The notes beneath the pieces are model-generated. The model did not search any database. It saw nothing but the letters and a program-made list of their open reading frames with translations, and had not been told where the DNA came from. A stretch of DNA of 64,000 bases from Candidatus Prevotella avicola (lineage in GTDB: Bacteria > Bacteroidota > Bacteroidia > Bacteroidales > Bacteroidaceae). The stretch lies in contig DXBE01000021.1 in assembly GCA_019116685.1 (NCBI GenBank), positions 15,457 to 79,456 of the forward strand, given 5' to 3'. Both the position numbers and the translations under genes were made by a program. This document shows, piece after piece, positions 1 to 64,000 of the stretch (the stretch's first letter is position 1; every line of letters starts with the position of its first letter).

Positions 1-11
1 TTCCCATTATT

Positions 12-150
12 GTGTAGATGCGGGGGAGTCCTCGCCAAGATTGTAGAGACGTGGCGTGCCGCGTCTCCTTTGGCGAGAATTACCGCATCTGTTTGACAAG
101 AGGTGCGGCACGACTGCTTGACGGGAGACGTGACACGCCGCGTCTCTACA
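12..150. repeat. GC-rich nested-hairpin repeat (type-2 core GAGACGYGGCG..CGTCTC)
   Basis: Nested inverted repeats: TAGATGCGG (15-23)/CCGCATCT (83-90), CTCGCCAA (31-38)/TTGGCGAG (70-77), and the core TGTAGAGACGTGGCGTGCCGCGTCTCC (42-68). A second core, GGGAGACGTGACACGCCGCGTCTCTACA, lies at 123-150. The same core recurs at ~5050 and ~5238. Confidence 0.6.
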
Positions 151-207
151 GGAATTTCGGCCGTCTCAAGAAAATACCCTAAGGAGGGGATGCTGTGTTC
201 CTGCCTT

Positions 208-384
208 AACGTTGAGTTCGACGAAAAGTTGTAGAGACGCATTCTTGCGTCTCAGCAAGCAAGATTGCCGAATAAAATCGCCTATCGCGAAGACTTGGCA
301 GCTGGCTGAGACGCAAGAATGCGTCTCTACAGTTTGGCAATAACAGGGCTGTGCACATAAAGTGGAATTCGTCGAACTCACGTT
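208..384 (-). mobile_element. MITE-like non-autonomous element, full copy (reverse complement of the copy at 20877-21053)
   Basis: Outer terminal inverted repeats AACGTTGAGTTCGACGAA (208-225) and TTCGTCGAACTCACGTT (368-384). Inner paired hairpin arms TGTAGAGACGCATTCTTGCGTCTCAGCAAGCAAG and CTGAGACGCAAGAATGCGTCTCTACA. Near-identical to 20877-21053 on the opposite strand. No coding capacity beyond a spurious ORF. Confidence 0.7.
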
Positions 385-478
385 GCCTCATATGCATTGC
401 CCCGTTGGCTTTTAGCTGCTCCTTATTTTCCTCAACAAAATGACTTGTTTTGAGAGGCTTCAACATTCATCCAATAAT

Positions 479-566
479 ACATGGCCAAGTAATATTGGAT
501 ACATGGCCAAGTAATATTGGATACATGGCTAAGTAATATTGGATACATGGCCAAGTAATATTGGAT
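479..566. repeat. Tandem repeat, 22 bp x 4 (ACATGGCCAAGTAATATTGGAT)
   Basis: Four head-to-tail copies at 479, 501, 523 and 545. The third copy has one C>T change. Confidence 0.9.
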
Positions 567-615
567 ACCTAAACACCCCTGTTTGGGCAAGAAAAATCAT
601 TGTCCAAAATGGCCC

Positions 616-657
616 GAAAAAAGACAGTGCTTCCGTAGGCCCACGAAAGCACTGTCT
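616..657 (-). terminator. Putative rho-independent terminator of the HTCS gene (possibly bidirectional)
   Basis: 11-bp stem AGACAGTGCTT (622-632)/AAGCACTGTCT (647-657). An A-run at 617-622 gives a U-tract on the minus strand, about 55 nt after the HTCS stop. An alternative plus-strand pairing with GGAAGCACTGTCT (668-680) is followed by TTTTTT. Confidence 0.55.
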
Positions 658-712
658 CTGGCCGATGGAAGCACTGTCTTTTTTGAAGTTCCAAAAATAG
701 GCTCTCAAAGGC

Positions 713-3700
713 CTATTCCTTGCTGTGCTCCCGCATGTATTCACGGGGCGACATGCCATAGAAGTTCTTGAACATGGTGGAGAAGGAGGCGGCGTTGCTG
801 AAGCCACAAGCGTACATCACTTCCGTGATGCTATGGTTGCCTGTGCTCAGCAGGTTGGCGGCCTGTTTTAGCCTGATGTTGCGGATGAGGTCATGTGGGC
901 TCTGGTTGGTGAGCTGCTTCATGCGCCGGTAGAGGTGGCCGCGGCTGATGCCCACTGCTTCAGCGATGGTGTCCACGTTCAATTCGGCGTTGTCGAGGTT
1001 TTTGTTGATGACCTCCATGACCTTTTCCAGCAACTTCTCGTCGGGAGATTTCACGTCTATGTGGGTTACCTTGTCGGCTTGCTCTTCCTGCCCGCTGTAT
1101 TTGTTGCGGAGCACTTGCCGGGCGAAGAGCAGGTTGGCGATGGTGCGTTTCAGGATGTCCAGGCTGAAAGGTTTCACGATATAGGCGTCCGCGCCCGTCT
1201 CCAGTCCTTCCAGTTGGTTTTCCTCCTCGCCCCTGCCTGTGAGCAATATGACGGGCAGGTGATTGGTGCCCACGTGCGTCTTTAGTTTGGTACAAAGGGT
1301 GACTCCGTCCATTTTGGGCATCACCACGTCGCTGATGACCAGGTCAGGGGTCTGTTTCAGTATGTTTATCAATGCGTCCGCTCCGTTGTCATATTCAGTC
1401 ACGCGGTAAATCTTGCCCAGTTCCGTGGCCAGGTAATGTCTTATCTCTTCATCGTCTTCCACGATGACAATCCGTGGGTTGCCCGTTGTGGAAACCCGCG
1501 GGCTTGCCTGGTCGTTCCCCGTGTCGGGCTGTTCGTCTACCAATTCTGCCGTGGAGTTGGTTTTCCTGGCTTCCTGTTCCTCGGGCGTGATGATTTCCTC
1601 GGGCTTTAGGTGAGCGTTCCCCAGAGGCAGCGTAACGATAAACTCACATCCCTTTCCGTCCTCGTTGTTGCGGGCGGTGATGGTGCCATGGTGCAGTTCT
1701 ACGAGTGAGTGTGTGAGATCCAGGCCTATGCCCGTTCCCATCTTGTGATTGTTGGTGCTTTCGGTGCTTTGGAAGAAACGTTCGAATATTTTGTCCATCT
1801 TGTCGGCGGGTATGGCCTCGCCATTGTCCTTGATAGAGAGCTGGACGTGCTGCTCGTCGTGGGTGACGCTCATGGTGATTTCTCCGCCGCTAGGCGTGAA
1901 TTTCAAGGCGTTGGAGAGAATGTTTACCACCACCTTGTCGAAGTTGTCCAGGTCTATCCATACGGGTAGCTGCTCGCTGTCGTGATGGAAGTTGAGCTTG
2001 ATGCCCTTGGCCTTGGCTTGCAGTTGGAAGAGGGAGTAGAGATCGTTCAGGAATCCTATCAGGTTGGTTTCTTGCATGCGCATCTGCATTTTTCCTTTTT
2101 CTATCTTGCGCAAGTCCATCATCTGGTTGATGAGATGGAGAATGCGCTCGGCGTTGCGCTTGATGACCTCATAGATGGCCTGCCGTTTGGCGTCTTTGTC
2201 GCTGTTCATGAGTGAGAGCAGGGGCGATATGATGAGCGTCATGGGCGTGCGTATCTCGTGGCTGATGTTCATGAAGAAGCGTATCTTGGCCTCGCTCAGT
2301 TCCTCGCTGTGGATGTGCTCCTGCAGCCGGAGCTTGTCTTGCGCCTTGCGCCGTTGCGCGATGAATATCCATATGATAGCGGCCAGCGCGAGCAGCAGGT
2401 AGAAGGTCTTTGCCCATGCCGACTGATACCACGCGGGATGTATCACGATGGTAAACTCTCGTATGTCGCTCTTTGTCCCTCCGTCAGAGGCTTGCACTTC
2501 GAAATGGTAGGTGCCGGGAGGCATGTGGCTTAATGAAAGGCGGTTGTCGCCTGGTTCCAGCCGTTCCCAGTCTTCGTCATTCATCCTATAGGAGAAGGTG
2601 ATTCTTTCGGGGTTGGCGAACGAAAGCGTGCTCAACACCATGGTAAAGCTATTGTCCATGGGGCCTAGATGGAAGGTGTTGCTCTCTATCACGGGCTTTT
2701 CCGTGATGATATACCCTCCCGACTCCATGCCTGCGCTTACCAGACGGTTGCTTGCGTAAAGGGATATGAGCTGTATGTCCAGCTTCTTTTTCCTGCCTTT
2801 TATCTTGTCGGGCTGGAAGAGCGTCAAGCCGCCAATGCCGCCAAAGACGATCTCTCCATTGGGTTTCATGCACGACACGCCTTCTGAGAATTCGTTACCC
2901 TGCAGTCCGTCGTTGGCGAAATAGTTGCGTATCTCGCCTGTCTTGGGGTCCAGGCAATTGAGTCCATGGGTAGTGGAAGCCCACAGGCGGCCTTTTCGGT
3001 CTATCCTGAGTGCCGATACGCTGTTGTCAGACAGGTTGTTCTTCATCGTGTACCATTGCGTGGTGCGCTTGGCGGGGTCGTAATGGCAGATGCCGTTGTA
3101 GGTGGCTATCCACAAGTGTTGTTTCGCGTCTTCAACGATGTCTATGATGGAAAGGTCGGTCAGCAAGCCTTTTCCCTTATCGCCTAGCGGCATCCATTTG
3201 TTTTGGGAGATGTCGAAAGCGCTAAGGCCTTCGCAGGTCCCTATGTAGAGGCGTTTGCCGTCGCTGGAGAGCCTCAGTTGGTTGATGTAGTCGTTGCAGA
3301 GGCCTTTTCCCTTTCCCCTGTCACGGTATTCCGTCACTTTCCCCGTGGCGAGGTTTACGCGCTTGAGCCCTTCTCCCATGGTGGCTATCCATAGGTTCTG
3401 CCATTTGTCTGCCACTACGTCAAATACGCTGGTGGTGATGGGGTTCGCCAGGCGCGGTTGGTGGTATTCCCCGGTCTGCTTGTCCAGCCATCCCGCTCCT
3501 TGCAGGTAAGTGCCTATCCACAGCCTGCCTTGCGTGTCTTCCGTGATGCCCAGTATGGTGAAAGGTACGGCCTGGGCGCCTTTTCCTGGCGTATAGTGAC
3601 GTTTGAGCGTGCCGTCGGGGCCTATGGCGTAGAGCCCGTCCTTATCCGTGGAGACGTAGAGTGTTCCGTCTTTCCCGTAGCGGGTGGCCATCACGCAAGC

Positions 3701-4726
3701 TTCTCCTATGAGGTTATGGGTAGGTGATTTCGCTCCGATGTATTGGAAACCGAACTGCGGGCGGGGTTGCATGAATATTCCTTTTTGGAAAAGGTTTAGC
3801 CACAAGTTGCCTTCCCTGTCCTCCATGATGGACATGATTTTGGCGCGGTTGATGTCCACCTCCCGGCAGTAGAGGTTTACCTGTTCCACTTGTTGGCTTT
3901 GGGGCAGGTAGCGGAATACGCCCACGCCATCGGTGCCTAGCAGCAGGAAACCCATCTGGCTGACGGTGACGGTATTGAGGGGCAGGTGCTTAGTGCCGGG
4001 CACGCACTCCAGTTGCAGGGGATTACCTTTCCGTGAGCGGTATAGTCCTCCACCGAGATTGGCCAGGTAGAGCGTGCCGTCATGATCCTGGCAGATATTG
4101 ACGAAGGGGCCTTGTGGGTCATCGGGCAGCTGGCATTTTGTCCATATCCCGTTTTCTCTCGTCCATACGCCCTTATTGCTGGTCAGCAGCCATATACGCT
4201 TGCTCCTGTCTTCGAATATGTCCGTCACGAAGTTGGCTACGCGGAGTTGCTTGTCCCAGATTTGCGCGGTGGTGTCATTGACCATTTTGTAGACTCCGTG
4301 TCCTGAGACGGCGATGAGTGTTTCCCCAGTGCTGGTTTGGTAAATGCGTTGCACGTATCCCTTGATTTCCTTCTTGTTGCCTTCCATCAGGCGTATGGCG
4401 TGGAAATGGTCTCCCCGAAGCACTGATACGCCTTCGTTGCTGCCTAGGTAGATGTTTCCCTGGCGGTCTTGGGATACCTCGTTGATGTAGTTGCTGTTGA
4501 GCCCCAAGTCGCCGTGGCTCTCTTTCTTGAAGTTGCGGAACCGGTATCCGTCATACATGCAGATGCCGTTGCGTGTCCCTATCCATATGCGGCCATAGTG
4601 GTCTTGGATGACTTTTGAGGCGATGCTGCTCATCAGGTATTGGTCACCCATGTACAGTCTGCCGAACTGGGCGACCGCTCCCAGCGTATACATGATGAAT
4701 AATAGAAGGGCAAAACTCTTTCTCAT
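713..4726 (-). CDS. Hybrid two-component system sensor kinase/response regulator with AraC-type HTH (HTCS), PUL regulator
   Basis: 1337 aa. Signal/TM segment MRKSFALLLFIMYTLGAVAQ, then a long periplasmic beta-propeller/Y_Y_Y-type repeat region and a TM segment. HisKA (NISHEIRTPMT), HATPase (GTGIGLDL), receiver (IVIVEDDEE...DLVISDVVMPKMDG) and a C-terminal AraC HTH (ACGFSNAASFSTMFKNFYGMSPREY). Transcribed divergently from the glycosidase/SusCD genes. Confidence 0.95.
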   Translation of the reverse strand: MRKSFALLLFIMYTLGAVAQFGRLYMGDQYLMSSIASKVIQDHYGRIWIGTRNGICMYDGYRFRNFKKESHGDLGLNSNYINEVSQDRQGNIYLGSNEGVSVLRGDHFHAIRLMEGNKKEIKGYVQRIYQTSTGETLIAVSGHGVYKMVNDTTAQIWDKQLRVANFVTDIFEDRSKRIWLLTSNKGVWTRENGIWTKCQLPDDPQGPFVNICQDHDGTLYLANLGGGLYRSRKGNPLQLECVPGTKHLPLNTVTVSQMGFLLLGTDGVGVFRYLPQSQQVEQVNLYCREVDINRAKIMSIMEDREGNLWLNLFQKGIFMQPRPQFGFQYIGAKSPTHNLIGEACVMATRYGKDGTLYVSTDKDGLYAIGPDGTLKRHYTPGKGAQAVPFTILGITEDTQGRLWIGTYLQGAGWLDKQTGEYHQPRLANPITTSVFDVVADKWQNLWIATMGEGLKRVNLATGKVTEYRDRGKGKGLCNDYINQLRLSSDGKRLYIGTCEGLSAFDISQNKWMPLGDKGKGLLTDLSIIDIVEDAKQHLWIATYNGICHYDPAKRTTQWYTMKNNLSDNSVSALRIDRKGRLWASTTHGLNCLDPKTGEIRNYFANDGLQGNEFSEGVSCMKPNGEIVFGGIGGLTLFQPDKIKGRKKKLDIQLISLYASNRLVSAGMESGGYIITEKPVIESNTFHLGPMDNSFTMVLSTLSFANPERITFSYRMNDEDWERLEPGDNRLSLSHMPPGTYHFEVQASDGGTKSDIREFTIVIHPAWYQSAWAKTFYLLLALAAIIWIFIAQRRKAQDKLRLQEHIHSEELSEAKIRFFMNISHEIRTPMTLIISPLLSLMNSDKDAKRQAIYEVIKRNAERILHLINQMMDLRKIEKGKMQMRMQETNLIGFLNDLYSLFQLQAKAKGIKLNFHHDSEQLPVWIDLDNFDKVVVNILSNALKFTPSGGEITMSVTHDEQHVQLSIKDNGEAIPADKMDKIFERFFQSTESTNNHKMGTGIGLDLTHSLVELHHGTITARNNEDGKGCEFIVTLPLGNAHLKPEEIITPEEQEARKTNSTAELVDEQPDTGNDQASPRVSTTGNPRIVIVEDDEEIRHYLATELGKIYRVTEYDNGADALINILKQTPDLVISDVVMPKMDGVTLCTKLKTHVGTNHLPVILLTGRGEEENQLEGLETGADAYIVKPFSLDILKRTIANLLFARQVLRNKYSGQEEQADKVTHIDVKSPDEKLLEKVMEVINKNLDNAELNVDTIAEAVGISRGHLYRRMKQLTNQSPHDLIRNIRLKQAANLLSTGNHSITEVMYACGFSNAASFSTMFKNFYGMSPREYMREHSKE

Positions 4727-4915
4727 CGTTGTTTCGGTATATTAACTTGTTAGACCTCTTCGAGGCCCATGTTGGTTTTGTTGTTCGTATCTCCGCAAAG
4801 CGGTCAGCCTCTTCGAGGCTTCCCACACGCGGTAAAGCATCTCTGGACCTCTTCGAGGCCCTTTTGTCCCCCGTTTCTACACATATGGCGGTGTGTCTCT
4901 CTCCTCAGCAGCTTT

Positions 4916-5394
4916 TGTAGAGACGCATTCTTGCGTCTTCTCCAGCGAGTTTGTCATATCTCTCACCGCTTATGCGGCCTTTCTTGCTTGCTGAGACGCA
5001 AGAATGCGTCTCTACATTTACGGTGTGTGGCCCTCTTCTCGGCAGCTTTTGTAGAGACGTGGCGTGCCGCGTCTCCCTTGGCAAGCGTGTTCTCGCCCAT
5101 AGTGTGTAGAGACGCATTCTTGCGTCTCCTCTAGCGATTTTGCCTATCCCTCACCGCTTATGCAGCCTTTCCTGCTTGCTGAGACGCAAGAATGCGTCTC
5201 TACATTTACGGTGGTGCCATCCCTCCTCAGCAGCTTTTGTAGAGACGCGGCGCGCCACGTCTCCCTTTGCAAGCGTGTTCTCGCCCATGGTGTGTAGAGA
5301 CGCATTCTTGCGTCTTCTCCAGCGAGTTTGTCATATCTCTCACCGCTTATGCGGCCTTTCTTGCTTGCTGAGACGCAAGAATGCGTCTCTACAT
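4916..5394. repeat. Tandem array (about 2.5 units of ~189 bp) of MITE-like hairpin modules
   Basis: Unit starts (TGTAGAGACGCATTC) at 4916, 5105 and 5293. Each unit has a type-1 hairpin pair (TGTAGAGACGCATTCTTGCGTCT...CTGAGACGCAAGAATGCGTCTCTACA) followed by a type-2 hairpin (TGTAGAGACGYGGCGYGCCRCGTCTCC at 5050 and 5238). The repeated spurious ORF peptides in the ORF track mirror this. Confidence 0.85.
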
Positions 5395-5635
5395 ATTATA
5401 TATATTATAATGTACGTGCGCGCGCGAGCCTCGAAGAGGTTCAACCCTCAAAAGTTAGCGGTGGTATGATGAGACATTGCATAAGGTTAGGATGGCTTAA
5501 ACCTGTTAGGGGTTCTTCTTCGCAAAAATACGCGAAAAGAGTGATTCTGCCAAAATTTTTAAGGAAAAAGTGGATAATGATACCTCACGTAAAGTTTCCG
5601 CGCCGCTAGGTAAGGCATATTTAAAAGAAATTACA

Positions 5636-5643
5636 TAATTTTG
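5636..5643 (+). promoter_or_regulatory. Candidate Bacteroidota -7 promoter box (TAnnTTTG) for the GH43 gene
   Basis: TAATTTTG lies about 30 nt upstream of the ATG at 5673. Confidence 0.4.
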
Positions 5644-5672
5644 CAATCGTCAACCAAATAACTAACTAACCG

Positions 5673-7277
5673 ATGAAAATATCCCTGTTAGCCACGGCGC
5701 TGCTTGCGTCCATGCTCTCTACCGCGGTTTTCGCCCAACCCCACAAGGGTAAGCGGGTGGAGACTTTCCGCAATCCCATGATGTGGGCCGATGTTCCCGA
5801 TCCCGATGTCATCCGTGTGGGTGAAGACTTCTATTTAGTCACCACTACGATGCACTTGATGCCAGGAGCGCCTATCATGCGTTCCCGTGACTTGGTACAT
5901 TGGCAGACCGAAAGTTTCCTGTTCGACAAGTTGACCGACTCCCCTAAATATGATATGGAGGAGGGTACGGTGTATGGCCGTGGGCAGTGGGCTACCTCTT
6001 TGCGCTATCATGACGGCAAGTTCTATGCCCTTTTCGCTCCCAATGATTCCCAGGGTGGTGATACCTATATATATACCACCAAGGATCCCGCCAAGGGATG
6101 GACACTTCTCTCCCGTCTTCCCCACTTCCATGACGCTTCCCTTTTCTTCGACGATGATGACAGGGTCTATGTCTTCAGTGGTACGGGCAGGCTTCAGGAG
6201 TTGGAACCAGACTTCAGTGCTATCAAGAAAGATGGTGTGGATGTGCAGTTACCTGTGCGTGACGCGGATGAGACGGGTCTCTTGGAGGGCAGCCGTGTCA
6301 TCAAGCATGACGGCAAGTATTATCTGTTGATGATTTCTTGGCCAGCGGGCAAGCCTCGCCGCCAAGTATGCTATCGGGCTGACAAGATTACCGGTCCTTA
6401 TGAGAAGAAGGTAATATTGGAGAGTGAGTACGGTGGCTTCCCCTATGTGGGACAGGGCACTATCGTAGATGACAGCAAGGGCAATTGGTATGGTGTCATC
6501 TTCCAGGATCGTGGTGGCGTGGGTCGTGTGCTTACGTTGATGCCCTGCCGCTGGATAGATGGTTGGCCTATCTTGGGTGACGAGAATGGCAAGGTGCCCA
6601 CCATGATGCCCGTTCCCGTTCAGGGACAGAAGGTGGGAGAACCTTTGGTGACGAGTGATGACTTCTCGGGCAAGAAGCTCAAGATGCAGTGGCAGTGGAA
6701 TCATAATCCCATTGATGAGGCTTGGTCGTTGACTGAACGTCCTGGTTTCCTCCGCCTCCATACCAACAAGGTGGTCAGCAACCTCTTCGAGGCACGCAAT
6801 ACGATTTCCCAGCGCATGGAAGGTCCTCGTTGCTCTGCCTATGTGAAGTTGGATATTTCGGGTATGAAGGATGGAGACCGTGCGGGCTTCGCCGCCTTCA
6901 ATGGCAACTCGGGTGTGCTCATGGTTTGCCGTGATGGAGGGGAGACTTATCTTACCATGCAGGAGCAGGTCGTTGCGCTCACCGAGCGGGAGAAGTTGGT
7001 CACCAGTGTCGAGATAGACGAGAAGGGTCGTACGAAACTGGAGGGTAATACGGTTTACCTGCGTATCGACGCGGATTTCAATCCCAATCGGGATATCGCC
7101 ACCTTCTATTACAGCGTGGATGGCAAGAATTGGTATAAGATAGGCTCCGATTTCAAGATGGTGTTCGATTACACCCGCCTCTTCATGGGAACGAGGTATG
7201 CCATCTTCAATTACGCCACCAAGCAGGCGGGAGGTTATGTGGATGTGGATGACTTCCAATATGCTAAAAATATGTAA
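5673..7277 (+). CDS. Glycoside hydrolase family 43 (beta-xylosidase/alpha-L-arabinofuranosidase type) with a C-terminal GH43_C2-like beta-sandwich
   Basis: 534 aa. Signal peptide (LSTAVFAQ). GH43 propeller motifs NPMMWADVPDPDVIRVGEDFYLVTTT and LLEGSRVIKHDGKYYLL. C-terminal MQWQWNHNP...GFLRLHT module, paralogous to aa ~705-900 of the 1200-aa enzyme at 23351. Confidence 0.9.
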   Translation: MKISLLATALLASMLSTAVFAQPHKGKRVETFRNPMMWADVPDPDVIRVGEDFYLVTTTMHLMPGAPIMRSRDLVHWQTESFLFDKLTDSPKYDMEEGTVYGRGQWATSLRYHDGKFYALFAPNDSQGGDTYIYTTKDPAKGWTLLSRLPHFHDASLFFDDDDRVYVFSGTGRLQELEPDFSAIKKDGVDVQLPVRDADETGLLEGSRVIKHDGKYYLLMISWPAGKPRRQVCYRADKITGPYEKKVILESEYGGFPYVGQGTIVDDSKGNWYGVIFQDRGGVGRVLTLMPCRWIDGWPILGDENGKVPTMMPVPVQGQKVGEPLVTSDDFSGKKLKMQWQWNHNPIDEAWSLTERPGFLRLHTNKVVSNLFEARNTISQRMEGPRCSAYVKLDISGMKDGDRAGFAAFNGNSGVLMVCRDGGETYLTMQEQVVALTEREKLVTSVEIDEKGRTKLEGNTVYLRIDADFNPNRDIATFYYSVDGKNWYKIGSDFKMVFDYTRLFMGTRYAIFNYATKQAGGYVDVDDFQYAKNM

Positions 7278-7330
7278 AAAGAGAATAGTTTTGGTTTAAA
7301 TACTGAAGGGTTCGAGTTAGGCGTAACTCG

Positions 7331-7360
7331 TTGGGTGTGCCTGCGGGCACACCCAATTTT
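7331..7360 (+). terminator. Putative rho-independent terminator after the GH43 gene
   Basis: Stem TTGGGTGTGCC/GGCACACCCAA with a short loop, followed by TTTT. Confidence 0.6.
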
Positions 7361-7458
7361 AGCCCACTAACCCTTTCGAAATCGTACCAAAACCGTGAAA
7401 TGTTACATTTAGCGAAGATTTTGATACATCAGCAAAAATGACTTTGTGGCATAATGTT

Positions 7459-7466
7459 TAAATTTG
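7459..7466 (+). promoter_or_regulatory. Candidate -7 promoter box (TAnnTTTG) for the xus-type operon
   Basis: TAAATTTG lies about 32 nt upstream of the ATG at 7498. Confidence 0.4.
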
Positions 7467-7497
7467 CAAACAATCCGAATCTATATTTAAATTATGT

Positions 7498-10400
7498 ATG
7501 GACATGAAACATGAAGAACATTACTTAAGAAGGATCAGCTCCGTCTTGGTTCTCCTTCTGGTGTCGTGCCTCACGGCGTTCGCCCAGGGCATCCAGATCA
7601 AGGGAACTATTGTCGATGAGCATGGAGAGACCATCATCGGTGCTTCTGTCGTAGTGAAAGGCAACGCATCCGTGGGTAGTATCTCCGACTTTGATGGCAA
7701 CTTCACCCTGGAGGTGCCAAGCGAGAACTCAGTGGTCGTCATATCTTATATAGGTATGAAGACCCAGGAGATCAAAGTGGGCAACAAGCGTACGTTCAAC
7801 ATTACGCTTGAGGAAGACCGCTCTGAACTCAATGAAGTGGTTGTGGTAGGTTACGGCCAGCAGAAGAAGGCCTCTATCGTGGGTGCCATCACCCAGACCA
7901 CCGGTGACGTACTTGAGCGTGCGGGTGGTGTGAACGATATTGGTGCTGCCTTGACGGGTAACCTCCCTGGTGTGGTAACGGTGGCCAGCTCTGGTATGCC
8001 TGGTGCGGAAGAACCGCAGATTACCATTCGTAGTGCCAGCTCTTGGAACAGCAGTAGCCCCTTGGTGCTGGTGGATGGTATCGAACGCCCCATGAGTTCC
8101 GTGGACATCAGCTCTGTGCAGAGTATCTCTGTATTGAAGGATGCGTCCGCTACGGCCGTCTATGGTGTGAAGGGTGCCAATGGTGTCATCCTGATTACCA
8201 CCAAACGAGGTGAGGTTGGTAAGGCGCAGATTGACGTGACCGTCAACATGACCGTGAAGGCTCCCTCCAAGCTGCCTAGCAAGTACGACTCTTACGATGC
8301 TTTGCGTTTACGCAACGTGGCCATCGAGCATGAGTTGGGTATCTCCCCGAGCTCTTGGGAAAACATTATGCCTATGGACATCATTTCCAAGTATCGTAAC
8401 CAAACTACTCTGGAGCAGCGTGAGCGTTATGCCAATGTGGATTGGCAGGATGTAATCTTCAAGGATTACGCCATGGCTTACAATGCCAACATCAACGTTT
8501 CTGGTGGTACGGAATTTGTACGTTACTTCGTTTCCGCTGACTATGTGAACGAGGGTGACTTGTATAACACTTGGGATACGGGTCGTGGTTATGAGTCTGG
8601 TTTCGGCTACAACCGCATCAACGTGCGTTCTAACTTGGACTTCTCCTTGACCAAGACCACTACCTTCAAGATGAATATCGCAGGTTCATCTGGAGTCCGT
8701 AAGACTCCTTGGAGTAATGTCGATGGCGACTGGTTCCAGGCACAGAACTGGGCTGGTGCTTATAACATCGCTCCTGATGTGTTCTTGCCTCGTTACTCCG
8801 ATGGTACATGGGGTTACTATCCCTCCCAGGCCAACGTAACCAACTCTGCTTTGAACATCGCTGTATCTGGTATTGGTGAGACTACCACTACGCGTATTAA
8901 TACTGACTTTACCTTGGAACAGGATTTGAGCTTTATCACCAAAGGGTTGAAGTTAAGCGGTATGATTTCTTGGGATAATGTCTTCCAGGAGACTAGCCGT
9001 GGTGTTAATGACTTGAACAATGAGGCACAGCAGAAGTGGATTAACCCCTTGACGGGTGAGACCACCTTTAAGAATTCAACTGATGGTACGTTTGGTTATG
9101 ACTTCGCCCAAAATGTTGCGTGGTCTACACAGCCTGGTTCCGTGAACAATGGTGCTACCCAGCGTCATTTGAACTATCAGGTACAATTATACTGGGGTCG
9201 CCAGTTTGGTCAGCACAATGTTAGTGCCATGGGTCTGTGGGCTCGTCAGGAGAATGCCACGGGTAGTGAGATTCCCCACTATCGTGAGGACTGGGTATTC
9301 CGTGCTACCTATGATTATGCGGGTAAGTACTTCTTCGAGTACAATGGTGCCTACAATGGTTCTGAGAAGTTCTCTGCCGACAATCGTTTCGCTTTCTTCC
9401 AGTCAGGTGCCCTCGGTTGGATGATTTCCGAGGAAAAGTGGATGAACTGGTCTAAGAAATTCTTGGACATGATGAAGTTCAGGATTTCCTATGGTGAAAT
9501 CGGTGATGACAACGTATGGCAACGCTGGATGTACGTGAACCAGTGGGCTTATGGTGGCAATACCATTATGGGATTGGATCGCCAGAACAGCCCCTATGCT
9601 TGGTATCGTGAGAGCGTTTTGGGTAACCCAGACGTGAAATGGGAAACCGTGAAGAAGTTCAACTTCGGTATCGACTACGCCTTCTTGGGCGGTATGTTTG
9701 CGGGTAGCTTGGATTTCTTCCATGATAAGCGTGTCGACATCTTGCTCGATGGCGGCTCTCAGTCCGTCCCCTTCTACCTTGGTATGACTGCTCCTACCGC
9801 TAACCTCGGTGAGGTAAAGACTAGCGGTTATGAGTTGGAGTTGCGCTTCAACAAGAGCATCACCAAGGATATGCGCGTTTGGGCCAACTTCAATATGACC
9901 CACGCCACCAATGAGGTGGTCTTCAAGGATGATCCTCCCCTCTATCCCGCCTACCAGAAGCAGGCCGGTTATCCCATGGGTCAGTTCCACTCTTATGTAG
10001 ACATGGGTTATATCCAGAACTACGATGAGCTGTATGGTAGCGTGAAGCACGACAACTCCGATAACCAGAAGCTGGTGGGCGACTACAACATCGTTGACTA
10101 CAATGGTGATGGTGTCATCGATACCGACGATTCCGTGCCTTACGGCTACTCCTCTACGCCAGAGAATACCTACAACGCAACGGTTGGTTTTGAATGGAAG
10201 GGCTTCAGCTGCTTCGTGCAGTTCTATGGCGTAACGAACGTGACCCGTGACGTTTGGCTGACCAACTTCGGCAGCAAGCTGGACAATGTTTACAAGCAGG
10301 GTAGTTGGTGGTCGAAGGACAATCCTACCGCGGATGTCACCACTTCCCGTTGGAACTCAACACCTTCCTATAACGACGCTACGCGTTACTACTATGATGG

Positions 10401-10623
10401 TAGTTACATCCGTTTGAAGAACGCCGAGATCGCCTATACCTTCAACAACGACTGGATCCACAATCTGGGTATCCGCCAGTTGAAGATCTACCTGAATGGT
10501 AACAACCTGTGGTCTTGGTCCAGGATGCCGGATGACCGTGAGTCCAACTTCAGTGGTGGCGGTAACCAGGGTGCCTATCCAACGATGAAGCGTTTCAATC
10601 TCGGACTTAAGATTACATTGTGA
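7498..10623 (+). CDS. SusC/RagA-family TonB-dependent outer-membrane transporter (XusA-like)
   Basis: 1041 aa. Signal peptide, CarbopepD_reg-like N-domain (IKGTIVDEHGETIIGASVVVKGN) and plug (VVVVGYGQQKKASIVGA...ITIRSASS). Large barrel ending FNLGLKITL. A SusD gene follows immediately. Confidence 0.95.
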   Translation: MDMKHEEHYLRRISSVLVLLLVSCLTAFAQGIQIKGTIVDEHGETIIGASVVVKGNASVGSISDFDGNFTLEVPSENSVVVISYIGMKTQEIKVGNKRTFNITLEEDRSELNEVVVVGYGQQKKASIVGAITQTTGDVLERAGGVNDIGAALTGNLPGVVTVASSGMPGAEEPQITIRSASSWNSSSPLVLVDGIERPMSSVDISSVQSISVLKDASATAVYGVKGANGVILITTKRGEVGKAQIDVTVNMTVKAPSKLPSKYDSYDALRLRNVAIEHELGISPSSWENIMPMDIISKYRNQTTLEQRERYANVDWQDVIFKDYAMAYNANINVSGGTEFVRYFVSADYVNEGDLYNTWDTGRGYESGFGYNRINVRSNLDFSLTKTTTFKMNIAGSSGVRKTPWSNVDGDWFQAQNWAGAYNIAPDVFLPRYSDGTWGYYPSQANVTNSALNIAVSGIGETTTTRINTDFTLEQDLSFITKGLKLSGMISWDNVFQETSRGVNDLNNEAQQKWINPLTGETTFKNSTDGTFGYDFAQNVAWSTQPGSVNNGATQRHLNYQVQLYWGRQFGQHNVSAMGLWARQENATGSEIPHYREDWVFRATYDYAGKYFFEYNGAYNGSEKFSADNRFAFFQSGALGWMISEEKWMNWSKKFLDMMKFRISYGEIGDDNVWQRWMYVNQWAYGGNTIMGLDRQNSPYAWYRESVLGNPDVKWETVKKFNFGIDYAFLGGMFAGSLDFFHDKRVDILLDGGSQSVPFYLGMTAPTANLGEVKTSGYELELRFNKSITKDMRVWANFNMTHATNEVVFKDDPPLYPAYQKQAGYPMGQFHSYVDMGYIQNYDELYGSVKHDNSDNQKLVGDYNIVDYNGDGVIDTDDSVPYGYSSTPENTYNATVGFEWKGFSCFVQFYGVTNVTRDVWLTNFGSKLDNVYKQGSWWSKDNPTADVTTSRWNSTPSYNDATRYYYDGSYIRLKNAEIAYTFNNDWIHNLGIRQLKIYLNGNNLWSWSRMPDDRESNFSGGGNQGAYPTMKRFNLGLKITL

Positions 10624-10654
10624 TTTTCATCGACGATAAAATCAAGGAAACGAC

Positions 10655-12613
10655 ATGAAAAAGATATATAATAAATTTATCATGGGTTGCATGATGGCAG
10701 GTGTCACGCTGTTCTCCGCCTCATGTACCGATTATTTGGACAAGTCGGCTGACTCGGATGTCTCCGCGGATGCTGCTTGGCAGAACTACACTAACTTCCA
10801 GGGTTTCGTGGAGGAGATTTACAACTGTATCCCCGACAAGGCGAACTGTAACTGGACGGTCTCTTTTAACTGGGGAGAGGACGAGATGCTGTCCACGAAC
10901 GCGAATGGTTACGTGGGTCCCCAGCTCGACTTGGGCAACTTCTGGGCTTGGCAAACCGCTGGCATGAACTGGTTCTACCAGAGCGGCAACAACTCTACCT
11001 CTACCGACCGTATGTCCCACTCCATTTGGGGGCATGCCTGGTATTGCATTCGTAAGGCTAACATGGGCATCGCCAATATCGACAAGATGGTGAATGCCAC
11101 GCAAGAACAGAAAAACCTTATTTTGGGTCAGCTTTACTTCTTCCGTGCTTGGTGGCACTTCGAGTGCATGATGTACCTCGGGGGGCTGCCTTACGTCTCC
11201 TCCGTATTGGATGGCACAGACGTGCCTCACCTGCCTCGCCTCTCTTTCCAGGAGTGCGCCGATAAGTGCGCGGAGGATTTCCGTCGTGCCGCAGACCTCC
11301 TGCCGATTGATTGGGATGATACTTCCACGGGTCAAAGCACTTCAGGCCATAACGACAGGCGTATCAACAAGATCATGGCCTTGGGTTACCTGGGTAAGGT
11401 GTATCTCTGGTCTGCAAGTCCCTTGATGGAGCGTGGAGCCATGATAGGTGCCGGTGACTTGACCTATGAATACAATATTGATCGTTGCAAAAAGGCTGCT
11501 GACGCTCTTGGAAAGTTGCTGGAGTTGGTGGAGACAGGCCAGACGCAATACGCTTTGGCTACGTTTGACTACAAGGACATCTATAACCACGAGACCGTGG
11601 GTGACAAGAATAGCAGCTATAGTGGTATCTTCAACACCCAGAATCAGAGTTTCCATATTCCTGGTGGTACGGAGACCATTTTCCATGGTGGTATCGGTAG
11701 CCAGCCGGAGGCTGCTATTTGGCGATATGGCCCGTCTTGGGGTCCTATCAACTTGTGCGAAGGTGATATTTGTCACAGTCCAACGGCTAATTATATCAAT
11801 TATGCTTATGGTATGGCCAATGGTCTGCCTATTGATGATCCAGAATCAGGTTTCGACCCCACCCATCCTTTCAAGGATCGTGACCCCCGTTTCTATCATG
11901 ACATAGTGTTCGATGGCATTAGGTATATCACCTCAGCCTTTTCCGCCGAAGAGGCTCCCGTTTATGAGGCCTATCGCTACGCCAACTTCGCCGAGAATGT
12001 CACCGAAGGTAGCTATATGATGGATAACTCAGGCTCCCGCACGGGTTACCTCACCCAGAAGCTGGCCAGCAAGAACCATAACAAGTGGGATGGCGGTCGC
12101 GATTGGGGTAATGGCACGGCTTGCGAGGTTCCCTATATGCGTTTGGCTGATATTTACTTGATGTACGCTGAGGCTTGCGCTGCCATCGATGGTGCCGATG
12201 GTGCCAGCGAGACTTATCCTTCCTTGACCGCGGAGAAGGCCATTAACACCTTGCGTGACCGCGTGCGCGCTGGGCATGTCAACTACACGGACAACAAGAA
12301 CAAGTTCATGGACGAGGTGCGTCGCGAGCGGGCTTGCGAGTTGGCCTTCGAGGGTCACCGCTTCTGCGACCTGCAGCGTTGGTTGCTCTTGACCGAGTAT
12401 CCTTACAACATCAAGACCAAGCAGGTGTTCAACCGCGTCGAGAATCTCGACTGGTACAAGAATCCTGAGAATGATCCCAGGGACGCTGCGGTAAGTAACT
12501 GGGGTGAGGAGGTAATCGTCAACCGCAAATACACGGTGCGTAACTATTGGTTCCCGTTCTTCAAGAAGGACGTGTCCATCTATGAGGGCTTCACCCAGAA
12601 CCCCGGATGGTAA
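10655..12613 (+). CDS. SusD/RagB-family outer-membrane glycan-binding lipoprotein (XusB-like)
   Basis: 652 aa. Lipoprotein signal (TLFSASC). SusD-like motifs RAWWHFECMMYLGGLPY and RRERACELAFEGHRFCDLQRW. Confidence 0.95.
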   Translation: MKKIYNKFIMGCMMAGVTLFSASCTDYLDKSADSDVSADAAWQNYTNFQGFVEEIYNCIPDKANCNWTVSFNWGEDEMLSTNANGYVGPQLDLGNFWAWQTAGMNWFYQSGNNSTSTDRMSHSIWGHAWYCIRKANMGIANIDKMVNATQEQKNLILGQLYFFRAWWHFECMMYLGGLPYVSSVLDGTDVPHLPRLSFQECADKCAEDFRRAADLLPIDWDDTSTGQSTSGHNDRRINKIMALGYLGKVYLWSASPLMERGAMIGAGDLTYEYNIDRCKKAADALGKLLELVETGQTQYALATFDYKDIYNHETVGDKNSSYSGIFNTQNQSFHIPGGTETIFHGGIGSQPEAAIWRYGPSWGPINLCEGDICHSPTANYINYAYGMANGLPIDDPESGFDPTHPFKDRDPRFYHDIVFDGIRYITSAFSAEEAPVYEAYRYANFAENVTEGSYMMDNSGSRTGYLTQKLASKNHNKWDGGRDWGNGTACEVPYMRLADIYLMYAEACAAIDGADGASETYPSLTAEKAINTLRDRVRAGHVNYTDNKNKFMDEVRRERACELAFEGHRFCDLQRWLLLTEYPYNIKTKQVFNRVENLDWYKNPENDPRDAAVSNWGEEVIVNRKYTVRNYWFPFFKKDVSIYEGFTQNPGW

Positions 12614-12657
12614 TGTGCGCCTTAAATGAATCAATACCATAATTAATATAAAAGACA

Positions 12658-15480
12658 ATGAGTATGAATAAACATATCAAGATATTCTTTGGAGCCATGT
12701 TGGCTTGCTCGCCTTGCGTGATGGCACATGCGCAGGCGGAGAATGACTCGGTGGAATCCGAGAAAGTTCCCGTGGCTTTCAAGAACATCGACAAAGAAGA
12801 CTTGCTCGGTGGTGTAAGTGTCTTGGACTATGAGGAATTGACCAAGAAAAACTTCAACACCTATAGCTTGGACAACATGCAAGCTTACATCAATGGTTTC
12901 AATGGCAATTCGCCTTGGGCTTCTGGCTCATACTTGGTCTTGGTGGACGGTGTGCCCCGTGAAGCTTCGACCGTATTGCCTACGGATATTGATAAGATTA
13001 CGTTCCTGAAGTCTGGAGCCGCTGTAGCCCTTTATGGTAGTACCGCTGCCAAGGGTGCCATCCTGATTACCACCAAGAAGGGTAAGGAAGGCCCCTTGCG
13101 CATCAATGGCCGTGTGAACTATGGTGTCAACACCGCTAAGCGTTACCCCAAGTATTTGGGCTCTGCTGAATATATGACCCTCTACAATGAGGCACGTGTC
13201 AACGATGGCTTGGATCCGCTGTATAGTGCGCAGGACATCTATAACTATGGTTCTGGCTTGAATCCCTATCGCTATCCGAACGTGGATTTCTATTCCAGCG
13301 ACTATATCAAGAAGGCCTATTCGGGTGTAAACGCTAACGTGGATATTACAGGCGGCGGCAAGAACGCACGCTTCTACGCCAACATCAATTACTATCGCAA
13401 CAGTGATGTCTTCAAGTTCGGAGAGGGCAAGAAGAACTATACAGACCAGCTCTCCTTCCGTGGTAACGTGGATCTGGACATCAATGATTGGATTTCCGCT
13501 TACGTGCATTCTCAGGTTACTTTCTATAGCGGAAAGGGAACTATGGGTGCTGACTATTGGGGAACGGCCGCTACGCTCCGTCCTAACCGTGTGGCTCCGC
13601 TCATCCCCATCAGTTACGTGGCTCAAAACGCTACGGGTGCACAGGCCTTGTTGGCTGCTTCTGCCAATATTATTGATGGCAAGTATTTCCTCGCTGGTAC
13701 ACAGCTGGATCAGACCAATGCCTTCGCTGATTTCTACGCCGCTGGCAAGAATACCTATACGGCTCGTCAGTTCCAGTTTGACGTGGGCTTGAACATGAAT
13801 CTGGATAGGTTTGTGAAAGGCTTGTCGTTCCAAGCACAGTTTGCGGTGGATTACGCTACATCCTATAACACCAATTACAGCAATACTTACGCCACCTTTG
13901 AGCCTACCTGGGCAAACTACAATGGCCAGGAGGTCATCACGGGTTTGAAGCAGTACAATAACGATAAGCATTCCGGTGTACAGAATGTTGCAAACAGTGC
14001 CAGCAAGCAGACCATCCTCTTCAATGCGCAGTTCAATTACCAGACTAAGATTGCCGACCTGCACAACATCAGTGCCATGGTGATAGCCAATGGTTATCAG
14101 GTGAAGACAGCCGGTACTTATCATAAGGCTAGCAATGTGAACCTGGGAATCGAGGCCGCTTACAACTATGCGCATCGTTACTATGCTCAGTTCGATGGGG
14201 CTGTGGTTCACTCCGCCAAATTGGCTCCTGGTCATCGTACCGCCTTCTCTCCCTCCCTTACTTTGGGTTGGAAGATGAAGCAAGAGCCTTGGTTGCGTGA
14301 CGTTGACGCGATTGACGAGCTGACTATCAGCGCATCCGTGAGCGAGTTGAATACCGATGTCGACATTACTGACTATTATATGTACTCTCCTAGCTACACG
14401 GCTACCGGCCCGTGGTGGGGTTGGGCTGATGGTATATCCGTGCAGGCAACCGAGAGCTTGCGTGGTGGTAACACAGACTTGACCTTCGTAAAGCGCAAAG
14501 AAGTGTCTGCTTCGGTACATGCTTCTTTCTTTGATCACTTGTTGGAGGTGGATGCCTCTTACTGGTACAACATCATGGATGGTGGCATCATCGAACCAAA
14601 AACTGTATATCCTAACTATCTCAGCTACAAGGTAGAGGGTTGGATTCAATCTTCATTCATTCCTTACATCAACTACAACAAGGATCGTCGCACGGGATTT
14701 GATTTGGGCTTGAAGGTGAACAAGACTTTTGGCGAGGTTGATTTGTCACTCGGCGCCAACATGACTTATTATACCACCAAGGCCACACGGCGTGACGAGA
14801 AGAATGCTGACGCTTACCAGAACCTTACAGGCAAGCCTTTGGATGGCCTGTGGGGCCTCATTACCGATGGCTTCTACAAGGACGACGCAGATATCGAGAG
14901 CTCTCCCACGCCTCAGTTTGGCGAGGTGAAGCCTGGTGACTTGAAGTATGTTGACCAGAATAACGATGGCGTCATTGACACCAAGGATGAGGTTTACCTG
15001 GGCAAGGGTGGCTGGTATGGCTCTCCCTATACCTTGGGTATCAACTTCACTGCCAAGTGGAAGGGCTTTACGTTCTTCGCCCTCGCTACAGGTGGGTTTG
15101 GAGCAAAGGCTTTCAAGAACAGCTCTTACTACTGGGTATCTGGTGACGGCAAGTATTCAGAGATTGTACGCGGACGCTGGACCAAGGAAACCGCTGACAC
15201 GGCAACCTATCCCCGTCTGACTACGCAGTCTGGTAACCATAACTTCCGTAACTCTGACTTCTGGCTCTACAGTACCGACCGCTTCGACCTGGCCAAGATC
15301 CAGATTACCTACGACCTGCCCAGCTCGCTCTTCAAGAACACGGTAGTGCGCGGTCTTCAGGTATATGTAAGCGGCAACAGCCTGCTGACCTTCTCTGGTG
15401 AGAGGGAGTTGATGGAGATGAACATTGGTTCCGCTCCTCAGTACCGCAACTTTAACCTGGGTGTATATGTAAACTTATAA
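12658..15480 (+). CDS. Second SusC/RagA-family TonB-dependent transporter (XusC-like), lacking the CarbopepD_reg N-domain
   Basis: 940 aa. Signal peptide and plug (ITFLKSGAAVALYGSTAAKGAILITTKKG). Barrel ends NFNLGVYVNL. Paired with the downstream SusD. Confidence 0.9.
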   Translation: MSMNKHIKIFFGAMLACSPCVMAHAQAENDSVESEKVPVAFKNIDKEDLLGGVSVLDYEELTKKNFNTYSLDNMQAYINGFNGNSPWASGSYLVLVDGVPREASTVLPTDIDKITFLKSGAAVALYGSTAAKGAILITTKKGKEGPLRINGRVNYGVNTAKRYPKYLGSAEYMTLYNEARVNDGLDPLYSAQDIYNYGSGLNPYRYPNVDFYSSDYIKKAYSGVNANVDITGGGKNARFYANINYYRNSDVFKFGEGKKNYTDQLSFRGNVDLDINDWISAYVHSQVTFYSGKGTMGADYWGTAATLRPNRVAPLIPISYVAQNATGAQALLAASANIIDGKYFLAGTQLDQTNAFADFYAAGKNTYTARQFQFDVGLNMNLDRFVKGLSFQAQFAVDYATSYNTNYSNTYATFEPTWANYNGQEVITGLKQYNNDKHSGVQNVANSASKQTILFNAQFNYQTKIADLHNISAMVIANGYQVKTAGTYHKASNVNLGIEAAYNYAHRYYAQFDGAVVHSAKLAPGHRTAFSPSLTLGWKMKQEPWLRDVDAIDELTISASVSELNTDVDITDYYMYSPSYTATGPWWGWADGISVQATESLRGGNTDLTFVKRKEVSASVHASFFDHLLEVDASYWYNIMDGGIIEPKTVYPNYLSYKVEGWIQSSFIPYINYNKDRRTGFDLGLKVNKTFGEVDLSLGANMTYYTTKATRRDEKNADAYQNLTGKPLDGLWGLITDGFYKDDADIESSPTPQFGEVKPGDLKYVDQNNDGVIDTKDEVYLGKGGWYGSPYTLGINFTAKWKGFTFFALATGGFGAKAFKNSSYYWVSGDGKYSEIVRGRWTKETADTATYPRLTTQSGNHNFRNSDFWLYSTDRFDLAKIQITYDLPSSLFKNTVVRGLQVYVSGNSLLTFSGERELMEMNIGSAPQYRNFNLGVYVNL

Positions 15481-15493
15481 ATCGGATATTGAA

Positions 15494-17311
15494 ATGAAAA
15501 AGTTCATTATATTATTAGCGTTCCTCCCTTTCTTCACGGCGTGTGACGACCTGTTCACCCCTGCCAAGGAGAACATTCAGGGCCTCGAAGGGAATGAGGA
15601 ATGGCCCAAATATGTAGATGGCATATTGGCGCACGCCTATGTCTTGCTAGGCTTCTCAGATGGTCCTGTTTCCGATATGGCCACCGACGACTGCGTGACC
15701 AACGAAAACTCCAGCTCCTGGTTGCGTATGGCCACGGGTTCCTGGACTTCTAATGACGACCCCACTTCGCAGTGGCAGACTTGTCGCCACACCATTATGT
15801 ATATCAACAACTTCCTCTCCGTGGTGGACAATACGGTGTGGTCAGCAGATGAAGTGATCAATGAAGGGTTCAAGATGCGCCTGAAGGGCGAGGCCTATGG
15901 TCTCCGTGCGCTCAATATGTTCAACCTCTTGCGGGCTCATGGCGGATGGGCTGATGACGGCCAGCTCTATGGTGTGCCTATCATTACTACTCCCGAGGAT
16001 GCAGGCTCGGATTTCAACGTGCCCCGTGACACTTTCGAGGACTGCATGGACTCCTTGATAGCCGATTGCAATCGTGCCATCGAGTACTTGCCTCAGGATT
16101 ACGTGAACTTAGGCCAGGGTGGAACAATCCCAGCCAAGTATACCGCCATCGGTTTCTCCAACATCGATGATTACAACCGTGTCTTCGGACAGAAGTTCGG
16201 TGGACGTTTGAGTGGTCGTGTCGCTGAGTGCATTCGTGCCATGGCCGTCTTGATGGCAGCCAGCCCTGCCTTCAGCGCAGGCTCTGGTTACGATTGGGAG
16301 GATGCTGCTGAGTATGCTGCAGTAGTGATTGATCATATGCCTAAAGACGCTGATGGTGTGGATGCTCTTGGTGTTGATCAGGATGGTTATACTTGGTATT
16401 GCAACACTGCCGAGATCAATGCCTTGCAGGCTGGTGTCAATCCTCCTGAGGTCATCTGGCGTGGTGGGGCCAACAACAACGAATCGTCGCTGGCGACCAA
16501 CAACTACCCTCCCACGCTTTATGGTAATGGACGCGCTAACCCCACGCAGAACTTGGTGGATGCGTTCCCTATGGCTAACGGCTTTCCTATCACTGATAGT
16601 CGCAGTAATTATGACCCCAATGATCCCTACACGGGACGTGACCCTCGCCTCACTACTTACATTCTTGTGAATGGTGGCACAGCGGGTCCCTCCAACTCGG
16701 TAATCATCACGGGTAACTATGGTACGACGACCAACGACCAGCTCAACCGCGAGAATGGTCGCTCCACTCGTACGGGCTACTACATGAAGAAGCACCTGCG
16801 TCAGGATGTCAACCTCGATCCCAACAGTACCACGGGGCAGAAGCACTACAATGCCTATATCCGTGCCACGGAAATGTTCTTGGACTATGCCGAGGCCGCC
16901 AATGAGGCTTATGATAATCCTAGGGTGACTGGCTCCCATGGCTACAGTGCCTACGACATCATCAAGGCACTCCGCAAGCGTGCCGGTGTAGGTGGTGAGA
17001 ACGATCCCTATCTGGAAGAAGTGGCCAACAATGGAAAGGATGCCATGCGTGAGTTGATTCGCAATGAGCGTCGCCTGGAACTCTGCTTCGAGAACAAGCG
17101 CTTCTACGACTTGCGTCGTTGGCAAGTGCCCTTGACGCAGTTGAATGAGACCGCAACGGGTATGCAGATTACGGAGCGCTCCGATGGTAGCCTCGTCTAC
17201 GAGCGCATTACGGTGGAGAACCGCGCTTTCAAGGACTATATGTACTGGGGTCCTGTTCCCTACAGTGAGTGCTTGAAGTTCTCTAACTTGCAGCAGAACA
17301 AGGGCTGGTAA
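15494..17311 (+). CDS. Second SusD/RagB-family lipoprotein (XusD-like)
   Basis: 605 aa. Lipoprotein signal (PFFTAC). SusD-like C-terminal motif IRNERRLELCFENKRFYDLRRW. Confidence 0.95.
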   Translation: MKKFIILLAFLPFFTACDDLFTPAKENIQGLEGNEEWPKYVDGILAHAYVLLGFSDGPVSDMATDDCVTNENSSSWLRMATGSWTSNDDPTSQWQTCRHTIMYINNFLSVVDNTVWSADEVINEGFKMRLKGEAYGLRALNMFNLLRAHGGWADDGQLYGVPIITTPEDAGSDFNVPRDTFEDCMDSLIADCNRAIEYLPQDYVNLGQGGTIPAKYTAIGFSNIDDYNRVFGQKFGGRLSGRVAECIRAMAVLMAASPAFSAGSGYDWEDAAEYAAVVIDHMPKDADGVDALGVDQDGYTWYCNTAEINALQAGVNPPEVIWRGGANNNESSLATNNYPPTLYGNGRANPTQNLVDAFPMANGFPITDSRSNYDPNDPYTGRDPRLTTYILVNGGTAGPSNSVIITGNYGTTTNDQLNRENGRSTRTGYYMKKHLRQDVNLDPNSTTGQKHYNAYIRATEMFLDYAEAANEAYDNPRVTGSHGYSAYDIIKALRKRAGVGGENDPYLEEVANNGKDAMRELIRNERRLELCFENKRFYDLRRWQVPLTQLNETATGMQITERSDGSLVYERITVENRAFKDYMYWGPVPYSECLKFSNLQQNKGW

Positions 17312-17343
17312 TCATGTAATTGGAATTTATGAAATAGACAAAA

Positions 17344-18366
17344 ATGACAGACATGAGAAAGATACTATCTTTATTAGCAGTGGGAGTAGCCGCTATGGCC
17401 ATGGTGTCTTGCGAAAATCAGGATACCGACTTCCCCGACTTTGACTACCAAACGGGTTACTTCGCTTATCAGACCCCTATCCGTACCTTGGTGCTGGGTA
17501 ATGATGAGCGTACGAACAACTCGATAGACAATGAGCACAAGGTTCGTATTTATGCTGTTGCGGGAGGTACCCGCAACGGCATAAAGGCCACGCTGGGCTT
17601 TGTGGTGGATGAGAACCTGTGTAACAATCTCGAATTCAGCGATGGCACACCCGTGTTACCCATGCCTTCGGACTGGTATACAATACAGGGAGACCAAATT
17701 CCTATCAATGGCCTGAATGGCTATGTAGAAGTGCAACTGAACGATGCGTTCTTCAATGACCCCAAGGCCATCACCAATACCTATGTCATTCCTTTGCGTT
17801 TGACAGATGAGTATGCTGGTGTGGACTCCATCTTACGCGGTGAACCCCGTGTGGGTGTGGACAATCCTTGGCGTCTGCAAGCCACTGATTGGCGTGTTCC
17901 TCCCCAGGATTATGTGCTCTACCTCGTGAAGTTCATCTCTCCGTGGTCTGGCAACTACTTGCGCCGTGGCATAGATAAGATCACTGAGAATGGTACTACT
18001 ACGACCAACGTGCGTCATGAGCAGTATATTGAGTACGATGAGGTATTCAATTTGGCTACGATCGAGCTGAACAAAGTCAGCTACAAGTTCGATGACAACT
18101 GTAATCTTTTGTTGACCTTCAATGAAGAGACTAAGGAGTGTACGCTCAGCACAGACAATAATGCCTATACCGTAACAGGTACGGGTAAGTTTGTGGAGAA
18201 GGTTCCCGAAGAGGTTTGGAGCGAGAAGCCTCGTGACGTGATTTATCTCGACTATACCGTGACTACCGCAGGCAAGACCGTAGCTACTAAAGATACTTTG
18301 GTGGCTCGTGATCGCGCAGTGAGTGGTACGGCAGAGGAATTCTCTTACATTTATAATGCACAATAG
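17344..18366 (+). CDS. XusE-like surface lipoprotein (putative surface glycan-binding protein)
   Basis: 340 aa. Lipoprotein signal (AMAMVSC). It occupies the slot between the second SusD and the GH10 gene that holds xusE/SGBP genes in xus-type xylan PULs. No catalytic motif recognised. Confidence 0.6.
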   Translation: MTDMRKILSLLAVGVAAMAMVSCENQDTDFPDFDYQTGYFAYQTPIRTLVLGNDERTNNSIDNEHKVRIYAVAGGTRNGIKATLGFVVDENLCNNLEFSDGTPVLPMPSDWYTIQGDQIPINGLNGYVEVQLNDAFFNDPKAITNTYVIPLRLTDEYAGVDSILRGEPRVGVDNPWRLQATDWRVPPQDYVLYLVKFISPWSGNYLRRGIDKITENGTTTTNVRHEQYIEYDEVFNLATIELNKVSYKFDDNCNLLLTFNEETKECTLSTDNNAYTVTGTGKFVEKVPEEVWSEKPRDVIYLDYTVTTAGKTVATKDTLVARDRAVSGTAEEFSYIYNAQ

Positions 18367-18368
18367 TT

Positions 18369-20582
18369 ATGAAACATCTTGATAAGTTAATACCAATGGC
18401 CATGGGGTTAGCGATGCTGACCTCATGCGCCGACAACGACATGCCGTTCTTTGCGGTAACAGACCCTGGCACGAATGCGCAGTATGCTTACCTGAATGAG
18501 TATGACGTATTGAAGAACTATATACCCTCTACCGCCAATCCCAACTTCAAGTTGGGACTGGGCGTAGACGCGGGCTCTTTCGCCGATGGCAATGCGCAAT
18601 ATCAGATTGCCGTCACCAACTTCAACGAGGTGACCCCTGGCAACGAGATGAAGTATGCTTCCATTGTGCATGACGACGGCTTTATGGATTTTGGTACGGT
18701 GGAGAGCTTCGTCCAGGATGCCAAAGACGCAGGCCTGACCATCTATGGACATACCTTGGCTTGGCATTCACAGCAGAATGTCAAGTACCTGAATAGTTTG
18801 ATCGCTGACAGGGTGATTGATACTGGGGAGTCTGGTGAAGTGGTTGAGACGGAAGATGCTTATGTGGACTATTCTACGTTCACGAGTTTTCCTTATTTTG
18901 TGATGGGTTATACTCCAGAGTTTAAGGATGGATGTATGGTAAGTACATATCCTGGCGAATGGTATCAATACTTCATCGCTGACAAAATCCCGACTGAAAT
19001 AGGACAGAATTATACAGTTACTTTGAGTATTAAGACTTCTGCTCCTGCTTCTATGAATCTGCAGTTTGGAAACTGGGGTGCCCTTACCGATAAAACCATT
19101 AATACCACAGGTGGCGTTTGGGAGGAAATAACAGTTGACTATACTAATTGCCAAACTGCGGAGAGTTTTGTCGTACTGCAGCCTGGAACTTTTGATGGTG
19201 AGGTTCAATTGAGATGGACAAGAGTGACCCATTCTGAAGAGGAAGAGCAAGTTGTCAATGAGTATCTCTATCAGAATGATTTCTCAGGAACGGAAATGCC
19301 TGGTGGATGGGGTGATACAGGCCCGAGCTTTACGATTGAACAGGGAGCTGGTCCTGATGGCACTGCCGCTTACAAGATTACTAATCCCAAAGCGATGGCC
19401 TCCTATCAAGGTCAATTCGCAGTAGATTTCGATACGCCACTCACGAATGGTGAGAAGTATTTTGTTTCTTATTGGATTAAGGGTTCTGGCAGTGGAAATC
19501 TTGGTAATGGGCTGCAAGCGCCAAATGCTGGTTATGCTTCTGCAGGTGAGTTTGGTAATGCTGCCTTCAATACGGAATGGAAGCAGGTTACCCTGTCTTG
19601 CACATGTTCTAGAGATGATGCTACGCGCTTAATCTTCAGCTTCGGAGACTTTGTAGGTGACATCTATATTGATGATTTGCAGTTCTATATTCAGAAGCCT
19701 GCCAATATGGAGCCCTTGACTCCCGAGGAGAAGAAGGATACCTTGACTTGGGCTATGGATCAGTGGATTACCGGTATCATGAACGCTACGGGCGGTTATG
19801 TTACCGCTTGGGATGCCGTGAACGAGGCAATCTCTGGTGGGGATAGCGATGGTGATGGTTGGTTTGACTTGCAGTCTGCCGATACCAGCGATGACCCTGC
19901 TAACAACTTCTACTGGCAAGACTACCTCACCCCCGAGGACTACGTACCCATCGTGACCAAGCTGGCTACGCAGCGCTTCGAAGAGGCTGGTGGTGATCCC
20001 TCTCAGCTGAAGTTGTTCATCAACGACTACAACCTGGAGTCAGCATGGGATGATAACGCAAAATTGAAGAGTATGATTCACTGGATCAAGGATGTTTGGG
20101 AGCCTAGAGGTGCCAAGATTGATGGTATTGGTTCACAAATGCACGTTACCTACAATCTGGACGAGGCTGCCCAAAAGAACCAGGAGGATCACATCGTCAA
20201 GATGTTCGAGTTACTGGCCAGCTCCGGCAAGCTCGTGAAGATCTCCGAGCTTGACATGGGTATTACTGGTCCTAATGGTACTATCACTACTGACCAGGTG
20301 ACCTATGAGCAACAGCTGAAGATGGCAGACTTCTACAAGTTCATCATCGAGAAGTACTTCGAGATCATTCCTCAGGCTCAGCAGTATGGTATCACGCAGT
20401 GGTGCTGCACTGATAGTCCCGCCAACTCTGGTTGGAGGCCCGGTGAGCCTGTAGGTCTTTGGGATGCCAACTATAGCCGTACTCCTTCCTATGGCGGTTT
20501 CGCCAATGGTTTGGCAGGCAAGGTTATCGTAGAGCCCTCGCCTGTACCTGGTGACGGTTCCGACGCAGGTGCCGCAGAGTAA
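18369..20582 (+). CDS. GH10 endo-1,4-beta-xylanase with the catalytic domain interrupted by a CBM-like insertion (Xyn10C-type)
   Basis: 737 aa. Lipoprotein signal (AMLTSC). GH10 motifs are split: GHTLAWHSQQ (aa ~127-136), then a ~295-aa insert (aa ~150-445, two beta-sandwich-like modules), then WDAVNEA (acid/base Glu) and KISELDM (nucleophile Glu). Confidence 0.9.
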   Translation: MKHLDKLIPMAMGLAMLTSCADNDMPFFAVTDPGTNAQYAYLNEYDVLKNYIPSTANPNFKLGLGVDAGSFADGNAQYQIAVTNFNEVTPGNEMKYASIVHDDGFMDFGTVESFVQDAKDAGLTIYGHTLAWHSQQNVKYLNSLIADRVIDTGESGEVVETEDAYVDYSTFTSFPYFVMGYTPEFKDGCMVSTYPGEWYQYFIADKIPTEIGQNYTVTLSIKTSAPASMNLQFGNWGALTDKTINTTGGVWEEITVDYTNCQTAESFVVLQPGTFDGEVQLRWTRVTHSEEEEQVVNEYLYQNDFSGTEMPGGWGDTGPSFTIEQGAGPDGTAAYKITNPKAMASYQGQFAVDFDTPLTNGEKYFVSYWIKGSGSGNLGNGLQAPNAGYASAGEFGNAAFNTEWKQVTLSCTCSRDDATRLIFSFGDFVGDIYIDDLQFYIQKPANMEPLTPEEKKDTLTWAMDQWITGIMNATGGYVTAWDAVNEAISGGDSDGDGWFDLQSADTSDDPANNFYWQDYLTPEDYVPIVTKLATQRFEEAGGDPSQLKLFINDYNLESAWDDNAKLKSMIHWIKDVWEPRGAKIDGIGSQMHVTYNLDEAAQKNQEDHIVKMFELLASSGKLVKISELDMGITGPNGTITTDQVTYEQQLKMADFYKFIIEKYFEIIPQAQQYGITQWCCTDSPANSGWRPGEPVGLWDANYSRTPSYGGFANGLAGKVIVEPSPVPGDGSDAGAAE

Positions 20583-20607
20583 CTCCCGCTAACTAATTAT
20601 AACTATG

Positions 20608-20656
20608 GAAGCCACGAATGAGCCTTAAAAGCCCTTCGTGGCTTCTTCTGTATTTC
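20608..20656 (+). terminator. Putative rho-independent terminator ending the xus-type operon
   Basis: 11-bp stem GAAGCCACGAA (20608-20618)/TTCGTGGCTTC (20635-20645), followed by a T-rich tail (TTCTGTATTTC). Confidence 0.65.
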
Positions 20657-20876
20657 TCTTGTCCATCGGATTGCAAGTCACTTCCCAAGTAATCTATAGA
20701 GATGAGCTGAAGTGAATAACTGATATGACGAGAAGTGATCAGTAGTTCACTCGACAAGCCGTCAGTTAATCACTTGAAGTGCAGATTTCAGGATGCTTTC
20801 GTGAGTGTCCACAAGGTTCCCCCTGTTATGGAGCGGTTATTGCAGTGCCTTCGTCAGCCTCAATTACCTACTAATT

Positions 20877-21053
20877 TAACGTGAGTTCGACGAATTCCAC
20901 TTTATGTGCACAACCCTGTTATTGCCAAACTGTAGAGACGCATTCTTGCGTCTCAGCCAGCTGCCAAGTCTTCGCGACAGGCGATTTTATTCGGCAATCT
21001 TGCTTGCTGAGACGCAAGAATGCGTCTCTACAAGTTTTCGTCGAACTCACGTT
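20877..21053 (+). mobile_element. MITE-like non-autonomous element, full copy
   Basis: 17-bp terminal inverted repeats AACGTGAGTTCGACGAA (20877-20893)/TTCGTCGAACTCACGTT (21037-21053). Inner hairpin arms TGTAGAGACGCATTCTTGCGTCTCAG and CTGAGACGCAAGAATGCGTCTCTACA. Reverse complement of 208-384. Confidence 0.75.
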
Positions 21054-21348
21054 AAAACTACGTTGGTTCATCAGACAAATGGCGTGATAACAAAGTAGAG
21101 AATATAAAAATAGCCACCTTTTCTGAAGCTTCGTCCCTTTGTTCCTGTGGATTTGCAACCACTAATGATTGCCAATCCGATGGAACAAGTCATGTTTGGC
21201 AAGCAAGAAAACGGGCAAAATAATGAAGATACCTTCATTAGCCAATGAAAGCGTCTTCATCGTCCCGAGAAGATAGCCTCACATGGCGATGAAGGTATCT
21301 TCATTTTCATGGGTATCAGCGGTAATGTCGGCAGGCACCTAGTACCAT

Positions 21349-21441
21349 GCCCAGTACTACATAGGTGGTACCGCAGTGTCAGCTAAGTGAAACTCCAGTA
21401 CCAGTAAGGTGGTACTCCAGTACCACTTATGTAGTACTGGG
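21349..21441. repeat. Nested inverted repeats rich in GGTAC/AGTAC
   Basis: CCCAGTACTACATAGGTGGTAC (about 21350) pairs with GTACCACTTATGTAGTACTGGG (about 21420), one mismatch. An internal 8-2-8 palindrome GTGGTACTCCAGTACCAC lies at 21409-21426. Confidence 0.6.
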
Positions 21442-21674
21442 AAAGGTACTGGATTCCCTGGCGGGTCCAGCCATTTGTCCCGTGCATGCCAATAGGGTTT
21501 TGGCTCTTGTGAGCCTAATAGGCAATCGCATGGATTTTCAGTGTATTTGCCTTGCGGTTTAACGAGATGCAAATATCTCTACCCCATGCAGCTTGCGAAT
21601 GCGTTTGTGGCTTTGTTCCTGTGGATCTGCAAACCACAGGTATGCGGAGTGTTAATTCTCTCATTGTTGATGAT

Positions 21675-22382
21675 TCAGAATTCTGAGAATAAATGTTTTA
21701 CCAGTAAGCCCAAAATTGTTGCTATTCCAAAGCTTAACAGGGTCCCAGCCAATACATATTCCGTCTTGGCTGTATCTGTTTCTTTAAAGCGGAGTAAAGA
21801 TTTTGCCGCTACAATAAAACCCACGGCTTCATATTGACCTATCAGGACAAAGACCATTGTGAGTATCCTTTCCAAGTTGCCAATCAACGCCCCTGCATTC
21901 TTTATACTTTGGCAAGACTCCGCATCTCCAATTTTATACTTATCTAAAACTAACTTGATGAGAATGTTAGTAGGCTTTAAGCAACATAGGATTGCAAATG
22001 CGAATAATGGGATAGATAAAATATCAAGAAAATCTATGCTTTGGATTGGCAAACGGGATGTTGGCATATATTTGCATGAAATAAGACATAGGATTAATAT
22101 GTGTGCAAATTGGTCTGCCAGAAAAGACCATAGCCCCTTGCACATATATGTTTTTATTGTATCAATCAATAAATGTGTGCCCCCTATGATTAGGGCATAA
22201 ATCCAAAAATCAGTAAACGGGACAAAAGCCCAAGAAAGTATCCCTATGATAATTGAATGAATATACAGAAATGAACTTTTGATTTTCAATATTTTTTTCC
22301 GCTTGCAATATTTATCGCTTTGCAAGTAGAAATCTCCAACTATATGAGCCATCAATAAACTCAATAATACCCAGCAATTCAT
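21675..22382 (-). CDS. DUF3307-family polytopic membrane protein (partner of SatD)
   Basis: 235 aa, about 6 hydrophobic segments. Family-typical His/Asp motifs AHIVGDFYLQSDKY near the N-terminus and GGTHLLIDTIK. The start overlaps the upstream SatD stop by 4 nt. Very AT-rich. Confidence 0.8.
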   Translation of the reverse strand: MNCWVLLSLLMAHIVGDFYLQSDKYCKRKKILKIKSSFLYIHSIIIGILSWAFVPFTDFWIYALIIGGTHLLIDTIKTYMCKGLWSFLADQFAHILILCLISCKYMPTSRLPIQSIDFLDILSIPLFAFAILCCLKPTNILIKLVLDKYKIGDAESCQSIKNAGALIGNLERILTMVFVLIGQYEAVGFIVAAKSLLRFKETDTAKTEYVLAGTLLSFGIATILGLLVKHLFSEF

Positions 22383-23038
22383 ACGCTTTCAAAATTTAGT
22401 TGTTCAAAATAGTTCAATGCTTCCTCTATGCAGTACCATTTAGCTGAGCTCGAGTGTTGGTTTATTCCAGACTGTTTTACGCCCAATATGTCTGCTATTT
22501 CCTGCTCGCTTTTAGATAAAAGTTTATAATAAATGACCTCGCTTTGTCTTTTCGTCGTGTTATTGAGCAAGGCATCCGTCAACATACCAACAGTCTGTAA
22601 AGCAGGTTTAAATTGCTTATCAGCAGGCTCTATGAGGAATGTGCCGTTTTTGTTAGGGGCACCCATCCCGTTTAATGTTCGGCCTGCCAAATAAATAGCC
22701 TCTCCATCCATTATGTCGTGTTCCTTATCTACAATACGCATATCACCTATTCCCATAGCCATACGGATGCCATATGTTTGGAATAGTTTTTTCTTCTTTG
22801 ATTCTGCGACAGGAAACGACTTAATGCAACTCTTGATAATTAGAGCAGCCCTGAAGCCGTCCTTGGTTGATGGTAACAGGCACTCCATATAATCCCCTTT
22901 TATTAGTCTCCCCCAGAATCCGGGAAATCTCTTCTCAAGGATGAAAAATAAATCTTCTATTCTCTGTTTCAAAGCGATGGTTTCTTCTATGCACAAAGTT
23001 GTGGAAGAAACAATATCGGCAGATATGGCTGCATACAT
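22379..23038 (-). CDS. satD: SatD-family protein (cyclase-like N-domain plus C-terminal HTH)
   Basis: 219 aa. SatD pattern MYAAISADIVSST...KGDYMECLL...IRMAMGIGDM...DGEAIYLAGR. C-terminal HTH-like segment RQSEVIYYKLLSKSEQEIADILGVKQSGINQH. Very AT-rich. Confidence 0.8.
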   Translation of the reverse strand: MYAAISADIVSSTTLCIEETIALKQRIEDLFFILEKRFPGFWGRLIKGDYMECLLPSTKDGFRAALIIKSCIKSFPVAESKKKKLFQTYGIRMAMGIGDMRIVDKEHDIMDGEAIYLAGRTLNGMGAPNKNGTFLIEPADKQFKPALQTVGMLTDALLNNTTKRQSEVIYYKLLSKSEQEIADILGVKQSGINQHSSSAKWYCIEEALNYFEQLNFESV

Positions 23039-23277
23039 AGGTTGATTCTATTTGATTACTATGAACGCAAAAGTACAAATAATATTTCTACTGACCAAGG
23101 AATCTATAAGTTAAATGGCTTATAATAGCAGAACATAAGTAATTTAACTTATTATATAAATATATAAGGCTAAGTGCTTATTCCATGATGATAAGCATAA
23201 AAAGAAACCGGATGAAAGATGTGATACTAAAATGATGATTTTTGGGAATATTTCTTGTTTATCTTGGATTTTATCGC

Positions 23278-23285
23278 TATTTTTG
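23278..23285 (+). promoter_or_regulatory. Candidate -7 promoter box (TAnnTTTG) for the GH5-GH43 gene
   Basis: TATTTTTG lies about 66 nt upstream of the ATG at 23351. Confidence 0.35.
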
Positions 23286-23350
23286 TAGCATGATTTGTGA
23301 ACCCTAACTGACAATCTTTTCTTTAACCTAATCAATAACAACATTTTTTT

Positions 23351-26300
23351 ATGAAGAAACCACTACGCTATTTATTGCTATTGTTGCTTTGCGTCCTGAC
23401 GCAGGCACCCGCATTGGCTTGGCCAGGCATGCCCTTGCCGAGACTCCATGTGGATGGCCGCTATTTCAAGGACAACAACGGCAACATCGTGAACCTGCAT
23501 GGTTTCGCCCAGACCTACAGTCCCTGGTTTAACGAGCAGGGGACCAAGTGGTCAAACTATGACGTGCAGGCGTGCTTGGCCTATAACCAACAGAAGATTG
23601 ACCAGATCTTGGCCGCGGGCTGGAAGATGACCTTCGTGCGCCAGCACATGGATCCCTACTGGAGCAATGAGCCTGGCGTGCATACGGAAGGCGAGAACGA
23701 CATCTCCGCTTTCCGCATGGAGCGGTTCAAGAAATACCTGGACGAGGTGTTCGTGCCTATGGCTCTCTATGCCGTGGACAAGGGACTCTATGTGGTGATG
23801 CGTCCGCCTGGAGTTTGTCCCGAGTACATCTCCGTGGGCGGTGAGTATCACAAGTACCTGCTCTCCGTATGGGAGGTTGTGGCTAAGCACCCCAAGCTGC
23901 GCAACCATCCCAACATCATGTTTGAGTTGGCCAACGAGCCGGTCAGCATCAAGGCCGCTGACGGTTCGGATGGCGGTTTCAAGGAGATGCACGACTTCTT
24001 CCAGGAGATAGTGGACATGATGCGCCAATATTGCGATAACATTATTCTGATACCAGGTCTGGGGTGGCAAGCCAACTACAAAGGCTACGCTGACTATCCC
24101 ATCACGGGACAGGACATCGGCTATGCCGTGCACTGCTATCCCGGATGGTTCAACAGCGGTACTACCGACGCACCTGACGTGAATTACGAGAAGTTCCAAC
24201 GCGGATGGGACGAGCAGATAGGTCCTGTCTCCAACTTCGCCCCCATCGTGGTGACCGAGATGGACTGGGCACCCGAGAAGTATTTCACGAAAAACCCTGA
24301 TGGTTCTTCCTCTGGTCCTTCCTGGGGACATGGAATGACCGGCACAGCGGAAGGCACGGGCTTCGGCGCCAACTTCAAGCTGATAGCCGACAAGTCGGGC
24401 AACGTGAGCTACCTTATCTTCACGGGCTGCGAGTTGTTGGCGCAGTTTGACCCCAATAACCCCGCCACCAGCGCAGCCAACACTACCTTCCTGAATGACC
24501 CGGAGGCCTGTCCCTGGCCTGTCTATCACTGGTATCTGGACTATGCCAACAAGGAGTATCCCCGCCAGGATTTCTCCCGTCTGTATACCGCGGACAATGG
24601 AGACGGCACTTTCCATAACCCCATCCTGAACGCCGACTTCCCCGACCCCGATGCCATCAAGGTGGGAGATACCTACTACATGGTGACCACTACTTTCCAC
24701 AACTTCCCCGGCTGCACGCTGCTGAAGTCAAAGGATTTGGTGAACTGGCAGTATTGCGCCAACCCATTGGAAAAGATGTCCTCAAACCCCGAATATAACC
24801 TGGAGAATGACCAAAACATCTACGCCAAGGGAGACTGGGCCAACAGCCTGTTCTACAAGGACGGGAAATTCTATATCATGTTCAACGCTTTCGGCAACGC
24901 CGATGACGGCGGTGGCTACCTGCTCTCCGCCACTGACCCCGAGGGACAATGGGAGATGACCCGTCTGAGTGAGGGATACTATGACCCGGGCGTGCTCGTG
25001 GACGAGGACGGTACGGTTTACGTGGCATGCGGCAACGGCACGCTGAGCGTGGTGCAGCTGGACGAGAACTTCAATAAGGTGAAGTCTGCAACCGTGGACG
25101 GTGGTTTTGATGGCCTGGAGGGCAGCCACTTCTACAAGATAGGCGACTATTACTATATCTATGCCGTGAGCTGCGCATGGCCAGGCACGCAATGGTGCTT
25201 CCGCTCCAAGAACGTTTTTGGCCCCTACGAGAAGAAAGAAGTGTTCAATGACGGCAAGGCTACCCACCAAGGCGCTTTGATACAGACGCAGAGCGGGGAG
25301 TGGTGGACCATCTTGATGAGGGACGCTGGCTCCGTAGGCCGTGTGCCCAACTTGCTGCCCGTGTCATGGGAAGAAGATTGGCCAGTTATCGCTGAAAACA
25401 ACACGAACGCCGTTAATCTTACCCTCAACAAGCCCAACGTAGGTGGCGCATATCCCATCACCTATCTGCCCACCAACGACAACTTCCGTGACTACAAGAT
25501 TGGCATGCAGTGGCAGTGGAACCACAATCCCGACAACAACAGATGGTCACTCTTCGACAATCCCGGCTATCTGCGCCTTCACACCTCGGGAACGGCCTCT
25601 TCGCCCAAGCAGGCACGCAACTCCCTGTCCCAGCGCATCTTTGACTACAAGGACGGCGCTCCTTCCATGGGAACCGTTTGCCTGGACATCTCTGGCATGA
25701 AGGACGGTGACGTGGCCGGCATCTCCGTCTTCCAGGATCCCTATGGCTATATCGCCATCACCAAGCAGGGCAACGCCTGGAAGCTGACGCAGGCCATCGT
25801 GGGCGACGAGAACGAGAACTATACCACCTCTATCGACGTGACCCCCGTGGACAACAAGATCTACCTGCGCGCCATCGCAGATTTCAGCACCAACAAGGCG
25901 ACCTTCAACTACAGCACGGACAACGCCAATTACCTGCCTATAGGCAAAGCGATGACGATGGCGTTCGACCTCTCTGTCTTCGCGGGCAACCGTTACATGC
26001 TCTTCAACTACGCTACCCAGCAAGAGGGCGGCTACGTGGACGTGGACTGGTTCTCTACCGAGCAGAACTTCAGCGAGGATACCTACTTCGATCCTAACTA
26101 TACCTCTTACTCCAAGGACTACCTCACCATGACCAACCTGGAGATCAGCCAGGATACCTACTCCTTGCTGCCAGGCACGGGCAAGTCGTTTACGCTCACG
26201 GCCACCTATAAGGACGGTCACCAGCAAGACGTGACGGCAGAGGCGAAGTATGAGATAGCCAATCCCGCCGTGCTGTCCATCTCCAACGGCAGATTGGTGC

Positions 26301-26953
26301 CCCAAGGCTTGGGCTCTTCTGACGTGACGGCTACCTATACCGACAATCTGGGCAACTCACGCGTCAAGTCGTTCAAGGTGGTCATAGACCACTTCCCCTT
26401 GACCCAGGACGGCGTGAATCCCAATATCTACGCATCTGGCTCATGGGACGCAAGTACCCATACGCTGATTACGGGTCAATGGGGCTTCGGTGGCTGGCAA
26501 TACTCCAGCGCGGTAGACTTCTCGAGCTATAAGTATATCGTGATAGAGTTCGCCACGGCTCCTTCTTGCGGTGCGTCGTTCCGCCTCTTTGACGAGAACA
26601 ACTACTGGAGCAGTCCTGCCATGGTAGCGTGTGACGATCAGAGCAAGGTTGTGATAGAACTTTCCACTTTGAAGAAAGATGGCTCCAATACTCCCTTAGA
26701 CCCCAGCCACATTTACATCGCTGGTTTCTGGTCGAATGGCGGCCAGCCCATCAAGATTAAGAATATCTTCGTGAGCCAAGACGGCAACACCTCCGGCATA
26801 GACGAGGTGGAGACCGAGGACGGCAACGAGTTGGTGGATGTTTACTCCCTGCAGGGCATATTGCTCTACCAGGGCGTGACAAGGGCAGAGGCTGAGTCCC
26901 TGCTCAAGCCAGGTATCTACATCATAGGAGACCAAAAGGTCGCTATCAAATAA
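23351..26953 (+). CDS. Multidomain secreted glycosidase: GH5 + GH43 + GH43_C2-like + Ig-like (Big_2) + unknown domain + T9SS-type C-terminal sorting domain
   Basis: 1200 aa with a signal peptide. GH5 motifs NLHGF, FELANEP (acid/base) and IVVTEMDW (nucleophile) in aa ~30-400. GH43 motif FHNPILNADFPDPDAIKVGDTYYMVTTTF in aa ~418-685. MQWQWNHNP...GYLRLHT beta-sandwich at aa ~705-903. Big_2-like segment at aa ~928-1012. Unassigned domain at aa ~1015-1142. C-terminus ELVDVYSLQGILLYQGV...LKPGIYIIGDQKVAIK resembles a T9SS type A CTD. Confidence 0.9.
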   Translation: MKKPLRYLLLLLLCVLTQAPALAWPGMPLPRLHVDGRYFKDNNGNIVNLHGFAQTYSPWFNEQGTKWSNYDVQACLAYNQQKIDQILAAGWKMTFVRQHMDPYWSNEPGVHTEGENDISAFRMERFKKYLDEVFVPMALYAVDKGLYVVMRPPGVCPEYISVGGEYHKYLLSVWEVVAKHPKLRNHPNIMFELANEPVSIKAADGSDGGFKEMHDFFQEIVDMMRQYCDNIILIPGLGWQANYKGYADYPITGQDIGYAVHCYPGWFNSGTTDAPDVNYEKFQRGWDEQIGPVSNFAPIVVTEMDWAPEKYFTKNPDGSSSGPSWGHGMTGTAEGTGFGANFKLIADKSGNVSYLIFTGCELLAQFDPNNPATSAANTTFLNDPEACPWPVYHWYLDYANKEYPRQDFSRLYTADNGDGTFHNPILNADFPDPDAIKVGDTYYMVTTTFHNFPGCTLLKSKDLVNWQYCANPLEKMSSNPEYNLENDQNIYAKGDWANSLFYKDGKFYIMFNAFGNADDGGGYLLSATDPEGQWEMTRLSEGYYDPGVLVDEDGTVYVACGNGTLSVVQLDENFNKVKSATVDGGFDGLEGSHFYKIGDYYYIYAVSCAWPGTQWCFRSKNVFGPYEKKEVFNDGKATHQGALIQTQSGEWWTILMRDAGSVGRVPNLLPVSWEEDWPVIAENNTNAVNLTLNKPNVGGAYPITYLPTNDNFRDYKIGMQWQWNHNPDNNRWSLFDNPGYLRLHTSGTASSPKQARNSLSQRIFDYKDGAPSMGTVCLDISGMKDGDVAGISVFQDPYGYIAITKQGNAWKLTQAIVGDENENYTTSIDVTPVDNKIYLRAIADFSTNKATFNYSTDNANYLPIGKAMTMAFDLSVFAGNRYMLFNYATQQEGGYVDVDWFSTEQNFSEDTYFDPNYTSYSKDYLTMTNLEISQDTYSLLPGTGKSFTLTATYKDGHQQDVTAEAKYEIANPAVLSISNGRLVPQGLGSSDVTATYTDNLGNSRVKSFKVVIDHFPLTQDGVNPNIYASGSWDASTHTLITGQWGFGGWQYSSAVDFSSYKYIVIEFATAPSCGASFRLFDENNYWSSPAMVACDDQSKVVIELSTLKKDGSNTPLDPSHIYIAGFWSNGGQPIKIKNIFVSQDGNTSGIDEVETEDGNELVDVYSLQGILLYQGVTRAEAESLLKPGIYIIGDQKVAIK

Positions 26954-26960
26954 TCTTTTC

Positions 26961-26988
26961 GGCGGGTCATCCAAGCGGGTGACCCGCC
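26961..26988 (+). terminator. Possible terminator hairpin after the GH5-GH43 gene
   Basis: GGCGGGTCA (26961-26969)/TGACCCGCC (26980-26988). No clear T-tract follows. Confidence 0.4.
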
Positions 26989-27151
26989 GCTGCGTTCACA
27001 TACCCAGATCCCATGCGGCCAATTGCTCCAAGACCAGCGGCGGTAGCGACCCTCGAAGAGGTTCAACGATATCAGTTTAAGTTAACGGAAATTTCCCCGT
27101 TAGTTATTTCTGTTTTACTGGCAAAACTTGCTTGCTTTGCCGAATAATTAT

Positions 27152-27159
27152 TACCTTTG
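27152..27159 (+). promoter_or_regulatory. Candidate -7 promoter box (TAnnTTTG) for dinD
   Basis: TACCTTTG lies about 48 nt upstream of the ATG at 27207. Confidence 0.4.
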
Positions 27160-27206
27160 CAGATATAAGTGACCTGGAAGTGTCGATGAAATTTGTAAAA
27201 TAGAAG

Positions 27207-28070
27207 ATGAAAGCCGAAGAAATCATAGAATTGTTTCGCCAGTTTGAATCCATCGCAAATGAATACGAAGGCGTGGAATGTTGGAGCGCAAGGGAACTTT
27301 CCTCCTTATTGGGATATGCTCAATGGCGTAACTTTGAGAATATCGTAGAGAAAGCCAAGTTGGCTTGTGAGAACGCGGGACAAGAGGTGTCCTATCATTT
27401 TGCTGACGTCAGCAAAATGATAACACTAGCCAAAGGCGCCCAACGTGAGGTAGATGACTATATGCTAACGCGCTATGCCTGCTATCTTATTGCTCAAAAC
27501 GGAGACCCTCGTAAATCGCAGGTGGCGTTCGCCCAAAATTATTTTGCCGTACAGACGCGACGGGCGGAACTGGTACAAAAACGTATACTGGACTATGAGC
27601 GTGTCGTGGCTCGCAATAAATTGGCAGAAACCGAAAACCATTTGTCGGGCATTCTCTATGAACGTGGTGTGGACAGTAAAGGCTTCGCCATAATTCGCTC
27701 AAAAGGAGACAAGGCCTTATTCCGTTTAGATACGGCGTTGCTGAAGCGTAAGTTAGGCGCTCCCGATAAGCGTCCTTTGGCAGACTTCTTGCCAACCATC
27801 AGCATCAAAGCTAAAGACTTTGCCGCGGAAATGACTTCTGTAAATGTACAGCAAAAAGATTTGCATGGACAAGAGCAAATCTCCCGTGAGCATGTGGATA
27901 ACAATGCGGCAGTAAGGAGTATGCTGCTACAGCGTGGAATAATACCTGAGCAGTTGCCACCTGGTGAGGACGTGAAAAAGGTGGAACGGCGATTGAAGTC
28001 AGAGGAAAAATCATTGACCCAAAAACGAAAGAAAAACTCTAAAAGTCGTGAGGTCGATGAAAAGTTGTAG
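27207..28070 (+). CDS. dinD: DNA damage-inducible protein D (DinD)-like protein
   Basis: 287 aa. The N-terminal region ([46 protein letters not shown]...[56 protein letters not shown]) matches the DinD family pattern as I remember it. Confidence 0.8.
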
Positions 28071-28092
28071 AGAATGCGAGAACATGTCTCTA
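28065..28092. repeat. Degenerate hairpin-repeat fragment overlapping the dinD stop codon
   Basis: TGTAGAGAATGCGAGAACATGTCTCTACA. The preceding GATGAAAAGTTGTAGAGA resembles the MITE segment CGACGAAAAGTTGTAGAGA. The TAG stop at 28068-28070 lies inside TGTAGAGA. Confidence 0.5.
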
Positions 28093-28351
28093 CAAAGCCG
28101 GTAGATTCCATGCGGTTAATTCCAAGGCGCATCAGCGATAGCCACCATTCATTTTTGAGTGTTTTATTTACAATTTCCCGAACGGGCGTTAAAATAAGGA
28201 AACATATTATAATATTAAGGTGTATTTTGGACATTTTAGGAGGAAATTCGTAAATTTGCGTTAGCAATCTGGAATGCGTACTAGACGCTCGCCACCTAAC
28301 CTCGCTAACTATAATAATCTATATATTCCGCGACTTAATATTCTACGACTT

Positions 28352-30823
28352 ATGTACAAACAGAAATTCCTATTGACGTTATCCGCGCTGTGCCTGTCCG
28401 CGATGGCAGCCCTGGCGCAAACGGTGACACGCACAGACCAAGGCGTTACGCTCACCGCAGATGACCAAAAGGTAGAGGTCACCTTCCTCAACAATGACAT
28501 CGTAAGGGTGGTGAAATATCCTACCCAGTATTCCACCAATCCCGGCAAGCCCTCCATGGCGGTAGTGATGAAGCCCCAAAAGACTTCCGTCTCCTTGAAG
28601 GCCGAGGCCAACCAAGTCACCCTGTCTTCCAAGACCTTGCGGGTGAATGTGGATAAAGCCACTGGCGAGGTGAGCTTCCTGGCCAAGGATGGCAAGCAAC
28701 TGCTTACCGAAACAGGAAAGGCCAATTTCACCCAGATTACCGAGCGTGCCGACAAAGGCAACTATAAGTCCAGCCAGTCTTTCAAGCTAGAAGCAGACGA
28801 GGCCATCTATGGACTGGGCAACCTGGAGAACGGCAAACTCTCGCAGCGCGACGTGGACCGCACCTTGCTGCCTGGAAACGTGGAGGACGGCATTCCCTAT
28901 ATTCTCTCCGTGAAAGGATATGGCGTATATTGGGACAACTATTCCCCGGTCCGCTTCACCGACAACCAGCAAGGCACCACATTCGAATCCACTGTGGGCA
29001 ACAGCGTGGATTACTACTTCATGCGTGGCAACAACGCCGACGGCGTAGTGGCACAGATGAGGGAGCTGACGGGGCAAGTGCCCATGTTCCCCTTGTGGAC
29101 TTATGGCTTCTGGCAGAGCCGGGAGCGTTACAAGAGCCAGGCCGAGTTGCTGGAAGTGGTGACCAAGTACCGTGAACTGGGCGTGCCCATCGACGGCATC
29201 ATCCAGGACTGGCAATACTGGGGCAACAACTATCTGTGGAACGCCATGGAATTCATGAACGCCGACTTCCCCAACGCCAAGGGCATGGTGGAGCAAGTCC
29301 ACAAGATGAACGCCCATATCATTCCCTCCATCTGGTCTTCCTTCGGCCCAATGACGAAGCCCTATAGGGAACTGGACGCGAAGGGATTGCTCTTCAATTT
29401 CTCCACATGGCCCCAGTCGGGTATCGGAGAGCAGTGGCCTCCCCGCATGGACTATCCTTCTGGCGTGAGGGTATACAATACCTATAGCGCGGAAGCCAGG
29501 GACATCTACTGGAATAACCTAAAGCGTCTCTATGACCTGGGCATGGACGGCTGGTGGATGGACTCCACGGAGCCGGACCATTTCGACGGTACGGAGGCGG
29601 ACATGGACACGCCTACCGGCATGGGCACCTTCCGCAGCGTGAGAAACGCCTATCCCTTGCTCACCGTGGGCGGCGTATATGACCACCAGCGAGCCATAGA
29701 CTCCACCAAGCGCGTCTTCATTCTCACCCGCTCGGGCTATGCAGGACAGCAGCGTTATGGCTGCAACGTTTGGTCGGGAGACGTGACTTCCTCTTGGGAC
29801 GCTTTGCGCAACCAGGTGAACGCAGGCCTTAACTTCACCCTGACGGGAAATCCCAATTTCAATTCAGATATAGGCGGCTTCTTCTGCAGTGCCTATAATA
29901 ACTCCTGGGGAGACGGAAGCGCACCGCATAACCCCGCTTTCCAAGAGCTTTACACCCGCTGGATGCAGTTCGCCATCTTTACGCCCATGATGCGCAGCCA
30001 TGGCGCGGACGCTCCCCGAGAGGTTTACCAATTCGGCAAGGCAGGCGAACCCATCTACGACGCTCAGCTGGCCGCCATCAAGATGCGTTATTCCCTGCTG
30101 CCCTACATTTACTCCACCTCCTGGCAGGTGACCAGCCAAGGCTATAGCTTCATGCGTGCCTTGATGATGGACTTCCCCGCAGACAAGCAGGTGTGGAATA
30201 ACCGAGACGCTTTCATGTTTGGTCAGTCATTGTTGGTGGCTCCCGTGCTCAAGGCGCAGTATACGCCCGAGTCACAGCGCAAGATGACCGCCGAGGAAGG
30301 ATGGAACAAATCGGAAGGCGACAAGACCGTGGCCAACCTGGGCAACGTAGATTTCTCGCAGCCCAAGACCACGCAGGTTTACCTGCCGCAGGGTGCCGAC
30401 TGGTATGATTTCAACAGCAACAAGCACTACCAGGGCGGACAGACCATCACCTTGGAGAGCCGCATCAACCTCGTGCCCGTCTTTGCCCGTGCCGGCGCTA
30501 TCATCCCCATGGGTCCCGACGTGCAGTATGCCACCGAGAAGAAGTGGGACAACCTGGAGTTGCGTGTATACGCCGGTGCTGATGGCAGCTTTACCCTCTA
30601 TGAGGACGAGGGCGACAACTATAACTACGAGAAGGGTGTCTACAGCACTATCTCACTGAAATGGGACGACAAGGCCCGCCGCCTCACCATCGCCAAGCGT
30701 CAGGGCAGCTATCCCGGCATGCTGACTCGCCGTGCTTTCCGTGTCACCTTGGTAGACCAGCAAGGCAAGACTGTCACCAAGACGGTCAACTATACAGGCA
30801 AGAACGTCAGCGTGAAGTTCTGA
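28352..30823 (+). CDS. Glycoside hydrolase family 31 alpha-glycosidase (alpha-xylosidase/alpha-glucosidase type)
   Basis: The ORF opens at 28274, but the signal peptide MYKQKFLLTLSALCLSAMAALAQ starts at the ATG at 28352. GH31 motifs GMDGWWMDSTEPD (nucleophile region) and RSGYAGQQRYGCNVWSGDV. DUF5110-like C-terminus (FTLYEDEGDNYNYEKG). Confidence 0.9.
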   Translation: MYKQKFLLTLSALCLSAMAALAQTVTRTDQGVTLTADDQKVEVTFLNNDIVRVVKYPTQYSTNPGKPSMAVVMKPQKTSVSLKAEANQVTLSSKTLRVNVDKATGEVSFLAKDGKQLLTETGKANFTQITERADKGNYKSSQSFKLEADEAIYGLGNLENGKLSQRDVDRTLLPGNVEDGIPYILSVKGYGVYWDNYSPVRFTDNQQGTTFESTVGNSVDYYFMRGNNADGVVAQMRELTGQVPMFPLWTYGFWQSRERYKSQAELLEVVTKYRELGVPIDGIIQDWQYWGNNYLWNAMEFMNADFPNAKGMVEQVHKMNAHIIPSIWSSFGPMTKPYRELDAKGLLFNFSTWPQSGIGEQWPPRMDYPSGVRVYNTYSAEARDIYWNNLKRLYDLGMDGWWMDSTEPDHFDGTEADMDTPTGMGTFRSVRNAYPLLTVGGVYDHQRAIDSTKRVFILTRSGYAGQQRYGCNVWSGDVTSSWDALRNQVNAGLNFTLTGNPNFNSDIGGFFCSAYNNSWGDGSAPHNPAFQELYTRWMQFAIFTPMMRSHGADAPREVYQFGKAGEPIYDAQLAAIKMRYSLLPYIYSTSWQVTSQGYSFMRALMMDFPADKQVWNNRDAFMFGQSLLVAPVLKAQYTPESQRKMTAEEGWNKSEGDKTVANLGNVDFSQPKTTQVYLPQGADWYDFNSNKHYQGGQTITLESRINLVPVFARAGAIIPMGPDVQYATEKKWDNLELRVYAGADGSFTLYEDEGDNYNYEKGVYSTISLKWDDKARRLTIAKRQGSYPGMLTRRAFRVTLVDQQGKTVTKTVNYTGKNVSVKF

Positions 30824-30916
30824 GCGCATTCCGAATCTATCTAGATAATGAATCCCGCCCAGCAAGGCCAATGGTCTTCTCTGGGCGGGATTCCCGTTGT
30901 TGTCATTCACCTGCCT

Positions 30917-31040
30917 CCTTGCTTGCCGAGACGCAAAAATGCGTCTCTACACGTTTCTGCTGACATTTTGTTATGTAATTTTGTCAAGAATGTATTAGCC
31001 GTCGCGTGTAGAGACGCATTTTTGCGTCTCAGCAAGCAAG
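30917..31040. repeat. Hairpin-repeat variant: 34-bp inverted arms with a ~55-bp spacer (AAAAA-loop variant)
   Basis: CTTGCTTGCCGAGACGCAAAAATGCGTCTCTACA (30917-30951) and TGTAGAGACGCATTTTTGCGTCTCAGCAAGCAAG (31007-31040). Confidence 0.8.
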
Positions 31041-31198
31041 AAAACAATGGAAGAGCCACGTCCCTGCATTTGGGGTATGCGCAAAACGCGATTCGCCATT
31101 ACGTTTCGCCATTTCACCATCTGAAAGGAAATCTCCCCGATTGGGGTTAAAAAGGCCTAAAAATAGGCTTGGCAGGGAGCTTTCTACCATATTAATAT

Positions 31199-31206
31199 GT
31201 ACCTTT
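31199..31206 (+). promoter_or_regulatory. Candidate -7 promoter box (TAnnTTTG) for the sigma-54 activator gene
   Basis: TACCTTTG lies about 24 nt upstream of the ATG at 31230. This supports the internal start MARILIVEDD. Confidence 0.4.
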
Positions 31207-31229
31207 GCATCAGAAAGCAGATAGACTTT

Positions 31230-32636
31230 ATGGCACGTATCCTGATAGTGGAAGACGACTTGACCTATGCCACCATGATGCAAGCATGGTTGCGCAAGCA
31301 CGGCTTTGAGGTGGAGAAGACGGGCGCGGTGATAGATGCCGCCAAGCTTTTCACCGCGGGCGGCCAGTTTGACTTGGTGTTGTCTGACCTCCGCTTGCCC
31401 GACCGCGACGGCCTTTTCTTGCTCCACTGGATGCGCAAGCAGGCCATCATGACCCCCTTTATCGTGATGACCAGCTACGCGGAGGTGCAAAACGCCGTGG
31501 AGGCCATGAAGTCTGGAGCCTGCGACTATATCGCCAAGCCCGTGGAAAAGGAAGCCTTGCTCCGCAAGATACAAGATGCCTTGCGGCCAAATTCTGCCGC
31601 GAAAGAGCCGGGGAACGCCGCCCCCTCTCCGCTTCCTGCCACTTCCGCCAAGCCTGCCCATCCCCATTCCGCTCCTCTTTCGTCCAAGGAGAAGGTAGCG
31701 GACGGAACTCCCAAATACATAGAAGGCAAAAGCGAGGCCTCCCGCCAACTCTATGATTACGTGAACCTGGTGGCTCCCACGCCCCTTTCCGTGCTCATCC
31801 TGGGAGCCAGCGGCACTGGCAAGGAGTATGTGGCCCATCGCATCCACGAGCAGAGCAGCCGGGCAGGCAAGCCTTTCTTCGCCCTCGACTGCGGCGCGAT
31901 TCCCAAGGACGTGGCCGCCTCAGAATTCTTCGGGTATACCAAGGGGGCGTTCACGGGTGCCATGGCCGACAAGAAAGGCGCCTTTGAACTGGCCAATGGC
32001 GGTACGCTCTTCCTCGACGAGGTGGGCAACCTGACTTATGACGTGCAAGTGCAACTGCTCAGGGCCTTGCAGGAAAGGAAAGTGAGACCGCTGGGCGGCG
32101 CGAAAGAGGTGGAGATAGATATCCGCCTGGTGTGCGCCACCAATGGCGACCTGGCCAAGCTGGTGGAGGAGGGCACTTTCCGTGAAGACCTTTACCATCG
32201 CATCAACGAATTCACCATCGTGATGCCCGCCTTGAAGGACAGGGACAGCGACCTCTTCCTTTTCGCCGACCTCTTCCTGAAACACGCCAACGAGGAACTG
32301 GGACGTAACGTGATAGGCTTCGACGACAAGGCTTCCGAGATGTTGGCCCGCTATGACTGGCCCGGCAACCTGAGGGAACTTAACAACGTGGTGAAGCGCG
32401 CCACGCTGTTGGTGAAGGGCGACTATATCGGCGTGGAGGAGTTGCGCCTCTCCATGCGACAACCAACCCACCAGGAGAACCTCGCCTTGCGTGACGAGAA
32501 CACGGAGCGGCAGCGCATTCTGGCCGCCCTGAAGTCCACGGGGGGCAATAAGAGCAAGACCGCCATTCTCTTGGGCATTGACCGCAAGACCCTTTACAAT
32601 AAATTGCAGAAATACGGGCTATCTACCGAGCGATAA
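31230..32636 (+). CDS. Sigma-54-dependent response regulator (NtrC/Fis family bacterial enhancer-binding protein)
   Basis: Receiver (ILIVEDD...DLVLSDLRLPDRDG), a Pro/Ala-rich linker, AAA+ sigma-54 interaction domain (VLILGASGTGKEYVA; GAFTGA; LFLDEVGNL; ELNNVVKRA) and a C-terminal Fis-type HTH (NKSKTAILLGIDRKTLYNKL). Confidence 0.9.
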   Translation: MARILIVEDDLTYATMMQAWLRKHGFEVEKTGAVIDAAKLFTAGGQFDLVLSDLRLPDRDGLFLLHWMRKQAIMTPFIVMTSYAEVQNAVEAMKSGACDYIAKPVEKEALLRKIQDALRPNSAAKEPGNAAPSPLPATSAKPAHPHSAPLSSKEKVADGTPKYIEGKSEASRQLYDYVNLVAPTPLSVLILGASGTGKEYVAHRIHEQSSRAGKPFFALDCGAIPKDVAASEFFGYTKGAFTGAMADKKGAFELANGGTLFLDEVGNLTYDVQVQLLRALQERKVRPLGGAKEVEIDIRLVCATNGDLAKLVEEGTFREDLYHRINEFTIVMPALKDRDSDLFLFADLFLKHANEELGRNVIGFDDKASEMLARYDWPGNLRELNNVVKRATLLVKGDYIGVEELRLSMRQPTHQENLALRDENTERQRILAALKSTGGNKSKTAILLGIDRKTLYNKLQKYGLSTER

Positions 32637-32661
32637 CCCAGCTACACATTATTTAATTTAA

Positions 32662-32805
32662 GTGAATCCGGCGAAAAGTTGTAGAGACGCATTCTTGCGT
32701 CTCAGCAAACCGCCAGGCCTTTGCGGGTGGCGATTTTATTCAGCGATTTTGCTTGCTGAGACGCAAGAATGCGTTCTCTACACTTTGGCAACGACAAGTT
32801 ATACA
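32662..32805 (-). mobile_element. MITE-like element, degenerate/truncated copy
   Basis: GTGAATCCGGCGAAAAGTTGTAGAGACGCATTCTTGCGTCTCAGCAA...CTGAGACGCAAGAATGCGTTCTCTACACTTTGGCAACGAC. The inner arms are conserved. The outer TIR is diverged on one side and absent on the other. Confidence 0.65.
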
Positions 32806-32852
32806 CCCCTCTAACGGGTTATCGCCATGCAGGCTGAAAACATGCCGTTATT

Positions 32853-32962
32853 AAAACAAGTTATTTTCCTGATTAAAACAAGTTATTTCCGACACGAAAA
32901 CAAGTTGTTTTCCCAAGCAAAATAACTTATTTTCCCGAGCGAAACAAGTTGATTTCCCCAAG
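32853..32962. repeat. Tandem array, exact 22-bp period x 5 (core AAAACAAGTTRTTTTCC)
   Basis: Core starts at 32853, 32875, 32897, 32919 (inverted-type core AAAATAACTT) and 32941. Reverse-complement relative of the array at 44251-44362. Confidence 0.85.
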
Positions 32963-33020
32963 CCCCCAAAATAACGAGGCGGCAGAGGGGGTGTTTTCCA
33001 CAGGATTGGGGAACGGAATT

Positions 33021-33057
33021 GTGGAATAATTCCACACTTATTCCACAATTTCCACAC
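33021..33057. promoter_or_regulatory. Candidate enhancer (UAS) for the sigma-54 activator
   Basis: Palindrome GTGGAATAATTCCAC (33021-33035) plus two further TTCCACA half-sites (33041, 33050). These lie 70-105 nt upstream of the -24 box. Confidence 0.35.
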
Positions 33058-33124
33058 TTCCCCAATTCTCATAAAAATTTTCTTCTTCCTCAATATCAGG
33101 CAGTTAGCTCTTTCGTCACCCTTT

Positions 33125-33140
33125 TGGCACGCCCGTTGCA
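33125..33140 (+). promoter_or_regulatory. Sigma-54 (-24/-12) promoter
   Basis: TGGCACGCCCGTTGCA matches TGGCAC-N5-TTGCA. GG and GC are separated by 10 nt. It is intergenic and about 56 nt upstream of the ATG at 33197. Confidence 0.7.
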
Positions 33141-33196
33141 TAAATATAAGCGTCAACAAGACAACATATTTAATAACAATAAAAACTGAAAGAATT

Positions 33197-33379
33197 ATGA
33201 AGAAGTTATTTGTATTGGCTTTCGCCTCAATGGTATTGGTATCTGTAAGTAATGTATTCGCAGCTAAGGGTGTTGAGGGCACTCTGCCTGAGACTGTCGT
33301 TTCTGACTCTACTGTAACTACTTCAACTGACACCGTAGCTGCTCCTACTACTGCCCCCAGCGATAGCGTTGCTCAGTAA
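33197..33379 (+). CDS. Small secreted Thr/Ser/Val-rich peptide (60-aa precursor)
   Basis: MKKLFVLAFASMVLVSVSNVFA|AKG... has a Sec-type signal peptide. The mature ~37 aa contain DST, DTV and DSV. It has its own sigma-54 promoter upstream and a strong terminator downstream. No homolog recognised. Confidence 0.55.
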   Translation: MKKLFVLAFASMVLVSVSNVFAAKGVEGTLPETVVSDSTVTTSTDTVAAPTTAPSDSVAQ

Positions 33380-33428
33380 GGGACATGTATAGTGGCATTT
33401 CCAAGAGAGGAATGTGAATGAGAGAAAG

Positions 33429-33470
33429 TAGACCCGCCCGGGCAATTGCCCGTGGCGGGTCTCATTGTTT
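33429..33470 (+). terminator. Rho-independent terminator after the small peptide gene
   Basis: TAGACCCGCC (33429-33438), inner palindrome CGGGCAATTGCCCG, then GGCGGGTCT (33454-33462) followed by CATTGTTTAT. Confidence 0.7.
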
Positions 33471-33559
33471 ATGGCCCTTTCGCGGGACGGCAAGGCGGTA
33501 TTCTCGCGCAAAACAGCTACTTTTCCATCCCAAGAGGCTTACTTTCCAAAATAAATGCG

Positions 33560-33567
33560 TATGTTTG
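33560..33567 (+). promoter_or_regulatory. Candidate -7 promoter box (TAnnTTTG) for the hybrid kinase gene
   Basis: TATGTTTG lies about 32 nt upstream of the ATG at 33599. This supports the internal start MKLSVSAKV. Confidence 0.4.
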
Positions 33568-33598
33568 CAGACGGCAAACAACGTTTTTTCCCACCACG

Positions 33599-36088
33599 AT
33601 GAAACTCAGTGTCTCCGCAAAAGTCACCATTGGCTATCTCTTTTTCTTGCTGGTGCTCGCGCTCTGCATCTGGTTGGTGTATGACAACATACGCACCTCC
33701 CACTGGCTAGACACCGCCGAGGAACTGGCCGCCAACCGCCGGGATGTCACCGACAGCCTGGTCTACAGCCTCCTGGACGCCAACAACCGGGAACGCGCCA
33801 TTTACCTGGGCTCTGCCGAGGAGTGGGACGCGTATGAGCAAGCCGTGGAAAGAACCCAGGACTTGGCGGAAAGACTGAAGCGTTCCATCAGCGACACCAC
33901 GACCTACCAAAAGATTGACTCCCTGCGCTGGCTGCTTGACCAGAAACTGGACAACACCCTGAGCGTGATGACCCTCATGGCCAACGGAAGCTCGGACAGC
34001 TACGTGCAGCGCAAGGTGGAACAGCTGCGGGAACGCAGGGACTCCGTGGTGGTGAGACCCAAGAGCGTGGAGACCAAGCAAGACAGTACGGTGGTGGTGG
34101 AAGTGGTGAAGACCCGCAAAGGTTTCTTCAGGCGACTGGCCGACGCTTTCCGCAAGCCGCGCACCGACACGGTGAAGGTGACCAAGCACGAGGGAGCGCA
34201 AGAGACTGACTCCGTCACCCACAACATCGACGTGAGTGACAGCGTGGCCACGGTGCTCTCGCAAATACAGGAAAGAGAGGAGGAAGCGAGAGAGCGGAGA
34301 GTGGAGAAGATACGCTCCCGGGAGGAGCGGCAACAGCGAGTGGGCGTGGAACTGACCCGTCGCACCGCCCAACTGCTGGAGGAAATAAGAGACAGCGAAC
34401 GAAGGGAGCTAAGGGATGCCATCGGCGAGACGGCCGCCGCCCGTTATGGCGTGATGCGGCAGATGGGGCTCCTGGGGGGCATCGCCGTGCTTTCCTCACT
34501 GGTATTGCTCTATCTCGTGGGGCGCGACGTGAGACAAAGCAAGCGATATAGTGAACACTTGGAGGAAGCCAAGGCCGACACCGAGCGGCTGATGGCCCAA
34601 AGAGAGAGGCTGCTCTTGACCATCACCCACGACATCAAGGCGCCAGCCGCCTCTATCTCAGGCTTCATAGAATTGTTGCGGGAACACGTAAAAGGCCAGA
34701 AAGCCGCTTCCTATTTGCGCAATATCCAGAATTCCGCCACTCATTTATTGCAGCTCGTCAGGGCGTTGTTGGACTATCACCGACTGGAGAGCGGCAGCGT
34801 GGAGGTGCAGGTAGCCTCTTTCTCCCCGTCCCGATTGCTGGAAAGTTGCGTGGAGGAGATGCGCCCCATGGCGCGGGAACGGGACTTGCGACTGACCTGT
34901 GATACCCAGGGGTGCCCCCAGAAGTTGTTCCTGGGCGACGCTTTCCGCATGCGGCAAATCGTGGACAACCTGCTCAACAACGCTTTGAAATATACCTCGG
35001 AGGGTGGCGTGAGCGTGAAAGGCAATGTGGGGAATGGCTATTTCCACATAGAGGTGGCCGATACTGGCAGGGGCATGAGCCCGGAAGAAAGCCGCAAGGT
35101 GTTCCAAGCCTTCACCCGCCTGGCCAATGCCCAAGGCGAGGAGGGCGTGGGATTGGGACTGTCCATCACCAAGGAATTGACGCAGTTGCTCAATGGCACC
35201 ATCACCCTTTCTTCCCAAAAGGGCAAGGGAACCACTTTCTATGTCACTTTGCCCGTGAAGCCCGCTCCCGCTGACGCTGAAACGGAGCGGGAGGAGATGG
35301 CTATCGCGTCCGACAGGCAGCCCATCGTCATTCCTTCCCAAGAAAGAAAAGGCAAGGAGAAAACAATCCACAAGGTGATGATACTGGATGATGACGGACT
35401 TCAGTTGCGGCTTACCGCCGAGTTGCTGCGCAGGCTCTCGGGCGACAAATGGCGGCTGGAGGCATTTCAGCGAGTGGCCGAGGCCGTGGAGTGGGCGAGG
35501 GCGGAACACCCCGACTTGATATGTATCGACATCGAGATGCCAGAGATGAACGGCATGGAGGTGCTCCACCGCTATCCCGAACTGAAGCAAGCCACTTGCG
35601 TGGCCATGACGGCACATGATCCCAGCATCGCGCCCAGCTTGCGTTTGTCTGGTTTTGATGCCTGTCTGTTTAAACCCATAGACGGAGCGCAGTTGGCCCA
35701 GGTATTGGCGCCCTTTATCGGCGATGCGCCCGTAGAGGAAAGCGCCGAGCCCCAGGCGGGAAACCTGGATGCTCTCACCGCTTACGCCGATGGCGACAAG
35801 GAAGCGGAGCGAGAGATATTGGAGAGTTTCAGACAGGAACTCGAATCCTATCTCAGCCAGTTAGCCGAAGCTTTGAAGACAGATTCCCGCGAGCCTGTTT
35901 CCAAAGTGGCGCACAAATCGTTGCCCACGTTCCATGTGATACAGTCACCCGTAGAGGAAACACTAAAAACCCTATCCCCAGAGGAGATAGGGAAACTGGA
36001 CAACGCCGCCATCGAAGGACACGTTCTTGAGGTGATGGAGGAGATGAGGCGGGTGCTCCAGGCGGTAAAAGAAAGGTTGGGCGATTAG
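33599..36088 (+). CDS. Hybrid sensor histidine kinase/response regulator with a C-terminal HPt domain
   Basis: The ORF opens at 33446. The likely start is 33599 (MKLSVSAKVTIGYLFFLLVLALCIWLVY, TM1). A ~270-aa charged coiled-coil-like region is followed by TM2 (GLLGGIAVLSSLVLLYLVG). HisKA (ITHDIKAPAASI), HATPase (GVGLGLSITKEL), receiver (VMILDDD...DLICIDIEMPEMNG) and an HPt-like tail (AHKSLPTFHVIQ). Confidence 0.9.
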   Translation: MKLSVSAKVTIGYLFFLLVLALCIWLVYDNIRTSHWLDTAEELAANRRDVTDSLVYSLLDANNRERAIYLGSAEEWDAYEQAVERTQDLAERLKRSISDTTTYQKIDSLRWLLDQKLDNTLSVMTLMANGSSDSYVQRKVEQLRERRDSVVVRPKSVETKQDSTVVVEVVKTRKGFFRRLADAFRKPRTDTVKVTKHEGAQETDSVTHNIDVSDSVATVLSQIQEREEEARERRVEKIRSREERQQRVGVELTRRTAQLLEEIRDSERRELRDAIGETAAARYGVMRQMGLLGGIAVLSSLVLLYLVGRDVRQSKRYSEHLEEAKADTERLMAQRERLLLTITHDIKAPAASISGFIELLREHVKGQKAASYLRNIQNSATHLLQLVRALLDYHRLESGSVEVQVASFSPSRLLESCVEEMRPMARERDLRLTCDTQGCPQKLFLGDAFRMRQIVDNLLNNALKYTSEGGVSVKGNVGNGYFHIEVADTGRGMSPEESRKVFQAFTRLANAQGEEGVGLGLSITKELTQLLNGTITLSSQKGKGTTFYVTLPVKPAPADAETEREEMAIASDRQPIVIPSQERKGKEKTIHKVMILDDDGLQLRLTAELLRRLSGDKWRLEAFQRVAEAVEWARAEHPDLICIDIEMPEMNGMEVLHRYPELKQATCVAMTAHDPSIAPSLRLSGFDACLFKPIDGAQLAQVLAPFIGDAPVEESAEPQAGNLDALTAYADGDKEAEREILESFRQELESYLSQLAEALKTDSREPVSKVAHKSLPTFHVIQSPVEETLKTLSPEEIGKLDNAAIEGHVLEVMEEMRRVLQAVKERLGD

Positions 36089-36696
36089 TCGCGCAAGAGC
36101 TCCCGCAAGATGGGGTTGTTGGTGGTTCGGGCCATCTTGCGGAGGGCTTTGTCCCTGATTTGCCTGACGCGTTCCCGTTTCAGCCCCATGTCTTCCGCTA
36201 TCTCCGCCATGGTGAGCCGTGCGTGCTCCAATCCATAGAAAGCGTTCACCACCTGTTGTTCCCTTTCTTCCAAGGCCTTTACGGCTTCTTTTAAGTCTTC
36301 GGTCATTTTGCGCAGCGTGGTGTCCTCGTCGCCCTGGGTGGCGTTGGGGTCGGCCAAGATGTCAAGCAGGGTATATTTGCTTCCCTCCTTCACGGGAGCG
36401 TCCATGGAGACGGGGGCGGCTTTGCGGGTGCTCTTGCTTACTTGCCTGTCTACTTGCATGCCGCCGTTGGCCTGGGCCGCGATGGCTTTCCTCATGGCCT
36501 TTTCGATGAAGGGCTTGGCGTATCCCACGAATTTGTTCCCTCTGCTTGGGTCATATTTGCCGGCGGCCTCAATCAAGGCCAGCGTGCCTTCGCTTACCAA
36601 GTCTTCGAAGTCGACACCCTTTCCGCGATGATGGTCGGCCATCGCTTTCACGTAGTTCATATTCTCGCTGATGAGTCTTTCCTTCTCTTTTTCCAT
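36085..36696 (-). CDS. Short sigma-70-family RNA polymerase sigma factor (non-ECF-looking, regions 2 and 4)
   Basis: 203 aa. Region 2-like DLVSEGTLALIEAAGKYDPSRGNKFVGYAKPFIEKAMRKAI. Region 4.2-like LEEREQQVVNAFYGLEHARLTMAEIAEDMGLKRERVRQIRDKALRKM. Its stop codon overlaps the kinase stop (TTAG). Confidence 0.85.
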   Translation of the reverse strand: MEKEKERLISENMNYVKAMADHHRGKGVDFEDLVSEGTLALIEAAGKYDPSRGNKFVGYAKPFIEKAMRKAIAAQANGGMQVDRQVSKSTRKAAPVSMDAPVKEGSKYTLLDILADPNATQGDEDTTLRKMTEDLKEAVKALEEREQQVVNAFYGLEHARLTMAEIAEDMGLKRERVRQIRDKALRKMARTTNNPILRELLRD

Positions 36697-36741
36697 AGTC
36701 AGTCCCTAATAATATATAATGTATACCTGTGTTGTATAGGG

Positions 36742-36749
36742 CAAAAATA
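36742..36749 (-). promoter_or_regulatory. Candidate -7 promoter box (TAnnTTTG on the minus strand) for the sigma factor gene
   Basis: The plus strand reads CAAAAATA, which is TATTTTTG on the minus strand, about 46 nt upstream of the start at 36696. Confidence 0.35.
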
Positions 36750-36846
36750 GGTTTTTCTTCGCAGATACGCAAATTCTGAAAGTGAAAAGTTGTAACTTCG
36801 CGCCGTTTGCCGCATAGGCGGCAACGTTTCCTTAATTTATCAAATC

Positions 36847-38916
36847 ATGTACAAGACGATTTTCAACAAGCGCGAGGTAGTCGTGTTCAAGCGTTTCTTG
36901 AACAAGGGCTATGCCCTCTTCTCGTACTTGGGCAGGGAGGTCATTATCGGTACGCTGAGCGTAGCCACGCTGTCGAGCGCCAAGGCAGACAGCATTTCCA
37001 CGCAAACGTACAGGATAGGGGCCGACACGCTCATCAGTATGCAGAGGGAACTCGAGGAGGTGAGCATCACCGGAGCCCGAGCGCCGCTGACCCAGCGTCA
37101 GCAATCGAGAATGGTAACTGTACTGAGCCGGGAGGAGATTCAAGCGGCGCCAGTGCAAAGTGTAAACGACCTACTGAAATATGTGGCGGGAGTGGATGTC
37201 CGGCAGCGGGGGCCTATGGGCGCCCAGACAGACATCAGCGTCAGGGGAGGCAACTATGAGCAGATAGACGTGTTGCTCAATGGTGTCAGCATCCGTGACC
37301 CGCAAACGGGGCACAACTCTTTTGACTTTCCCGTGGACAAGTCCGCCATAGAGCGGATAGAGATACTCAGCGGGCCAGCCGCCAGGGTTTATGGCGCGTC
37401 CTCACTGCTGGGCGCCATCAATATCGTGACCCGCATGCCCGGGAAGAGCGGCCTGGACGCCAACTTGGGAGCGGGCAGTTATGGCACATTTGGCTTGGGT
37501 GCCCGTGGCAACATAGTCTCAGGAAGATGGAACAACGCCCTTTCGGCTTCTTACGCCCGAAGCGATGGCTACTTGAGAAACACCGCGGGCAAGCTGAACA
37601 CCGACTTCAAGACCGCCAAGGCCTTTTACCAGGGACAATACCAAGACGATTGGGTCACTGCCCGTTGGCACGCGGGCGTCAGCGTGAAAGATTTCGGTTC
37701 CAACAATTTCTACAGTCTTTCTTCCGATGACCAATTTGAACATACGTTGAAAACCTACGTGGCCTTGGTGGCGGAAACCAAAGTGGGCGGTCTGCGATTG
37801 CGCCCCTCGGTTTACTGGAACCACAATGAGGACCGATGGGAACTCTATCGAGACCAGCCCGAAAGATATCCCTTCAACTATCACCGCTCTGATGTCTATG
37901 GCGTGGGCGTCAACGCTTATTTCGACTGGGCGGCAGGGCGCACGGCTTTCGCGGCGGACTTGCGCGATGAAGACTTGGTGAGCACCTCGCTAGGCGAGCC
38001 GTTGGACAATCCCCGGCCTATTCATGGCACCGACTTGAGCTATACCCGCGGGTTGAACCGCACCAATGTCCAGTTGGCGCTAGAGCATAACTTCTTCTGG
38101 CGGGGGCTCGCCTTGTCGGCGGGCTTCACTGCCGTGGAAAACAGCTGGGCCAACATGGGAATGAAAATCTATCCGGGCATTGATGCCGCTTACAGGATAA
38201 GCGACCGCTGGAAGGTGTACGCCTCTGCCAACAGCTCGCTTCGCATGCCCTCGGCCACGGAGCTTTACTATTCCCAAAAAGGGCACGCGGCCGACAAGCA
38301 TTTACGCCCCGAGGAACTATGGGCATTGGAAGTGGGCGCGAGATATGTGGCAGGCGGCATGGAAATGGACGTAAAGGGATTTCATCACCAGTACACGAAC
38401 TTGATAGACTGGATAGATGACGGCACCGTGGATGAGGCTGGCGACGCGGTGTGGAAGTCCGTGAACTTCGGCAAGATAAAGGCTTGGGGAATGGAGGCCA
38501 ATCTTAACCTGGGCTTACGCGCCCTCCTCCCTGGGCAACAATGGCTGGAAAGCTTCTCCGCTAGTTACTGCTACATGTCGCAGAACCACCAGGAACAGGC
38601 AGGCATACGCAGCCTTTACGTCTTGGAATACTTGCGCCATAAGTTCACCGCCAGCTTGCGAATGACACCTCTCAAGCGACTGCTCGTTGATTTGCGCTAT
38701 CGTTTGCAACACAGGGTGGGCAGTTACGTGGACTATCTGGGTGTTACCCATAGCTATGGCACTTATGGCGTGCTGGACGGAAGAGTGGCATGGCAAGCTG
38801 GCCAGTGGGATGCCTACGTGGACATGAACAATCTGCTCGCCAAGCGATACGTGGATATCGGTAACGTGGAACAGCCTGGCCGTTATTTCATGGCAGGCTT
38901 GGCCATACACCTGTGA
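36847..38916 (+). CDS. TonB-dependent receptor (plug plus 22-strand barrel type, not SusC-like)
   Basis: 689 aa. Plug motifs (VSITGARAPL...VTVLSREEIQAAPVQSVNDLLKYVAGVDVRQRG; IEILSGPAARVYGASSLLGAINIVT). C-terminal aromatic-ended barrel (...YFMAGLAIHL). No adjacent SusD. Confidence 0.9.
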   Translation: MYKTIFNKREVVVFKRFLNKGYALFSYLGREVIIGTLSVATLSSAKADSISTQTYRIGADTLISMQRELEEVSITGARAPLTQRQQSRMVTVLSREEIQAAPVQSVNDLLKYVAGVDVRQRGPMGAQTDISVRGGNYEQIDVLLNGVSIRDPQTGHNSFDFPVDKSAIERIEILSGPAARVYGASSLLGAINIVTRMPGKSGLDANLGAGSYGTFGLGARGNIVSGRWNNALSASYARSDGYLRNTAGKLNTDFKTAKAFYQGQYQDDWVTARWHAGVSVKDFGSNNFYSLSSDDQFEHTLKTYVALVAETKVGGLRLRPSVYWNHNEDRWELYRDQPERYPFNYHRSDVYGVGVNAYFDWAAGRTAFAADLRDEDLVSTSLGEPLDNPRPIHGTDLSYTRGLNRTNVQLALEHNFFWRGLALSAGFTAVENSWANMGMKIYPGIDAAYRISDRWKVYASANSSLRMPSATELYYSQKGHAADKHLRPEELWALEVGARYVAGGMEMDVKGFHHQYTNLIDWIDDGTVDEAGDAVWKSVNFGKIKAWGMEANLNLGLRALLPGQQWLESFSASYCYMSQNHQEQAGIRSLYVLEYLRHKFTASLRMTPLKRLLVDLRYRLQHRVGSYVDYLGVTHSYGTYGVLDGRVAWQAGQWDAYVDMNNLLAKRYVDIGNVEQPGRYFMAGLAIHL

Positions 38917-39072
38917 CGCTTGGGCGCACACCAATGACAATGGCGAAGGCTTCTTTCCGCCGCTCCCCGCGGCAAGGGAGGAAGCCTTCCCTCGATGACG
39001 GCAGAGGCAGGCGGCGGGGGAGCCTCACTCAATGCCCCAGCTACCTCGCGCTTAGCCGCCCGCCCACCAGGA

Positions 39073-39157
39073 AATCATCTTAGATGAAAGTGGGAATCAT
39101 CTTACTCTATTCCTAGAATCATCTAAGACCATTCCCGGAATCATCTAAGATGATTCC
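39073..39157. repeat. Phased array of four AATCATCTWAGA-type sites with an exact 22-bp period
   Basis: AATCATCT starts at 39073, 39095, 39117 and 39139. The first site contains the palindrome TCATCTTAGATGA. The last is a 21-bp perfect palindrome, GGAATCATCTAAGATGATTCC (39137-39157). Confidence 0.85.
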
Positions 39158-39255
39158 TCACCTCGCCGAGGGAAAGGACAGGTCTATCTGAGGGCTTCGC
39201 CAGGCAAGAGCGGGCATTTTTCCCTCATACGCTTTGCCATACGAAAAGAATTGCC

Positions 39256-39263
39256 TACCTTTG
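39256..39263 (+). promoter_or_regulatory. Candidate -7 promoter box (TAnnTTTG) for the SpmA/B-like gene
   Basis: TACCTTTG lies about 10 nt upstream of the ATG at 39273. Confidence 0.35.
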
Positions 39264-39272
39264 CAAGCGTTT

Positions 39273-40502
39273 ATGGTACTGAATTACATTTGGATAGCCT
39301 TCTTTGTCATCGCCTTCCTCTTCGGGGCGATACAGCTGTGCATGGGAGACGCGGGTGTCTTCCAACGTATCGTCGACGCTACGTTCTCCTCTTCCAAGAC
39401 CGCTTTCGAGACCTCCCTGGGTCTTACGGGCGTATTGGCGCTATGGCTGGGTATCATGAAGATAGGCGAACGCTCGGGCATGGTCGACGTGTTGGCCCGC
39501 TGCCTTAGCCCTCTTTTCACTAAGCTGTTCCCAGACATTCCCCGCAACCATCCTGCCATGGGCAGCATTTTCATGAACATAGCCTCCAACATGTTGGGAC
39601 TGGACAACGCCGCCACCCCTACCGGCCTGAAGGCCATGCAGCAGATGCAGGAGCTGAACCCGAAAAAGGATACCGCCACCAACCCGATGATTATGTTCCT
39701 GGTGCTCAACACCAGCGGGCTTACGGTCATTCCCACCACGATACTGGCTTTCCGCGCCTCTTATGGGGCGGCGCAGCCTACCGACGTGTTCATCCCTATC
39801 TTGTTGGCCACCACCGTGGCCACCATAGCGGGCATCATCATCACGGCTCTTTGGCAGCGCATCAATCTCTTGCAGCCCGTGCTGCTCAGTTTCCTGGGGG
39901 GCATCATCGTGTTCTTGGGATTGGTGATATGGGTCTTTGGCCAAATGGACAAGGACACCATGGCCACGGTGACGAGTGTCGCCTCCAACTTTATCCTGCT
40001 CAGCATCATCCTCACGTTTATCCTCTCGGGCGTATTCCGCAAGGTGAATGTCTACGACGCTTTCATAGAGGGGGCAAAAGAAGGCTTTTCCACCGCCGTC
40101 AGAATCATTCCCTATTTGGTGGCCATATTGGTGGGCGTAGGTGTTTTCAGGGCATCTGGCGCCATGGACATGTTGATAGACGGCATCGCTTGGGGCGTGG
40201 AAAGCTGTGGACTGGACAGCGAGTTCGTGGGCGCTCTGCCTACCGCCTTGATGAAGCCCCTTTCTGGCAGTGGAGCGAGAGGGCTGATGCTGGAGGCCAT
40301 GAGCAATTATGGGCCAGACTCCTTCGTGGGACGGTTGAGTTGCATCTTCCAAGGTTCCACCGACACTACCTTTTATATCCTGGCGGTCTACTTCGGAGCC
40401 GTCAGCATCAAATATACCCGTCACGCTGTGGCGTGCGGTCTGTTGGCCGATCTTTTCGGCGTAGCGGCCGCCATTAGCGTGGCATATCTATTCTTCGGAT
40501 AA
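39273..40502 (+). CDS. Nucleoside-recognition-domain membrane protein (fused SpmA/SpmB-like)
   Basis: The ORF opens at 39234. The likely start is 39273 (MVLNYIWIAFFVIAFLFG). Polytopic, with SpmA-like N-terminal and SpmB-like C-terminal halves (e.g. GLTGVLALWLGIMKIGERSGM; FVGRLSCIFQGSTDTTFYILAVYFG). Confidence 0.75.
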   Translation: MVLNYIWIAFFVIAFLFGAIQLCMGDAGVFQRIVDATFSSSKTAFETSLGLTGVLALWLGIMKIGERSGMVDVLARCLSPLFTKLFPDIPRNHPAMGSIFMNIASNMLGLDNAATPTGLKAMQQMQELNPKKDTATNPMIMFLVLNTSGLTVIPTTILAFRASYGAAQPTDVFIPILLATTVATIAGIIITALWQRINLLQPVLLSFLGGIIVFLGLVIWVFGQMDKDTMATVTSVASNFILLSIILTFILSGVFRKVNVYDAFIEGAKEGFSTAVRIIPYLVAILVGVGVFRASGAMDMLIDGIAWGVESCGLDSEFVGALPTALMKPLSGSGARGLMLEAMSNYGPDSFVGRLSCIFQGSTDTTFYILAVYFGAVSIKYTRHAVACGLLADLFGVAAAISVAYLFFG

Positions 40503-40513
40503 ACCTCGCAACC

Positions 40514-41974
40514 ATGGCAAACTTAAAGTCTTTGGCCAAAGACACGGCCATTTATGGCATGAGCAGCATCATAGGCAGGTTTCTCAATTACCTGCTTGTT
40601 CCTTTGTATACCGCCAAAATCAGCGCGGCATCGGGCGGATATGGCGTAATCACCAATATGTATGCCTACACGGCATTGCTGATGGTCATCCTCACCTATG
40701 GCATGGAAACCACTTTCTTTCGTTTCGCCAACAAGGAAGGGGAAAATGCTCAACGAGTCTACGCTACCACGCTTACCATGGTAGGTACCACCTCGCTGCT
40801 TTTCGTGGCCTTGGTCTTCCTCTTCCTTTCGCCGTTGAGCGGACTGATGGGGTATGCTGACCATCCTTCCTACGTTTGGGTGATGTTCACCACGGTGGCC
40901 ATTGACGCGTTCCAATGCATTCCTTTCGCTTACCTGCGCTACAAAAAGCGTCCCTTGCGGTTCGCCGCCTTGAAATTGCTGTTCATAGGCCTGAATATCA
41001 CGCTTAATATCATTTATTATCTCGTCATGGGCGGTACGGAGGTAGGTTACGCCTTCTATATTAACCTGGTTTGCACAGGTTCCATCACTTTCTTCTTTTG
41101 GAGGGAGCTGCGCGAGGGCTTTTCCGCGGGAGTGGGCAGCTGGCCTGAGTGTCGCGCCCTGATGGGCAGGATGCTTTCCTATAGTTGGCCCATCCTGGTG
41201 TTGGGCATTGCCGGCATCTTGAACCAGACCGCGGACAAGATACTCTTCCCCTATCTTTATCACGGGGCGGATGCGCATGCCCAACTGGGAATCTACGGAG
41301 CCGCTTCCAAGATAGCCATGATCATGGCCATGATTACCCAGGCTTTCCGTTATGCCTATGAGCCTTTTGTCTTCGGAAAAGCCAAGGAGCGGGACAACCG
41401 TGACACTTACGCCCAGGCCATGAAGTATTTCCTCATCTTCACGTTGCTGGCTTTTCTCTTCGTGGTGGGTTACATTGACATCCTGCGCTTCATTATAGGC
41501 CGCGACTATTGGGAAGGTCTCAAGGTAGTGCCCATTGTCATGGCGGCGGAAATCATGATGGGCGTTTATTTCAATCTGTCTTTTTGGTACAAATTGATAG
41601 ACAAGACCATTTGGGGTGCCTATTTCTCCGGCATCGGATGCCTGGTGCTGGTGGCCATCAACATCATCTTCGTTCCCCGTTATGGCTATATGGCCTGCGC
41701 TTGGGCGGGCTTCGCGGGTTATGGCGTGGCCATGACTCTCTCTTATATCGTTGGCCAGCGCAAGTACCCGATAGCTTATCCCATTGGCCGTTGCCTCTCC
41801 TATGTGGCCTTGGCTGTGGTGCTCTGCGTGGGTATGCTGTTGGCCAATAAATATCTCTCCATGGGGTTGGCCGTGGCGGCAAACACTTTGCTGATAGCCG
41901 TTTTCGCCGTTTACCTGGTGAAACGGGATTTTCCGCTGCGCAGCCTTCCCGTGATAGGAAAGCATTTCAAATAA
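40514..41974 (+). CDS. MOP-superfamily polysaccharide/oligosaccharide flippase (Wzx-like)
   Basis: 486 aa, about 12-14 TM segments. N-terminus KDTAIYGMSSIIGRFLNYLLVPLYT is typical of polysaccharide biosynthesis/flippase family proteins. Confidence 0.75.
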   Translation: MANLKSLAKDTAIYGMSSIIGRFLNYLLVPLYTAKISAASGGYGVITNMYAYTALLMVILTYGMETTFFRFANKEGENAQRVYATTLTMVGTTSLLFVALVFLFLSPLSGLMGYADHPSYVWVMFTTVAIDAFQCIPFAYLRYKKRPLRFAALKLLFIGLNITLNIIYYLVMGGTEVGYAFYINLVCTGSITFFFWRELREGFSAGVGSWPECRALMGRMLSYSWPILVLGIAGILNQTADKILFPYLYHGADAHAQLGIYGAASKIAMIMAMITQAFRYAYEPFVFGKAKERDNRDTYAQAMKYFLIFTLLAFLFVVGYIDILRFIIGRDYWEGLKVVPIVMAAEIMMGVYFNLSFWYKLIDKTIWGAYFSGIGCLVLVAINIIFVPRYGYMACAWAGFAGYGVAMTLSYIVGQRKYPIAYPIGRCLSYVALAVVLCVGMLLANKYLSMGLAVAANTLLIAVFAVYLVKRDFPLRSLPVIGKHFK

Positions 41975-42004
41975 CCAAACATATCATAATCAAGACAAGA
42001 AAAG

Positions 42005-44125
42005 ATGAAAAAGTTATCGCTAATGATTCTCGCCCTGCTGAGCATGGTCTCGGCCAAGGCGGACGAAGGCATGTGGACGCTTTATAATCTGCCCGAAGCC
42101 ATCTACAAGCAGATGCAGGGCTATGGTTTCCAAATGCCTTACGAGGGACTCTACGCCAGCGACAACGCCCTGAAGGACTGCGTAGTCAATTTCTCGGGCT
42201 TCTGCTCAGGCGTGGTGGTGTCGCCCGACGGACTGGTGTTCACCAACCACCATTGTGGTTTCGAGGCCATCCGCAGCCACTCCACCGTGGAGCACGACTA
42301 TATGCTCAACGGCTTTTACGCGAAAACCTATGAGGAGGAACTGCCCAACGAGAACATGTTCGTCAGTTTCATGGTAGACCAACAGGACATTACCGACCGT
42401 GTCAACCAATTAGGGTATGAGGCTCTCTCTACCGAGGGCAAGGCCCAGCTGATAGATTCCCTGCAGCAGGCCATGACTCAGGAGGTGAAAATAAAGGACA
42501 GCACCCTGCACGTGGCTATTGACGCTTTCTATGAGGGCAACAAATGGTACGCCACCACTTACCAAGACTTCACCGACCTGAGGCTGGTATTCGCCGTGCC
42601 CAAGTCGATGGGTAAGTTTGGAGGAGAGACTGACAACTGGATGTGGCCTCGCCAGACTTGCGATTTCTCGGTGTTCCGTATCTACGCCAATCCCAAGACC
42701 AATGGCCCCGCGGCTTATTCCAAGGACAACGTGCCTTACAAGCCGAAGCGGTGGGCGAAAGTGTCCCTGCAGGGATATAAGGAAGGTGATTTCGCCATGA
42801 CCGTGGGCTATCCTGGCAGCACGGAGCGTTATCTCTCCAGCTATGGCATACAGCAAATGCGTGACGCGGAGAACGCCCCCCGGGCGCAGATAAGAGGCGT
42901 GAAGCAGGCCGTGATGCTGAAGCACATGAGAGCGGACGAGGCCGTGCGCATCAAGTATGACTCCAAGTTCGCCCAGAGTTCCAACTACTGGAAGAACTCC
43001 ATCGGCATGAACAAGTGCATCGACTCCATTGGCATTATCAACCAAAAGAGGGAATACGAGGCTCGCATCCGCGCTTGGCAAGACTCTACCGACCTCTTGG
43101 AACACGAGGTGGACTTCGATTTGTTGGCAAGTCTCTATAGCCGCCATCAAGCCTTGGAGTACGTGTGGACTTGTTGGCTGGAGACCTTCGGCCGCGGCGG
43201 AAACGTGGAGTTCTCCGACCGTGCCCGTCAGGTGTACAGCGGCATGGAGGTGAAAGGCCCAAAAGGAGAAACGGAGAAGCAGTACCATGAGTTCGAGGAC
43301 AATAGCGAGACCTGGGACTTGGCTACCGACAAGGACATCCTTGCGGCTCTGCTCGACAACTATCGCAAGCAAGTGTCGGCTGAGTGGCTGCCCGCTTTCT
43401 ATGCCACTATCGACAGCGCTTACGGAGGTAACTGCGCCAAGTACGTGGATTACCTCTACAGTGAGTCAAAGCTCATGCAGCCAGGGGCTCGCTTCTATTA
43501 TGCCGGCAAGGATTTCATGAAAGACCCAGGCGTAAGCTATGGTTTCGCCATCATGGACATCGTCAACGAACTGATGGAGCGCACTGGCACGCTGGAAGAC
43601 AGCATCGCCTTGCAGGAGAAATACCTCTGCGCCGCCAAGCTCCGCATGGAGGAAGACCTGCCCCACTATTCCGACGCCAATTTCACCATGCGTCTCAGCT
43701 ATGGCCAGGTGGGGGGCTTCGAACTGGGAGGAAAGCCCTCTGGCTACTATACCACCGCCGAGAGCATCATCGAGAAGATGAACCGCGCCAACGAGGTGTA
43801 TGAATATGAGGCCGAGCCTATCATGCACGAGCTCCTTTCCCGCAAGGACTTCGGAAAGTATCAAGACAAGCAGACGGGCAAGTTGCAGCTCTGCTTCCTG
43901 ACCAATAATGACATCACGGGCGGCAACTCTGGCAGCCCCATGTTCAATGGCAAGGGAGAGCTGATAGGACTGGCCTTCGACGGCAACTGGGATAGTCTCT
44001 CCAGCGACATCAATTTCGATAAGCGCCTGGCCCGCTGCATAGGTGTGGACATCCGCTACGTGCTCTACATGATGGACGCATGGGGTCATGCCGACCGATT
44101 GCTTAAGGAGATAAACGCCCAATAA
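42005..44125 (+). CDS. S46-family dipeptidyl-peptidase (DPP7/DPP11 type)
   Basis: 706 aa with a signal peptide. N-terminal ADEGMWTL signature. His in FTNHHCG. Catalytic Ser region NNDITGGNSGSPMFNGKGELIGLAFDGNW. The Gly in FDGNW suggests DPP7-like rather than DPP11-like specificity (low confidence). Confidence 0.9.
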   Translation: MKKLSLMILALLSMVSAKADEGMWTLYNLPEAIYKQMQGYGFQMPYEGLYASDNALKDCVVNFSGFCSGVVVSPDGLVFTNHHCGFEAIRSHSTVEHDYMLNGFYAKTYEEELPNENMFVSFMVDQQDITDRVNQLGYEALSTEGKAQLIDSLQQAMTQEVKIKDSTLHVAIDAFYEGNKWYATTYQDFTDLRLVFAVPKSMGKFGGETDNWMWPRQTCDFSVFRIYANPKTNGPAAYSKDNVPYKPKRWAKVSLQGYKEGDFAMTVGYPGSTERYLSSYGIQQMRDAENAPRAQIRGVKQAVMLKHMRADEAVRIKYDSKFAQSSNYWKNSIGMNKCIDSIGIINQKREYEARIRAWQDSTDLLEHEVDFDLLASLYSRHQALEYVWTCWLETFGRGGNVEFSDRARQVYSGMEVKGPKGETEKQYHEFEDNSETWDLATDKDILAALLDNYRKQVSAEWLPAFYATIDSAYGGNCAKYVDYLYSESKLMQPGARFYYAGKDFMKDPGVSYGFAIMDIVNELMERTGTLEDSIALQEKYLCAAKLRMEEDLPHYSDANFTMRLSYGQVGGFELGGKPSGYYTTAESIIEKMNRANEVYEYEAEPIMHELLSRKDFGKYQDKQTGKLQLCFLTNNDITGGNSGSPMFNGKGELIGLAFDGNWDSLSSDINFDKRLARCIGVDIRYVLYMMDAWGHADRLLKEINAQ

Positions 44126-44155
44126 GCCGCGTTTCCCTACGCGCCTTATAACGGT

Positions 44156-44217
44156 GTGAGTTCGACGAAAAGTCGCCAAGACGGTTCTTGCGTCTTGGCG
44201 ATTTTTCGTCGAACTCA
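44156..44217. repeat. Mini hairpin element sharing the MITE terminal repeats; probable terminator of the S46 gene
   Basis: GTGAGTTCGACGAAAAGTCGCCAAGACGGTTCTTGCGTCTTGGCGATTTTTCGTCGAACTCA is an almost perfect ~28-bp-arm hairpin, 30 nt after the stop at 44125. Confidence 0.7.
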
Positions 44218-44250
44218 TTTTAAATATACGTTGTACGCAAGTGCCTTTTG

Positions 44251-44362
44251 AATCTAAGTTGTTTCGCGCAACAAAATAACTTGTTTTGCTCATGAAAATA
44301 ACTTGTTTTGCCGACCAAAATAAGTTGAATTGCCAGGCGAAATAACTTGTTTTCCAAAAGCG
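44251..44362. repeat. Tandem array, exact 22-bp period x 5 (core AAAATAACTTGTTTTGC)
   Basis: Core starts at 44251, 44273, 44295, 44317 and 44339. Reverse-complement relative of the array at 32853-32962. Confidence 0.85.
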
Positions 44363-44582
44363 GGAATCTGCGCCCTCGGCGGACACCCTCTGTCTGGTTT
44401 CCGAGGGCTTGGCTTATGCATACGCCCCTGCCATGCTAGGGCAAAAAAGCAGTAGTACTGATATTTGATTTCAGTAGTACTGGCTTTTGGATAGACTTGG
44501 CTTCGCGGCGATTGCCGCCTTACTTGCCGATGGTGTACGCTTCGTTGGCAAGCGGTTATCCCCATGGTTGGGGGCATCGGGC

Positions 44583-45020
44583 TTACTGTCCCGTGGAGGC
44601 GTGAAGCCGCTCCCAAAGGGCCAAAGCCTCATTCTCGTGGGTTTCCATGATTTCCCGCTCGCCTGGTCCTTTGTCATTGATGCCGCAGAGGTGGAGGATG
44701 CCGTGGATAATTACCCTTCTTAGTTCTTCCTCATACCTCTTTCCGAAGCACTCGGCGTTGGAGCGCACGGTATCCAGCGAAATGACGATGTCGCCATGGA
44801 TGGTGTCTCCCTCGTCATAGTCAAAGGTGATGATGTCCGTGTAGTAGTCGTGCCCTAGGTATTCTCGGTTCACTTCCAGTATGCGCTCATCGTTGACGAA
44901 CAGGTATCCCACTTCGCCCACCTTGTGTCCGTGGGCGGCTGCCACGGCCTTTATCCATGCGGTGGTCTCCCGTCGCTTGATTTTGGGCATCTTGATGCCC
45001 TCGGCATTGTATGTTATCAT
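44583..45020 (-). CDS. ybeY: rRNA maturation RNase YbeY
   Basis: 145 aa. Zinc motif HGILHLCGINDKGPGE (H-x-x-x-H-x-x-x-x-x-D type). Confidence 0.9.
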   Translation of the reverse strand: MITYNAEGIKMPKIKRRETTAWIKAVAAAHGHKVGEVGYLFVNDERILEVNREYLGHDYYTDIITFDYDEGDTIHGDIVISLDTVRSNAECFGKRYEEELRRVIIHGILHLCGINDKGPGEREIMETHENEALALWERLHASTGQ

Positions 45021-45508
45021 TCTTTCTTGTTTTTGTTCTCTTCACGGGTGGGAAGGAATGGGGTTATATCCTTGCCGAAGTGGCTCAGTTCCCTCACCAC
45101 GCTGCTGCTGATACTAGACAGGGTGGGGTCGGCGTATACCAGGAGAGTGTCTACATCGCCCAGTTGGCGGTTGATGTCAGCCTGCTCCCGCTCGTATTCG
45201 AAGTCTTTCACCGACCTCACTCCCTTGACGATGAAGTGCGCCCCCTCCCTATGCGCCAAGTCAATGGTAAGGTCTTGGTAGGCCACCACTTTTATTCTCG
45301 GCTCGTCCGCGTAAAGTTGTCTGATGGTTTCCACTCTGTTGGCGGCGGAGTAAAGGCTCCGCTTGCGTTCATTGACCCCTACGGCTATCACCAAACGGTC
45401 GAACAGGGGCAATACGCGGCTTACCACGTCGGCGTGGCCGATGGTGAATGGGTCAAACGACCCAGGGAAAAGGGCGATGCGTTCCATTGGCGTAAGGGGA
45501 TTAGTCAA
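45017..45508 (-). CDS. coaD: Pantetheine-phosphate adenylyltransferase
   Basis: 163 aa. [18 protein letters not shown] nucleotidyltransferase motif. 4-nt overlap with ybeY. Confidence 0.9.
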
Positions 45509-46535
45509 ACAAGTCTGGCTGCATGGTGTTACCCAAGTAGGGGTTGCGCCCTAGATGCTCATAGGCCAAAGGCGTGGCCATGCGCCCTCGGGGCGTGCGC
45601 TTGATGAAGCCTTCCATGATGAGGAAAGGCTCATACACTTCCTCCACCGTGCCCGCGTCTTCTCCGATGGCCGTGGCGATGGTGCTTACGCCCACTGGGC
45701 CGCCATGAAACTTGTCTATGATGGTAGTGAGTATCTTGTTGTCGGTCTCGTCCAGTCCGTACTGGTCTATGTTCAGGGCTTGCAACGCCACCTTGGCAAT
45801 GGCTTGCGTGATGGTGCCGTTGCCTTTCACTTGGGCGAAGTCTCTCACGCGGCGTAGCAAAGAGTTGGCTATGCGGGGCGTTCCTCTGCTGCGCCGGCTG
45901 ATTTCTGCCGCCGCTTCACGCTCTATGGGCACTTGCAACAGGTGGGCACTGCGCTCTATGATGCGGCGCAGGGTTTCTGGGTCGTAGTACTCCAAATGCA
46001 GGTTGATGCCGAAACGCGCCCTAAGCGGTGCGGTAAGCAATCCGCTGCGGGTGGTAGCCCCCACGAGCGTAAAGGGGTTGAGGTCTATTTGTATGCTGCG
46101 GGCCGAGGGGCCTTTGTCTATCATGATATCTATGCGATAGTCTTCCATGGCGGAATAGAGATATTCCTCCACCACGGGCGAGAGGCGGTGTATCTCGTCT
46201 ATGAAGAGCACGTCGTTGGGCTCTAGTGAGGTGAGTATACCCGCCAAGTCACCTGGCTTGTCGAGCACGGGACCTGACGTGATTTTGAAACCCACGCCCA
46301 ATTCATTGGCGATGATATTGCTCAAGGTGGTCTTCCCCAATCCAGGAGGCCCATGCAGCAGGGTATGGTCGAGTGGCTCTCCCCTGTATTTGGCCGCTTC
46401 CACGAACACCTCCAGGTTCTCCACCACTTTCCTCTGGCCGCTGAAGTCAGAGAAGCGCAGAGGACGAAGGGCGTTCTCGAAGTCCTTGTCAGCGGGGCTG
46501 ACCCTTTCTTGCCTGATGTTGAAATCTGCTGCCAT
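45501..46535 (-). CDS. ruvB: Holliday junction branch migration helicase RuvB
   Basis: The ORF opens at 46631. The likely start is 46535 (MAADFNIRQ..., 344 aa). Walker [14 protein letters not shown], Walker [11 protein letters not shown], and the RuvB C-terminal domain. Confidence 0.9.
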
Positions 46536-46663
46536 CCTTGCTTGTTCCAGTTCTTTTGCGGGTGCAAAGATAGTGGAAATAGGGGACAATACAAAACAAA
46601 TGGCCGTTTTTCGCTTCCTCTGCCTTGCCATGTCGGGGAAACTTCGTAAATTCGCGGCACGAT

Positions 46664-47644
46664 ATGAGGATAGGAAATATTGATTTGGGCGAAAGGCCCT
46701 TGTTCTTGGCTCCTATGGAGGACGTGACCGACATAGGCTTCCGCCACCTGTGCAAGCGATATGGCACCGCCATGGTATACACGGAGTTCGTCTCCGCGGA
46801 GGCCTTGGTGCGCTCCGTTAAGTCTACCGTTAGCAAGCTCACCATCAGTGACGAGGAACGGCCCGTGGGCATACAGATTTACGGGCGCACCGTGGAGGAC
46901 ATGGTGGAGGCGGCGCGAATCGTGGAGCAAGCCAAGCCTGACGTGATAGACCTCAACTTCGGTTGTCCCGTGAAGAAAGTGGCGGGAAAAGGCGCGGGGG
47001 CAGGCATGTTGCGCGACATCCCCCTGTTGCTCAATATCACCAAGGAAGTGGTGAAGGCCGTCAGCGTCCCCGTGACCGTGAAAACCCGCTTGGGATGGGA
47101 CAGCGAGCACCTTGTTATTACCGACCTGGCTGAGCGGTTGCAAGACTGCGGCATACAGGCGCTCACGATTCACGGACGTACGCGTTCGCAGATGTATACA
47201 GGACAGGCCGATTGGTCATTGATAGGAGAGGTGAAAAACAATCCTCGCGTCCATATTCCCATTATCGGCAATGGCGACATCACTACGCCCGAGGAGGCCA
47301 AACGGGCCTTTGAGGACTATGGCGTAGATGCCGTGATGATAGGGCGCGCCACGTTTGGGCGGCCTTGGGTGTTCCAGGAAGTGAGGGATTATCTGGACGG
47401 CAACCCCGACGCTCATCCCATGTCCGCTGCCCAAAAGATTGCAATACTTGAAGAGCAATTACGTATCAACGTGGAGCGCATAGACGAATATCGGGGCATA
47501 CTGCACACCCGGAGGCATTTGGCAGCAAGCCCCGTATTCAAGGGAATACCAAACTTCAGGCAGACCCGCATCGCCATGCTGCGCGCCACAACCATGGCGG
47601 AACTCACCGCCATACTGGATGATTGTAAGCGGCTGCTGGCTTAG
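46664..47644 (+). CDS. dusB: tRNA-dihydrouridine synthase (DusB type)
   Basis: The ORF opens at 46625. The likely start is 46664 ([23 protein letters not shown]). [11 protein letters not shown] and ALTIHGRTR motifs. Confidence 0.85.
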
Positions 47645-48177
47645 AAATCTTCAGCCATGTCATGGAGTAGCGTCTCCATCTCGCCCACTTCCACGGAACC
47701 TTTCACTATTTTTCCCGATGGATCTATCAGGTAGAAAGTGGGAATCCATCGCACGTTGTAAGCCTGTGCGATAGATGAGCCTTTCATGCCGAGCGGCTCC
47801 CATTGATGGGGCCAATCCATGCCATGTTCTGTGGCGTATGTTTGCAGTTCCTCTTGTGTGTGATCAAATGAAACTCCCAAAAACACCAAGTTGTCTGACG
47901 CATAGGTGTCAAAAAGATATGTCACCCTGTTTGTTACGCTTTGGCAATCGGGACACCATGAAGCCCAGAACTCCAGGAAAACATATTTTCCCCGCAGGGA
48001 ACTTAGTGTATAGGCTTCGCCTTCTCCTGCGGTGCTGATGGTGAAGTCGGGCGCTTCCGTGCCCTTTTCCATCATAGGGGGAGCCTGGTAGTCTTCATCT
48101 CCTCCCGATATGCAAGACGTGAGCGACAGCAGTGTCGCCCACGCCATGAGGAGTATTTTTATGGTTCTCTTATACAT
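47641..48177 (-). CDS. TlpA-like thiol-disulfide oxidoreductase lipoprotein (thioredoxin fold)
   Basis: The likely start is 48177 (MYKRTIKILLMAWATLLSLTSC lipoprotein signal). CxxC motif in FWASWCPDC. Confidence 0.8.
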   Translation of the reverse strand: MYKRTIKILLMAWATLLSLTSCISGGDEDYQAPPMMEKGTEAPDFTISTAGEGEAYTLSSLRGKYVFLEFWASWCPDCQSVTNRVTYLFDTYASDNLVFLGVSFDHTQEELQTYATEHGMDWPHQWEPLGMKGSSIAQAYNVRWIPTFYLIDPSGKIVKGSVEVGEMETLLHDMAEDF

Positions 48178-48203
48178 ATTATATATAGAGAGAAGAGAAA
48201 AAA

Positions 48204-50069
48204 TTACTTGCGCTTGCGGCGTGCCCAGCCCTCTTCTGAGAAATCTGGCTCTTCGCCTTTCAGTTTCACGTTGTTGCTGCCGTTGATAAGTGAGCGCCAA
48301 TCGGTCATATCCTCTTGTGGAAGGGAGGCTTTCGCACGGCTCTTGCGTTCGCTTCTATTTCCGCGGGCACCACGGCCAGCCTCGCTTCTGCGCTCCTGCT
48401 TGCGGGTGCCACGGCCATGGCCCTCGTCTTCAGCGTCGTTGCAGCGCACGATGCGCCCCTTGTATTTCGTTCCGCTCAGGGCGTTCATCACCTTGCGGCC
48501 ATCTTCCTCGGGCACTTCTATGTAGGAGAACTTCTGCAAGAGGTCTATGTGGCCCACTTCAACGTGCCCCCTTACGTGCTTGTTGATGAACTGCATGATT
48601 TCCCCGGGATAGAAGCCGTCGGCCTTGCCCAGGTTGATGAACAGTCGTTGGAAGCCTGGTTCCGCCTCGCGCTTGCCTCGGCTTCCGCCGCCCTGTGTGC
48701 GCTGTTTGCGCTCTTTGCCGTCCTTCTCTCGCTTGCTGCCAGTCGGTTTCTCTATTTCGGGCGCGTTCTTATAGTAGTCCAGGAAGCGGCCAAAGTAGAT
48801 GGTTACCATCTTCTTGATGATGTCTTCCTTGTCGATATAGGCGAACTGGCGCATGATTTCCTCCATGTAGGGGGCTATCTCCTCCTCGTCCACGTCGGCC
48901 TTCATGATGTTGTCCATGGCCTTGTAGAGTTGTTTCTTGCAGATTTCCTCCGCGGTGGGCAGTGTGCCGTCCACGAATTCCTTGCCTATCTGCTTCTCTA
49001 TCTGGCGCACCTTAAACTTCTCGCGGCTGTGGATAATGCTGATGGAAGTACCTTTCTTGCCAGCTCGTCCCGTGCGGCCGCTACGGTGAGTGTAGCTCTC
49101 TATGTCATCGGGCAAGCCATAATTGATGACATGGGTAAGATCGTCCACGTCCAAGCCACGGGCTGCCACGTCTGTGGCCACCAAGAGCTGTACAGTGTGC
49201 TTGCGGAACTTCTGCATCGTGAGGTCGCGTTGCTGCTGGCTCAAGTCACCATGCAAGGACTCCGCGTTGTAGCCGTCCTTTATCAGCTTGTCGGCTATCT
49301 CTTGCGTCTCCAACTTAGTGCGGCAGAAGATGATGGCATAGATGCGTGGGTGGAAATCCACGACACGCTTAAGAGCCAGGTACTTGTCCTTGGCATGCAC
49401 CATGTAGTAGATATGGTTTACGTGTTCAGCTCCCTCGTTGCGGCTGCCTACCACGATTTCCTTGTAGTCATGCAGGTAGTTCTTGGCGATGCGCTCTATC
49501 TCCTTGCTCATGGTGGCGGAGAAGAGCAATGTGTTATGGTTTTCGGGTAACTTCTCGAAGATGGCGTCTATGGACTCCGTGAAGCCCATGTTGAGCATCT
49601 CGTCCGCTTCGTCAAGCACCACGTTGTTGACATCCTCAAGGTTTGCCACGCCACGGTTCATTAGGTCTATCAAGCGTCCAGGCGTAGCCACTATAATCTG
49701 TACGCCATGTTTCAGGGTTCTGATCTGTCCGCCGATGTCCGCTCCTCCATATACGGGCACTACGTGTAACCCCTTTATGTATTTGGAGAAATCTCTCAGG
49801 TCATCCGCTATTTGCACGCAAAGTTCACGGGTAGGACTGAGTATCAACGCCTGCGTGGCGTTGCTCTCGGGGTTTACCTTCTGGATGATGGGCAGTCCGT
49901 AGGCCGCTGTCTTTCCGGTACCTGTCTGCGCCAACGCTATCACGTCGTTTTTGTTGCCGAGCAAATAGGGAATTACCTCCTCTTGTACGGGCATGGGATG
50001 CTCAAAGCCCAATTCCTCGATGGCATGACGAATCTCTTCGTTCACGCCCAATTCTTCAAATGTCTTCAT
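48204..50069 (-). CDS. DEAD-box ATP-dependent RNA helicase with a C-terminal DbpA-like RNA-binding domain and a basic tail
   Basis: The likely start is 50069 (MKTFEELGV). Q-motif region, AQTGTGKT, VLDEADEM, SAT and HRSGRTGRAG motifs. Arg/Lys-rich C-terminus. Confidence 0.9.
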   Translation of the reverse strand: MKTFEELGVNEEIRHAIEELGFEHPMPVQEEVIPYLLGNKNDVIALAQTGTGKTAAYGLPIIQKVNPESNATQALILSPTRELCVQIADDLRDFSKYIKGLHVVPVYGGADIGGQIRTLKHGVQIIVATPGRLIDLMNRGVANLEDVNNVVLDEADEMLNMGFTESIDAIFEKLPENHNTLLFSATMSKEIERIAKNYLHDYKEIVVGSRNEGAEHVNHIYYMVHAKDKYLALKRVVDFHPRIYAIIFCRTKLETQEIADKLIKDGYNAESLHGDLSQQQRDLTMQKFRKHTVQLLVATDVAARGLDVDDLTHVINYGLPDDIESYTHRSGRTGRAGKKGTSISIIHSREKFKVRQIEKQIGKEFVDGTLPTAEEICKKQLYKAMDNIMKADVDEEEIAPYMEEIMRQFAYIDKEDIIKKMVTIYFGRFLDYYKNAPEIEKPTGSKREKDGKERKQRTQGGGSRGKREAEPGFQRLFINLGKADGFYPGEIMQFINKHVRGHVEVGHIDLLQKFSYIEVPEEDGRKVMNALSGTKYKGRIVRCNDAEDEGHGRGTRKQERRSEAGRGARGNRSERKSRAKASLPQEDMTDWRSLINGSNNVKLKGEEPDFSEEGWARRKRK

Positions 50070-50352
50070 TCTGTTTGGAATTTGTTTTATATAACACATA
50101 ATGACAGAACTGACATGCTATCCTACATCTTCTTACATCAATTATTGGCAATTTGTGTTCCTTGCCATGCGAAACATATAAACGGCTATCGCCATTTCCC
50201 GTCATTATGTAATCATATAGGGCAATGCGCTCTCTGTCGATAATGGCCGCGAAGTTAGTGAAAAAGAATGGGTTTAGCACTTTTTTCGTTGAATATTTGC
50301 GCTTTTGACGTAAAAAAAGTACCTTTGCTGGGTCATAGAATTGGAAAACAGC

Positions 50353-50886
50353 ATGAAGATAGGTATATTTTGTTCGGCTAATAGCCACATAAATCCCGCT
50401 TTTATCACCGCCACGGAAGAGTTGGGGCATTGGATTGGCAAGGCAGGTCATTCGTTGGTGTTTGGTGGTTGCAACTTGGGCTTGATGGAACGCATAGCCC
50501 AAGCCGTGAAAGCGGAAGGTGGCATGACGATAGGCGTGATACCCACTATCGTGGAGGAGCGTGGCGGCGTGAGCCAATACGTGGATGTGGAGATTCCCTG
50601 CGATAATCTTTCCGACCGCAAAGACCTTATTTTGGCGCAAAGTGACGTGTTGGTGGCTTTGCCAGGAGGGGTAGGCACGCTTGACGAGGTGTTTACCGTG
50701 ATGGCTTCTCGCACCATAGGCTATCATTGCAAGCCTGTTTTTCTCTATGACATGGAGCGTTTTTATGCCCCGCTTATCAACTTGCTGGACGCGATGCAAT
50801 CACAAGGCATGATAAGGGGGCATTGGCAAGACCATCTTAAAGTGGTCTCCTCATTGGCAGACCTCCAGCGCGAGTTGGCGGAGTGA
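50353..50886 (+). CDS. LOG-family (TIGR00730) Rossmann-fold nucleotide-binding protein
   Basis: MKIGIFCSA...LVFGGCNLGLMERIA...ALPGGVGTLDEVF. An alternative start at 50341 exists. A TACCTTTG box lies at 50320-50327. Confidence 0.8.
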   Translation: MKIGIFCSANSHINPAFITATEELGHWIGKAGHSLVFGGCNLGLMERIAQAVKAEGGMTIGVIPTIVEERGGVSQYVDVEIPCDNLSDRKDLILAQSDVLVALPGGVGTLDEVFTVMASRTIGYHCKPVFLYDMERFYAPLINLLDAMQSQGMIRGHWQDHLKVVSSLADLQRELAE

Positions 50887-50957
50887 TAACACCAACTCTT
50901 TGCTTGCCGCTGATATGTACACATCGTCGGCAAGCTCGATAACGAACAAGTCTGTGC

Positions 50958-52148
50958 TTATTGCCTTGGCAGCCGCTCAGCCATGGCCTTGCCCAGTGCC
51001 TGGCAAGCCTGGCGGGTTTCAGGCGTAATGCCCTGCTTCATGTCTACAGGAACGCCCACAGGCTCAAAGTGCAGTCGCTTTTCGTTCCACTCCTGTATCT
51101 TTCCCACCGCTTTGCTTGCCCACGAGTGCGAGCCAAACCATCCCAGGAGATGATTGCCCTTGATGTCATAATTGGCTATCTCCGACAGCAGCACTTCCAT
51201 CTCGTGATAAAGCCCTGCGTTGTAAGTGGGCGCGCCCACGATAAGTCCCTGGTAGCGGAATATATCGCGCAGGATATAAGAGTGGTGCGTTTTTGATATA
51301 TTGTAGAGCACGATGTTTTTCACGCCATTCTGGCTTGCTGCCTGGGCGATAATTTCCGCCATGCGCTCCGTGTTGCCATACATCGTTCCATAGCAGATTA
51401 CCAGTCCTGGCTCGGTCTCATACTTGGACATGCGGTCGTACATGGCAATCACCTTGTCTTTATAGTCACGCCAAACAGGTCCATGCGTGCTGCAGATATA
51501 GTCTATTTGCGTGCCTGCCAATTTCTTCAGGGCGTTCTGCACGGGAGTGCCATACTTGCCTACGATGTTGGAATAGTAGCGTACCATTTCCAGCCAAAAG
51601 TTGTCACAGCATATCTCTGAGTCTATCACGCCGCCATTTAAGGCGCCAAAGCAACCGAAAGCGTCACCCGAGAAGAGCGTATGGGTAGTGATGTCCAGTG
51701 TCATCATGGTCTCTGGCCAATGCACCATGGGGGTGAGATGGAACTGCAATTCGTGTTTGCCAAGTGAGAGAGTCTCCCCGTTTTTCACTTCTTGTCCGTC
51801 ATTGTCTATGCCATAGAAACCCTCTATCATGCCAAAGGTCTTCTTGTTTCCCAGTATTTTTATTCCAGGGAAATACTTTTTGATGAGTGCCAGGCTGCCG
51901 CTGTGGTCGGGTTCCATGTGGTTTACCACCAGGTAGTCTATCTCGCGGTCGCCGATTACTTCTTGGATGTTCTCCAGGAATTGGCTGAAGAAGTCCACCT
52001 CCACTGTGTCTATCAGGCAGACCTTCTCGTCTACGATGAGGTAAGAGTTATAGCTCACGCCATCGGGTAAAGGCCAAAGCCCCTCGAATAAGTTCTTGTT
52101 TCTGTCGTTTACGCCTACATAGTAGGTCTCGTTCGTGATGTTGATCAT
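50958..52148 (-). CDS. FprA-family A-type flavoprotein (flavodiiron protein: metallo-beta-lactamase plus flavodoxin domains)
   Basis: 396 aa. N-terminus YYVGVNDRNKNLFEGLWPLPDGVSYNSYLI, di-iron ligand region VVNHMEPDHSG, and a flavodoxin-like C-terminal half (VICYGTMYGNTERMAE). Confidence 0.85.
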   Translation of the reverse strand: MINITNETYYVGVNDRNKNLFEGLWPLPDGVSYNSYLIVDEKVCLIDTVEVDFFSQFLENIQEVIGDREIDYLVVNHMEPDHSGSLALIKKYFPGIKILGNKKTFGMIEGFYGIDNDGQEVKNGETLSLGKHELQFHLTPMVHWPETMMTLDITTHTLFSGDAFGCFGALNGGVIDSEICCDNFWLEMVRYYSNIVGKYGTPVQNALKKLAGTQIDYICSTHGPVWRDYKDKVIAMYDRMSKYETEPGLVICYGTMYGNTERMAEIIAQAASQNGVKNIVLYNISKTHHSYILRDIFRYQGLIVGAPTYNAGLYHEMEVLLSEIANYDIKGNHLLGWFGSHSWASKAVGKIQEWNEKRLHFEPVGVPVDMKQGITPETRQACQALGKAMAERLPRQ

Positions 52149-52169
52149 TTTCTTTTGCTTTTGTTTGTT

Positions 52170-53099
52170 TTAGCGCAGGGACATGCCGAAGTCCTTGCTG
52201 ATATAGTTGTAGATGTCCTTGCAGCATTCCGCCGAGAAGGCTTGCCCCATGCTGATGAGGCTGTCCCATTGTGTTTCGTTGAGTCCTCTGTCAATGTCTT
52301 CCCGGGTAATGCCCTGCTTGAGCATGCCATAGATAAAGCCTGCGTTGAAATTGTCGCCCGCCCCAATGGTGCTCACGGTTTTTGCCTGGGGTGTGGGGTA
52401 TTCTTTGCGGAAGCCGTTCTCCGCTCTTACCACGATAGGGTTGACTCCCCTGGTGCAGATGAATTTCTTGCAATAGAAGGATAGCTCTGTCGCGTATACC
52501 TTGTCGGGGTCGTCTTTCTTGTAGAGAATATTGAAGTCTTCATCGCTTCCTCTTACGATGTCGGTAAATTCCAGGTTTTCCAGTAAATTAGGCGTTATCT
52601 TCATGATTTCATCCCGATGGGAACTGCGGAAGTTCACGTCGTAGTACAAGATTGCTCCCTTGCGTTGTGCGTATTCCAGGAAGCCTGCCATTTGGGGACG
52701 TATTACGGGGTTGAGCGCGAAGAAGGAACCGAATAAGACGATATCCCCAGGTTGTATGTCTGGGTGGGTAAACTCCAGCCTGTCGTGAGGGTGGTCTTTG
52801 TAGAACAGGTATTCAGCGTTGTTGTTCTCGTCCAGGAAAGCCAGTGAGAGCGGTGACTTGGAATCGGGGAAGATATTTACGTTATCCGCGTTTACCCCGT
52901 TCTCTTTCAGGAAGTCTATGATATTTCGCCCCACTCGGTCATTGCCTGTTACGGAAATGAAAGTAGTCTCAATGCCCGCTCTTCCCAACGAGATGCAGGC
53001 GTTGTAAGTGGAGCCTCCTGGCACCGCGCTGATGGGCTGGTTGCCTCGGAAAATAATGTCGAGTACGGTTTCCCCTATTCCTATGACCTTTCTATTCAT
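52170..53099 (-). CDS. PfkB-family carbohydrate kinase (fructokinase-like)
   Basis: 309 aa. N-terminus VIGIGETVLDIIF...VPGGSTYN and the C-terminal ATP-binding motif TIGAGDNFNAGFIYG. Confidence 0.85.
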   Translation of the reverse strand: MNRKVIGIGETVLDIIFRGNQPISAVPGGSTYNACISLGRAGIETTFISVTGNDRVGRNIIDFLKENGVNADNVNIFPDSKSPLSLAFLDENNNAEYLFYKDHPHDRLEFTHPDIQPGDIVLFGSFFALNPVIRPQMAGFLEYAQRKGAILYYDVNFRSSHRDEIMKITPNLLENLEFTDIVRGSDEDFNILYKKDDPDKVYATELSFYCKKFICTRGVNPIVVRAENGFRKEYPTPQAKTVSTIGAGDNFNAGFIYGMLKQGITREDIDRGLNETQWDSLISMGQAFSAECCKDIYNYISKDFGMSLR

Positions 53100-53272
53100 G
53101 TCGAGTTAAGTTTTGATGTCCGCAAAGGTAATAAAAAAATTCGTAACGCCATGCTTTGCCGTTTGTTTTTCCCCTACTTTTTCGATGGGGAATCCTTTTT
53201 CTCGTGCGTGATTTCGGCAGGGGAATATTTCCCGTGCGGCTTCCCTGTCTCCGCTTTCCCTTATGGGACGGC

Positions 53273-54181
53273 CTATAGCACCAGGCTAAGCAGCGGGACG
53301 GAGAAGAGGGAGAGTAGGGTGGTGATGAAGGTGGCTTCGGCCATAGTGGTGACATCTTTGTGGTAACGGATGCAGAAAAGCGTTCCGTAAGACGCTACGG
53401 GCATGGCGCACACCACGGTGTTGATGGCGTTGACGCGGTGGTCGAAGCCTATGGCGTTAAATATGTAGAATAACAGGAGCGGGATGAGGAATAGCCTGAG
53501 GAGCGAGAGCATATAGATAGCCCTGCTGCCGCCCAGTTCCCTGACGGGGATGGTGGCCATAGACGAGCCGATGAGCAGCAAAGCGCCAGGAATGGTGATG
53601 TTGCCTAACAGGCGGCAGGGTTCGCTGATAACGGGCGAGACTTTCCATTCCATCGCCACGATAAGGATGGATATGTAAGAGCAAATCATGGCGGGTGACA
53701 CCAGTCTTTTCCAGTTGAACGATGACTTTCCAGAACTGCCCGCTATGAAACTTACGCCAAACGTGAACACCAGGAAAGTATTGGGGAAATTGAGTATCAC
53801 GGCATAGAAGATGGCCTCTGGGCCAAAGATGGCGGCCACGATGGGATAGCCGATGAAACCTACGTTTCCGAAAGTAATCATGAAGCTGTAGAGCCCTCGC
53901 GAGCTTTTTTGTATGGGGAGAAGCTTGGGCAGCGTGATGGCGGCCAGCAAGAGGATGGCGTAACTGGCGCAGCTGATGAGCAGCAGGGGCAATATCATGT
54001 GTTTGTCTGGCAACTTGTCGCCCATGGTGGAGCTGAGAATAAGGCAGGGGCAGGCCACGTCTATGACGAAGTTGGAGAGCTTTCCGTCAAATTCTTCGCC
54101 CATCATGCCTATCTTCCGCAATATATATCCCACCACCACGATGATGAAGAGAATGACCATTTGTTGTTCTATGCCGTTCAT
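53273..54181 (-). CDS. AEC (auxin efflux carrier) family transporter
   Basis: The ORF opens at 54343. The likely start is 54181 (MNGIEQQMVILFIIVVVGYILRKIG). About 10 TM segments with the typical two-half architecture. Confidence 0.8.
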   Translation of the reverse strand: MNGIEQQMVILFIIVVVGYILRKIGMMGEEFDGKLSNFVIDVACPCLILSSTMGDKLPDKHMILPLLLISCASYAILLLAAITLPKLLPIQKSSRGLYSFMITFGNVGFIGYPIVAAIFGPEAIFYAVILNFPNTFLVFTFGVSFIAGSSGKSSFNWKRLVSPAMICSYISILIVAMEWKVSPVISEPCRLLGNITIPGALLLIGSSMATIPVRELGGSRAIYMLSLLRLFLIPLLLFYIFNAIGFDHRVNAINTVVCAMPVASYGTLFCIRYHKDVTTMAEATFITTLLSLFSVPLLSLVL

Positions 54182-54321
54182 GAGCTGCTGTTTTGTTGCC
54201 TCCGAGCCGCGCCCTGGCGGCTTGAAACCGCCGCGAAAGTAGTGAGAAGTTTTGAAAGTAGGCGTGTTTTGGGAGGAAAAGTGCCCTTTTCCTGTGGTTT
54301 TTTCGTAATTTCGCGCCTGAA

Positions 54322-55545
54322 ATGAGATACAATACTTATACATTGGCCAACGGATTGCGTGTCATCCACTTGCCTAGCGAGTCGCCAGTGGTCTACTGTG
54401 GCTATCAGTTGCGGGCGGGAACACGTGACGAGGAAACAGGGCAGGAGGGCTTGGCCCACTTCTGCGAGCACGCCACGTTCAAGGGGACGGCAAGGCGCAA
54501 GGCTTGGCATGTCTTGAATTGCCTGGAGAGTGTGGGCGGCGACCTGAACGCTTTCACCAACAAAGAGGACACGGTCTACTACGCCGCCATCTTGAAAGAC
54601 CACGTGGCCAAGGCCGTCGACCTGCTCAGCGATATCGTTTTCCACTCCGTCTATCCGCGAAATGAGCTTGACAAGGAAGTGGAGGTGATATGCGATGAAA
54701 TCGAAAGTTACAATGACTCTCCAGCCGAATTGATTTACGATGAATTCGAGAACATGGTGTTCCGTGGCCATCCTCTTGGCCATAACATATTGGGTACGGC
54801 GGAAAGGGTGCGGGCTTATACCACCCAAGACGCCCTCTCGTTCGCCAGGAGACATTATGTCCCTTCCAACGCGGTGTTCTTTGCCTATGGCGACGTGGAT
54901 TTCTCTCGCTTGGTGAAGTTGTTGGAGCGGCATACCGCGGATATTCCTGCCGCTTCCCGTCCGGAAAGAAAGTGCCCCGAGTTGCCCCAGACTTCTCCCC
55001 AGACGAGAGTGGTAGACAAGGGCACCCATCAGGCGCATGTCATGTTGGGGGCGAGGGCATATCCCATCCATGACGAGCGACGTATCACGCTCTACCTGTT
55101 GAATAACATCCTCGGCGGCCCTGGCTTGAGCGCCCGTCTCAATCTTTCGTTGCGTGAGCGACATGGCATGGTCTATACCGTGGAGAGTAATATGGTGAGC
55201 TATGGCGATACGGGCATGTGGAACGTTTATTTCGGCTGTGACCAGAAAGATGTCGCCAAGTGTCTCCGCTTGGTGCGCGGGGAACTGGACAAGATTATCA
55301 ATTCTCCCCTCACGCCCATGCAACTGGCCAAGGCCAAGAAACAGATAAAGGGACAGATAGGAGTGGCTTGCGACAACCGCGAGAGCTTTGCCCTCGACTT
55401 CGGCAAGAGCTTTCTCCACTATGGATGGGAGAAGGACGTTCACGCCCTCTATCGTCATATAGACGAGGTCACGGCAGATGGAATTCAGCGGGTGGCAGCC
55501 GACCTTTTCGCTCCTGACAACCTTTTTACGCTCATTTATCAATAG
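54322..55545 (+). CDS. M16-family zinc peptidase (insulinase/pitrilysin-like)
   Basis: 407 aa. Inverted zinc motif HFCEHATFKGT (HxxEH) with a downstream Glu. Confidence 0.85.
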   Translation: MRYNTYTLANGLRVIHLPSESPVVYCGYQLRAGTRDEETGQEGLAHFCEHATFKGTARRKAWHVLNCLESVGGDLNAFTNKEDTVYYAAILKDHVAKAVDLLSDIVFHSVYPRNELDKEVEVICDEIESYNDSPAELIYDEFENMVFRGHPLGHNILGTAERVRAYTTQDALSFARRHYVPSNAVFFAYGDVDFSRLVKLLERHTADIPAASRPERKCPELPQTSPQTRVVDKGTHQAHVMLGARAYPIHDERRITLYLLNNILGGPGLSARLNLSLRERHGMVYTVESNMVSYGDTGMWNVYFGCDQKDVAKCLRLVRGELDKIINSPLTPMQLAKAKKQIKGQIGVACDNRESFALDFGKSFLHYGWEKDVHALYRHIDEVTADGIQRVAADLFAPDNLFTLIYQ

Positions 55546-55559
55546 AGAATTGACGCAGG

Positions 55560-55597
55560 AAATGCCCGTTTCATCGGTGAAACGGGCATTTTTTTGT
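55560..55597 (+). terminator. Rho-independent terminator after the M16 peptidase gene
   Basis: AAATGCCCGTTTCA-TCGG-TGAAACGGGCATTT followed by TTTTTT. Confidence 0.75.
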
Positions 55598-55733
55598 ATC
55601 CCTTTCGCCATTGTGCACAAATGTGCACAAGCCTTTTGGTGTTCTGGTATATAGCTTTTGCGCATGTAAAAACTATGGTTATAAATCGTTTTCAGATACT
55701 CTATAAGTCGCGGGGAGTTAGCTCCTAAATCTG

Positions 55734-55811
55734 TTTCACGACGTGAAATAGCTATTCCACGACGTGAAACAGCTATTCCACGTCGTGGAATACATATTTC
55801 ACGTCGTGGAA
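55734..55811. repeat. Four 15-bp sites (TTYCACGWCGTGRAA) with an exact 21-bp period and overall dyad symmetry
   Basis: TTTCACGACGTGAAA (55734), TTCCACGACGTGAAA (55755), TTCCACGTCGTGGAA (55776) and TTTCACGTCGTGGAA (55797). Site 4 is the exact reverse complement of site 2. Confidence 0.85.
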
Positions 55812-55970
55812 TGCGGAAGTTAGCTATTATCTTGCGGTTTATAGACTATGCAAATGCGATTTATATACAGTGTAAACATGATTTACGAGCTATGCGCCCG
55901 CGGTTTCTTTATGCGCGCATGGCCCATGTAGGCAAAGGAGCCGAAGGGGAAGAAAGTATAGGGGAGGGGC

Positions 55971-56570
55971 TTACAGATAGAAAATGGCCTCGTTGCCCAT
56001 GTTGAAAAGCAGGTCTAGGATAGAGAGATTGGGCAGGAAGCCCAGTTTCCTTTCATAGACCTGATAGTAACGGCGAGGCATGAAACCAGGGTCTTCCGCG
56101 GGATGTTTGGGTTGGATGGCGTTCCTGAAATCGTTGTCCGCCTCGGGCAAGTAGTCTTCCGTGGGAGCCAGGAGCGGATGGATGTCAAGCAACTGGCACA
56201 TCGTTTGCGCGATGTCCCAGTTATAGTCGAAAAGGTATTTCCATTTCCGCTCAAAGAAAGGCCTGATGTCATCGGCGTAGAACTCGAAGAAAGGGCTTTC
56301 TCCGTAAGCGGAACAAAGGGCGTTCCAGTGCAAGTGTCTCCAGTTTCCGTGGTCAGATATCTGGATGTCTCTTATGAGTCGTGGGCCTCGTTCAATAGGC
56401 AGGGTAAGTGATTGCGGCCCATTGGTGGTGACGATGACACAGCGATTGCGATAGGTTTGCTTTTGGAAGCTCTCCATGCGTTCTATGCGGCATTCGTCGT
56501 GCCGATAGAGTTTCTGGTACCACTGGATAGGGCCGAAGTAGGTGGTGGATAGTAGCGCTGTGGTGCTCAT
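55971..56570 (-). CDS. WbqC-family protein
   Basis: 199 aa. N-terminus LLSTTYFGPIQWYQKL and overall pattern are typical of WbqC-like proteins. It sits in the dapB-lepB-wbqC arrangement that I recall as typical of Bacteroidales. Confidence 0.75.
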   Translation of the reverse strand: MSTTALLSTTYFGPIQWYQKLYRHDECRIERMESFQKQTYRNRCVIVTTNGPQSLTLPIERGPRLIRDIQISDHGNWRHLHWNALCSAYGESPFFEFYADDIRPFFERKWKYLFDYNWDIAQTMCQLLDIHPLLAPTEDYLPEADNDFRNAIQPKHPAEDPGFMPRRYYQVYERKLGFLPNLSILDLLFNMGNEAIFYL

Positions 56571-56594
56571 GGTTGGTTTTGCTCGGAAGGCGTG

Positions 56595-56990
56595 TCAGAA
56601 GACGCGGAACGCCTTGCCTATAATTTGGTGTTTGTATACCAACTGATGTCCCGCCGAGGTCTTGACGAAGTAGAGGCGGCAGTCCGTGCTTTGGCAGCGG
56701 TCACAACATACCTCAGGTATCCGATATTGGTTGCCGCCCAAGGCTATGGTGTCTCCGGGCAGGTTGATGATTTCCGCCAGGTAGTTGTAGGTAGAGTCTG
56801 TATAGACAATGAAGTCTCCTTTCTTGGGCGTTATAGTGGATAGGCGGTTCACGATTACCCTGTTTCCTTTCCTCATGGTGGGTGCCAGCCCATCGTCGCT
56901 TACGGCATAGACCGTGAGCGCGAAGGCGTGTATCGCCCATGCCAGGCATAGGCATACCGCCAGTGCAAGGAGGAATTTCACATATTTCAA
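56595..56990 (-). CDS. S26 signal-peptidase-like protein, probably catalytically inactive
   Basis: 131 aa with an N-terminal TM segment. S26-like blocks VSDDGLAPTMRKGNRVIVNR and IINLPGDTIAL. By eye alignment, Gly and Ala occupy the Ser and Lys dyad positions. Confidence 0.65.
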   Translation of the reverse strand: MKYVKFLLALAVCLCLAWAIHAFALTVYAVSDDGLAPTMRKGNRVIVNRLSTITPKKGDFIVYTDSTYNYLAEIINLPGDTIALGGNQYRIPEVCCDRCQSTDCRLYFVKTSAGHQLVYKHQIIGKAFRVF

Positions 56991-58472
56991 TTACTTGATG
57001 TTGTCTACTAAGGTAAAGAGTCGATTCCACCTTATGCCGCTGAACCCAGGGCGGTCGGGATTGTGGCTCCACCAGATGAATATGGGCTTGCCCACGATGT
57101 GGTCTTCCGGCACGAAGCCCCAATAGCGGGAGTCGGCGGAGTTGTGCCTGTTGTCGCCCATCATCCAATAATAGTCCATCTTGAAGGTGTAGCTGTCCGC
57201 CAACCTACCATTGATGTATATCTGCCCATTCTTCACCTCCAGGTCGTTGCCTTCGTATACCTTGATGCAACGCTCATAGATGGCGATGTTTTGCAAGGAT
57301 AGCTTGAGGGTTTCTCCCTTTTTGGGTATCCACACGGGACCATAGTTGTCGCGGGTCCAGCCCGTTACCATGTTGAGCGGGTAAAGGTCTCCCACGGTAG
57401 CGTCCTCATTGATACGGATGCTTTCCACCAGGTCTGTGCGAGCCTTGAGAGCCTGGTAGGCCTTCTGGGTCAAAGGCATGTATCCGTATTGATTGAGGGA
57501 AGTCAGGTCTTCGTTGGTGATTCCCAGCTCATCCATCAGTTCGATGGGCAGGCTTTCCTTCAACTTTATATAATAGGTATATTGCACGTTGTCCGGCTCC
57601 TTGTTGGGTTTGCCGTCCAGGTAGATAATGCGGTTCTTGATTTGCAAGGTCTGCCCAGGCAGTCCGACGCAGCGTTTCACGTAGTTTTCCCTACGGTCTG
57701 TGGGGCGGGAGATGATGTCGCCGAACTCACGGGGATTGTCTTTGATATATTTTCGCCCCATCGCGTAAACTTTCTCGAAGTAGGCTCTTTGTTGCAGCAG
57801 GTTCATCTTGCTTACGTCCGCGGGATGGCCTGCCAGCTCCTCGTAGAGCTGTTCGCCTATGGGATAGACCAGCTGGCCGTAGTAATCAGCCGCCTGGTAG
57901 CGAGGTTCGTTTACCAAAGTGTCGCCCGAGGGGTAGTTGAACACCACGATGTCATTCAGTTTTACCTTTCCCAGTCCTTTTACCCTGCGATAGTCCCAAT
58001 GAGGCCAGTCCAGGTAACTCTTGGTGTTGATGATGGGCAGGGTGTGCTGCGTGAGCGGCATGGTAAGTGGGGTCTGCGGAATGCGAGGGCCATAACTTAC
58101 CTTCGACACAAACAGGTAGTCGCCTGTCAGCAGGCTCTTCTCCAGGGAGGAGGAGGGTATCACGTAGTTCTGGAAGAAGAATTGGTTGATGAAATATACC
58201 GCTATCAAGGCGAACACCAACGCGTCTACCCACGACATGATGAAGCGCACGGGACCTTCGGAGTCCTTCCACCATTGCCAGCGTATCTTCTTGGAGATGT
58301 AAACGTCATAGATAAAAGGCACTACCAAGAGCCCCCACCAGCTGCCCACCCAGTAAAGGAAGAGCAAGTAGAGCAGGGTGACCACGATGAATTTCGCCCA
58401 TTGGCGCTTCATGTTGAGCTTGGCTTTCCGCCTGTCGGTTATCTTGCGTGAGGCATTCCGCTTTTCTGTCAT
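56991..58472 (-). CDS. lepB: Signal peptidase I
   Basis: 493 aa. TM anchor, catalytic Ser block VIPSSSLEKSLLTGDYLFVSK, Lys block YVKRCVGLPGQTL and C-terminal GDNRHNSADSRYWGFVPEDHIVGK. Confidence 0.9.
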   Translation of the reverse strand: MTEKRNASRKITDRRKAKLNMKRQWAKFIVVTLLYLLFLYWVGSWWGLLVVPFIYDVYISKKIRWQWWKDSEGPVRFIMSWVDALVFALIAVYFINQFFFQNYVIPSSSLEKSLLTGDYLFVSKVSYGPRIPQTPLTMPLTQHTLPIINTKSYLDWPHWDYRRVKGLGKVKLNDIVVFNYPSGDTLVNEPRYQAADYYGQLVYPIGEQLYEELAGHPADVSKMNLLQQRAYFEKVYAMGRKYIKDNPREFGDIISRPTDRRENYVKRCVGLPGQTLQIKNRIIYLDGKPNKEPDNVQYTYYIKLKESLPIELMDELGITNEDLTSLNQYGYMPLTQKAYQALKARTDLVESIRINEDATVGDLYPLNMVTGWTRDNYGPVWIPKKGETLKLSLQNIAIYERCIKVYEGNDLEVKNGQIYINGRLADSYTFKMDYYWMMGDNRHNSADSRYWGFVPEDHIVGKPIFIWWSHNPDRPGFSGIRWNRLFTLVDNIK

Positions 58473-58493
58473 GGCGTAGAGTGGATTTTGGGT

Positions 58494-59252
58494 TTAGAAT
58501 TTAAACAAGTCGTTTGTGGAGAGCAGACCTTGGTGGTCTTTGGTATACTCTGCCGCCAATACCGCGCCTAGGGCAAATCCTTGGCGGGAGTGCGCGCTGT
58601 GCTCGATGGTAATCATGTCGGCCTCGCTGTCATACATGATGGCGTGAATGCCAGGCACTTCTCCGTCTCTCACGCAGTTGATGACCAAGTCTTCCTTGGT
58701 GGTCTGCTCGCCTTCGTCCTCATGGCCGTCCTCTGTCCAGATGGTGACTCCCCGCTTCCAGTCTTTCTTGCGGTCAATGCGCTCCACGATTTCCTCGGCC
58801 AGGGTGATGGCGGTACCGCTGGGTGCGTCCAGCTTATGTACGTGGTGCGTCTCTTGCATGCAGACATCATATTGGGTAAAGCCGTTCATGATGTTGGCCA
58901 AGTAACGGTTTACCGCCTGGAAGATAGCCACGCCGATAGAGAAGTTGCTCGCCCAGAACAAGGTGTTGCCTTCCTCTCGGCAAAGCCTTTCCACGTCCTC
59001 GCGATGGTCTTTCATCCATCCCGTGCTGCCGCTGACCACTTTCACCCCATGGCTAAAAGCCTTCAGGTAATTGCCATAGGCGGCGGTGGGATTGGTGAAC
59101 TCTATGGCCACGTCGGCACTGGCGAACGCGGGGCTATCAAAGTCCTCTGGATTGTCAATATCTATCTTACAAACGATTTCATGTCCACGGCTCAGGGCTA
59201 TCTGCTCTATCATGTGTCCCATCTTGCCGTAGCCTATCAACGCTATCTTCAT
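58494..59252 (-). CDS. dapB: 4-hydroxy-tetrahydrodipicolinate reductase
   Basis: 252 aa. N-terminal NAD(P)-binding motif MKIALIGYGKMG and the ETHHVHKLDAPSGTA motif. Confidence 0.9.
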   Translation of the reverse strand: MKIALIGYGKMGHMIEQIALSRGHEIVCKIDIDNPEDFDSPAFASADVAIEFTNPTAAYGNYLKAFSHGVKVVSGSTGWMKDHREDVERLCREEGNTLFWASNFSIGVAIFQAVNRYLANIMNGFTQYDVCMQETHHVHKLDAPSGTAITLAEEIVERIDRKKDWKRGVTIWTEDGHEDEGEQTTKEDLVINCVRDGEVPGIHAIMYDSEADMITIEHSAHSRQGFALGAVLAAEYTKDHQGLLSTNDLFKF

Positions 59253-59374
59253 GTTTTATTTGTGTTTAGACTAGCGCGAAGGTAACCTTTTTTGTTTATA
59301 AAATCATGCGTTTATCGGTAAAATCCAGGAAATTTATGTATTTTTGTATGGTTTTATAATGAAATAAGTCAGTT

Positions 59375-59800
59375 ATGAGTGATAAATATGTCTATGAGAC
59401 ACGCATGGAAGTACGCGATTACGAGTGCGATATCGAGGGAATAGTCAACAACGCCAACTACTTGCATTACCTGGAGCACACCCGTCACAGGTTTTTGCGC
59501 CAGGCGGGATTGAGCTTTGCCGAGATGCACCAGCGAGGCGTGGATGCCGTGGTGGCTCGTATGGACTTGCGATATAAATCGCCGTTGCGTTGTGACGACA
59601 ATCTCATCTCCCGCCTTTGGATAGAGAAACAAGGCATTCGATACGTATTTCACCAAGATATCTTCAGGGAAGCAGACGAGGCGCTATGCCTGAAAGCCAC
59701 GGTAGAGCTGGTGTGTCTGGTGAATGGAAAGCTCGCCAACAGCGAGGAATACGACAAGGCTTTCCTGCCTTATTTCGCCAATCACAGGCGGTCGGAATAG
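59375..59800 (+). CDS. Acyl-CoA thioesterase (4HBT/YbgC hotdog family)
   Basis: 141 aa. VRDYECDIEGIVNNANYLHYLEHTRHRFL is a typical hotdog-fold thioesterase N-terminus. Confidence 0.8.
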   Translation: MSDKYVYETRMEVRDYECDIEGIVNNANYLHYLEHTRHRFLRQAGLSFAEMHQRGVDAVVARMDLRYKSPLRCDDNLISRLWIEKQGIRYVFHQDIFREADEALCLKATVELVCLVNGKLANSEEYDKAFLPYFANHRRSE

Positions 59801-59823
59801 TGGGATAACAGAGGAAAGGTTAT

Positions 59824-61119
59824 ATGGAGGCATTACTACACTATGTGTGGAAGCACAAGTTGTACCCATTAGAGGGGTTGGTGACCCAAGAGGGATTGGG
59901 CGTGGAAGTGATAGACCCTGGCTTGCACAACATAGACGCGGGCCCAGACTTCTTCAACGCCAAGCTGAAGATAGGAGATACCCTATGGGTGGGCAACGTG
60001 GAGATACACGAAAAGGCCAGTGATTGGTTTCTGCATGGACACGAAAAAGACGCGAGGTATGATAACGTGATATTGCACGTATGTGGTGATATCGATGCCA
60101 TCGCGGTAAACTCGCAAGGCAAGCCGCTCTGCCAGATGAGGCTGGATGTGCCTGCCCGTGTACAGGAGCATTTTGAAGAATTGGCGAGGGAAGACAAATA
60201 TCCACGTTGCCATAGGATAATCCCCGAGCTTCCCGCCCTCACTATACATGGGTGGATGAGTGCTTTGCAAGTGGAAAGACTGGAAAGGAAAACAGAGGAC
60301 ATCCGCAAGAGAGTGGAAAAGTGTGATGGCTCATGGGAGGCCGCGTATTTTGTTACCTTGGCTCGCAATTTCGGCTTTGGCATCAATAGCGACGTGTTTG
60401 AGGAATGGGCTTTGCATGTCCCTTTGCAGGCTGTAGCCCATCATCGAGACAATATTTTCCAGGTGGAAGCCTTCTTTATGGGACAAGCGGGTCTTCTGGA
60501 TATCAACACCATACCCGAACGCTATCGCGCCGACGCGTTGGCGGAAGGTTATTTCCAGAAATTACAAGAGGAATATAAATACTTGGCGCACAAGTTCTCG
60601 TTGCGCCCCATAGACGCTAAGTTGTGGCGCTTTTTGCGCTTGAGGCCGCAAAATTTCCCCCATATCCGTCTCTCGCAGCTCGTGTCGCTTTACCATCAGC
60701 GCAAGGCTGGACTGAGCCAGCTGTTGGAAGCCACGGACCTGGAGCAGGCACGCGAGGTAATCGCCACCCAAGTGACCCCTTACTGGGAGACGCATTACAC
60801 CTTTGGCAGCACAAGCGTAAGGAACGAGAAGAATCTCTCCGTGTTCTCCCAGAACCTGATATTGATCAATACCGTGGCCCCAATGTTTTTCGCTTATGGG
60901 CGGCATAAGATGGACGAGCGGCTATGCGAAAGGGCTTTCGACTTCCTGGAGCAAGTGAAGGCGGAGAATAATAGCATCGTGCGTATGTGGCAGCAATGCG
61001 GCCTCATAGTGCAGAACGCAGGTGACAGCCAGGCGTTGATACAGCTGAAAAAAGAATATTGTGACCGCAAGGAATGTTTGCGCTGTCGCTTCGGTTATGA
61101 ATATTTAAGGAGGAAATGA
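59824..61119 (+). CDS. DUF2851-family protein
   Basis: 431 aa. N-terminus LLHYVWKHKLYPL...IDPGLHNIDAGPDFFNAKLKIGDTLWVGNVEIHEKASDWFLHGH and a C-terminal CxxC (CLRCRFG) are typical of the family. Confidence 0.75.
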   Translation: MEALLHYVWKHKLYPLEGLVTQEGLGVEVIDPGLHNIDAGPDFFNAKLKIGDTLWVGNVEIHEKASDWFLHGHEKDARYDNVILHVCGDIDAIAVNSQGKPLCQMRLDVPARVQEHFEELAREDKYPRCHRIIPELPALTIHGWMSALQVERLERKTEDIRKRVEKCDGSWEAAYFVTLARNFGFGINSDVFEEWALHVPLQAVAHHRDNIFQVEAFFMGQAGLLDINTIPERYRADALAEGYFQKLQEEYKYLAHKFSLRPIDAKLWRFLRLRPQNFPHIRLSQLVSLYHQRKAGLSQLLEATDLEQAREVIATQVTPYWETHYTFGSTSVRNEKNLSVFSQNLILINTVAPMFFAYGRHKMDERLCERAFDFLEQVKAENNSIVRMWQQCGLIVQNAGDSQALIQLKKEYCDRKECLRCRFGYEYLRRK

Positions 61120-61120
61120 C

Positions 61121-62251
61121 ATGGATCAGCAAGAAGTGATCAACGCCATCGCGCTATCGAGGTTGAACTATTTTTCCTTGACAGGGTTGTTGCAACTCTA
61201 TCGCACGCTAGGTTCCGCCACCGCCGTGATGGAACATCGGCATGACATCAGGGACGTATTGCCTGATGCCACAGACAGGCTAGTGACCGCGTTGCAAAAT
61301 ACTGACGAGGCATTGAAACGGGCGGAAGTGGAACTCGAATACGACATGAAGTATGGCATCACGCCGCTGCCGCTGAATGACGAGAACTATCCCGACCGTC
61401 TGAGAGATGTGGACGATGCCCCATTGGTGTTGTTCTACAAGGGAAACGCCAACCTCAACCAGCTGCGGGTCATTAATATCGTGGGCACTCGCCATTGCAC
61501 GGTCTATGGGCAGGAGGTTATCGCCCGCTTCATCAGGGAACTGAAGGAACTTTGCCCGCAAGTGCTTATCGTGAGTGGCCTAGCCTATGGCGTGGATATC
61601 CATGCGCATCGTGAAGCCCTGGCCAACGGCTATGAGACCATAGGCGTGTTGGCCCATGGTCTGGACGAACTTTATCCGACCCGCCACAGGGAGACCGCGG
61701 TGCGCATGTTGAAACAAGGCGGACTGTTGACAGAGTTCTTGACGCAAAGCAAGGTTGACAAGATAAACTTCGTGAGGCGTAACCGCATCGTGGCGGGCAT
61801 CAGTGACGCTTGTGTTTTGGTGGAGAGTGCCGCCAAGGGCGGTGGACTGATTACGGCGGGTATCTCACAAAGTTATGGCCGGGAGGTGTTCGCTTTTCCG
61901 GGCAGGTTGGGAGATGTATATTCCGAGGGTTGTAATCGGCTTATCATGAATAATGGTGCTTCCTTGCTGCTCACGGCCAGTGATTTTGCTCAGGCCATGG
62001 GGTGGGAAACGGATATGGCCTTAGGCAAAGCGCGCAAGCAGGGGATAGAAAGGGAAATGTTCCCGGAGTTGAGCGACGAGGAACAGGTTGTGGTGAACGC
62101 ATTGCAGGCGCACAATGACCTGCAGATAAATATGTTGGCCGTACAGGCTAACATTCCTATAGGCAAGTTGACCGCGCTTCTTTTCTCGTTAGAGATGAAA
62201 GGAGTGATAAAGGCCTTGGCGGGAGGCACGTATCATTTGCTGATGCGATAG
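61121..62251 (+). CDS. dprA: DNA-processing protein DprA (Smf)
   Basis: 376 aa. Rossmann-like core VGTRHCTVYG...IVSGLAYGVDIHAHREAL...GGLITAG and a C-terminal winged-helix domain. Confidence 0.9.
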   Translation: MDQQEVINAIALSRLNYFSLTGLLQLYRTLGSATAVMEHRHDIRDVLPDATDRLVTALQNTDEALKRAEVELEYDMKYGITPLPLNDENYPDRLRDVDDAPLVLFYKGNANLNQLRVINIVGTRHCTVYGQEVIARFIRELKELCPQVLIVSGLAYGVDIHAHREALANGYETIGVLAHGLDELYPTRHRETAVRMLKQGGLLTEFLTQSKVDKINFVRRNRIVAGISDACVLVESAAKGGGLITAGISQSYGREVFAFPGRLGDVYSEGCNRLIMNNGASLLLTASDFAQAMGWETDMALGKARKQGIEREMFPELSDEEQVVVNALQAHNDLQINMLAVQANIPIGKLTALLFSLEMKGVIKALAGGTYHLLMR

Positions 62252-62286
62252 TGAGCCATACATTATTAATATATAATATATATGAC

Positions 62287-62793
62287 ATGAAGCAAGCGTT
62301 TTTCTCCTCCCCGATAGGCTTGGTGCGTATTATGGTGGAAAATGGGCATGTTACCCATTTGGAATTCATAGATGAAGAAACGCAGGCCGCTGGTAGTTAT
62401 ACAGCGGAAGCGCAAGCGTGCCCGTGCGTTGACGGGGAAGACGAGCGGGTGGCAATGGAGGCTTTACGGCAATTGGAACAGTATTTCAAGGGGGAGCGCC
62501 GTGATTTCGATTTGCCCCTATGCCCTTTAGGCACTGACTTTCAGCGAAAAGCCTGGCAGGTACTGCGGCAGATTCCCTATGGCGAGACCATCAGCTATGG
62601 GGAACAAGCCCGCAGAATGGGTTGCCCAAAGGGCGCAAGGGCGGTGGGTGGAGCCAATCATCACAATCCCCTCCCCATCCTTATACCCTGCCATCGTGTG
62701 GTGGCAGCGCATGGATTGGGAGGTTATGGAGAAGGTATCGAGCGCAAGAAGTATCTCTTGCGCCTGGAAGGAGCCCTGCCAAAAGAAGATTAG
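62287..62793 (+). CDS. ogt: Methylated-DNA--protein-cysteine methyltransferase
   Basis: The ORF opens with GTG at 62251. The likely ATG is at 62287 (MKQAFFSSPIGLV). Active site IPCHRVV and YGETISYGEQA. Confidence 0.85.
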   Translation: MKQAFFSSPIGLVRIMVENGHVTHLEFIDEETQAAGSYTAEAQACPCVDGEDERVAMEALRQLEQYFKGERRDFDLPLCPLGTDFQRKAWQVLRQIPYGETISYGEQARRMGCPKGARAVGGANHHNPLPILIPCHRVVAAHGLGGYGEGIERKKYLLRLEGALPKED

Positions 62794-63617
62794 TCCGCGG
62801 GGCGTAAGCGCCAAGACAGTTGGTAGAGGCTGGGCAACAGGATGCAGAGCGAGAAGCCCAAGGCCATGAGCATGGTGTGGCTGTCGCCATGGAACAGGTC
62901 AATAAGTTCTCCCTCGGCCGTCCAGGGCATCACATAGAACATCGCATAGGCAACGGTGTTGTTGACCCAGTGGAGCACAATGCCCGGCACAACGCTATGC
63001 GTGCGGTAATACATCCATCCGAGGGCGCATCCCAAGATGAGCGCATGGACGAATTGGGCTATGTTGCCATGCACCAAGCCAAAGAGGAATGCCGAGATGA
63101 AAATGGCCACCCAATGGAGTTTGCCGCCCATTACTTGGAGCAGACGACGCAAGAGGGCACCTCGGAATACGATTTCTTCCACTAGCGGAGCCAAGATGCC
63201 GATGACCAAGTAGCCGGAGGGATTGGACATGATGCCCTGGAAAAGCTGTTCGTAGTTCTCTGGCATAATCACTTGCATTTGCTCATAGAGCCATTGCAAG
63301 GGTAATATGGTGCCCAGCGAGAAGAGAATGACCCACACCAAAGTTCCCCAAGGACGGCTGGCCAGATACGCACGGTCTGTATGCGCCCATTTCAGCAATA
63401 CGAAGATTATCAGCGTGATGACGCTGCTGATGAGGCTGGTGGTGATGACCAGGTCGCTGTAGTCGCCCGTGCCCATGCCCTGCAATAGTTGCTCGAAGGG
63501 CGTGTCGTTGATGGCGGAGTAGATGCCCGCACCCGCCAATTGCACAACGAGTTGCACGACGATGAAGGTGATGACGTAGAGAATGGCGTCAAGAATGCTT
63601 TTTACTACTTTATTCAT
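62790..63617 (-). CDS. CPBP-family intramembrane glutamic endopeptidase (CAAX protease-like)
   Basis: 275 aa, polytopic. Motifs LAPLVEEIVFRGALL, FGLVHGN and VLHWVNN. Confidence 0.85.
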   Translation of the reverse strand: MNKVVKSILDAILYVITFIVVQLVVQLAGAGIYSAINDTPFEQLLQGMGTGDYSDLVITTSLISSVITLIIFVLLKWAHTDRAYLASRPWGTLVWVILFSLGTILPLQWLYEQMQVIMPENYEQLFQGIMSNPSGYLVIGILAPLVEEIVFRGALLRRLLQVMGGKLHWVAIFISAFLFGLVHGNIAQFVHALILGCALGWMYYRTHSVVPGIVLHWVNNTVAYAMFYVMPWTAEGELIDLFHGDSHTMLMALGFSLCILLPSLYQLSWRLRPAD

Positions 63618-64000
63618 AAATCGTTTTCTTTATCAAATTGTTCTTCCACCAGTTTGGCATCCCGTTTCAGCTGATGGGCGAGAGCCTCTGGGGTGGAAAA
63701 TTTTTGTTCGGAACGTATGCGATGGATGAAACTCACTTTGAGTTCCTGTCCATAGAGATTGCCTTGGAAGTTGAAGATGTGTACTTCCAGCGAGAGAGCA
63801 TGCCCCTCGAAAGTGGGCCTGGTGCCGATATTCATCATGCCGTGGAATTGAGTCATTTGGTTGCGCAACATCACCTTCACGGCGTAAACACCAGGGGCGG
63901 GAATCAGTTGGCCATAGTCTGAGGTGTTGATGTTGGCTGTAGGATAACCCAATTTGCGGCCTTCCTGCTGGCCGTGTTCCACCTTTCCCAAAAGTGTATA
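63614..64000 (-). CDS. ribF: Bifunctional riboflavin kinase/FMN adenylyltransferase, C-terminal (riboflavin kinase) part; truncated by the window edge
   Basis: GRKLGYPTANI, GVYAVKV and GMMNIGTRPTF motifs. The reading frame runs to the end of the window. Confidence 0.85.
   Translation of the reverse strand, partial: YTLLGKVEHGQQEGRKLGYPTANINTSDYGQLIPAPGVYAVKVMLRNQMTQFHGMMNIGTRPTFEGHALSLEVHIFNFQGNLYGQELKVSFIHRIRSEQKFSTPEALAHQLKRDAKLVEEQFDKENDL

Follow-up and report, generated by a model that had tools for sequence, protein, structure and literature searches.

What is a small AT-rich gene pair doing in the middle of a xylan PUL? The question is raised by the window, i.e., the whole stretch of 64,000 nucleotides of Candidatus Prevotella avicola DNA that was analysed, where the genes run in the order HTCS, GH43, two SusC/SusD pairs, DUF5627, GH10, the gene pair, and GH5-GH43, and the pair is transcribed divergently from GH5-GH43. 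Both genes lie on the minus strand. Gene A (22379..23038) encodes a 219-aa divergent SatD-family relative with a predicted cyclase-homology-like N-domain and a putative LuxR-type helix-turn-helix (HTH), and gene B (21675..22382) encodes a 235-aa, presumably polytopic helical membrane protein with DUF3307 and a conserved C-terminal half. As the preliminary description of this DNA had it, the two ORFs share 4 nt; the overlap is an ATGA stop/start (22379..22382, minus strand), which bears out the proposed translational coupling, and every motif quoted there (ADIVSST, GDYMECLL, RMAMGIGDM, DGEAIYLAGR in A; AHIVGDFYLQ, GGTHLLID in B) was found in the ORF translations. We know of no biochemical function for the SatD and DUF3307 families, and a literature search on DUF3307, the SatD family, PF16264/PF11750, and SatD with cyclase returned nothing mechanistic and no experiment on any member. 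SatD-like/DUF3307 is a large, phylum-spanning gene pair, and the present work makes it experimentally tractable.

Insertion of the gene pair into the xylan PUL

The compositional island suspected at this site is real, since the GC content of A and B lies 4-6 sd below the mean of the other window genes. It amounts to 35.7% in B and 40.3% in A (GC3 36% and 42%), against a mean of 52.8% (sd 2.8; GC3 66.5%, sd 7.1) for the other 28 large ORFs in the window. The flanking GC of 60-67% given earlier exceeds the gene averages (GH10 48%, GH5-GH43 55%; maximum of 300-nt windows 60%). The pair had rightly been placed between a terminator and the next PUL enzyme with a MITE nearby: downstream of GH10 there is a terminator-like hairpin (20629-20644), and a MITE-like element, of which there are more copies elsewhere in the window, occupies 20860-21070. 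Two 29-nt direct repeats (21130 and 21604) were considered as a target-site duplication; as both are found to one side of the pair, they are not its own.

The edges of the inserted DNA were determined by a blastn comparison of window positions 18-27 kb with 53 loci of other genomes. Shared DNA begins at ~21648-21721 and stops at ~23038-23184, and the flanks were never in common. This defines the minimal mobile unit, a two-gene cassette at 21650..23184 (minus strand, GC 36.7%) that comprises an operator-like array, a putative promoter, A, B, and a 3' tail of ~25 nt. In a relative with ~80% DNA identity the gap between GH10 and GH5-GH43 is only 108 nt and the pair is absent; the pair is therefore an insertion. 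Empty sites were found at L066 and L067-69, which were located via their GH5-GH43 homologs, and the comparison of orthologous loci thus revealed close relatives having the same PUL without the pair. The idea of a horizontally acquired island is upheld by these empty sites and by the cassette DNA common to unrelated loci over 21650-23184 only. Locus L065, which at first seemed to be another strain with the pair in this position, is 100% identical to the window across 11.6 kb and so adds no independent evidence.

The pair is an insertion between GH10 and GH5-GH43, a passenger in the xylan PUL that is unrelated to xylan use, and in genome annotation the cassette should not be counted as a polysaccharide-use function of this PUL. 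Its location within the PUL and its divergent orientation to GH5-GH43 could be read as signs of an accessory function, and the SatD name, which goes back to the sat operon of S. mutans (sat for secretion and acid tolerance), could be read as a sign of acid tolerance or secretion. Both proposals are highly improbable in our view, given that close relatives keep the PUL without the pair, that this cassette recurs in dozens of unrelated contexts, and that it stands apart from the window in composition. Kremer et al. (2001), moreover, reportedly ascribed the acid tolerance linked to the sat operon to ffh, not to satD or satE.

The distribution of the cassette is patchy, with cross-family transfer at 88-95% protein identity, and the site is an insertion hotspot, occupied in a relative by an AAA_14 ATPase. 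Among the neighbouring genes of the cassette copies, neither a recombinase nor a third conserved gene was found. Neither a riboswitch nor a tRNA attachment site turned up when the region at 20.4-23.5 kb was scanned for Rfam families and tRNAs; one miRNA match below threshold coincides with a palindrome. A tblastn search with A and B found no copies in the phage collection, and two remote matches, for A only, on plasmids.

Predicted architecture of the regulator and its membrane partner

A and B adjoin in 50 of the 53 loci, the remaining three being contig ends. The pairing persists in Segatella copri and in the gammaproteobacterium Pseudoalteromonas, where identity is down to 23-24% and the A homologs fall under Pfam SatD detection. 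There are 574 close homologs of A and 1,287 representative clusters in an exhaustive profile search (E <= 1e-3), and the family appears ancient, phylum-spanning, and stable in its architecture. Public annotation names A and its S. copri and Pseudoalteromonas homologs "HTH transcriptional regulator" or "hypothetical protein". Long family members, examined as possible A-B fusions, carry TPR extensions instead (P0136, P0143) or no Pfam domain.

The assignment of A to the SatD family held in part. A has no SatD match in Pfam, NCBIfam, or PADLOC at E <= 1, and direct searches of Pfam, NCBIfam, PADLOC, and PHROGs gave weak HTH matches, no SatD, and no defence model. A transitive link is provided by PF16264 (SatD), which matched 11 of 58 distant relatives of A in a profile search (best E = 5.3e-9). 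Judged by these profiles, A is a superfamily-level SatD relative and not a member of the curated PF16264. The Pfam SatD family may already sit in the nucleotide-cyclase clan. The pair thus resembles those of the S. mutans satD-satE type in its conserved pairing, in a bona fide DUF3307 protein B, and in the transitive membership of A in the SatD superfamily, and differs from curated SatD/DUF3307 pairs in that A itself is under Pfam SatD detection.

The class III cyclase- or palm-like N-domain proposed for A (residues 1-140, 22619..23038, minus strand) is supported by a confident AlphaFold (AF2) model (pLDDT 85.9, pTM 0.88). Its predicted beta-alpha-beta-beta-alpha-beta topology is common to the class III cyclases Ma1120, Rv1625c, Rv1900c, and 3mr7. 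All of the best 50 PDB matches in Foldseek were class III cyclase domains (probability about 1.0, TM up to 0.54 for the target), and the top BFVD matches were GGDEF or guanylate-cyclase proteins. The similarity is marginal at the sequence level: the five best PDB matches of the N-domain profile were cyclases, among them Ma1120 and 3mr7 (best E = 0.017), which emerged solely when the more diverse A2 and A5 profiles were used, and the PDB search with the close-homolog profile A1 retrieved no cyclase.

In the conservation set of 58 relatives (27-58% identity), the two Asp that had been proposed to correspond to metal ligands are kept almost without exception (D8 57/58, D49 58/58), as is R92 at the start of β4 (57/58); the counts for G112, K69, and R120 are 58/58, 54/58, and 49/58. 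The profile alignment places D8 on the Asp of "ADM/TDI", D49 on that of "GDG", and R92 on "RIGI" of the cyclases. A and class III cyclases further agree in the Ser-Thr that follows the first Asp (DIVSST in A, DIEEST in Ma1120) and in the helix motif G-[DE]-[GA]-[VI]-x-[IL]-[AS]-x-R, which ends at R120. They differ at the catalytic, ribose-contacting Asn, whose position (residue 116 in A, by an alignment of the Asn/Arg helix to cyclases that was hand-made from the motif) is Tyr in 34 of the 58 relatives, with Y, Q, H, R, E, and S as the six commonest residues and Asn not among them. The cyclase Lys that precedes the second Asp by four residues and the β5 Asp/Cys correspond to the hydrophobic L45 and I109, and K69 and K73 are extra conserved residues of the A family. 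As to membership among cyclase homology domains (CHDs), A thus has the fold, the two metal Asp, and the Arg of N-x3-R, and lacks the Asn of that motif and the base-specifying pair. With the Asn replaced and L45 and I109 hydrophobic, NTP binding or catalysis by A is therefore not assured.

The HTH-like tail that had been noticed on A is probably a LuxR/GerE (sigma-70 region 4-like) HTH at residues 158-212 (22403..22567, minus strand), where the AF2 model has helices at 163-212. The Pfam matches of A itself were below the cutoffs (Sigma70_r4_2, E = 0.0015, 18.5 bits, cutoff 25.7; GerE, E = 0.073, 13.1 bits, cutoff 23.5). Among the 58 relatives, Sigma70_r4_2 matched 19 and GerE 12 (best E = 1.2e-6), and the A profile matched LuxR-family structures such as 6ide (E = 0.0086). 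A protein of Bacteroides ovatus with 90% identity to A bears the NCBI name "helix-turn-helix transcriptional regulator". A is most likely a transcription regulator, and its C-terminal domain a LuxR-type HTH. In sum, A gains a confidently predicted fold, i.e., a cyclase homology domain joined to a putative LuxR HTH.

The identification of B as a DUF3307 protein was confirmed by Pfam (PF11750, E = 1.3e-20, 74.2 bits, cutoff 23), and all 27 B homologs matched the family. The domain spans residues 5-108 (22059..22370, minus strand), with conserved H13-x3-D17, H42, H70-x3-D74, and D90-Q91-x2-H94. A conserved region outside the Pfam model (residues 130-225, 21708..21995, minus strand; alignment A3) contains the motifs KPTN, NAGxLIGNLER, AAKSxxRF, and TEYVLAGT, and the Pseudoalteromonas partner carries these C-terminal motifs, too. 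About eight helices are predicted for B, with transmembrane segments by hydropathy. Neither sequence search nor fold comparison found relatives of B in the PDB, and a fold assignment was discarded (AF2 pLDDT 63, Foldseek matches meaningless with a best E = 0.27). About 60 positions of B are invariant, and the motifs are kept across phyla. Many of the invariant positions are polar, which would suit an enzyme or transporter better than a simple pore. One of the 27 homologs weakly matches YdjM, a putative membrane hydrolase family (E = 0.0013), which together with the conserved residues suggests that B is possibly a metal-dependent intramembrane enzyme.

The operator-like array upstream of gene A

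Three palindromes of the form ATAAG-N8-CTTAT lie upstream of A: a proximal one at 23106..23123, a second at 23135..23152, and a distal one at 23164..23181 at the cassette edge, with centres 76, 105, and 134 nt upstream of the start codon of A and thus a spacing of 29 bp between neighbours. No further palindrome array was found in the window. A putative -7 promoter element of the A-B operon, TACTTTTG, can be read from the sequence at 23067..23074 (minus strand). It fits TAnnTTTG, the -7 promoter consensus of Bacteroides and other Bacteroidota, and is kept as TAC[CT]TTTG among cassette copies. In this lineage the candidate operators span approximately -50 to -110 relative to the putative start site, a position that fixes neither repression nor activation.

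In 50 genomes, the regions upstream of A genes (12.8 kb) contained 107 palindromes and the flanks (691 kb) 23, i.e., 8.4 versus 0.033 per kb, a ~250-fold enrichment. In the ATAAG-N8-CTTAT arrays the 29-bp spacing is invariant and the half-sites are conserved; the central 8 nt vary. Other lineages have two to seven copies with the same period and with the alternative half-sites ATAGC, ATAGG, ATCTA, ATAAC, or ATTAG, and Pseudoalteromonas has a pair of GTAAC-N8-GTTAC sites 28 bp apart. The half-site classes differ in the recognition-helix residues of A, an association that is confounded by phylogeny. This phased, evenly spaced operator-like array upstream of A had previously gone unnoted in the pair and is new here. 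From the co-occurrence we infer that A binds it. The three sites with their 29-bp period are thus a candidate DNA target, for which the other lineages offer natural specificity variants.

The array invites comparison with the lux-box sites of LuxR/GerE regulators, palindromes of roughly 20 bp bound through a tetrahelical HTH that A presumably shares. The sites upstream of A are likewise inverted repeats (18-20 bp), in which half-sites of 5-6 bp are conserved and the centre varies. Unlike lux-boxes, the arrays upstream of A comprise two to seven copies with a fixed 28-29-bp period and alternating half-site orientation, and to our knowledge no LuxR-family operator has this layout.

Palindromic operators at its own promoter are also what would be expected of a toxin-antitoxin-like addiction unit, in which B would be a membrane toxin and A a DNA-binding antitoxin and autorepressor whose cyclase-like domain served only for dimerisation or toxin neutralising. 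A DNA-binding upstream gene, a downstream gene overlapping it by 4 nt, and a small, mobile, AT-rich unit in variable regions would all suit such a system. Against it, A is conserved at catalytic-type positions well beyond the needs of a scaffold, and B, with its many invariant polar positions and cross-phylum motifs, does not resemble small hydrophobic membrane toxins. Pfam and PADLOC give no toxin-antitoxin family match, so that the resemblance is one of operon layout, and the family is seemingly ancient, spanning phyla with a stable architecture. We consider addiction quite unlikely.

Proposed mode of action and relation to known systems

On the basis of the gene anatomy, fold, residue conservation, phasing and co-variation of the array, insertion, and spread across taxa, we hypothesize that the cassette forms a horizontally mobile unit, self-contained and autoregulated, in which a nucleotide-binding regulator is paired with a membrane partner, a proposal to which we give an even chance. 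A retains residues for Mg2+ and triphosphate binding (the Asp pair, the Arg of β4 and that of the helix, and family-specific Lys residues) and is without the canonical ribose-orienting Asn and base-specifying residues. It would dimerise via its cyclase-like domain in the manner of class III cyclases and would bind, and possibly turn over, an NTP. Its HTH would occupy the three 18-20-bp palindromes just upstream of its own promoter, and its nucleotide state would tune expression of the A-B operon. Through the ATGA coupling, B would be made in a fixed ratio with A and may interact with it. With some eight predicted helices and an invariant constellation of His, Asp, Glu, Lys, and Arg, B would most likely be a membrane-embedded output or sensor.

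The preliminary description had proposed cyclic-nucleotide defence of the Pycsar/CBASS type or, equally, a small signalling module. The latter is the better fit and is strengthened because a phased operator array is present. In the defence scenario, phage infection would lead A to make a nucleotide signal, perhaps a non-canonical one, by which B would be switched on as a membrane-damaging or lipid-hydrolysing effector causing abortive infection, and the HTH would tightly repress the operon until then. The cyclase-like fold with its metal-binding Asp pair and Arg, the translationally coupled design of an enzyme plus a membrane protein, the low GC, the patchy, cross-family distribution, the hotspot shared with an AAA_14 ATPase, and the YdjM match of one B homolog are in line with it, and the pair resembles Pycsar (PycC with a cNMP-binding TM/TIR effector) in that a gene for a CHD-fold protein is followed by one for a membrane protein.

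Several observations nevertheless speak against this effector scheme. B has no cyclic-nucleotide-binding domain (E <= 1), neither SAVED nor TIR, and no sensor domain of any other known kind, and the pair has no conserved further partner. Neither protein has a PADLOC match (E <= 1), and A lacks the catalytic Asn and canonical base-recognition residues. An HTH fused to a cyclase domain and acting on its own promoter is foreign to both Pycsar and CBASS. Copies were absent from the phage collection, with just two remote ones on plasmids. The homologous sat genes of Streptococcus mutans belong to a conserved housekeeping operon and adjoin ffh, unlike a defence island. Some cassette copies do adjoin defence-like genes: among 150 flanking ORFs from about 42 genomes the raw counts were three AriA/PtuA-like ATPases, two each of PDC-S05 and HEC-01A, and, by Pfam, two each of RhuM and Schlafen-like genes, and one copy has CRISPR-Cas9 nearby. 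Most flanking ORFs are unrelated housekeeping genes, and the neighbours are heterogeneous, with 186 Pfam families over the 150 ORFs, each in three at most. The Pycsar/CBASS-type reading was therefore not borne out, and we consider a cyclic-nucleotide conflict or defence system unlikely.

A precedent for the probable domain combination of A is found in mycobacteria, where Rv0386, Rv1358, and Rv2488c have a CHD and a LuxR-type HTH in one polypeptide. In these proteins, which exceed 1,000 aa, ATPase and TPR modules separate the two domains; A is only 219 aa. We know of no DUF3307 partner and no phased operator array for any of them. Rv0386 of Mycobacterium is an active cyclase and has non-canonical substrate-defining residues (PMC3466318). 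A could be an active non-canonical nucleotidyl cyclase or transferase whose product gates both array binding and a DUF3307 membrane enzyme, making the 1.5-kb recombinase-free cassette a new, minimal second-messenger system, for signalling or anti-phage action, that ranges from Bacteroidota to Gammaproteobacteria and Firmicutes; this bolder version we regard as unlikely. If the cyclase-like domain does make or sense a nucleotide, the pair would constitute a small module for signalling or conflict that is new and, among gut Bacteroidales, common. The residues of A that offer themselves as mutation targets are D8, D49, R92, and R120.

A low-GC gene pair inserted in the xylan locus

Two minus-strand genes, A (22379..23038, 219 aa) and B (21675..22382, 235 aa), are embedded in a xylan polysaccharide utilisation locus (PUL) with the order hybrid two-component regulator, GH43, two SusC/SusD pairs, DUF5627, GH10, A-B, GH5-GH43. 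Both open reading frames and their 4-nt overlap agree with the preliminary description, the common bases ATGA providing the stop codon of A and the start codon of B, and all motifs quoted there for the two proteins are found in the translations. The GC content is 40.3% in A and 35.7% in B (GC3 42% and 36%), against means of 52.8% (sd 2.8) and 66.5% (sd 7.1), respectively, for the 28 other large ORFs in the window, and thus the sharp compositional island that had been noticed is borne out at 4-6 standard deviations. The 60-67% GC then quoted for the flanks lies above the averages of the genes there, GH10 having 48% and GH5-GH43 55%.

The reported PUL setting was also recovered, with a terminator-like hairpin after GH10 (20629-20644) and a MITE-like element of nested inverted repeats with 20-nt and 31-nt arms (20860-21070). 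Other copies of this element, one 98% identical and several weaker, occur in the window at 206-384 on the minus strand, 4915-5393, 30918-31041, 32657-32791 and 44156-44233, and at 4.9-5.4 kb they seem to be clustered in tandem. Two direct copies of a 29-nt sequence (21130-21158 and 21604-21632; 86% identical), both with a CCTGTGG...CCAC(AGG) hairpin at the end, enclose about 445 nt and may delimit another small inserted element, the second copy adjoining the left edge of the A-B cassette. Within these 445 nt lies a large imperfect palindrome (21334-21457; 61-nt arms, 75% complementary, 2 nt apart), whose sub-threshold Rfam miRNA match is taken to be a chance hairpin match.

The proposed horizontal insertion of the pair was examined at relatives' loci, i.e., contigs encoding homologs of the flanking GH5-GH43 protein. 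Empty sites were found in L066 (~80% DNA identity), where 108 nt separate the GH10 stop from the GH5-GH43 start, and in L067-L069, where the distance is 267 nt. L070, at 86% identity, resembles the window only from 23225 onward, and its orthologous spacer (L070 1-930) holds an AAA_14-type ATPase gene in place of the cassette. The short spacers and the ATPase gene together indicate that the GH10/GH5-GH43 spacer is a recurrent insertion hotspot. A candidate second strain with A-B at this locus, L065, shows 100% identity with the window along 11.6 kb, and so comes from the same genome and adds no independent support. Between the GH5-GH43 and GH31 genes lies a Bro-N domain gene (27207-28070, GC 46%, GC3 48%), missing at the same position in L067-L070; the PUL therefore contains a second insertion of low GC.

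The limits of the cassette were set from 53 loci of other genomes encoding a relative of A, with which the window shares only ~21650 to ~23184, i.e., both genes, ~145 nt upstream and ~25 nt downstream. Among copies whose proteins are 85-95% identical, the possibly unreliable MAG labels are Prevotella, Paraprevotella, Odoribacter, Parabacteroides and Bacteroidaceae, and a RefSeq Bacteroides ovatus entry has a protein 90% identical. The cassette is lower in GC than its flanks in 39 of 43 loci, and no recombinase, tRNA gene or terminal repeat was found beside it. With relatives lacking A-B at this locus and copies found in many contexts of other kinds, it is extremely improbable that the pair serves xylan use or acid tolerance.

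Protein A: fold and cyclase-site residues

Scans of A against Pfam, NCBIfam, PADLOC and PHROGs gave weak HTH matches and no match to SatD, the family to which it had been assigned. The family of A comprises 1,287 representative clusters at E <= 1e-3 in an exhaustive profile search, and 11 of 58 diverse members match Pfam SatD (best E = 5.3e-9), so that A represents a divergent lineage within a SatD-like superfamily only part of which is captured by the curated model. HTH matches among these 58 are to Sigma70_r4_2 (19/58) and GerE (12/58).

The suggestion of a cyclase-like N-domain followed by an HTH-like tail fared better. The AlphaFold2 model (pLDDT 85.9, pTM 0.88) has a beta-alpha-beta-beta-alpha-beta core from residue 1 to ~140 and then a helical C-terminal domain, probably an HTH of LuxR/GerE type at residues 158-212. 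The best 50 Foldseek matches in the PDB are all class III adenylyl or guanylyl cyclase catalytic domains (probability ~1.0, E 1e-3 to 3e-2, target-normalised TM up to 0.54), the best viral-protein fold matches are GGDEF or guanylate-cyclase proteins, and the five best PDB matches of an N-domain-only profile are class III cyclases (E = 0.017 for 3mr7, 0.24-0.4 for Ma1120). Fusions of a cyclase homology domain (CHD) with a LuxR HTH are known in Mycobacterium (Rv0386, Rv1358, Rv2488c), and Rv0386, whose substrate-defining residues are unusual, is active as a cyclase (PMC3466318). Among the long relatives of A (470-630 aa; P0136, P0143, P0142, P0150, P0168), the first two carry C-terminal TPR repeats that recall the TPR modules of the mycobacterial proteins, and no Pfam domain was found in the extensions of the other three.

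In the profile alignment D8 falls on the first of the metal-binding Asp residues, D49 on the Asp of the 'GD' motif and R92 on the Arg of 'RIGIH'. Over 58 relatives of 27-58% identity, the Asp pair predicted at the metal-ligand positions is indeed conserved (D8 57/58, D49 58/58), as are S12 (55/58), G48 (57/58), K69 (54/58), R92 (57/58), G112 (58/58), A114 (57/58), G119 (56/58) and R120 (49/58). When the motif here, G-E-A-I-Y-L-S-G-R, is aligned by hand with the cyclase helix motif G-D-x-V-N-x-A-x-R, R120 is the counterpart of the transition-state Arg, and the Asn position is occupied by Tyr116, which is Tyr in 34/58 relatives, with Asn outside the six commonest residues. Hydrophobic residues, L45 and I109, occupy the two base-specifying positions. 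A thus retains the metal- and triphosphate-binding half of the cyclase site but not the canonical ribose and base contacts, and could act either as an enzyme of non-canonical type or as a sensor that binds NTP.

Protein B and the conservation of the pair

The assignment of B to DUF3307 was confirmed (residues 5-108, E = 1.3e-20), with H13-x3-D17, H42, H70-x3-D74-x2-K77 and D90-Q91-x2-H94 conserved. Its C-terminal half (residues 130-225), not covered by Pfam, is more conserved still, and its motifs KPTN, NAGxLIGNLER, AAKSxxRF and TEYVLAGT recur in a Pseudoalteromonas homolog. Hydropathy and an AlphaFold2 model, poor at pLDDT 63, give about eight helices; neither fold nor sequence search found a solved relative. 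With so many polar positions invariant, B would seem to be an enzyme or transporter rather than a simple pore-former, and the weak match (E = 0.0013) of one of 27 homologs to the putative membrane metal-hydrolase family YdjM is only a lead.

A and B are neighbours in 50 of 53 loci, the remaining three being contig ends, and their order is reversed in L051. Segatella copri, at 24% identity, keeps the pairing under the annotations 'hypothetical protein' and 'DUF3307 domain-containing protein', and the pairing is also kept in Pseudoalteromonas at 23%. A scan of 150 flanking ORFs found 186 Pfam families, each at most three times, and no third conserved gene. These heterogeneous neighbourhoods argue against a defence system, as do the lack of a cNMP-binding domain in B, of a PADLOC match for A or B, and of the catalytic Asn in A; the Pycsar/CBASS-type role envisaged in the preliminary description thus lacks those of its expected features that can be looked for in sequence. 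Low GC, patchy distribution, the hotspot location and occasional neighbouring defence genes would suit defence in general, which we nevertheless consider unlikely. A toxin-antitoxin-like module, compatible with the operon layout but not with the conservation pattern, is very doubtful.

Phased palindromes upstream of A

Three ATAAG-N8-CTTAT palindromes, putative operators at 23106-23123, 23135-23152 and 23164-23181, lie in the conserved 145 nt upstream of A at a spacing of exactly 29 bp, their centres 76, 105 and 134 nt from its start codon. The half-sites are conserved and the central 8 nt variable, as expected for the operator of a dimeric HTH protein. With at most one mismatch allowed, 50 loci contain 107 such motifs in 12.8 kb upstream of A (8.4 per kb) and 23 in 691 kb of their flanks (0.033 per kb), a difference of ~250-fold, and the window has no further array. 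Lineages without this motif have other palindromes in the same layout and 29-bp period, with half-sites ATAGC, ATAGG, ATCTA, ATAAC or ATTAG, and in the Pseudoalteromonas pair the sites are GTAAC-N8-GTTAC, spaced 28 bp. Predicted recognition-helix residues vary with half-site class (e.g., I-Y-Q-S for ATCTA, Q-S-S-V-N for ATAG[CG], Q-A-G-V-N-K-H-T for ATAAC), a correlation confounded by phylogeny. Since A is the only DNA-binding protein always found with the array, the simplest inference is autoregulation of the operon through binding of A to these palindromes. The minus-strand TACTTTTG (23067-23074) is a putative Bacteroidota-type -7 box, which would put the operator centres near -50, -80 and -110. 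One edge of the mobile unit falls at the distal operator, hence the cassette carries its own control region.

We hypothesize, with about an even chance of being right, that A-B is a self-contained module. A would dimerise via its cyclase-like domain, bind or turn over an NTP and occupy the phased operators, setting A-B expression, and B, made in fixed ratio to A by translational coupling, would be a membrane-embedded output or sensor, possibly a metal-dependent enzyme. CHD+LuxR regulators and the SatD/DUF3307 pair are already known kinds, and both families are catalogued without known biochemistry; no paper tying either to cyclases, DNA binding or defence was found in the literature searched. 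Pfam may already place SatD in the nucleotide-cyclase clan, in which case the fold assignment of A is not new. What we believe to be new is the mapping of A to the cyclase site at residue level, the phased operators whose half-sites differ between lineages, the limits of the 1.53-kb mobile unit and the empty-site proof at this PUL.

Palindrome number ranges from 2 to 7 per genome (L036, also L027, L034 and L013), and L036 has, upstream of 10001, seven ATAGC-class sites of the type TATAGCC-N6-GGCTATA in exact 29-bp steps. An identical A protein, P0027, occurs in L055-L064 with at least four different upstream neighbourhoods (OMP fragment; glycosyltransferases; CRISPR-Cas9; radical-SAM/ABC genes). 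Downstream, an ATPase_2/DUF234 gene follows where the contig is long enough (L055-L057, L062-L064) and a cut gene takes its position in L058-L061, which places the variability just upstream of the operator array.

Follow-up and report, generated by a model that had tools for sequence, protein, structure and literature searches.

The window (the whole 64-kb stretch of DNA that was analysed) contains an NtrC-type activator gene, a 60-codon gene for a peptide with a signal sequence and a gene for a hybrid histidine kinase, which, judging by their sequences and gene order, form a self-contained three-gene module. Its features are as follows.

31230-32636, plus strand: NtrC-type response regulator, a sigma-54 enhancer-binding protein of REC-AAA+-HTH_8 architecture (from Pfam, motifs and synteny)
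32996-33064, plus strand: upstream activating sequence of TTCCACA/TGTGGAA half-sites (from the comparative footprint and local clustering)
33094-33106, plus strand: TATCAGGCAGTTA, a TGATWATCA-type element between enhancer and promoter, matching the IHF consensus WATCARNNNNTTR
33125-33140, plus strand: sigma-54 promoter TGGCAC-N5-TTGCA, TGGCACGCCCGTTGCA (GG at 33126-33127, GC at 33138-33139, 10 nt between)
33197-33379, plus strand: 60-codon gene, ATG at 33197 and stop at 33377-33379 (from dN/dS, family and sequons)
33197-33262, plus strand: signal peptide MKKLFVLAFASMVLVSVSNVFA, judged from sequence
33263-33376, plus strand: predicted mature peptide, 38 aa, Cys-free and acidic (net charge about -4)
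33305-33313, 33329-33337 and 33362-33370, plus strand: sequons DST, DTV and DSV (D37-S-T, D45-T-V and D56-S-V)
33430-33462, plus strand: terminator-like hairpin (-33.1 kcal/mol, z = -5.1 vs shuffles)
33599-36088, plus strand: hybrid sensor histidine kinase, TM1, periplasmic domain of about 257 aa, TM2, HisKA, HATPase, REC and a weak HPt-like C-terminus (from Pfam)
34034-34261, plus strand: probably flexible sensor insert, kinase residues 146-221, with sequons at D148, D162, D190, D204 and D214 and an invariant GFFRRLADAF

The kinase, the third member of the module, is predicted to be the cognate partner of the regulator. In module loci the two genes are always adjacent, the order being either regulator-peptide-kinase or kinase-regulator-peptide; the kinase lies upstream in half of the loci, and in the latter arrangement the peptide ORF is the last gene. 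Among about 40 loci checked, no conserved neighbours were found besides the regulator, the peptide gene and the kinase, and the conserved neighbours include no dedicated exporter, protease, osmotic or stress gene.

The regulator matches the Pfam models Sigma54_activat (1.3e-64), Response_reg (3.3e-23) and HTH_8 (7.8e-15) and carries a Walker A motif (GASGTGKE), a GAFTGA loop and a Walker B motif (LFLDEVG). Being a complete REC-AAA+-HTH_8 protein with GAFTGA, syntenic in most loci, it suits the part of adjacent activator that an earlier note on this DNA had assigned to it. Its orthologues of 52-74% identity adjoin the peptide gene in most loci; next to the nearest relatives (Xylanibacter rarus and Prevotella sp. 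CAG:1185, 74% identity) both the peptide gene and the kinase are missing. A sigma-54-dependent regulator listed in the proteome supplement of Prevotella intermedia lies beside lptE/secG-type genes and is a different protein.

Promoter, enhancer and predicted transcript

The sigma-54 promoter proposed in the earlier note is confirmed by its coordinates and 10-nt spacing: TGGCAC-N5-TTGC is matched exactly at 33125-33139, with GG at -24 and GC at -12, from which transcription would be expected to start near 33150. This motif has two exact occurrences in the 64 kb (0.21 expected), the second of which (56194) is antisense within a coding region and probably arose by chance. All 35 of the 35 related loci possess the -24/-12 element, as TTTGGCAC-N5-TTG[CT] located 50-105 nt 5' of the ATG. 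The -24 element reads TGGCAC in 33 loci and TGGCAT in two, and the -12 element reads TTGC in 20, TTGT in 14 (which, standing instead of TTGC, we note as a point against) and TTGA in one.

Upstream of the promoter, half-sites start at 32996, 33020 (minus strand), 33030, 33041 (to 33047) and 33050 (to 33056), with degenerate TTCCACA copies at 33007 and 33058. The palindrome GTGGAATAATTCCAC (33021-33035) and the two further half-sites described before are located as claimed, one more is found at 32996-33002, and the set is phylogenetically footprinted. Five of the 15 TTCCACA copies of the whole window fall within 61 nt (32996-33056). Counted from the T of TGGCAC, the half-site offsets (-119, -106, -96, -85, -76 and -68) are fixed in about 30 species, and the array, spanning about -68 to -129 relative to the promoter, keeps its position. 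The enhancer and the promoter accompany the peptide gene even where it is unlinked from the regulator (loci L001 and L085). A 22-bp tandem array at 32853-32962 was considered as an extra enhancer and discarded as an insertion, being absent at other loci and recurring elsewhere in the window.

The interval between enhancer and promoter strictly matches the IHF consensus in 13 of the 35 loci, always at -31 or -43 (1.1% in shuffles), and most of the remaining loci have a TGAT[TA]ATCA core at the equivalent position, which provides us grounds to predict binding of an IHF/HU-type protein. The recurrence of all these elements, together with the small ORF, at orthologous loci goes far beyond chance, which answers the conservation check proposed earlier. 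The promoter and the enhancer are present as observed elements, and from established knowledge their use should depend on sigma-54 and on the activator. The rpoN gene was not seen within the 64-kb window; the sigma-54 protein has been detected in the proteome of P. intermedia, so the genus uses this factor.

The hairpin at 33430-33462 is predicted to close the unit, as had been supposed, and the terminators of orthologues agree, a hairpin with a T-run lying 25-75 nt past the stop codon in most of them. Its 3' tail in the window (CATTGTTTAT) is only moderately T-rich, so that transcription may partly run on into the kinase gene. In two MAGs (L028 and L047), moreover, what lies downstream of the enhancer and promoter is a conserved A-rich region of some 250 nt, non-coding and devoid of a signal-peptide ORF, so that a role at the RNA level may exist at some loci. 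One might suppose from this region and from the weak U-tract of the window terminator that the ORF is incidental and that the promoter makes a regulatory RNA or drives the kinase by read-through. We regard this as highly improbable in view of the selection on the frame and its preservation together with the signal peptide across the family (see below), of the strong terminators 5' of the kinase gene in orthologues, of the upstream position of the kinase in half of the loci and of the Rfam search, which gave no match either in the window or in the non-coding variant.

The small gene and its product

The translation of the 60-codon ORF at 33197 is identical to that quoted in the earlier note, and the purifying selection for which a check had been suggested there is borne out: dN/dS amounts to 0.14-0.2 (18 synonymous and 10 nonsynonymous differences from an 83%-identical homologue), the value of 0.14 holds for the signal peptide as well as for the mature part, and the frame is kept open in relatives. 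On these comparative grounds the ORF is a genuine gene. No close homologue of the 60-aa peptide was obtained when 185,579 species-representative genomes were scanned with a peptide pattern, after which the family was assembled via homologues of the regulator. At least 139 clusters of homologues make it up, every one having a signal peptide of the form MKK-hydrophobic-(S/N)xFA, and across these clusters and more than 30 species the frame is uninterrupted and the amino-acid sequence of the signal peptide is preserved although the DNA has diverged. In the 35 loci, which belong to Prevotellaceae, Alloprevotella, Prevotellamassilia and Muribaculaceae, the small signal-peptide ORF encodes 53-220 aa. 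Cultivable carriers of the module include Prevotella sp. B2-R-102 (L011), Prevotella sp. HCN-7019 (L014) and Prevotellamassilia timonensis Marseille-P2831 (L037). The sequence of the peptide varies between species, its length and sequon number (2-11) vary freely, and of the protein itself the family conserves nothing but its signal peptide and iterated D-T/S-V motifs.

The statement that the peptide has no recognised family holds insofar as Pfam and NCBIfam contain no family for it or for five longer family members, but the peptide is not an orphan, as it belongs to this widespread unnamed family. Weak matches to ExtJ, PG1828 and PDZ models were far under the cut-offs and arise from the signal peptide or the repeats; in the case of the PG1828 family lipoprotein (NF050142), one family member scored 17 bits against a cut-off of 50, and the window peptide has no lipobox Cys.

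The signal peptide, with its MKK n-region, 15-residue hydrophobic core and V-F-A cleavage motif, is conserved family-wide, and from established knowledge it should direct Sec export and cleavage. The description of the product as a secreted peptide is right as to the Sec-type signal peptide, but probably not as to secretion beyond the outer membrane: a periplasmic location is more likely, because there is no sign of outer-membrane transit. The suggestion of an antimicrobial peptide is not upheld, as the mature part is anionic and its gene is not linked to any for immunity, export or modification; a RiPP or bacteriocin precursor was likewise rejected, given the lack of Cys, the charge of about -4 and the kinase and regulator as the only conserved neighbours.

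It is also conceivable that the exported peptide, or its fragment, serves as the ligand of the adjoining kinase in an autoinducing quorum-sensing loop. The regulator-peptide-kinase order resembles that of Gram-positive cassettes, the peptide varies from species to species, and its gene is the only local target. Such a pheromone seems to us improbable, since the signal peptide is of the Sec type and not a double-glycine leader or a substrate of AgrB-type processing, the module lacks an exporter or protease of its own, a product expanded by repeats to as much as 220 aa does not look like a pheromone, no outer-membrane route is obvious, and the conserved part is a generic modification motif instead of a specific ligand sequence. 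Membership in the Gram-positive type of cassette was rejected as well, as the kinase, with its two TM segments and large periplasmic domain, is not a polytopic receptor, and a processing and export system is missing.

Three O-glycosylation sequons had been reported in the mature peptide; they are confirmed, and sequon enrichment turns out to be the main conserved property of the family. The window peptide has three D-[ST]-[AILVMT] sequons vs 0.6 expected from its composition, and the family members have 2-11 per protein vs 0.3-1.3 expected. The density is 7.05 per 100 aa family-wide and 7.9 in the window peptide vs 0.22 in the large ORFs of the window, which individually, exported ones included, have 0-1 per 100 aa. 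The enrichment of D-[ST]-[AILVMT] in the family is 8.65-fold, with E at position 1 near expectation and N depleted. Prevotella is known to use this sequon (443 sites with a 1531-Da glycan, the motif being validated in P. intermedia; PMC10897501), and in non-cytoplasmic proteins sequons are almost fully occupied, engineered ones also being glycosylated (PMC12871550). The signal peptide, judged from sequence, gives the peptide the non-cytoplasmic location that a substrate needs, and from this established knowledge the peptide is probably glycosylated. P. intermedia favours DS(L/I/V), and the peptide family has mostly DTV. The family motif is x-D-T-V-V/A-P, and the fact that V/A at +3 and P at +4 are conserved as well points to a possible role of the motif beyond that of a glycan acceptor.

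The kinase sensor, possible roles of the module and known systems

The TM segments of the kinase (residues 9-27 and 285-303) enclose a periplasmic domain for which Pfam gave no match. The AlphaFold model of the whole sensor domain is of low confidence (pLDDT 59.5), and a Foldseek search of the PDB with it returned only generic long-helix matches, all with E > 0.03. Within the model the insert 146-221 has a pLDDT of about 30 and is flanked by helices; it is probably flexible. A sequon-studded periplasmic sensor of the kinase is a new observation of this work. The periplasmic domain of the window kinase (257 aa) has nine sequons, where 1.2 would be expected, and its cytoplasmic part (526 aa) has none. 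For 89 representatives (<50% mutual identity) the median is seven per sensor domain vs about one (0.96) expected, and within the same kinases the density is 2.50 per 100 aa of sensor vs 0.24 in the cytoplasmic parts. Of 91 representatives (pairwise identity <50%), 73-95% retain each of the sequons at residues 107, 148, 190, 204 and 214. Enrichment occurs only with D at position 1 (6.7-fold; 0.99 for E) and with L/V/I/T/A/M at position 3, which is exactly the specificity of the published D-[ST]-[LVITAM] sequon. As the sensor and the output share this motif, the circuit may be tied to protein glycosylation of the cell envelope.

We suppose, with a probability of roughly one half, that the module has in the peptide its sole conserved adjacent output, which serves its own two-component system as an accessory or feedback element. 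Under this proposal the kinase, by means of its periplasmic sensor of about 257 aa, would phosphorylate the receiver domain of the activator, possibly via its own REC and HPt-like domains. An activator oligomer would bind the TTCCACA array 70-130 bp upstream, the TGATWATCA/IHF-like element in the enhancer-promoter interval would aid DNA looping, and the AAA+ ring with GAFTGA would open the complex of the sigma-54 holoenzyme at TGGCAC-N5-TTGCA. The monocistronic mRNA, running from near 33150 to the hairpin 33430-33462, would be about 310 nt long. The 60-aa precursor would be exported by Sec, cut by signal peptidase I after VFA22 and released into the periplasm as a 38-residue, Cys-free, acidic and probably disordered peptide, which the general Bacteroidota O-glycosylation system would modify at S38, T46 and S57 (in DST, DTV and DSV, respectively). 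The glycopeptide would then act in the periplasm on a partner or process common to it and to the sensor loop of the kinase. A common target is proposed because the periplasmic domain has five strongly conserved copies of the sequon. For the regulation, the export and the probable glycosylation the support is good; a partner role similar to that of ZraP or CpxP, or a feedback linked to glycosylation, may only be hypothesised from the shared motif and by analogy.

The same motif makes another scheme thinkable, which we consider doubtful, namely that the module balances envelope glycosylation. The kinase would read the occupancy of its own sequons, its input being the glycan occupancy of the five conserved sequons in the flexible insert, or the availability of the lipid-linked glycan donor. 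The sole sigma-54 output, a sequon-only decoy or sink peptide, would compete for the O-oligosaccharyltransferase or buffer the lipid-linked glycan pool, thus freeing undecaprenyl phosphate. Past its signal peptide the family conserves only sequons, and its free length and repeat number fit an acceptor-only role; the enrichment in the sensor domain has the exact specificity of the glycosylation motif; and in one subclade (L021, L023, L024 and L087/88) the module lies inside a glycan-synthesis cluster with Wzx flippase, GT2, GT4, LicD and epimerase genes. Besides, according to a review, no regulator of the Bacteroidota O-glycosylation system has been described and its transferase is still unidentified. 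On the other hand, this scheme is purely inferential: the cluster linkage is restricted to one clade and lacks the metG-wzx...GT-GT layout of the known LFG locus, the dN/dS of 0.14 across the mature peptide and the V/A-P after the sequon suggest a constraint beyond that on a pure sink, and an excess of donor could not easily be reported through the kinase's own glycosylation. If the scheme is true, the module is the first described sensor and regulator of general protein O-glycosylation in Bacteroidota.

Somewhat less likely still, in our opinion, is a protective glycopeptide induced by stress: an envelope or osmotic cue unrelated to glycosylation would call forth a heavily glycosylated, disordered, mucin-like polypeptide to hydrate the periplasm or outer-membrane vesicles, or to buffer or shield them, and the sequons of the kinase would merely stabilise the kinase. 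The low-complexity acidic repeats rich in Thr, Pro and Asp, with their many sequons, do resemble mucin-like domains, stress genes are typically switched tightly on and off by sigma-54, genes for chaperones are among those that it drives in Bacteroidota (PMC12316311), and glycans are thought to stabilise envelope proteins of the phylum, as stated in a review. Yet the concentration of five conserved sequons in one flexible insert of just this kinase family would be left unexplained, 38 aa with three glycans are little material unless very highly expressed, and no osmotic or stress genes are linked to the module.

No paper on the three-gene module or on the peptide was found in the literature. 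In gut Bacteroidota neither sigma-54 regulons nor small proteins have been well mapped, and the locus offers a cleanly defined enhancer-promoter-target unit across Prevotellaceae and Muribaculaceae, usable as a reporter or an inducible part. A 2025 review states that little is known of what O-glycosylation does across the phylum and that the transferase and the ligase have yet to be identified. A circuit built of sequons would be a genetic handle on the role of glycosylation in the envelope, on whether it is monitored and on which enzyme reads the motif, and the peptide could serve as a minimal natural substrate for biochemical assays.

Among known systems, ZraPSR of Enterobacteria is similar to the module in combining a two-component system having a sigma-54 activator with an adjacent sigma-54-dependent gene of a small periplasmic protein; ZraP is the periplasmic partner of ZraSR and feeds back on the kinase (PMC4987338). 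In our module, too, the peptide gene adjoins the two-component system and has the regulator-specific enhancer upstream, and the regulator has ZraR among its top NCBIfam matches, though under the cut-off. ZraP, however, is a folded zinc-binding helical chaperone whose gene is divergently transcribed, whereas the module peptide is a low-complexity sequon repeat without a metal-binding motif, and the module kinase differs in being a hybrid with a REC domain and a sequon-rich sensor. CpxP, likewise a small periplasmic protein encoded beside a two-component system (CpxAR), is induced by that system and feeds back on the sensor domain, but its gene is sigma-70 dependent and it is a helical LTXXQ protein, a motif and fold that the peptide does not have. 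Membership in the ZraP/CpxP/Spy family was rejected, given the low-complexity sequence and the lack of an LTXXQ/CpxP-like Pfam match; if the proposed feedback operates, it would resemble ZraP-ZraSR and CpxP-CpxAR in circuit logic only, with an entirely different protein.

The LuxQ/LuxU/LuxO-Qrr relay of Vibrio also has a hybrid kinase, receiver and HPt steps, an NtrC-type activator and very short monocistronic targets; the LuxO and LuxQ models partially match the module proteins, and in L028 and L047 the target even appears non-coding. The relay differs in that the target of the module is in most species a protein predicted to be exported, without a Qrr-like RNA match, and in its unrelated sensor. 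Finally, with the substrates of the general Bacteroidota O-glycosylation system the peptide shares the Sec signal peptide and canonical sequons, but, unlike the other large ORFs of the window, its family consists past the signal peptide essentially of sequons (7 per 100 aa) and is predicted to be under a dedicated sigma-54 control.

The predicted sigma-54 unit and its flanking genes

The peptide gene lies between the genes of an NtrC-type activator and a hybrid histidine kinase, and the three are referred to here as the module. Its features are as follows.

Features of the module (window coordinates)
31230-32636: complete activator gene (receiver domain, sigma-54-interaction AAA+ domain with GAFTGA, HTH_8)
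32996, 33041 and 33050: TTCCACA copies outside the palindrome
33021-33035: palindrome GTGGAATAATTCCAC, enhancer half-sites
33125-33140: sigma-54 promoter TGGCACGCCCGTTGCA, exact TGGCAC-N5-TTGC pattern
33197-33379, forward strand: 60-codon ORF of the peptide gene, starting with ATG
33430-33462: imperfect hairpin with a 14-bp stem (-33 kcal/mol, z = -5.1)
33599-36088: kinase gene (HisKA, HATPase, REC and a weak HPt-like C-terminus)
34034-34261: insert of the kinase sensor domain (residues 146-221), with most of the conserved sequons and the invariant GFFRRLADAF segment

The earlier note had proposed a sigma-54 core promoter preceded by a palindrome and additional TTCCACA half-sites; all of these are present and conserved among related loci. 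When the window promoter was aligned with those of 31 loci from genomes and three from metagenomes, the pattern TTTGGCAC-N5-TTG[CT] was found in 35/35 promoters, 50-105 nt upstream of the ATG, the -24 element being TGGCAC (33) or TGGCAT (2) and the -12 element TTGC (20), TTGT (14) or TTGA (1). The half-sites TTCC[AC]CA/TGTGGAA occupy near-invariant offsets of -119, -106, -96, -85, -76 and -68 in the aligned loci, and five of the 15 TTCCACA copies in the window fall within 61 nt. The stretch from enhancer to promoter contains a TGAT[TA]ATCA element. Thirteen loci, one of them the window (33094-33106), have it as a full match to the IHF consensus WATCARNNNNTTR, placed at either -31 or -43 in every case; such a match arises in just 1.1% of shuffles. 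Where the peptide gene lies apart from the activator (downstream of a kup gene in the related loci L001 and L002, downstream of a lacI-type gene in Prevotella sp. CAG:891), the enhancer, bend element and promoter move along with it. This conservation and joint movement provide strong comparative evidence for a predicted activator-dependent sigma-54 unit.

The exact TGGCAC-N5-TTGC pattern occurs twice in the 64-kb window (0.21 expected). Its second occurrence (56194-56208) is probably due to chance, being antisense within the ORF 55971-56570 and having no enhancer-like repeats close by. In several orthologous promoters the real -24 is preceded, at a distance of 8-14 nt, by an additional TTGGCAC half-motif (loci L010, ~7545-7561; L014 and L016, ~7455-7468; L043, ~6325-6339), in effect a duplicated -24 box.

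According to an all-against-all comparison of the flanks, the three module genes are the only conserved ones. The kinase always adjoins the activator, in two gene orders: activator-peptide-kinase in Prevotella/Segatella, the window included, and kinase-activator-peptide in Alloprevotella, Prevotellamassilia and Muribaculaceae. The closest relatives of the activator, at 73-74% identity, come from Xylanibacter rarus and Prevotella sp. CAG:1185; beside their activator gene (L005, 7392-7560; L006, 7380-8100; L007) both the kinase and the enhancer-promoter-peptide unit are missing, and the module is therefore split or partly lost in this lineage. In one Prevotella subclade (L087/L088, 1-12255; L024, 240-5916; L021; L023) the module is located inside a glycan-biosynthesis cluster, with LicD, an epimerase, an IspD-like cytidylyltransferase, GT2, a Wzx flippase and an acetyltransferase upstream and GT2 and GT4 downstream; this cluster is laid out differently from the known O-glycosylation locus (metG-wzx...GT-GT).

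The strong hairpin terminator claimed downstream of the peptide gene does form a stable fold, but its tail is T-poor; in most orthologues a hairpin with a T-run follows 25-75 nt past the stop codon. Another terminator-like hairpin (33562-33589, T6 run) finishes 10 nt upstream of the kinase start codon and is overlapped by TAtgTTTG (33560-33567), a -7 promoter motif of the Bacteroidetes type.

Two insertions, both outside the conserved unit, separate the activator gene from the enhancer. One is a palindromic REP-like element (TTGTAGAGACGCATTCTTGCGTCTCAGCAA...), multi-copy in several intergenic regions of the window and flanking the activator gene on both sides (32675-32790; 225-340; 4900-5400; 20920-21056; 30920-31040). 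The other is a tandem array of five copies of the partly palindromic 22-bp unit AAAACAAGTTATTTTCC (32853-32962), which recurs in an unrelated intergenic region (44250-44355; four or five units), at 435-451, and in L001 (4528-4632), with 11 matches at <=3 mismatches against 0.1 expected. The array is missing from orthologous loci of other species and is therefore an inserted repeat.

The peptide gene and its relatives

Used directly as the query, the peptide retrieved just three homologues, all metagenomic (95, 95 and 83% identity), and none in species-representative genomes. The activator-based search yielded ~40 Bacteroidales loci (52-74% identity) with X. rarus as the best match, the others being from Prevotella/Segatella, Alloprevotella, Prevotellamassilia and Muribaculaceae; at 33 of them the activator is followed by a small ORF (53-220 aa) whose product has a signal peptide of the form MKK-hydrophobic-(S/N)xFA, followed by a low-complexity tail. 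The window ORF differs from the 83%-identical homologue by 18 synonymous and 10 nonsynonymous substitutions (dS 0.55, dN 0.08, dN/dS 0.14, similar in the signal peptide and the mature part), which indicates purifying selection. With a profile built from 19 family members, 139 or more clusters (90% identity) were retrieved; these have no Pfam domain and are named, if at all, 'secreted protein'; NCBIfam and Pfam have no family for the peptide. The signal-peptide ORF of the earlier note is confirmed at its coordinates. The readings in which this ORF is incidental, or its product a pheromone, are disfavored in view of the dN/dS value, the Sec signal, the expanded repeats and the missing partner genes.

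The only deviation from this pattern is a non-coding variant in two MAGs labelled Bacteroides sp. (L028 and L047, 7330-7850 in both), where the activator gene is followed by the TTCCACA enhancer and a TTGGCAC-N5-TTGT promoter without a signal-peptide ORF. The conserved, A-rich transcript region of ~250 nt contains AAACGA/CTAAAC repeats and only a 6-codon ORF (MKMPMC), and closes with a good terminator (hairpin plus T8), the final 110 nt being identical in both. This region, for which Rfam gave no match, may encode a sigma-54-dependent small RNA in place of the peptide gene.

Sequons in the peptide and in the kinase sensor

Past the signal peptide, the sole conserved feature of the family is an iterated x-D-T/S-V/T-(V/A)-(P), which corresponds to the Bacteroidota O-glycosylation sequon D-(S/T)-(A/I/L/V/M/T). 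Family proteins contain 2-11 sequons, while 0.3-1.3 are expected from composition, and their density is 7.05 per 100 aa (117 members); the sequon richness noticed earlier in the window mature peptide is borne out by 7.9 per 100 aa versus 0.22 in the window's large ORFs. At the first position of X-[ST]-[AILVMT], D is enriched 8.65-fold and G, the second, 4.25-fold, E is near expected (1.3) and N is depleted (0.12). The peptide has the sequence characteristics of an O-glycosylation substrate. Since the sequon was validated experimentally in Prevotella intermedia (443 sites, 1531-Da glycan; PMC10897501), and since sequon occupancy is close to complete in non-cytoplasmic proteins and engineered sequons become glycosylated (review, PMC12871550), the 38-aa mature peptide is likely to be exported and triply glycosylated. 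A rival explanation of its role is that of a protective, mucin-like periplasmic glycopeptide.

The kinase has transmembrane segments at residues 9-27 and 285-303, and its 257-aa periplasmic domain carries nine sequons (~1.2 expected), as compared with none in the 526-aa cytoplasmic part and at most four in any other 257-aa stretch of the window's large ORFs. Exhaustive searching with this sensor domain as the query gave 158 representatives, pairwise <50% identical. The 89 full-length ones have a median of 7 periplasmic sequons (range 3-10); their periplasmic density of 2.50 per 100 aa compares with 0.24 in the cytoplasmic part and 0.96 expected. Among 91 representatives, sequons are kept at window residues 107, 148, 190, 204 and 214 in 95, 78, 88, 87 and 73%, the average column majority of the alignment being just 0.40. 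The enrichment is limited to D at position 1 (6.7-fold versus 0.99 for E and 1.4 for N) and to L, V, I, T, A and M at position 3, where charged and polar residues are underrepresented; this is exactly the preference published for the glycosylation system. An AlphaFold model of the sensor (pLDDT 59.5) is a long-helix bundle with the insert modelled at low confidence, and Foldseek found no significant match to it. The sequon richness of the sensor domain is not mentioned in the databases or literature searched.

Proposed mechanism and comparison with known systems

In the mechanism we propose, the kinase would pass phosphate to the activator, which would dock on the TTCCACA array and, by DNA looping across the bend element, open the sigma-54 complex at the promoter to give a ~310-nt monocistronic mRNA; both the comparison and what is established about NtrC-type regulators support these steps well. 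The peptide would then be exported via Sec, cleaved after VFA22 and O-glycosylated at S38, T46 and S57. In the periplasm it could work with, or compete against, the sequon-bearing sensor insert, hypothetically as a ZraP/CpxP-like feedback. Among the alternatives to this hypothesis, the one of greatest interest has the module monitoring or buffering O-glycosylation itself.

Neither a curated family nor a paper on the module was found in NCBIfam, Pfam and the literature searches, and current reviews regard the function of Bacteroidota O-glycosylation as largely unknown and its transferase as unidentified. We give a probability of about 0.2, low but not negligible, to the module being the first regulatory circuit linked to this system. 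Membership tests placed the peptide outside both pheromone and RiPP cassettes, and it is not a ZraP/CpxP-type protein, lacking the LTXXQ motif and any helical family match. The regulatory logic is nevertheless familiar: the module shares that of sigma-54 two-component systems with ZraPSR (feedback described in PMC4987338), and resembles LuxO-Qrr in combining this logic with short targets.
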